From Candidatus Eiseniibacteriota bacterium (GTDB taxonomy: Bacteria; Arandabacterota; Arandabacteria; Arandabacterales; Arandabacteraceae): a stretch of 10,214 nt of DNA. Positions within the stretch are counted from its first letter, which is position 1; each line of letters opens with the position of its first letter. The translations under genes were made by a program, and so were the position numbers. The notes under the pieces were generated by a model. That model worked only from the letters and a program-made list of their open reading frames with translations, ran no database searches and had not been told where the DNA came from. Below are positions 1-10,214 of this stretch, in pieces. The DNA lies in assembly GCA_043810925.1 (NCBI GenBank), contig JBDRNT010000156.1, positions 1 through 10,214 of the forward strand, written 5' to 3'.

Positions 1-70
1 CGTTTCTCCCGAAGAGACACACCTGATCGATGCCCGACAGGTCCAGGCGCCTGGTTACCGCATCCCCCAT
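1..70 (-). CDS. phoH: 5' fragment of a probable PhoH-family protein (PhoH/YbeZ-like ATPase), running off the window start
   Basis: Not in the ORF track. ATG at 70-68 follows an AGAGAGGT Shine-Dalgarno-like sequence (84-77) and reads MGDAVTRRLDLSGIDQVCLFGRN..., open to the edge. The LFGxx(D) segment about 20 residues in resembles PhoH/YbeZ N-termini. Only 23 codons are visible, so the assignment is tentative. Confidence 0.55.
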   Translation of the reverse strand, partial: MGDAVTRRLDLSGIDQVCLFGRN

Positions 71-107
71 TTCACTACCTCTCTGACTTAAGTACGGCCA
101 TAGACTA

Positions 108-147
108 AAGCCCTCGGCCCCTTAGGACACTAAGGGGCCAAGGGCTT
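108..147 (-). terminator. Strong hairpin, probable intrinsic terminator or processing stem-loop downstream of the lipoprotein-LysM operon
   Basis: Arms 108-125 (aagccctcggccccttag) and 130-147 (ctaaggggccaagggctt) form an 18-bp stem with a 4-nt loop. The single mismatch becomes a G-U pair only in the minus-strand RNA. It lies about 75 nt after the LysM stop, and the U-run is short (UUU). Confidence 0.75.
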
Positions 148-223
148 GACACAATTGCTAAATCGCTTGTCAGACTCTCTATCTTCGTCTGTCACCGGTT
201 AGGTTTACCACCACCCCAACAAC

Positions 224-901
224 TTATCTGGGAATATCAAGTTCCCAGCCGGGCAGAATGAGATCCGGGTCGCTGATCTTGTCCTTGTTGGCTTCGTAGA
301 TCTTGGTCCACTGCCGCCAATTGCCATAGATTTCCCAGTATCCCGAGATCTTGCCCAGGTACTCACCCTCCATCACCTTGTGCATCGTGGGCAGGCCCCT
401 GGGGATCGCGAGCAGCCAGCCGGGGAAGATGAGGTTCGGATCCTTGATCTTGTCCCTGTTGGCGCGGTATATCCTCGGCCACAGGACCGGGCTGCTGTAG
501 ATCTCCTTGTATCCGGAAATCTTCGAGAGGCTCTCACCCCTCTTAACCGTCCACTCGGTGGGAAGGGCCTTAAGTTCGGCTATCTCCCGCTCGAGCTTCG
601 CTACCTCGGACTCGATGGGCTCCAGCTCGGTATCCACCTGCTTAAGCTGCGCCCTGAGATCGGCTACCGAAGCCTTAGCACCATCCAGGTCCGCAGTTGC
701 CTGACCCAGCAGCGCCGCCTGCTTTTCCTTCTCGCCGGCCAGGGAGGCGCAGTAAGCTTCTCTTTCCTTACCGGAAAGCTTCTGGTATTCCTCCTCGGTG
801 TAGAACTGGCCTCTTGATACATCCACCGCGAGTACGCTCGTTGCCAGAATCGAAAGAACTGCGAGCGATACTGCGGCAATAACCAGAATAGATTTCTTCA
901 T
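224..901 (-). CDS. Secreted coiled-coil protein with two C-terminal LysM peptidoglycan-binding domains (225 aa)
   Basis: Start moved from 946 to ATG 901 because GAGGAG (916-911) lies 9 nt upstream and MKKSILVIAAVSLAVLSILATSVLA is a typical Sec signal peptide. Heptad repeat spans about C51-L110. Two LysM repeats follow: WTVKRGESLSKIS...WPRIYRANRDKIKDPNLIFPGWLLAIP and HKVMEGEYLGKIS...WTKIYEANKDKISDPDLILPGWELDIP. Confidence 0.92.
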   Translation of the reverse strand: MKKSILVIAAVSLAVLSILATSVLAVDVSRGQFYTEEEYQKLSGKEREAYCASLAGEKEKQAALLGQATADLDGAKASVADLRAQLKQVDTELEPIESEVAKLEREIAELKALPTEWTVKRGESLSKISGYKEIYSSPVLWPRIYRANRDKIKDPNLIFPGWLLAIPRGLPTMHKVMEGEYLGKISGYWEIYGNWRQWTKIYEANKDKISDPDLILPGWELDIPR

Positions 902-945
902 TGTACTAAGCTCCTCTTGAAATCCATCAGGCATGGTTGCCCTCA

Positions 946-1233
946 TTATCGCCCACTACCCTTCTTAAGGGCCTCGAGCTCTTTCTCCAGTTTCTCAGGC
1001 TCATTACGGAGCTTCTCGAGTCTTGCTTCCTTGTCCTTGAGCTCCGTCGCGAGCTGCTCACGCTCAGCTTCGGCCTTTGCCAAGTCGCTCTGGACCGCAT
1101 CGGTCGCCGCCTGAACCTTCTGTACCTCCTGGGGAGGTACCGGGCACGGCGGTTTGGGTCCGCAGCCTATGCCGCACGCGAGCACTAATATGCCTACGGC
1201 CAGGACCACAGCCAGCACGCGCCTCGTGAACAT
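946..1233 (-). CDS. Small coiled-coil lipoprotein (95 aa), function unknown
   Basis: SD-like AAGGGGGTG upstream. Basic N-terminus and hydrophobic core end in lipobox-like Cys (VLAC20 or GIGC24). A Pro-rich linker GPKPPCPVPP precedes a continuous heptad repeat V37-L89. Co-oriented, 44 nt upstream of the LysM gene start. Confidence 0.85.
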   Translation of the reverse strand: MFTRRVLAVVLAVGILVLACGIGCGPKPPCPVPPQEVQKVQAATDAVQSDLAKAEAEREQLATELKDKEARLEKLRNEPEKLEKELEALKKGSGR

Positions 1234-1253
1234 CGTTGACCACCCCCTTCTAA

Positions 1254-1265
1254 GGTATAATTACC
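1254..1265. promoter_or_regulatory. Quasi-palindromic putative operator GGTA-N4-TACC in the leader of the lipoprotein-LysM operon
   Basis: aGGTATAATTACCt at 1253-1266. Its reverse complement GGTAATTATACC is identical to 3873-3884 in the metallophosphoesterase promoter. Confidence 0.45.
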
Positions 1266-1300
1266 TCTTGTTCACAGTGGATACACTCTGAACCTCGCAT

Positions 1301-1330
1301 ACTGTAACAAGGCACAATCCTCCTTGTCAA
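1301..1330 (-). promoter_or_regulatory. Sigma70-type promoter of the lipoprotein-LysM operon
   Basis: Minus strand: TTGACA (1330-1325), 18-nt spacer, TACAGT (1306-1301) preceded by an extended -10 TGn. Confidence 0.7.
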
Positions 1331-1369
1331 GCGAAAATACGCCCGTGCCTTAACGTAGAAAATCACGGC

Positions 1370-1394
1370 AATCGAGGGCACACAATCCTCGATT
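1370..1394 (-). terminator. Hairpin downstream of the metallophosphoesterase gene, possible weak terminator
   Basis: aatcgagg (1370-1377) and cctcgatt (1387-1394) form a perfect 8-bp inverted repeat about 60 nt after the stop. The U-tract on the minus strand is displaced (gccgtgattttct). Confidence 0.35.
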
Positions 1395-1455
1395 CAGCCG
1401 CTTTGCCTGAATCAGCGCTGAATGACGCCCGAAACAGGTGATCTGCCCCCTCAAC

Positions 1456-3825
1456 CTACCTCATTATGACAACCCTGCAGGTAGCCACTTCAGAGCCCAG
1501 GCGGAGCCGCACGAAGTATAGCCCGGGTTCCACCGATCCATCCCCGGACCAGGCCACTTCATGGTAGCCTGCCCCATACTGGCCCTCGGTGACCTTTGCT
1601 ACCAGGCGTCCGGAAACATCATACACATCGGCCTCGATCAGCCCATCCCGGGGCAATCCGAACCTGATTACGGTCCTGGTACTGAACGGATTGGGCACCG
1701 CACCGGATATCACAACCCGCGTGGGGATCCCGCCGTCGCCCGCTATTCCTGAGGTGGGATCGTAGATCTCAAAGTCGGCATCGCTGGCATCCTCACCACT
1801 GTTGGTCGCTGCGTCGTGGGCTACCACCTTGACCCGGGCCTGGGTCGTCGGAGCAACATCCACCTGCCAGGAGTAAGTGCCATCATTGGTCTCGCCCGTA
1901 GCGATAGTATGCGGATAAGTCGCCCCGCCATCACTCGAGAGCAGGATATCCACAGAGGTCACACCGATATTATCGGTGGCAGTCCACATGACATCGAAGA
2001 AGCTGTCCACATTCCAGGTCTCACCGCCATCGGGCTGGATCACCACAACCACCGGCGCCTCGCCATCGGCTAATGTAAAGCTGCCATCGCTTATGTCCTC
2101 ACCGGTATTCGAGTCGGCGTCATGGGCCACAACCTTGACCCGGGCCTGGGTCGTCGGAGCAACATCCACCTGCCAGGAGTAGGTGCCGTCATTGGCCTCG
2201 CCCGTGGCGATGGTGTGACCGTAAGAACCACCGCTATCGGTGGAGAGTAGAATATCAATCGAGGTTACTCCCACATCATCGGTGGCCGTCCAGGTGATGT
2301 CGAAGAAGCTGTCCACATTCCAGGTCTCACCGCCATCCGGCTGGTTTACCGTCACCACCGGCGGATCGGAAGATCCCGGGGTGAGCAGCAAAGTAACAGT
2401 CGGGGACGAGTTGGCCGGAATGTTGGCCGCGACATAATAAACCGCATAGGTACCGGAGTCGTCTACCTGCAGAAGGGTCCCCCCTCCAACACTCACTGTT
2501 CCCGGCTCATTGGGCATTATGAAGCGAATCACCGAGTGCTCGAAGTCCTCATTGATGTCATTGGTGATATCGGCGCTGACCGAATAGTATGTCCCGTTGT
2601 TTCCGGGGAAATAGTCGACGTAGAGGTTGTTACCGTCCGAGCCGGCGGAGACCGTTTCCGTGGGCTGGACCGTTCCACCCGACACGCGAATCATACGATA
2701 CGAGCGAGCGCCATCGCAGACATTGTCGGTCCTGACATAGTAAGGATGGGACCAATCGTCGTAGTCGCTGTGGGAGTGACCATAGAGCGCCATGTCGGCC
2801 CCAAGGCTATTGAGATCGATCTGGCTTGAGAAGTCGTAGTGGTAGAACAGCACGTGGGCTGCACTTCCGGATGCGGCGGCAATGTCATCGTCGAGCCACT
2901 GTATCTGGCCCGAGGTGAAGCTATCACTGCCGTAGGTACCCGGCCGCCAGTTGTCATAGTTAATGTAGGCCTCAAGCCCGATATAGTGCACGGAGCCGTA
3001 GTCGAAGCTGTAGTTCTGGGTATACCAGGGGGCGCCGGCCGGAGGGGAATCCAGCCGCTTCCAACCGAAGAACCTCCACCAGTTCCGGCGGGCATTGCCG
3101 TCGGGCGGCGGGGTGTCATCCCAGCCCCCGATGTCGTGGTTGCCCGAGGTCAGATAGACCGGCACATCGAACTCCTTGAGCAGGGCCTGAGTCCGGCTGT
3201 AGTACTTCTTGTCTAGGAACTCCTCCAGCTCGCCTTCGTTTATGAAATCGCCGGTTAACACCACAAACTCAGGATTGATGATGTTGACATCGTGGATTAC
3301 CGCCCTGAGGTCTTCCACCTCGGAGGAATCCGTGTCCGAACCCTCCTCATAGTAGTACAGGTGGGTCGGCAGATGGGTATCGGTTATGTGAATGAAGTAG
3401 TAGTCGTTCTTGAAGGCGGAGATGACGCGCACGGCATCCCAAGTGGTGTCATCTATTCCCCCGCTCGCGGTGACCCTCAGGTCATAGATCTCGTGAACCG
3501 GGACCACCGGCACCAGAACCTCGACCTCCCACCACTCGGTGGATGCATCATATGTCGAGGAAAGAACGGTGATGGGTACCGTGATCGATCCATAGACCAG
3601 CTCCGCCGCCCAGCCGGATGTGCCGGGACTCGCCTCGCAATCGATCGTGAATGTGCTTCCCTCAGTCACGATCGTGGGTATGTTGATCAGGGGCCTCTGG
3701 ATCACGGTGAGAGTGTCCCCGGTGGGTATGGCGCCGGCAGTGCCGGCTAAGAGAAGCAACATCAGGCCTGCCCCCACCACTCCGGCTCCAACAAAGAAAA
3801 AGACCGCACGCGGCCGTTTCTGCAT
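1456..3825 (-). CDS. Secreted calcineurin-like metallophosphoesterase with tandem Ig-like repeats and a C-terminal PNPF/FlgD-Ig (T9SS-like) sorting domain (789 aa)
   Basis: Start moved from 3900 to ATG 3825 because AGGAG (3838-3834) lies 8 nt upstream and a near-consensus promoter occupies 3877-3905. Signal peptide ends in ...AGTAGA. Metallophosphoesterase motifs: ITDTHL, TGDFIN, SGNHD, FYHY, YGHSH. Two PDGGETW Ig-like repeats. Tail: PNPF...IRFGLP...VYDVSGRLV...AGYHEVAW...PGLYFVRL. Confidence 0.9.
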   Translation of the reverse strand: MQKRPRAVFFFVGAGVVGAGLMLLLLAGTAGAIPTGDTLTVIQRPLINIPTIVTEGSTFTIDCEASPGTSGWAAELVYGSITVPITVLSSTYDASTEWWEVEVLVPVVPVHEIYDLRVTASGGIDDTTWDAVRVISAFKNDYYFIHITDTHLPTHLYYYEEGSDTDSSEVEDLRAVIHDVNIINPEFVVLTGDFINEGELEEFLDKKYYSRTQALLKEFDVPVYLTSGNHDIGGWDDTPPPDGNARRNWWRFFGWKRLDSPPAGAPWYTQNYSFDYGSVHYIGLEAYINYDNWRPGTYGSDSFTSGQIQWLDDDIAAASGSAAHVLFYHYDFSSQIDLNSLGADMALYGHSHSDYDDWSHPYYVRTDNVCDGARSYRMIRVSGGTVQPTETVSAGSDGNNLYVDYFPGNNGTYYSVSADITNDINEDFEHSVIRFIMPNEPGTVSVGGGTLLQVDDSGTYAVYYVAANIPANSSPTVTLLLTPGSSDPPVVTVNQPDGGETWNVDSFFDITWTATDDVGVTSIDILLSTDSGGSYGHTIATGEANDGTYSWQVDVAPTTQARVKVVAHDADSNTGEDISDGSFTLADGEAPVVVVIQPDGGETWNVDSFFDVMWTATDNIGVTSVDILLSSDGGATYPHTIATGETNDGTYSWQVDVAPTTQARVKVVAHDAATNSGEDASDADFEIYDPTSGIAGDGGIPTRVVISGAVPNPFSTRTVIRFGLPRDGLIEADVYDVSGRLVAKVTEGQYGAGYHEVAWSGDGSVEPGLYFVRLRLGSEVATCRVVIMR
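1759..2370 (-). repeat. Intragenic tandem duplication, 2 x 306 bp (102 aa), encoding Ig-like domains
   Basis: Units are about 1759-2064 and 2065-2370. Identical DNA blocks at 306-nt offset: 50 nt (1826-1875 = 2132-2181) and 38 nt (1994-2031 = 2300-2337). The protein repeats share QPDGGETWNVDSFFD and NDGTYSWQVDVAPTTQARVKVVAHDA. Confidence 0.95.
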
Positions 3826-3876
3826 CACGTTTTCTCCTGTCTGCGAACCCCACAGATGTTTGCGTTTATCATGGTA

Positions 3877-3905
3877 ATTATACCATACATTAGATGTCAT
3901 ATCAA
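3877..3905 (-). promoter_or_regulatory. Near-consensus sigma70 promoter of the metallophosphoesterase gene, overlapped by an inverted repeat
   Basis: Minus strand: TTGATA (3905-3900), 17-nt spacer, TGn-TATAAT (3882-3877). The inverted repeat ATGGTA-ATTA-TACCAT (3871-3886) covers the -10. Confidence 0.8.
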
Positions 3906-4015
3906 GGCGCCCGGTCGCCTGGGTGTGTGTCAGATTGTGTGAGTTCTGTGGCAGGATCGACGGGACAGAGGTTTCTCCGGCTGACCTGCCGACCGGCGTG
4001 ACGCATGTCGTTTAA

Positions 4016-4028
4016 TACCAAACAGTTA
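4016..4028 (+). promoter_or_regulatory. Putative IHF binding site
   Basis: TACCAAacagTTA matches WATCAAnnnnTTR with one mismatch. It sits in an AT-rich patch between upstream repeats and the sigma54 box. Confidence 0.45.
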
Positions 4029-4062
4029 TCGGGGACACCCGATGACTCGATTGCGACCTCCG

Positions 4063-4078
4063 TGGCATACGCCTTGCT
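4063..4078 (+). promoter_or_regulatory. Sigma54 (RpoN) -24/-12 promoter upstream of the aspartyl protease gene
   Basis: TGGCATACGCCTTGCT has exact GG-N10-GC spacing and matches TGGCAC-N5-TTGCW except at one position. It is intergenic and oriented toward the CDS at 4186. Confidence 0.7.
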
Positions 4079-4185
4079 TCTCTACACCGGCGTGGAGGAA
4101 TATTCTGCTTACCGTGACAGCGTAAAGAGGGTATAACAATACGGCAGGATGAGATCGGAATTTCAGAATCAAAAGGAGGAGTATC

Positions 4186-6051
4186 ATGTCAGTCCTTAAG
4201 ACCACTCTTGTTTCCGTCTTGGCCGGTACGGCACTTTTTGCCGGCTTGTGCGCGGCCCAGGAACTCAGTGACCCTTATGAGATTCTCGGGAAGCACTTCG
4301 AGGTTTCGGGGGGACTTATGCTCCTCAAGGCCGAGCAGACCCAGTACTTCGAGGGCAACCTCTCGCTGGCCGGGATGCAGGGGCCCATCAAGGCCTGGAC
4401 CGCCAAGCCCGACCGCAGCCGGGCCGAGGTCGTGATCGGTCCCATCAGCATAACCCAGGGAGAAACCGGAGACCTTTCCTGGATCCTGGACACCAACGGG
4501 AAGGTGCAGGTCATCACCAAAGAAGACGAGGCCACCCAGAAACGCAAAGAGGTGGCCAGGAGGATGGCCGATTATGAACACGCCGACCCTGGGTCGGATG
4601 TATTCACGGCGGCCTTCGAGGGCACCGAGACCGTCGATGAGACTGACTGCTATGTCGTCAAGGTGACCAACAGCATCAACACGGATCATTTCACTTACTA
4701 CATAGGCAAGAACGACTTTCTGCTCAAGAAGCGAATCGCGATACAGGCCGAGAAGAGCGGCGACAGCTACTACGGTGATTATCGTGAGGTCAGTGGATTG
4801 CTTGTACCCTTCTATACAAGGGAGATACCCCACCAGACGGGCCAGGCTCAGGAGATTACGATCGTCAATTACGAGTCCAACCCGGAGCTGGATCCGGCGA
4901 TATTCAATCCGCCCGAGCAAGGCGGCAAGGATTTCGAGTTCACTGCAGGCGACGCAGCGGAGAACATCCCGGTTGAATTCATAGGCAATCACCTCTTCAT
5001 TCCCGTTACCGTAAACGGAAAGGAAGATCTCTGGGTACTCGATACGGGTGCGGGAATGAGCGTGATCACCACCGGTTTCGCCGAAGAGCTTGGCCTCGAT
5101 CTCGAGGGCAACTTAAAGGGTGTGGGCGCCGGCGGAACAGTCGACGCCAGCTTTGCCCAGCTTCCCCCCTACCAGGTGAGCGGAATAAGCTTCAAGGGGC
5201 AGACCGTGGCCGTGATCGACATGAGTGAGCTCATGCGGAGGCTCGGTATTGATGTGCCGGGCATCCTCGGTTATGACTTCCTGTCCCGTTTCGTTACGAA
5301 GGTTGACTATGCCAATGAGCTTGTTTCCTTCTATGATCCCGGCACCTTCGATTACACAGGTGACGGTCAGGAGCTGGACGTGCACAGAAAGGAGAGCGTG
5401 TTTGAGACCTCGGCAACCCTGGACGGTGAACACTCCGGAACCTGGCTCTTTGACCTGGGCGCCGGCATGACCCACCTGGACGGCGCCTATGCCCTCCGGG
5501 AAGGCTACACCGAAAAACGCGGAATTCTGGCCAAGGGCCACGGGGCCGGCAACGAGATGCTGTTGAAAGCCATCAAGAGCGACAAGATTGAGCTCGCCGG
5601 TTTCACCATCACCGAACCACACATCAGTTTCTCATACGGCGGGACCGACACGGTGCTTGCGGCCGACAAGATTGGAATCCTGGGCAACACGCTGTTCAGG
5701 AACTTCGTGCTCTACGTCGACTATGCCAATGAGCGGGTGATCGTGGAGAAGGGCGAACGGTTCAACGAGCCCTGGCCCGAAGACCATTCGGGCCTCAGCT
5801 TCGGCTGGACGGTCGATTGGGATGCCATGGAAGTCCTCTATGTATCGCCCGACACGCCAGCCGACCAGGCGGGATTCGAAGACGGGGACATCCTGCTCTC
5901 AGTCGACGGAGAGAGCGTGGATGACCTGGGCGGAGTGATCGGCCTGAGGGAGCTCCTCAAGCAGGAGCCCGGTACGGTGCTGGAGATCGCGGTCCGGCGG
6001 GACGGCAAGGAGCGGAAGCTCTCGCTCACCCTGGCAGATCTTTTCGAGTAG
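4186..6051 (+). CDS. Secreted retropepsin-like (clan AA) aspartyl protease with two protease lobes, an N-terminal beta-rich (LolA-like/DUF620-like) domain and a C-terminal PDZ domain (621 aa)
   Basis: Strong SD AAGGAGG before the ATG, and a signal peptide. Lobe 1: WVLDTGAG (Asp codon 5041) ... GILGYDFL. Lobe 2: WLFDLGAG (Asp codon 5452) ... GILGNTLF. PDZ signature: VLYVSPDTPADQAGFEDGDILLSVDG...VRRDG. The N-terminal domain assignment is by resemblance only. Confidence 0.88.
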   Translation: MSVLKTTLVSVLAGTALFAGLCAAQELSDPYEILGKHFEVSGGLMLLKAEQTQYFEGNLSLAGMQGPIKAWTAKPDRSRAEVVIGPISITQGETGDLSWILDTNGKVQVITKEDEATQKRKEVARRMADYEHADPGSDVFTAAFEGTETVDETDCYVVKVTNSINTDHFTYYIGKNDFLLKKRIAIQAEKSGDSYYGDYREVSGLLVPFYTREIPHQTGQAQEITIVNYESNPELDPAIFNPPEQGGKDFEFTAGDAAENIPVEFIGNHLFIPVTVNGKEDLWVLDTGAGMSVITTGFAEELGLDLEGNLKGVGAGGTVDASFAQLPPYQVSGISFKGQTVAVIDMSELMRRLGIDVPGILGYDFLSRFVTKVDYANELVSFYDPGTFDYTGDGQELDVHRKESVFETSATLDGEHSGTWLFDLGAGMTHLDGAYALREGYTEKRGILAKGHGAGNEMLLKAIKSDKIELAGFTITEPHISFSYGGTDTVLAADKIGILGNTLFRNFVLYVDYANERVIVEKGERFNEPWPEDHSGLSFGWTVDWDAMEVLYVSPDTPADQAGFEDGDILLSVDGESVDDLGGVIGLRELLKQEPGTVLEIAVRRDGKERKLSLTLADLFE

Positions 6052-6106
6052 TCTTCCTGTATTCAGGATTGGGGTGGTCGAAGCGGCAGCCGGCGTCCTC
6101 TCCGGA

Positions 6107-6643
6107 TCACAATAGCTTGATCATGTGAATGTCATCCGGCTCAAGGGTGAAGAGCTCCTCGTTGGCATCCTCTGTAGGTTTGAAGCCCCTCTCGAGGTAG
6201 AAACCCACGGCCGATTCTGACGCGATCGCGGAGACATACAACTTCTCTGCTCCAGCCTCACGGGCCAATCGTTCGGCTTCGGCCACCAGCATACTCGCGA
6301 CACCCCGCCTCCTGTATAAGCGGTCCACGTAGAGCGCGGCAAGCTGCGCCACGCCCTTGCTCAGCTCCGGTCTCATGATCGCGATGCCGGCCAGTGTCTC
6401 CCCCTCCAATGCGCCGAGCAGTACCCCTCCGTCTTCAAGGAGCGGGTTCCACTCCTCCATGCGTGCCCGGATACTGAAACCCTTCGACGGGTCGGCGGAC
6501 CACCGGGGCACCTTCCAGTCAACCTGCTGGGACTCGAGCACGCCCTTTTTGAATACATATCCTCTGGTGATGTGCTCCGAGCGGTCGATCTCGCCTACCC
6601 TGCTGATAGCCTCGTGCGGCAGCTTCCTGACAATCAAGTCCAT
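6107..6643 (-). CDS. GNAT family N-acetyltransferase (resembles B. subtilis YuaI-type proteins), about 178 aa
   Basis: Acetyl-CoA binding motif LYVDRLYRRRGVASML, plus SAVGFYLERGF. IDRSE near the N-terminus and EPDDIHM near the C-terminus recall YuaI-like proteins. ATG 6643 is preferred over 6706 to avoid overlapping the upstream gene; the RBS is weak and the start uncertain. Confidence 0.88.
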   Translation of the reverse strand: MDLIVRKLPHEAISRVGEIDRSEHITRGYVFKKGVLESQQVDWKVPRWSADPSKGFSIRARMEEWNPLLEDGGVLLGALEGETLAGIAIMRPELSKGVAQLAALYVDRLYRRRGVASMLVAEAERLAREAGAEKLYVSAIASESAVGFYLERGFKPTEDANEELFTLEPDDIHMIKLL

Positions 6644-6674
6644 CTCGACACTCGACAGTTGTTCGCTTGAAGGA

Positions 6675-7205
6675 TCACCGCGTCGATTCGATCCCTTCGC
6701 GGCCACGGATTTCTCGCTTCACGCGTTCATACACATGGTAGACTATGGGACACACCGAGCAGTTCGGAAAAGCGTAGCTGAGGCGGGACAAAAAGCCTGG
6801 CCTTTCCAGACCTGGATAAGAACGACAGGCCTCGGGCCTCTCCGGGTAGACACTGCACTCATTACCGGAAAGGAAGGGGCACGGGGAGAACTTCATAGAA
6901 TGCTTCTCGCCGCTGCTGGACACAGCGAGATACTCTCCGATCAGATCTTCGCGCGACATTCTCTTCAGGAGGGCGAGACGATCAATGTCTTCTGGAGTGA
7001 GTGGGGGGCAAAACACCTTACAGCAGTTCCCGCACTCCCGGCATTCGATCTGCTCGGATACCTCCTTGTAATGCTTCCGGGCAATAGCATCGATTTCCTC
7101 AGACGTCAGATCACTTGCTTCCAGCAAAGACCTGTACTGCCTGTCGTCATCGTAATTCGCCCTGGATATCTCTTCGAGCCTGCGGATATTGATCTTGAGT
7201 TTCAT
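6675..7205 (-). CDS. YkgJ family cysteine-cluster (CxxCxxCC, putative Zn/Fe-chelating) protein, about 176 aa
   Basis: CRECGNCC, then CPFLSGNECSVYPERPEACRSYP, and an extra CSVCP. Start is ATG 7205 (GGGACAGGAC upstream) or 7238. Confidence 0.9.
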   Translation of the reverse strand: MKLKINIRRLEEISRANYDDDRQYRSLLEASDLTSEEIDAIARKHYKEVSEQIECRECGNCCKVFCPPLTPEDIDRLALLKRMSREDLIGEYLAVSSSGEKHSMKFSPCPFLSGNECSVYPERPEACRSYPGLERPGFLSRLSYAFPNCSVCPIVYHVYERVKREIRGREGIESTR

Positions 7206-7319
7206 GTCCTGTCCCGGAAGTCTGAAAACGGCAACCATTGAAGCTTCGGCTGACGACCCTGCTAACTCAGGATACTACTGCTTCTTCCCGCGGAGGGATA
7301 CAACAATCAGTGCGGGAAC

Positions 7320-7348
7320 TTCTCAATCGGGGCGCGAGCTGCTATAAT
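7320..7348 (+). promoter_or_regulatory. Sigma70-type extended -10 promoter of the M1 peptidase gene
   Basis: TTCTCA (7320-7325), 17-nt spacer, TG-c-TATAAT (7340-7348), about 40 nt upstream of ATG 7389. Confidence 0.7.
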
Positions 7349-7388
7349 ACAGGGGACGGTCGACTTGTGTTCTCGTGAAGGGAGCGGA

Positions 7389-9413
7389 ATGCGCGGGTTT
7401 CTCTTGCTATCCTTGTTGCTGATCTCTTCACTCGCGGTCTCCCCCCTTGCGTCCCACGGCTTCGCCGATGACTACCAGCCGGTGGACCGGAGCATGCTCT
7501 GGAGATCGGACGAAGCTCACTCACACCTTGTTACCCCGGATCTCGCCGGCCGGGCACTCCAGGTGACAGCCTATGGTTACGACGTCCTCCACATGGATCT
7601 TGATCTCAGTATAGACCCCTCGACCAAGACGGTCGTGGGCGAGGCCATCATGACCGTAACCGTGACCGAGATGAGCCTGGACGAGGTACTGATCGACTTC
7701 ACCGACAGCCTGACGGTGACCGGCGCCGAGGTGGATGGTGTGCCCGTCGGATGGACTCACGGAGGCGACATCATAACCGTACCTGTGCTGCCCGCCGCTT
7801 CCATGGGTGACACCCTCACCATCACAGCAGGCTACTCCGGCCACCCGCCCGAGGTGGGAAACAAGGGAATGAAGTTCCAGACTTACGGGGGCTCTCCTCA
7901 TATCTACGTGCTGAGCACTCCCTACTCCACCCCGGCTATCACCGTGATACCGATGAGCAGCTACTGGCGTCCGTGCAAAGACGTTCCCGATGATAAGAGC
8001 ACCTTTTCGATCAGATTGACCGTCCCCGACACCCTTGTAGCCTGCTCCAACGGCTTGATGGCCGGAGATGTCACCAATGGCGACGGGACCCGGACCTTCA
8101 CCTGGCAGCATGACTACCCCGTCTCACCATATCTGATCGCCTTCGGAGCTTCCGACTATCTGACAATCGAGGAGACCTACACAGGTTCCGGAGACTCCAC
8201 CCTGATTCAGCACTTCGTGTTCCCCAACCGGTACACCCAGGGGCTGGAGAGCTTCAATATCACCGTTCCTGCGATCGAGTACCTGGCATCTATCTACGGG
8301 GAATACCCGTTCCTGGGTGAGAAGTTCGGGCACTTCACAATTGATGCCGGTGTCGCGGTGGAGGAACAGACTCTGGTGGCATATCCCTACACCTGTGTCA
8401 ACGGGGGGCACAGCTGTGACTGGCTGCTTGTTCATGAGCTGGCCCACCAGTGGTGGGGGGACTGCGTTACCTGTCGGGACTGGAAGGAAGTGTGGCTCAA
8501 TGAAGGTTTCGCGAGCTATTCGGAGGCGCTGTGGGTCGAACACAACGATGGGGCCGCGTATTTCCGCATCTATATGGAAGGGATGGACAATGGTCCCTAC
8601 AGCGGTACGGTCTACGATCCACCATATGTCTGGTCCTCAATCGTCTATGACAAGGGCGCCTGGACTCTGAACATGCTCCGCTGGGTAATGGACGATGAAG
8701 GTTTCTTCCAGATGCTGCTGGATTATAGACACGCTTATGAACACGGTAATGTGGTGACCGACGATCTTGTGTCTATCGCCGAATCTGTCTACGGGAACGA
8801 TCTCAACTGGTTCTTCGACCAATGGGTATACCGTGAGGGCAGGCCGGACTACGAGTACTGGTGGGAATACTCAGGCACAGGGCCCTATTCGGTAAACGTC
8901 TATGTCAGACAGGTCCAGTCGATGGCCTACCCGACCTACAAGATGCCGCTCAGGATAAGAATAAACACCACGACCGGAAGCGAAAGCTACACCGTCTGGG
9001 ACTCCTTGAGGACGCAGGCCTTTGTCCTCGAGGTCACCGACGAGCCCACGATTGTCGCCCTCGATCCGAAGCACAAGATCCTCGCGGACTTCACCGAGGT
9101 CACGGGAAGCGCCGTGAGAGATCCGGCCACCCGCGAGCAGGCTTTCCTCGCCCAAAACGTACCCAATCCGTTCAGGGCGCGGACGTTCATAGAGTTCGGG
9201 CTTCCGCGCGACGAGCGAATAGCGCTCCGCGTCTTTGACGTAGAGGGCCGCATGGTAAGAACCCTTGAGCGTGGGCGTCTCCCCGCAGGAGATTATCGCG
9301 TGTCATGGGATGGCCTGGACGACCGGGGGAATTCAGTCGCCCCGGGAGTTTACTTCTACCAGCTCGTGGGCCCCGACGGAGTCCGGAAGAACCGCATGCT
9401 GCTGCTTCGGTAA
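7389..9413 (+). CDS. Secreted M1 family zinc metallopeptidase (aminopeptidase N-like) with a C-terminal PNPF/FlgD-Ig (T9SS-like) sorting domain (674 aa)
   Basis: SD GAAGGGAG before ATG 7389 and signal peptide MRGFLLLSLLLISSLAVSPLASHGFA. HELAH (8433-8447)-X18-E in WLNEGFASY (8502), catalytic Tyr motif VYDKGA, and WRPCKDVPDDK. Tail: QNVPNPF...FDVEGRMVRTL...WDGLDDRG..VAPGVYFYQL. Confidence 0.93.
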   Translation: MRGFLLLSLLLISSLAVSPLASHGFADDYQPVDRSMLWRSDEAHSHLVTPDLAGRALQVTAYGYDVLHMDLDLSIDPSTKTVVGEAIMTVTVTEMSLDEVLIDFTDSLTVTGAEVDGVPVGWTHGGDIITVPVLPAASMGDTLTITAGYSGHPPEVGNKGMKFQTYGGSPHIYVLSTPYSTPAITVIPMSSYWRPCKDVPDDKSTFSIRLTVPDTLVACSNGLMAGDVTNGDGTRTFTWQHDYPVSPYLIAFGASDYLTIEETYTGSGDSTLIQHFVFPNRYTQGLESFNITVPAIEYLASIYGEYPFLGEKFGHFTIDAGVAVEEQTLVAYPYTCVNGGHSCDWLLVHELAHQWWGDCVTCRDWKEVWLNEGFASYSEALWVEHNDGAAYFRIYMEGMDNGPYSGTVYDPPYVWSSIVYDKGAWTLNMLRWVMDDEGFFQMLLDYRHAYEHGNVVTDDLVSIAESVYGNDLNWFFDQWVYREGRPDYEYWWEYSGTGPYSVNVYVRQVQSMAYPTYKMPLRIRINTTTGSESYTVWDSLRTQAFVLEVTDEPTIVALDPKHKILADFTEVTGSAVRDPATREQAFLAQNVPNPFRARTFIEFGLPRDERIALRVFDVEGRMVRTLERGRLPAGDYRVSWDGLDDRGNSVAPGVYFYQLVGPDGVRKNRMLLLR

Positions 9414-9488
9414 GGCGACAGGTTATCCGCGCGTGACACCGCATTCGCGAATTCATCTGTACCATCCCACCCGGACCGCATGGCGTGT

Positions 9489-10007
9489 TCAGCCGGTATC
9501 TCCCCGCAGAAGGTCGGCGTATGCGACTTCGACCAAGTCCTCGTTGCTGACCCCCAGCCGTTCCATCAAGCTGCGTGCTATGCGTGTCCCATCGCCTGGA
9601 CTCTCATCAGACCTGAGCACCACCTCGAGTTCCACGAAGTTCCCCAGGCCCTCCACTTCGTCCAGGTGGATCCGGGTCTGACCCACGTGATACAGAGCCC
9701 TGCGCTTACGAACGATGGCCTTCACTCCCATGGCCTGTGAGAGAGCATCGAGAATGCCGGCCGAGTCAGAAACGACGATCCGCGAATAGCAGCTTTCAAC
9801 CGGCTCGAGGGAATCCGGACGAACATAGAAGATCAGTTCCCCGTCCGCTCCAGGCGATTCTCTCAGCTTCAGCCGGCCATGATAACACTTGAAGAATGTA
9901 TCCACCTGTTCGATGAGCGCGGGCCCACTGTCAGCGATCTCCTCGACCCTTGCCTGGAGGGATGTCAGATCCTTCACTCGAGCCTTGACTTCAATATTCC
10001 GATTCAT
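9489..10007 (-). CDS. cyaB: CYTH domain protein (class IV adenylate cyclase / triphosphate tunnel metalloenzyme family), 172 aa
   Basis: NIEVKAR, QVDTFF, GRLKLRE, VRKRRALY, TRIHLDEVEGLGNFVELEVVL and C-terminal AYADLL are characteristic CYTH motifs. The symbol is family-level only; cyclase activity is not established. Confidence 0.92.
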   Translation of the reverse strand: MNRNIEVKARVKDLTSLQARVEEIADSGPALIEQVDTFFKCYHGRLKLRESPGADGELIFYVRPDSLEPVESCYSRIVVSDSAGILDALSQAMGVKAIVRKRRALYHVGQTRIHLDEVEGLGNFVELEVVLRSDESPGDGTRIARSLMERLGVSNEDLVEVAYADLLRGDTG

Positions 10008-10028
10008 TCTCCTGCCAACCCCACCGGC

Positions 10029-10214
10029 CTAATCCGTGCTGACTATCACATTGATCTGAAGCCCTTTGTCGGAAGGCACGAAGTTGATGTTGGCGTCTCG
10101 CCCATCATTATTGTACATGAGAATTGAGTGCGAACCCATGTACATTGAACCCTCTTAGGACAAACCCTTGGCCTGCATCTCCAGCTTATATGCCTCTACC
10201 ACTTCGGCCTTGTC
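10029..10214 (-). pseudogene. 3' end of a hypothetical gene entering from the window edge, interrupted by an in-frame TAA (pseudogene or sequence error); alternatively a gene end followed by a 38-aa ORF
   Basis: One frame reads DKAEVVEAYKLEMQAKGLS*EGSMYMGSHSILMYNNDGRDANINFVPSDKGLQINVIVSTD*. The internal TAA is at 10157-10155 and the final TAG at 10031-10029, 21 nt before the CYTH start. Confidence 0.5.

Follow-up and report, generated by a model that had tools for sequence, protein, structure and literature searches.

The window (the whole stretch of DNA analysed, 10,214 nucleotides) carries two adjacent genes, one for a small coiled-coil lipoprotein and one for an exported protein with two LysM domains, and on balance we lean towards the view that they encode both chains of one envelope complex, a non-covalent tether between membrane and peptidoglycan. 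The adjacency of the genes, the co-variation of one cysteine in each product and the charges along the two coils point, at the level of sequence, to a parallel, in-register hetero-coiled coil; we infer physical binding and its stoichiometry, the choice of membrane, the disulfide chemistry and the tethering function. Searches for a described family, or a paper, dealing with the lipoprotein–LysM pair found none.

The gene pair and its products

The lipoprotein is composed of a signal peptide, a lipobox (G-I-G-C24), a proline-rich linker (GPKPPC30PVPP), a heptad coil covering approximately residues 37–90 and a conserved tail, KKGSGR. The heptads run unbroken across residues 37–89. The lipobox cysteine C24 and the linker cysteine C30 are invariant in the 17 aligned lipoproteins, and C20, which lies inside the signal peptide, is found in two of them (the window's own and L012). 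No family was matched above cut-off in Pfam or NCBIfam, and comparison with solved structures gave nothing below an E-value of 0.02. Asp at position +2, which in E. coli specifies retention in the inner membrane, a rule that may not apply in these hosts, occurs in none of the 33 cluster representatives.

The LysM protein begins with a signal peptide whose A-x-A motif is kept in the alignment of relatives and whose cleavage site was placed by rule only, between VLA and VD or, alternatively, between SRG and Q. A short helix (residues 36–40), a 68-residue helix (44–111) and two LysM domains follow; Pfam recognises the two LysM stretches with PF01476 (39.9 bits, cut-off 20.9). The AlphaFold2 model (mean pLDDT 85.1, below 50 for residues 1–24) gives both LysM units the β-α-α-β arrangement and shows helix 44–111 as a single, solvent-exposed element (pLDDT 83–95) that, on this model, would need a partner. 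By sequence, the closest solved relative is the LysM domain of Kbp/YgaU (7pvc, 3e-10), which we take to be a K+-binding protein; against the corresponding model NF008399 the score is 76.9, below the equivalog cut-off of 134, and the match is confined to the LysM part. A search of the ESM Atlas with residues 26–116 returned no usable match. In long-form relatives a bundle of additional helices (modelled helices 88–156) separates the long helix from the LysM domains, and the fold search with one such relative gave LysM matches only, among them the tandem LysM structures 4uz3 and 4b8v. The division of parts given in the preliminary description holds: the lipoprotein matches no wall-binding family above cut-off, and the LysM protein has two LysM stretches and no anchor of its own.

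Table 1. Features of the lipoprotein–LysM locus, in window coordinates
Feature	Position	Strand	Remarks
Terminator-like hairpin	108..147	-	18 bp, G+C-rich, 77 nt downstream of the LysM protein stop, followed by only three U
LysM protein gene	224..901	-	225 aa from MKKS; stop included
LysM domain 2	230..385	-	about residues 173–224; Pfam and structure model
LysM domain 1	401..556	-	about residues 116–167; Pfam and structure model
LysM protein long helix	569..772	-	residues 44–111; holds the segment matching the lipoprotein coil at offset 21
C51 codon	749..751	-	only Cys of the LysM protein; invariant in 17/17
LysM protein signal peptide	827..901	-	residues 1–25, ending V-L-A; predicted
Intergenic spacer	902..945	-	44 nt, between the stop TAA (946–948) and the ATG at 901
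Lipoprotein gene	946..1233	-	95 aa; stop included; Cys 20, 24, 30
Lipoprotein coiled-coil segment	964..1125	-	residues 37–90; a = 37, 44 ... 86; d = 40 ... 89
C30 codon	1144..1146	-	sole Cys of the mature lipoprotein once C24 is lipidated
Promoter-like site	1301..1330	-	TTGACA and TACAGT separated by 18 nt, with TG ahead of the latter; precedes the lipoprotein gene

Some 9 nt ahead of the MKKS start a GAGGAG ribosome-binding site can be read, and relatives keep both the spacer and a start of the MKKS type. The promoter-like site matches at 10 of 12 positions and is weak evidence, since one site was observed where 0.8 are expected in shuffled sequence. The 136-nt stretch containing the hairpin folds with -58.7 kcal/mol (z -5.2), which none of 200 shuffles equalled; a consensus terminator scan did not call the hairpin at 108..147. 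An RNA-library contig of 811 nt from an 88%-identical relative spans both genes (window positions 434–1221), and the other RNA-library contigs of relatives that cross both genes reach less than 31 nt into one side. These bridging contigs are a hint of expression and not proof of a single transcript; a small operon is the best explanation for the arrangement.

Among relatives of the same family, order and class (Candidatus Eisenbacteria), 16 of 17 loci have the lipoprotein gene immediately upstream and in the same orientation; a contig end interrupts the seventeenth. Overall, 27 of 80 contig loci contained a recognisable pair; they are labelled Eisenbacteria, Zixibacteria, Cloacimonadota, WOR-3, Gemmatimonadota, Latescibacterota, Calditrichota, Deferribacteres, Kryptoniota and Ignavibacteria/Bacteroidetes MAGs. 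As judged by eye, Desulfurobacteriaceae have the pair as well. The synteny in relatives on which the preliminary description had made its reading depend is thus borne out, and the pair recurs under at least ten phylum-level labels. Its usual site across phyla is between aspS and phoH/ybeY, where the window's own genome holds the complete pair a second time; the neighbours of the pair are housekeeping or secreted-enzyme genes. Source annotations name the homologues automatically as 'EnvC', 'CwlO-like' or 'FtsB', names that contradict one another. A third protein of the same genome has the part order of the pair in one chain: a PorV/PorQ-like outer-membrane barrel (83.1 bits to NF033709, cut-off 90, residues 21–287 of 431 aa), a proline-rich linker, a single cysteine, a coil and LysM, with no adjoining lipoprotein gene.

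Coil likeness, paired cysteines and charges

The two coils align without gaps at an offset of 21 residues, C30–K90 of the lipoprotein opposite C51–K111 of the LysM protein, with 20 identities in 61 positions, the best of all 61-residue windows. Our recount agrees with the number in the preliminary description, and its other details were also correct on computation: the two cysteine codons, the 59 residues from each cysteine to the last core leucine (L89 and L110), the status of C51 as the only cysteine of its protein and of C30 as the only spare one if C24 is lipidated, and the common heptad register, the a and d positions coinciding at offset 21 with both cysteines on the a row. Twenty or more identities were reached by none of 500 composition shuffles and by two of 500 heptad-preserving shuffles, and BLASTP gave 16 identities in 42 positions (E 1e-4). 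With cysteines masked and BLOSUM62 scoring, z is 1.7 and 13 of 200 heptad shuffles attain the score, offset 21 still ranking first of 90. The likeness is marginal under heptad control, in line with the caveat originally attached to it, that coiled-coil composition inflates identity. In other lineages the best ungapped alignments, scored in the same manner, are mostly not above heptad-shuffled nulls (highest z 2.6), and the offset implied by the cysteines ranks 1–3 in six of 19 clusters. We make no claim that the two coils share an ancestor.

Co-variation of the cysteines was followed in 69 distinct pairs that fall into 33 sequence clusters. In 19 clusters both proteins possess a spare cysteine, in five (L044, L046, L087, L158 and L164) only the LysM protein does, in none only the lipoprotein, and in nine neither of them (Fisher p 5e-5, a value that, like the cluster p-values in general, overstates independence because the clusters are related by descent). 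The position of the cysteine, counted from the lipid-bearing cysteine in the lipoprotein and from the mature N-terminus in the LysM protein, agrees within three residues in nine of 14 states (3/6, 17/18, 17/17, 20/20, 30/32, 36/37, 50/51, 51/53 and 67/65; those at 17/17, 20/20, 36/37 and 51/53 come from a second, separately fetched set). Nine agreements were reached by one of 20,000 partner permutations and by none of 20,000 draws under a uniform null. As read from these sequences, a cysteine that is shifted along the coil is shifted in both partners. Clear mismatches occur in L067 (21/67), L133 (61/115) and L142 (19,56/7,80), and in the Eisenbacteria type the raw positions differ by 13–27 because of an N-terminal extension on the LysM protein. 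For L133, the order of helices in the model suggests the idea that Cys115 (mature numbering) may sit beside the end of helix 1. When the heptad position of each cysteine was scored by simple periodicity, a clear 'd/d' emerged in L050, L132 and L138 only and the other clusters were noisy; these positions were not counted as evidence. Conservation of both cysteines, another expectation of the preliminary description, thus extends from 17 of 17 sequences each within the phylum to co-occurrence and co-movement across phyla.

Profile searches for DsbA, DsbB, VKOR and Thioredoxin_4 found none in the window's own genome, which is 91.7% complete. Across 38 carrier genomes, DsbB and VKOR are present in none, DsbA in five and Thioredoxin_4 in four, and the presence of an oxidase does not track that of the cysteine pair. 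As neither DsbB nor VKOR was found in the 38 genomes, a C30–C51 disulfide is unproven.

The charges were compared under a dimer model for each combination of chains. For the 17 Eisenbacteria-type pairs, the net g–e' attraction amounts to +3.94 in the heterodimer, as against -1.76 when the lipoprotein pairs with itself and -0.82 when the LysM protein does. In a scan of offsets 0–35, the maximum falls at the cysteine-aligned offset of 21, the next best being +2.53 and the other in-phase offsets lying between -1.24 and +0.65. Complementarity at the cysteine-aligned register favours hetero- over homo-pairing. For other clusters, considered if they have two or more members and if the offset implied by their cysteines lies within the scan, this offset takes rank 1–2 of 57 in four of eight (five of nine with the Eisenbacteria type); the test, which is noisy for single sequences, fails in L025, L029, L043 and L050 (ranks 24–39 of 57).

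Coil lengths, which the preliminary description had expected to co-vary, do not do so over the whole helical region (Spearman -0.43): the mature lipoprotein has 59–92 aa and the LysM protein spacer 70–223 aa. At 68 aa here and 54 aa in a long form, the LysM protein's first long helix stays near the length of the lipoprotein coil. In the orthologues L021 and L023, the lipoprotein coil has a two-residue deletion and the partner no matching change. For the hetero-coiled coil put forward earlier, the outcome is accordingly mixed: adjacency, conservation and co-movement of the cysteines and the charge maximum speak for it, and the lengths of the whole regions do not.

A proposed two-chain tether and its rivals

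In the arrangement that we favour, the lipoprotein would be lipidated at C24 and so anchored in a membrane, presumably in the inner leaflet of the outer membrane, and the LysM protein would be exported by means of its cleavable signal peptide. The lipoprotein coil of about 55 residues and the N-terminal long helix of the LysM protein would pair in parallel and in register, residue i opposite residue i+21, which would place C30 across from C51 at the membrane-proximal end and the two LysM domains at the opposite end, at a distance of some 9–10 nm, from which they could bind peptidoglycan non-covalently. Such a complex would hold membrane and peptidoglycan at a constant spacing and would correspond to Braun's lipoprotein, but with two chains and a non-covalent link to the wall. 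The facing cysteines could lock or tune the pairing through a disulfide, or provide a core contact that specifies the register.

The attachment of the outer membrane to peptidoglycan in diderms beyond Proteobacteria is only partly known; Lpp is limited to a few lineages, and others are accounted for by Pal, OmpA and OmpM. A conserved two-gene module shared by ten or more groups at phylum level would introduce a further, new design, in which anchor and wall-binder are split and joined by a coiled coil, and would represent a natural split 'molecular ruler'. The cysteine pair is a built-in experimental handle, by means of non-reducing gels and Cys-to-Ser mutants. Co-movement of the cysteines along the coil is, as far as the alignments go, a clean evolutionary signature of a specific parallel heterodimer, and could help to find other such pairs. 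Much more speculative, and in our estimate improbable, is the broader idea of an ancient two-chain tether of many non-proteobacterial diderm phyla (among them the FCB group, Deferribacterota and Aquificota), in which the lipoprotein coil would capture a soluble LysM protein and the facing cysteines would render the attachment reversible and redox-tunable without Dsb enzymes; if the redox-tunable reading were true, the cell could respond to oxidants by loosening or tightening its outer membrane, with changes in vesiculation and periplasmic width. The window's own genome encodes six OmpA-domain proteins of OmpA/Pal type, so it has other tethers and the pair is not a unique substitute for Lpp. 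LolA was not found there with Pfam, a negative that is uninformative because a Bacteroides control was equally silent.

The two proteins could share a process without sharing a coil, the lipoprotein forming an Lpp-like homo-oligomer and the LysM protein a homodimer with a C51–C51 disulfide, their adjacency reflecting co-regulation only. We hold this to be rather unlikely. It would accommodate the inflation of likeness by coiled-coil composition, as in the 13 of 200 heptad shuffles mentioned above, and the automatic facing of a core cysteine with its own copy in a parallel homodimer; it would also fit the five clusters with a cysteine in the LysM protein alone and the PorV-like fusion, with its single pre-coil cysteine and no lipoprotein gene beside it. 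Members of the Lpp family form homo-oligomers and, according to a recent report, LppB forms Cys-linked homodimers (10.1101/2025.11.13.688167). Separate homo-oligomers leave unexplained, however, why the spare lipoprotein cysteine never occurs without its partner (19 clusters against none) and why the cysteines stand at equal height in nine of 14 states, and the g–e' charges are net repulsive in both homodimers but attractive in the heterodimer at the cysteine-aligned register.

A hetero-complex could also be real without tethering the outer membrane, being anchored in the inner membrane or serving in division or peptidoglycan remodelling, with LysM directed to particular glycan strands; we would give this, too, a minor share of the probability. 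EnvC, NlpD and DipM are coiled-coil or LysM factors of cell-wall processes, and the names 'EnvC', 'CwlO-like' and 'FtsB' given to homologues would agree with such a role, as would sub-threshold DivIC/FtsB-type matches in relatives (26.4 bits, cut-off 28.9), the undetected LolA, the OmpA/Pal-type proteins already in the genome, and the helical bundle modelled in the long form, which could be a binding platform. The source names, however, are automatic and mutually contradictory, the pair lacks LytM, amidase and any other domain of catalytic or regulatory type, the genes conserved beside it are aspS, phoH and ybeY with no division genes, and in the same genome the coil–LysM module shares a chain with a PorV/PorQ-like barrel of the outer membrane. 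Last, and very improbable, are a chance resemblance of coils and cysteines, which the cysteine and charge statistics exclude, and a phage spanin-like lysis cassette, a proline-rich lipoprotein, a coiled-coil partner and cysteine links being found in spanins as well. Weak NCBIfam matches to an Rz-like LysB model (E 0.19 and 0.058) would agree with the latter, but the context is housekeeping and conserved across phyla and the lipoprotein gene comes first. The spanin reading was rejected: the lipoprotein has no match among spanin or lysis PHROGs, and the LysM protein has matches through its LysM domains only.

Comparison with known systems

The proposed tether resembles Lpp/OprI in that a small lipobox lipoprotein, nearly all of it one coil of about 55–60 residues, would act as spacer between outer membrane and peptidoglycan. 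The lipoprotein has the lipobox, the lipidated N-terminal cysteine and the following coil of about 56 residues of the alanine-zipper model NF040598, to which it scores 17.4 bits (relatives 20.4–23.4), below the cut-off of 43. It differs at the C-terminus, where Lpp has Lys and the tail here is KKGSGR. Of the 17 sequences, 13 end in Arg (14 have it at the aligned position of the tail) and one ends in Lys; as a C-terminal Lys is lacking, no Ldt-type covalent link is expected, and the genome encodes three YkuD enzymes. Wall binding would here lie on a second chain with LysM, and hetero pairing is proposed, in contrast to the homotrimer of Lpp. The division proteins FtsB/FtsL/DivIC (PF04977) are matched by the LysM protein with 11.8 bits and by its best relative with 26.4, against a cut-off of 28.9; the pair differs from them in using a lipobox and a cleavable signal peptide instead of a transmembrane helix. 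Spanins (Rz/Rz1) consist of a proline-rich lipoprotein and a coiled-coil periplasmic partner with cysteine links. Spanins join inner- and outer-membrane-anchored chains tip to tip and are encoded in lysis cassettes, whereas side-by-side pairing is proposed here, in a housekeeping context and with a partner that has a cleavable signal peptide and LysM; neither spanin families (PHROG) nor a lysis-cassette context were found for the pair.

Salmonella LppB, a redox-active paralogue of Lpp, is likewise a coiled-coil tether lipoprotein with a spare cysteine; it is reported to give species linked by disulfides and to hetero-oligomerise with another coiled-coil chain, and was proposed to tune tethering of the outer membrane to peptidoglycan (10.1101/2025.11.13.688167). 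Its partner, however, is another Lpp lipoprotein, its cysteine is C-terminal and its link to peptidoglycan is covalent, through Lys; its host has DsbA/DsbB, whereas the carrier genomes here have DsbB in 0 of 38 and DsbA in 5 of 38. The spirochaete proteins BB0323 and LipL71/LruA also belong to the envelope and have a helical region at the N-terminus and LysM at the C-terminus, and BB0323, according to one report, acts with a second protein, BB0238, through its N-terminal region (PMC5462797). To the LipL71 model NF033163, the LysM protein scores 66.2 bits through its LysM part, far from the equivalog cut-off of 600, and BB0323 differs in being itself the lipoprotein. To our knowledge, BB0238 is not a coiled-coil lipoprotein, and we know of no adjacency or cysteine-pair logic for BB0323/LipL71. 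The OmpM/SLH tethers of Terrabacteria diderms and Pal/OmpA also join a wall-binding domain non-covalently to an outer-membrane anchor, in OmpM through a coiled-coil stalk (PMC10628300). In those tethers, one chain carries both parts and the binding domain is SLH or OmpA-like, whereas here anchor and LysM binder would be separate; the PorV/PorQ-like barrel–coil–LysM protein of the window's genome is their single-chain analogue.

Organization and occurrence of the gene pair

The lipoprotein and the adjoining LysM protein are encoded in tandem (table). The lipoprotein has cysteines at positions 20, 24 and 30 and no Pfam match above cut-off, and an NCBIfam search returned sub-threshold matches only (e.g. 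Lpp/OprI, 17.4 against a cut-off of 43); its C-terminus lacks the terminal lysine of Lpp. The LysM protein, with C51 as its sole cysteine, contains two LysM stretches recognized by Pfam (39.9 bits, cut-off 20.9). Its AlphaFold2 model, built from a 17-sequence alignment (mean pLDDT 85.1), consists of four parts: a disordered signal peptide, a short helix (36–40), an unbroken 68-residue helix (44–111) and the two LysM units.

Features of the pair, its second copy, a related fusion gene and the other window genes (window coordinates unless a locus is named)
Feature	Location	Strand	Remarks
Lipoprotein gene	946-1233	minus	95 aa; stop TAA 946-948
LysM protein gene	224-901	minus	225 aa, counted from MKKS start
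Ribosome-binding site	~9 nt upstream of MKKS start	minus	GAGGAG
Intergenic spacer	902-945	minus	44 nt, lipoprotein TAA to LysM-protein ATG
Promoter-like site	1330-1301	minus	weak evidence, 1 site against 0.8 expected
Hairpin	147-108		18 bp, downstream of LysM protein gene
Second copy of pair	L002 1147-1434 and 1480-2166 (G000:C164)		between aspS and phoH/ybeY
PorV/PorQ-like barrel-coil-LysM fusion	L003 562-1857 (G000:C151)		431 aa; orthologue L035 556-1857
Large secreted enzyme	1456-3900	minus	FlgD_ig/T9SS-type C-terminal sorting domain
Large secreted enzyme	7365-9413	plus	FlgD_ig/T9SS-type C-terminal sorting domain
Secreted protein	4186-6051	plus	621 aa; retropepsin-like aspartyl protease domain (Asp_protease_2), C-terminal PDZ
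GNAT acetyltransferase ORF	6107-6706	minus	32-nt overlap with next ORF, from first start codons
CxxCxxCC ORF	6675-7238	minus	putative Zn/Fe-chelating

The expectation that the two genes stay together was borne out: in 16 of 17 loci from the family, order and class, the lipoprotein gene immediately precedes the LysM-protein gene, the 17th locus being cut off by a contig end, and lipoprotein C24 and C30 and LysM-protein C51 are invariant in alignments of 17 sequences each. A 93%-identical locus carries the label Candidatus Eisenbacteria. Another complete copy of the pair is present in the window's own genome (53% identity for the lipoprotein, 71% for the LysM protein). Since the aspS-pair-phoH setting of this second copy is found again in distant phyla, the copy in the window appears to be the duplicated, relocated one. 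A scan of species-representative genomes automatically recognized the pair in 27 of 80 loci, labeled Zixibacteria, Cloacimonadota, WOR-3, Gemmatimonadota, Latescibacterota, Calditrichota, Deferribacteres, Ignavibacteria/Bacteroidetes MAGs and Kryptoniota; further genomes also carry it, frequently again flanked by aspS and phoH.

Variants of the arrangement exist. The LysM protein has its own lipobox, with the upstream lipoprotein retained, in L130, L131, L141 and L038 and in L030, L072 and L157; both chains would then have their anchors in one and the same membrane, which fits parallel pairing. In one lineage (L027/L127, L128, L036; genomes G024 and G193), the small lipoprotein gives way to an all-helical one of ~325 aa, encoded immediately before a short coil-2xLysM protein, and neither protein has a spare cysteine.

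Among the other window genes, the two large enzymes are a metallophosphoesterase with Ig-like repeats and an M1 peptidase, and their C-terminal domains suggest type IX secretion in this genome. The true start of the GNAT ORF is probably further downstream.

Register of the two coils and movement of the cysteines

The preliminary description had aligned the coils without gaps, lipoprotein residue i opposite LysM-protein residue i+21, and this sequence observation is confirmed. The 20 identities over 61 residues (C30–K90 against C51–K111) were reproduced and give the top score among all 61-residue windows, the codon positions and the distance of 59 residues from each cysteine to the last core leucine are right, and the a/d rows fall together at offset 21, with C30 and C51 both on the 'a' row. 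Shuffling by composition never reached 20 identities in 500 trials, heptad-preserving shuffling did so in 2 of 500, and BLASTP finds 16/42 identities (E 1e-4). When cysteines are masked and residues scored with BLOSUM62, the alignment exceeds its heptad-shuffled controls only modestly (z 1.7; matched by 13 of 200 shuffles), with offset 21 still first of 90. Coil similarity alone is only marginally above expectation from heptad composition.

Charge pairing was scored at g–e' positions in 17 Eisenbacteria-type pairs, assuming a parallel dimer. At offset 21 the heterodimer has a net attraction averaging +3.94 and never negative, and the homodimers show average net repulsion (-1.76 and -0.82); the score, of which the cysteines are not part, is maximal at this offset among offsets 0–35. 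Of the 9 scorable clusters with at least two members, 5 have the offset implied by the cysteines in first or second place among 57; the test, noisy for single sequences, fails in L025, L029, L043 and L050.

Cysteine co-occurrence was examined in 69 distinct pairs, which form 33 clusters when lipoproteins are grouped at 50% identity; the set excludes pairs with an upstream lipoprotein >130 aa (L063, L027/L127, L128, L036) and four Desulfurobacteriaceae-type loci whose lipobox falls outside the search pattern (L030, L064, L072, L157; by eye, these have a coil cysteine in both proteins). Spare cysteines occur in both proteins in 19 clusters, in the lipoprotein only in none, in the LysM protein only in 5 and in neither in 9 (Fisher p 5e-5). 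Position is a stronger result than presence: counted from the lipid cysteine or from the rule-predicted mature N-terminus of the LysM protein, cysteine height varies widely between lineages yet matches between partners (3/6, 17/18, 17/17, 20/20, 20/25, 30/32, 36/37, 50/51, 51/53, 67/65). With six Eisenbacteria-type clusters counted as one state, positions lie within 3 residues in 9 of 14 states, an agreement that permuting the partners reproduced once in 20000 trials and uniform placement not once in 20000; the matches 17/17, 20/20, 36/37 and 51/53 come from a second, separately fetched set. Mismatches are L067 (21/67), L133 (61/115) and L142 (19,56/7,80), and Eisenbacteria-type partners differ by 13–27 residues because the LysM protein carries an extra N-terminal segment. 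In the model of the long-form L133, a first helix of 54 residues leads into shorter helices that double back, so that Cys115 of the mature LysM protein may come close to the end of helix 1, the expected location of lipoprotein Cys61.

Coil lengths, which had been expected to co-vary, do not do so over the whole region (LysM-protein spacer 70–223 residues vs lipoprotein 59–92; Spearman -0.43); the constant part of the LysM protein is its first helix, ~54–68 residues, similar to the lipoprotein coil. A Pro-rich lipoprotein N-terminus co-occurs with an aromatic motif of the LysM protein, Y-x-x-E-E-Y (8/1/0/24 clusters), a link that may reflect few evolutionary events. Cysteine co-movement and charge complementarity substantially strengthen the idea that the two chains would form a hetero-coiled coil.

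Anchoring membrane and the role of the cysteines

Aspartate at lipoprotein position +2 occurs in 0 of 33 cluster representatives, the corresponding retention rule being that of E. coli. The fusion protein encoded in the window's own genome has, in order, a barrel (83.1 bits against the PorV/PorQ family, cut-off 90), a Pro-rich linker, a single cysteine that is kept in the same-genus orthologue, a ~60-residue coil and one LysM domain. Its domain order makes it a putative single-chain form of the pair's design, with the parts hanging off an outer-membrane anchor, and we infer that the lipoprotein is likewise anchored in the outer membrane. The gene next to the fusion gene encodes a protein whose C-terminal domain is of the T9SS type. 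The LolA Pfam profile had no match in this genome and was equally silent in a Bacteroides control. The same genome encodes six OmpA-domain proteins, one a 206-aa Pal-like ORF, and three YkuD enzymes; the pair, as a putative tether, would be one among several.

A disulfide between the apposed C30 and C51 thiols could form spontaneously. Counting against one, no canonical periplasmic oxidase turned up: Pfam searches found no DsbA, Thioredoxin_4, VKOR or DsbB in the window's own genome (91.7% complete); none of 38 carrier genomes yielded DsbB or VKOR, and DsbA (5/38) and Thioredoxin_4 (4/38) are unrelated to the presence of the cysteine pair. Paired, conserved extracytoplasmic cysteines are nevertheless common in the pair's proteins among these genomes. 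Alternatively, the two residues may make a core contact that sets the register, or form a metal site.

Relation to known systems

Neither coil is covered by any Pfam, NCBIfam or PHROG family; the lipoprotein's 50 database relatives are unnamed, 'hypothetical' or bear automatic names at odds with each other, and solved structures match the LysM domains only. A full-text literature search, with subscription journals outside its coverage, returned no paper describing such a pair. Tether function, membrane, stoichiometry and disulfide we infer, and the pair fits best among membrane-to-peptidoglycan tethers, as a new and broadly conserved putative form that distributes known parts over two chains. 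Its closest analogues are Lpp, Salmonella LppB (10.1101/2025.11.13.688167), OmpM (PMC10628300) and BB0323/BB0238 (PMC5462797).
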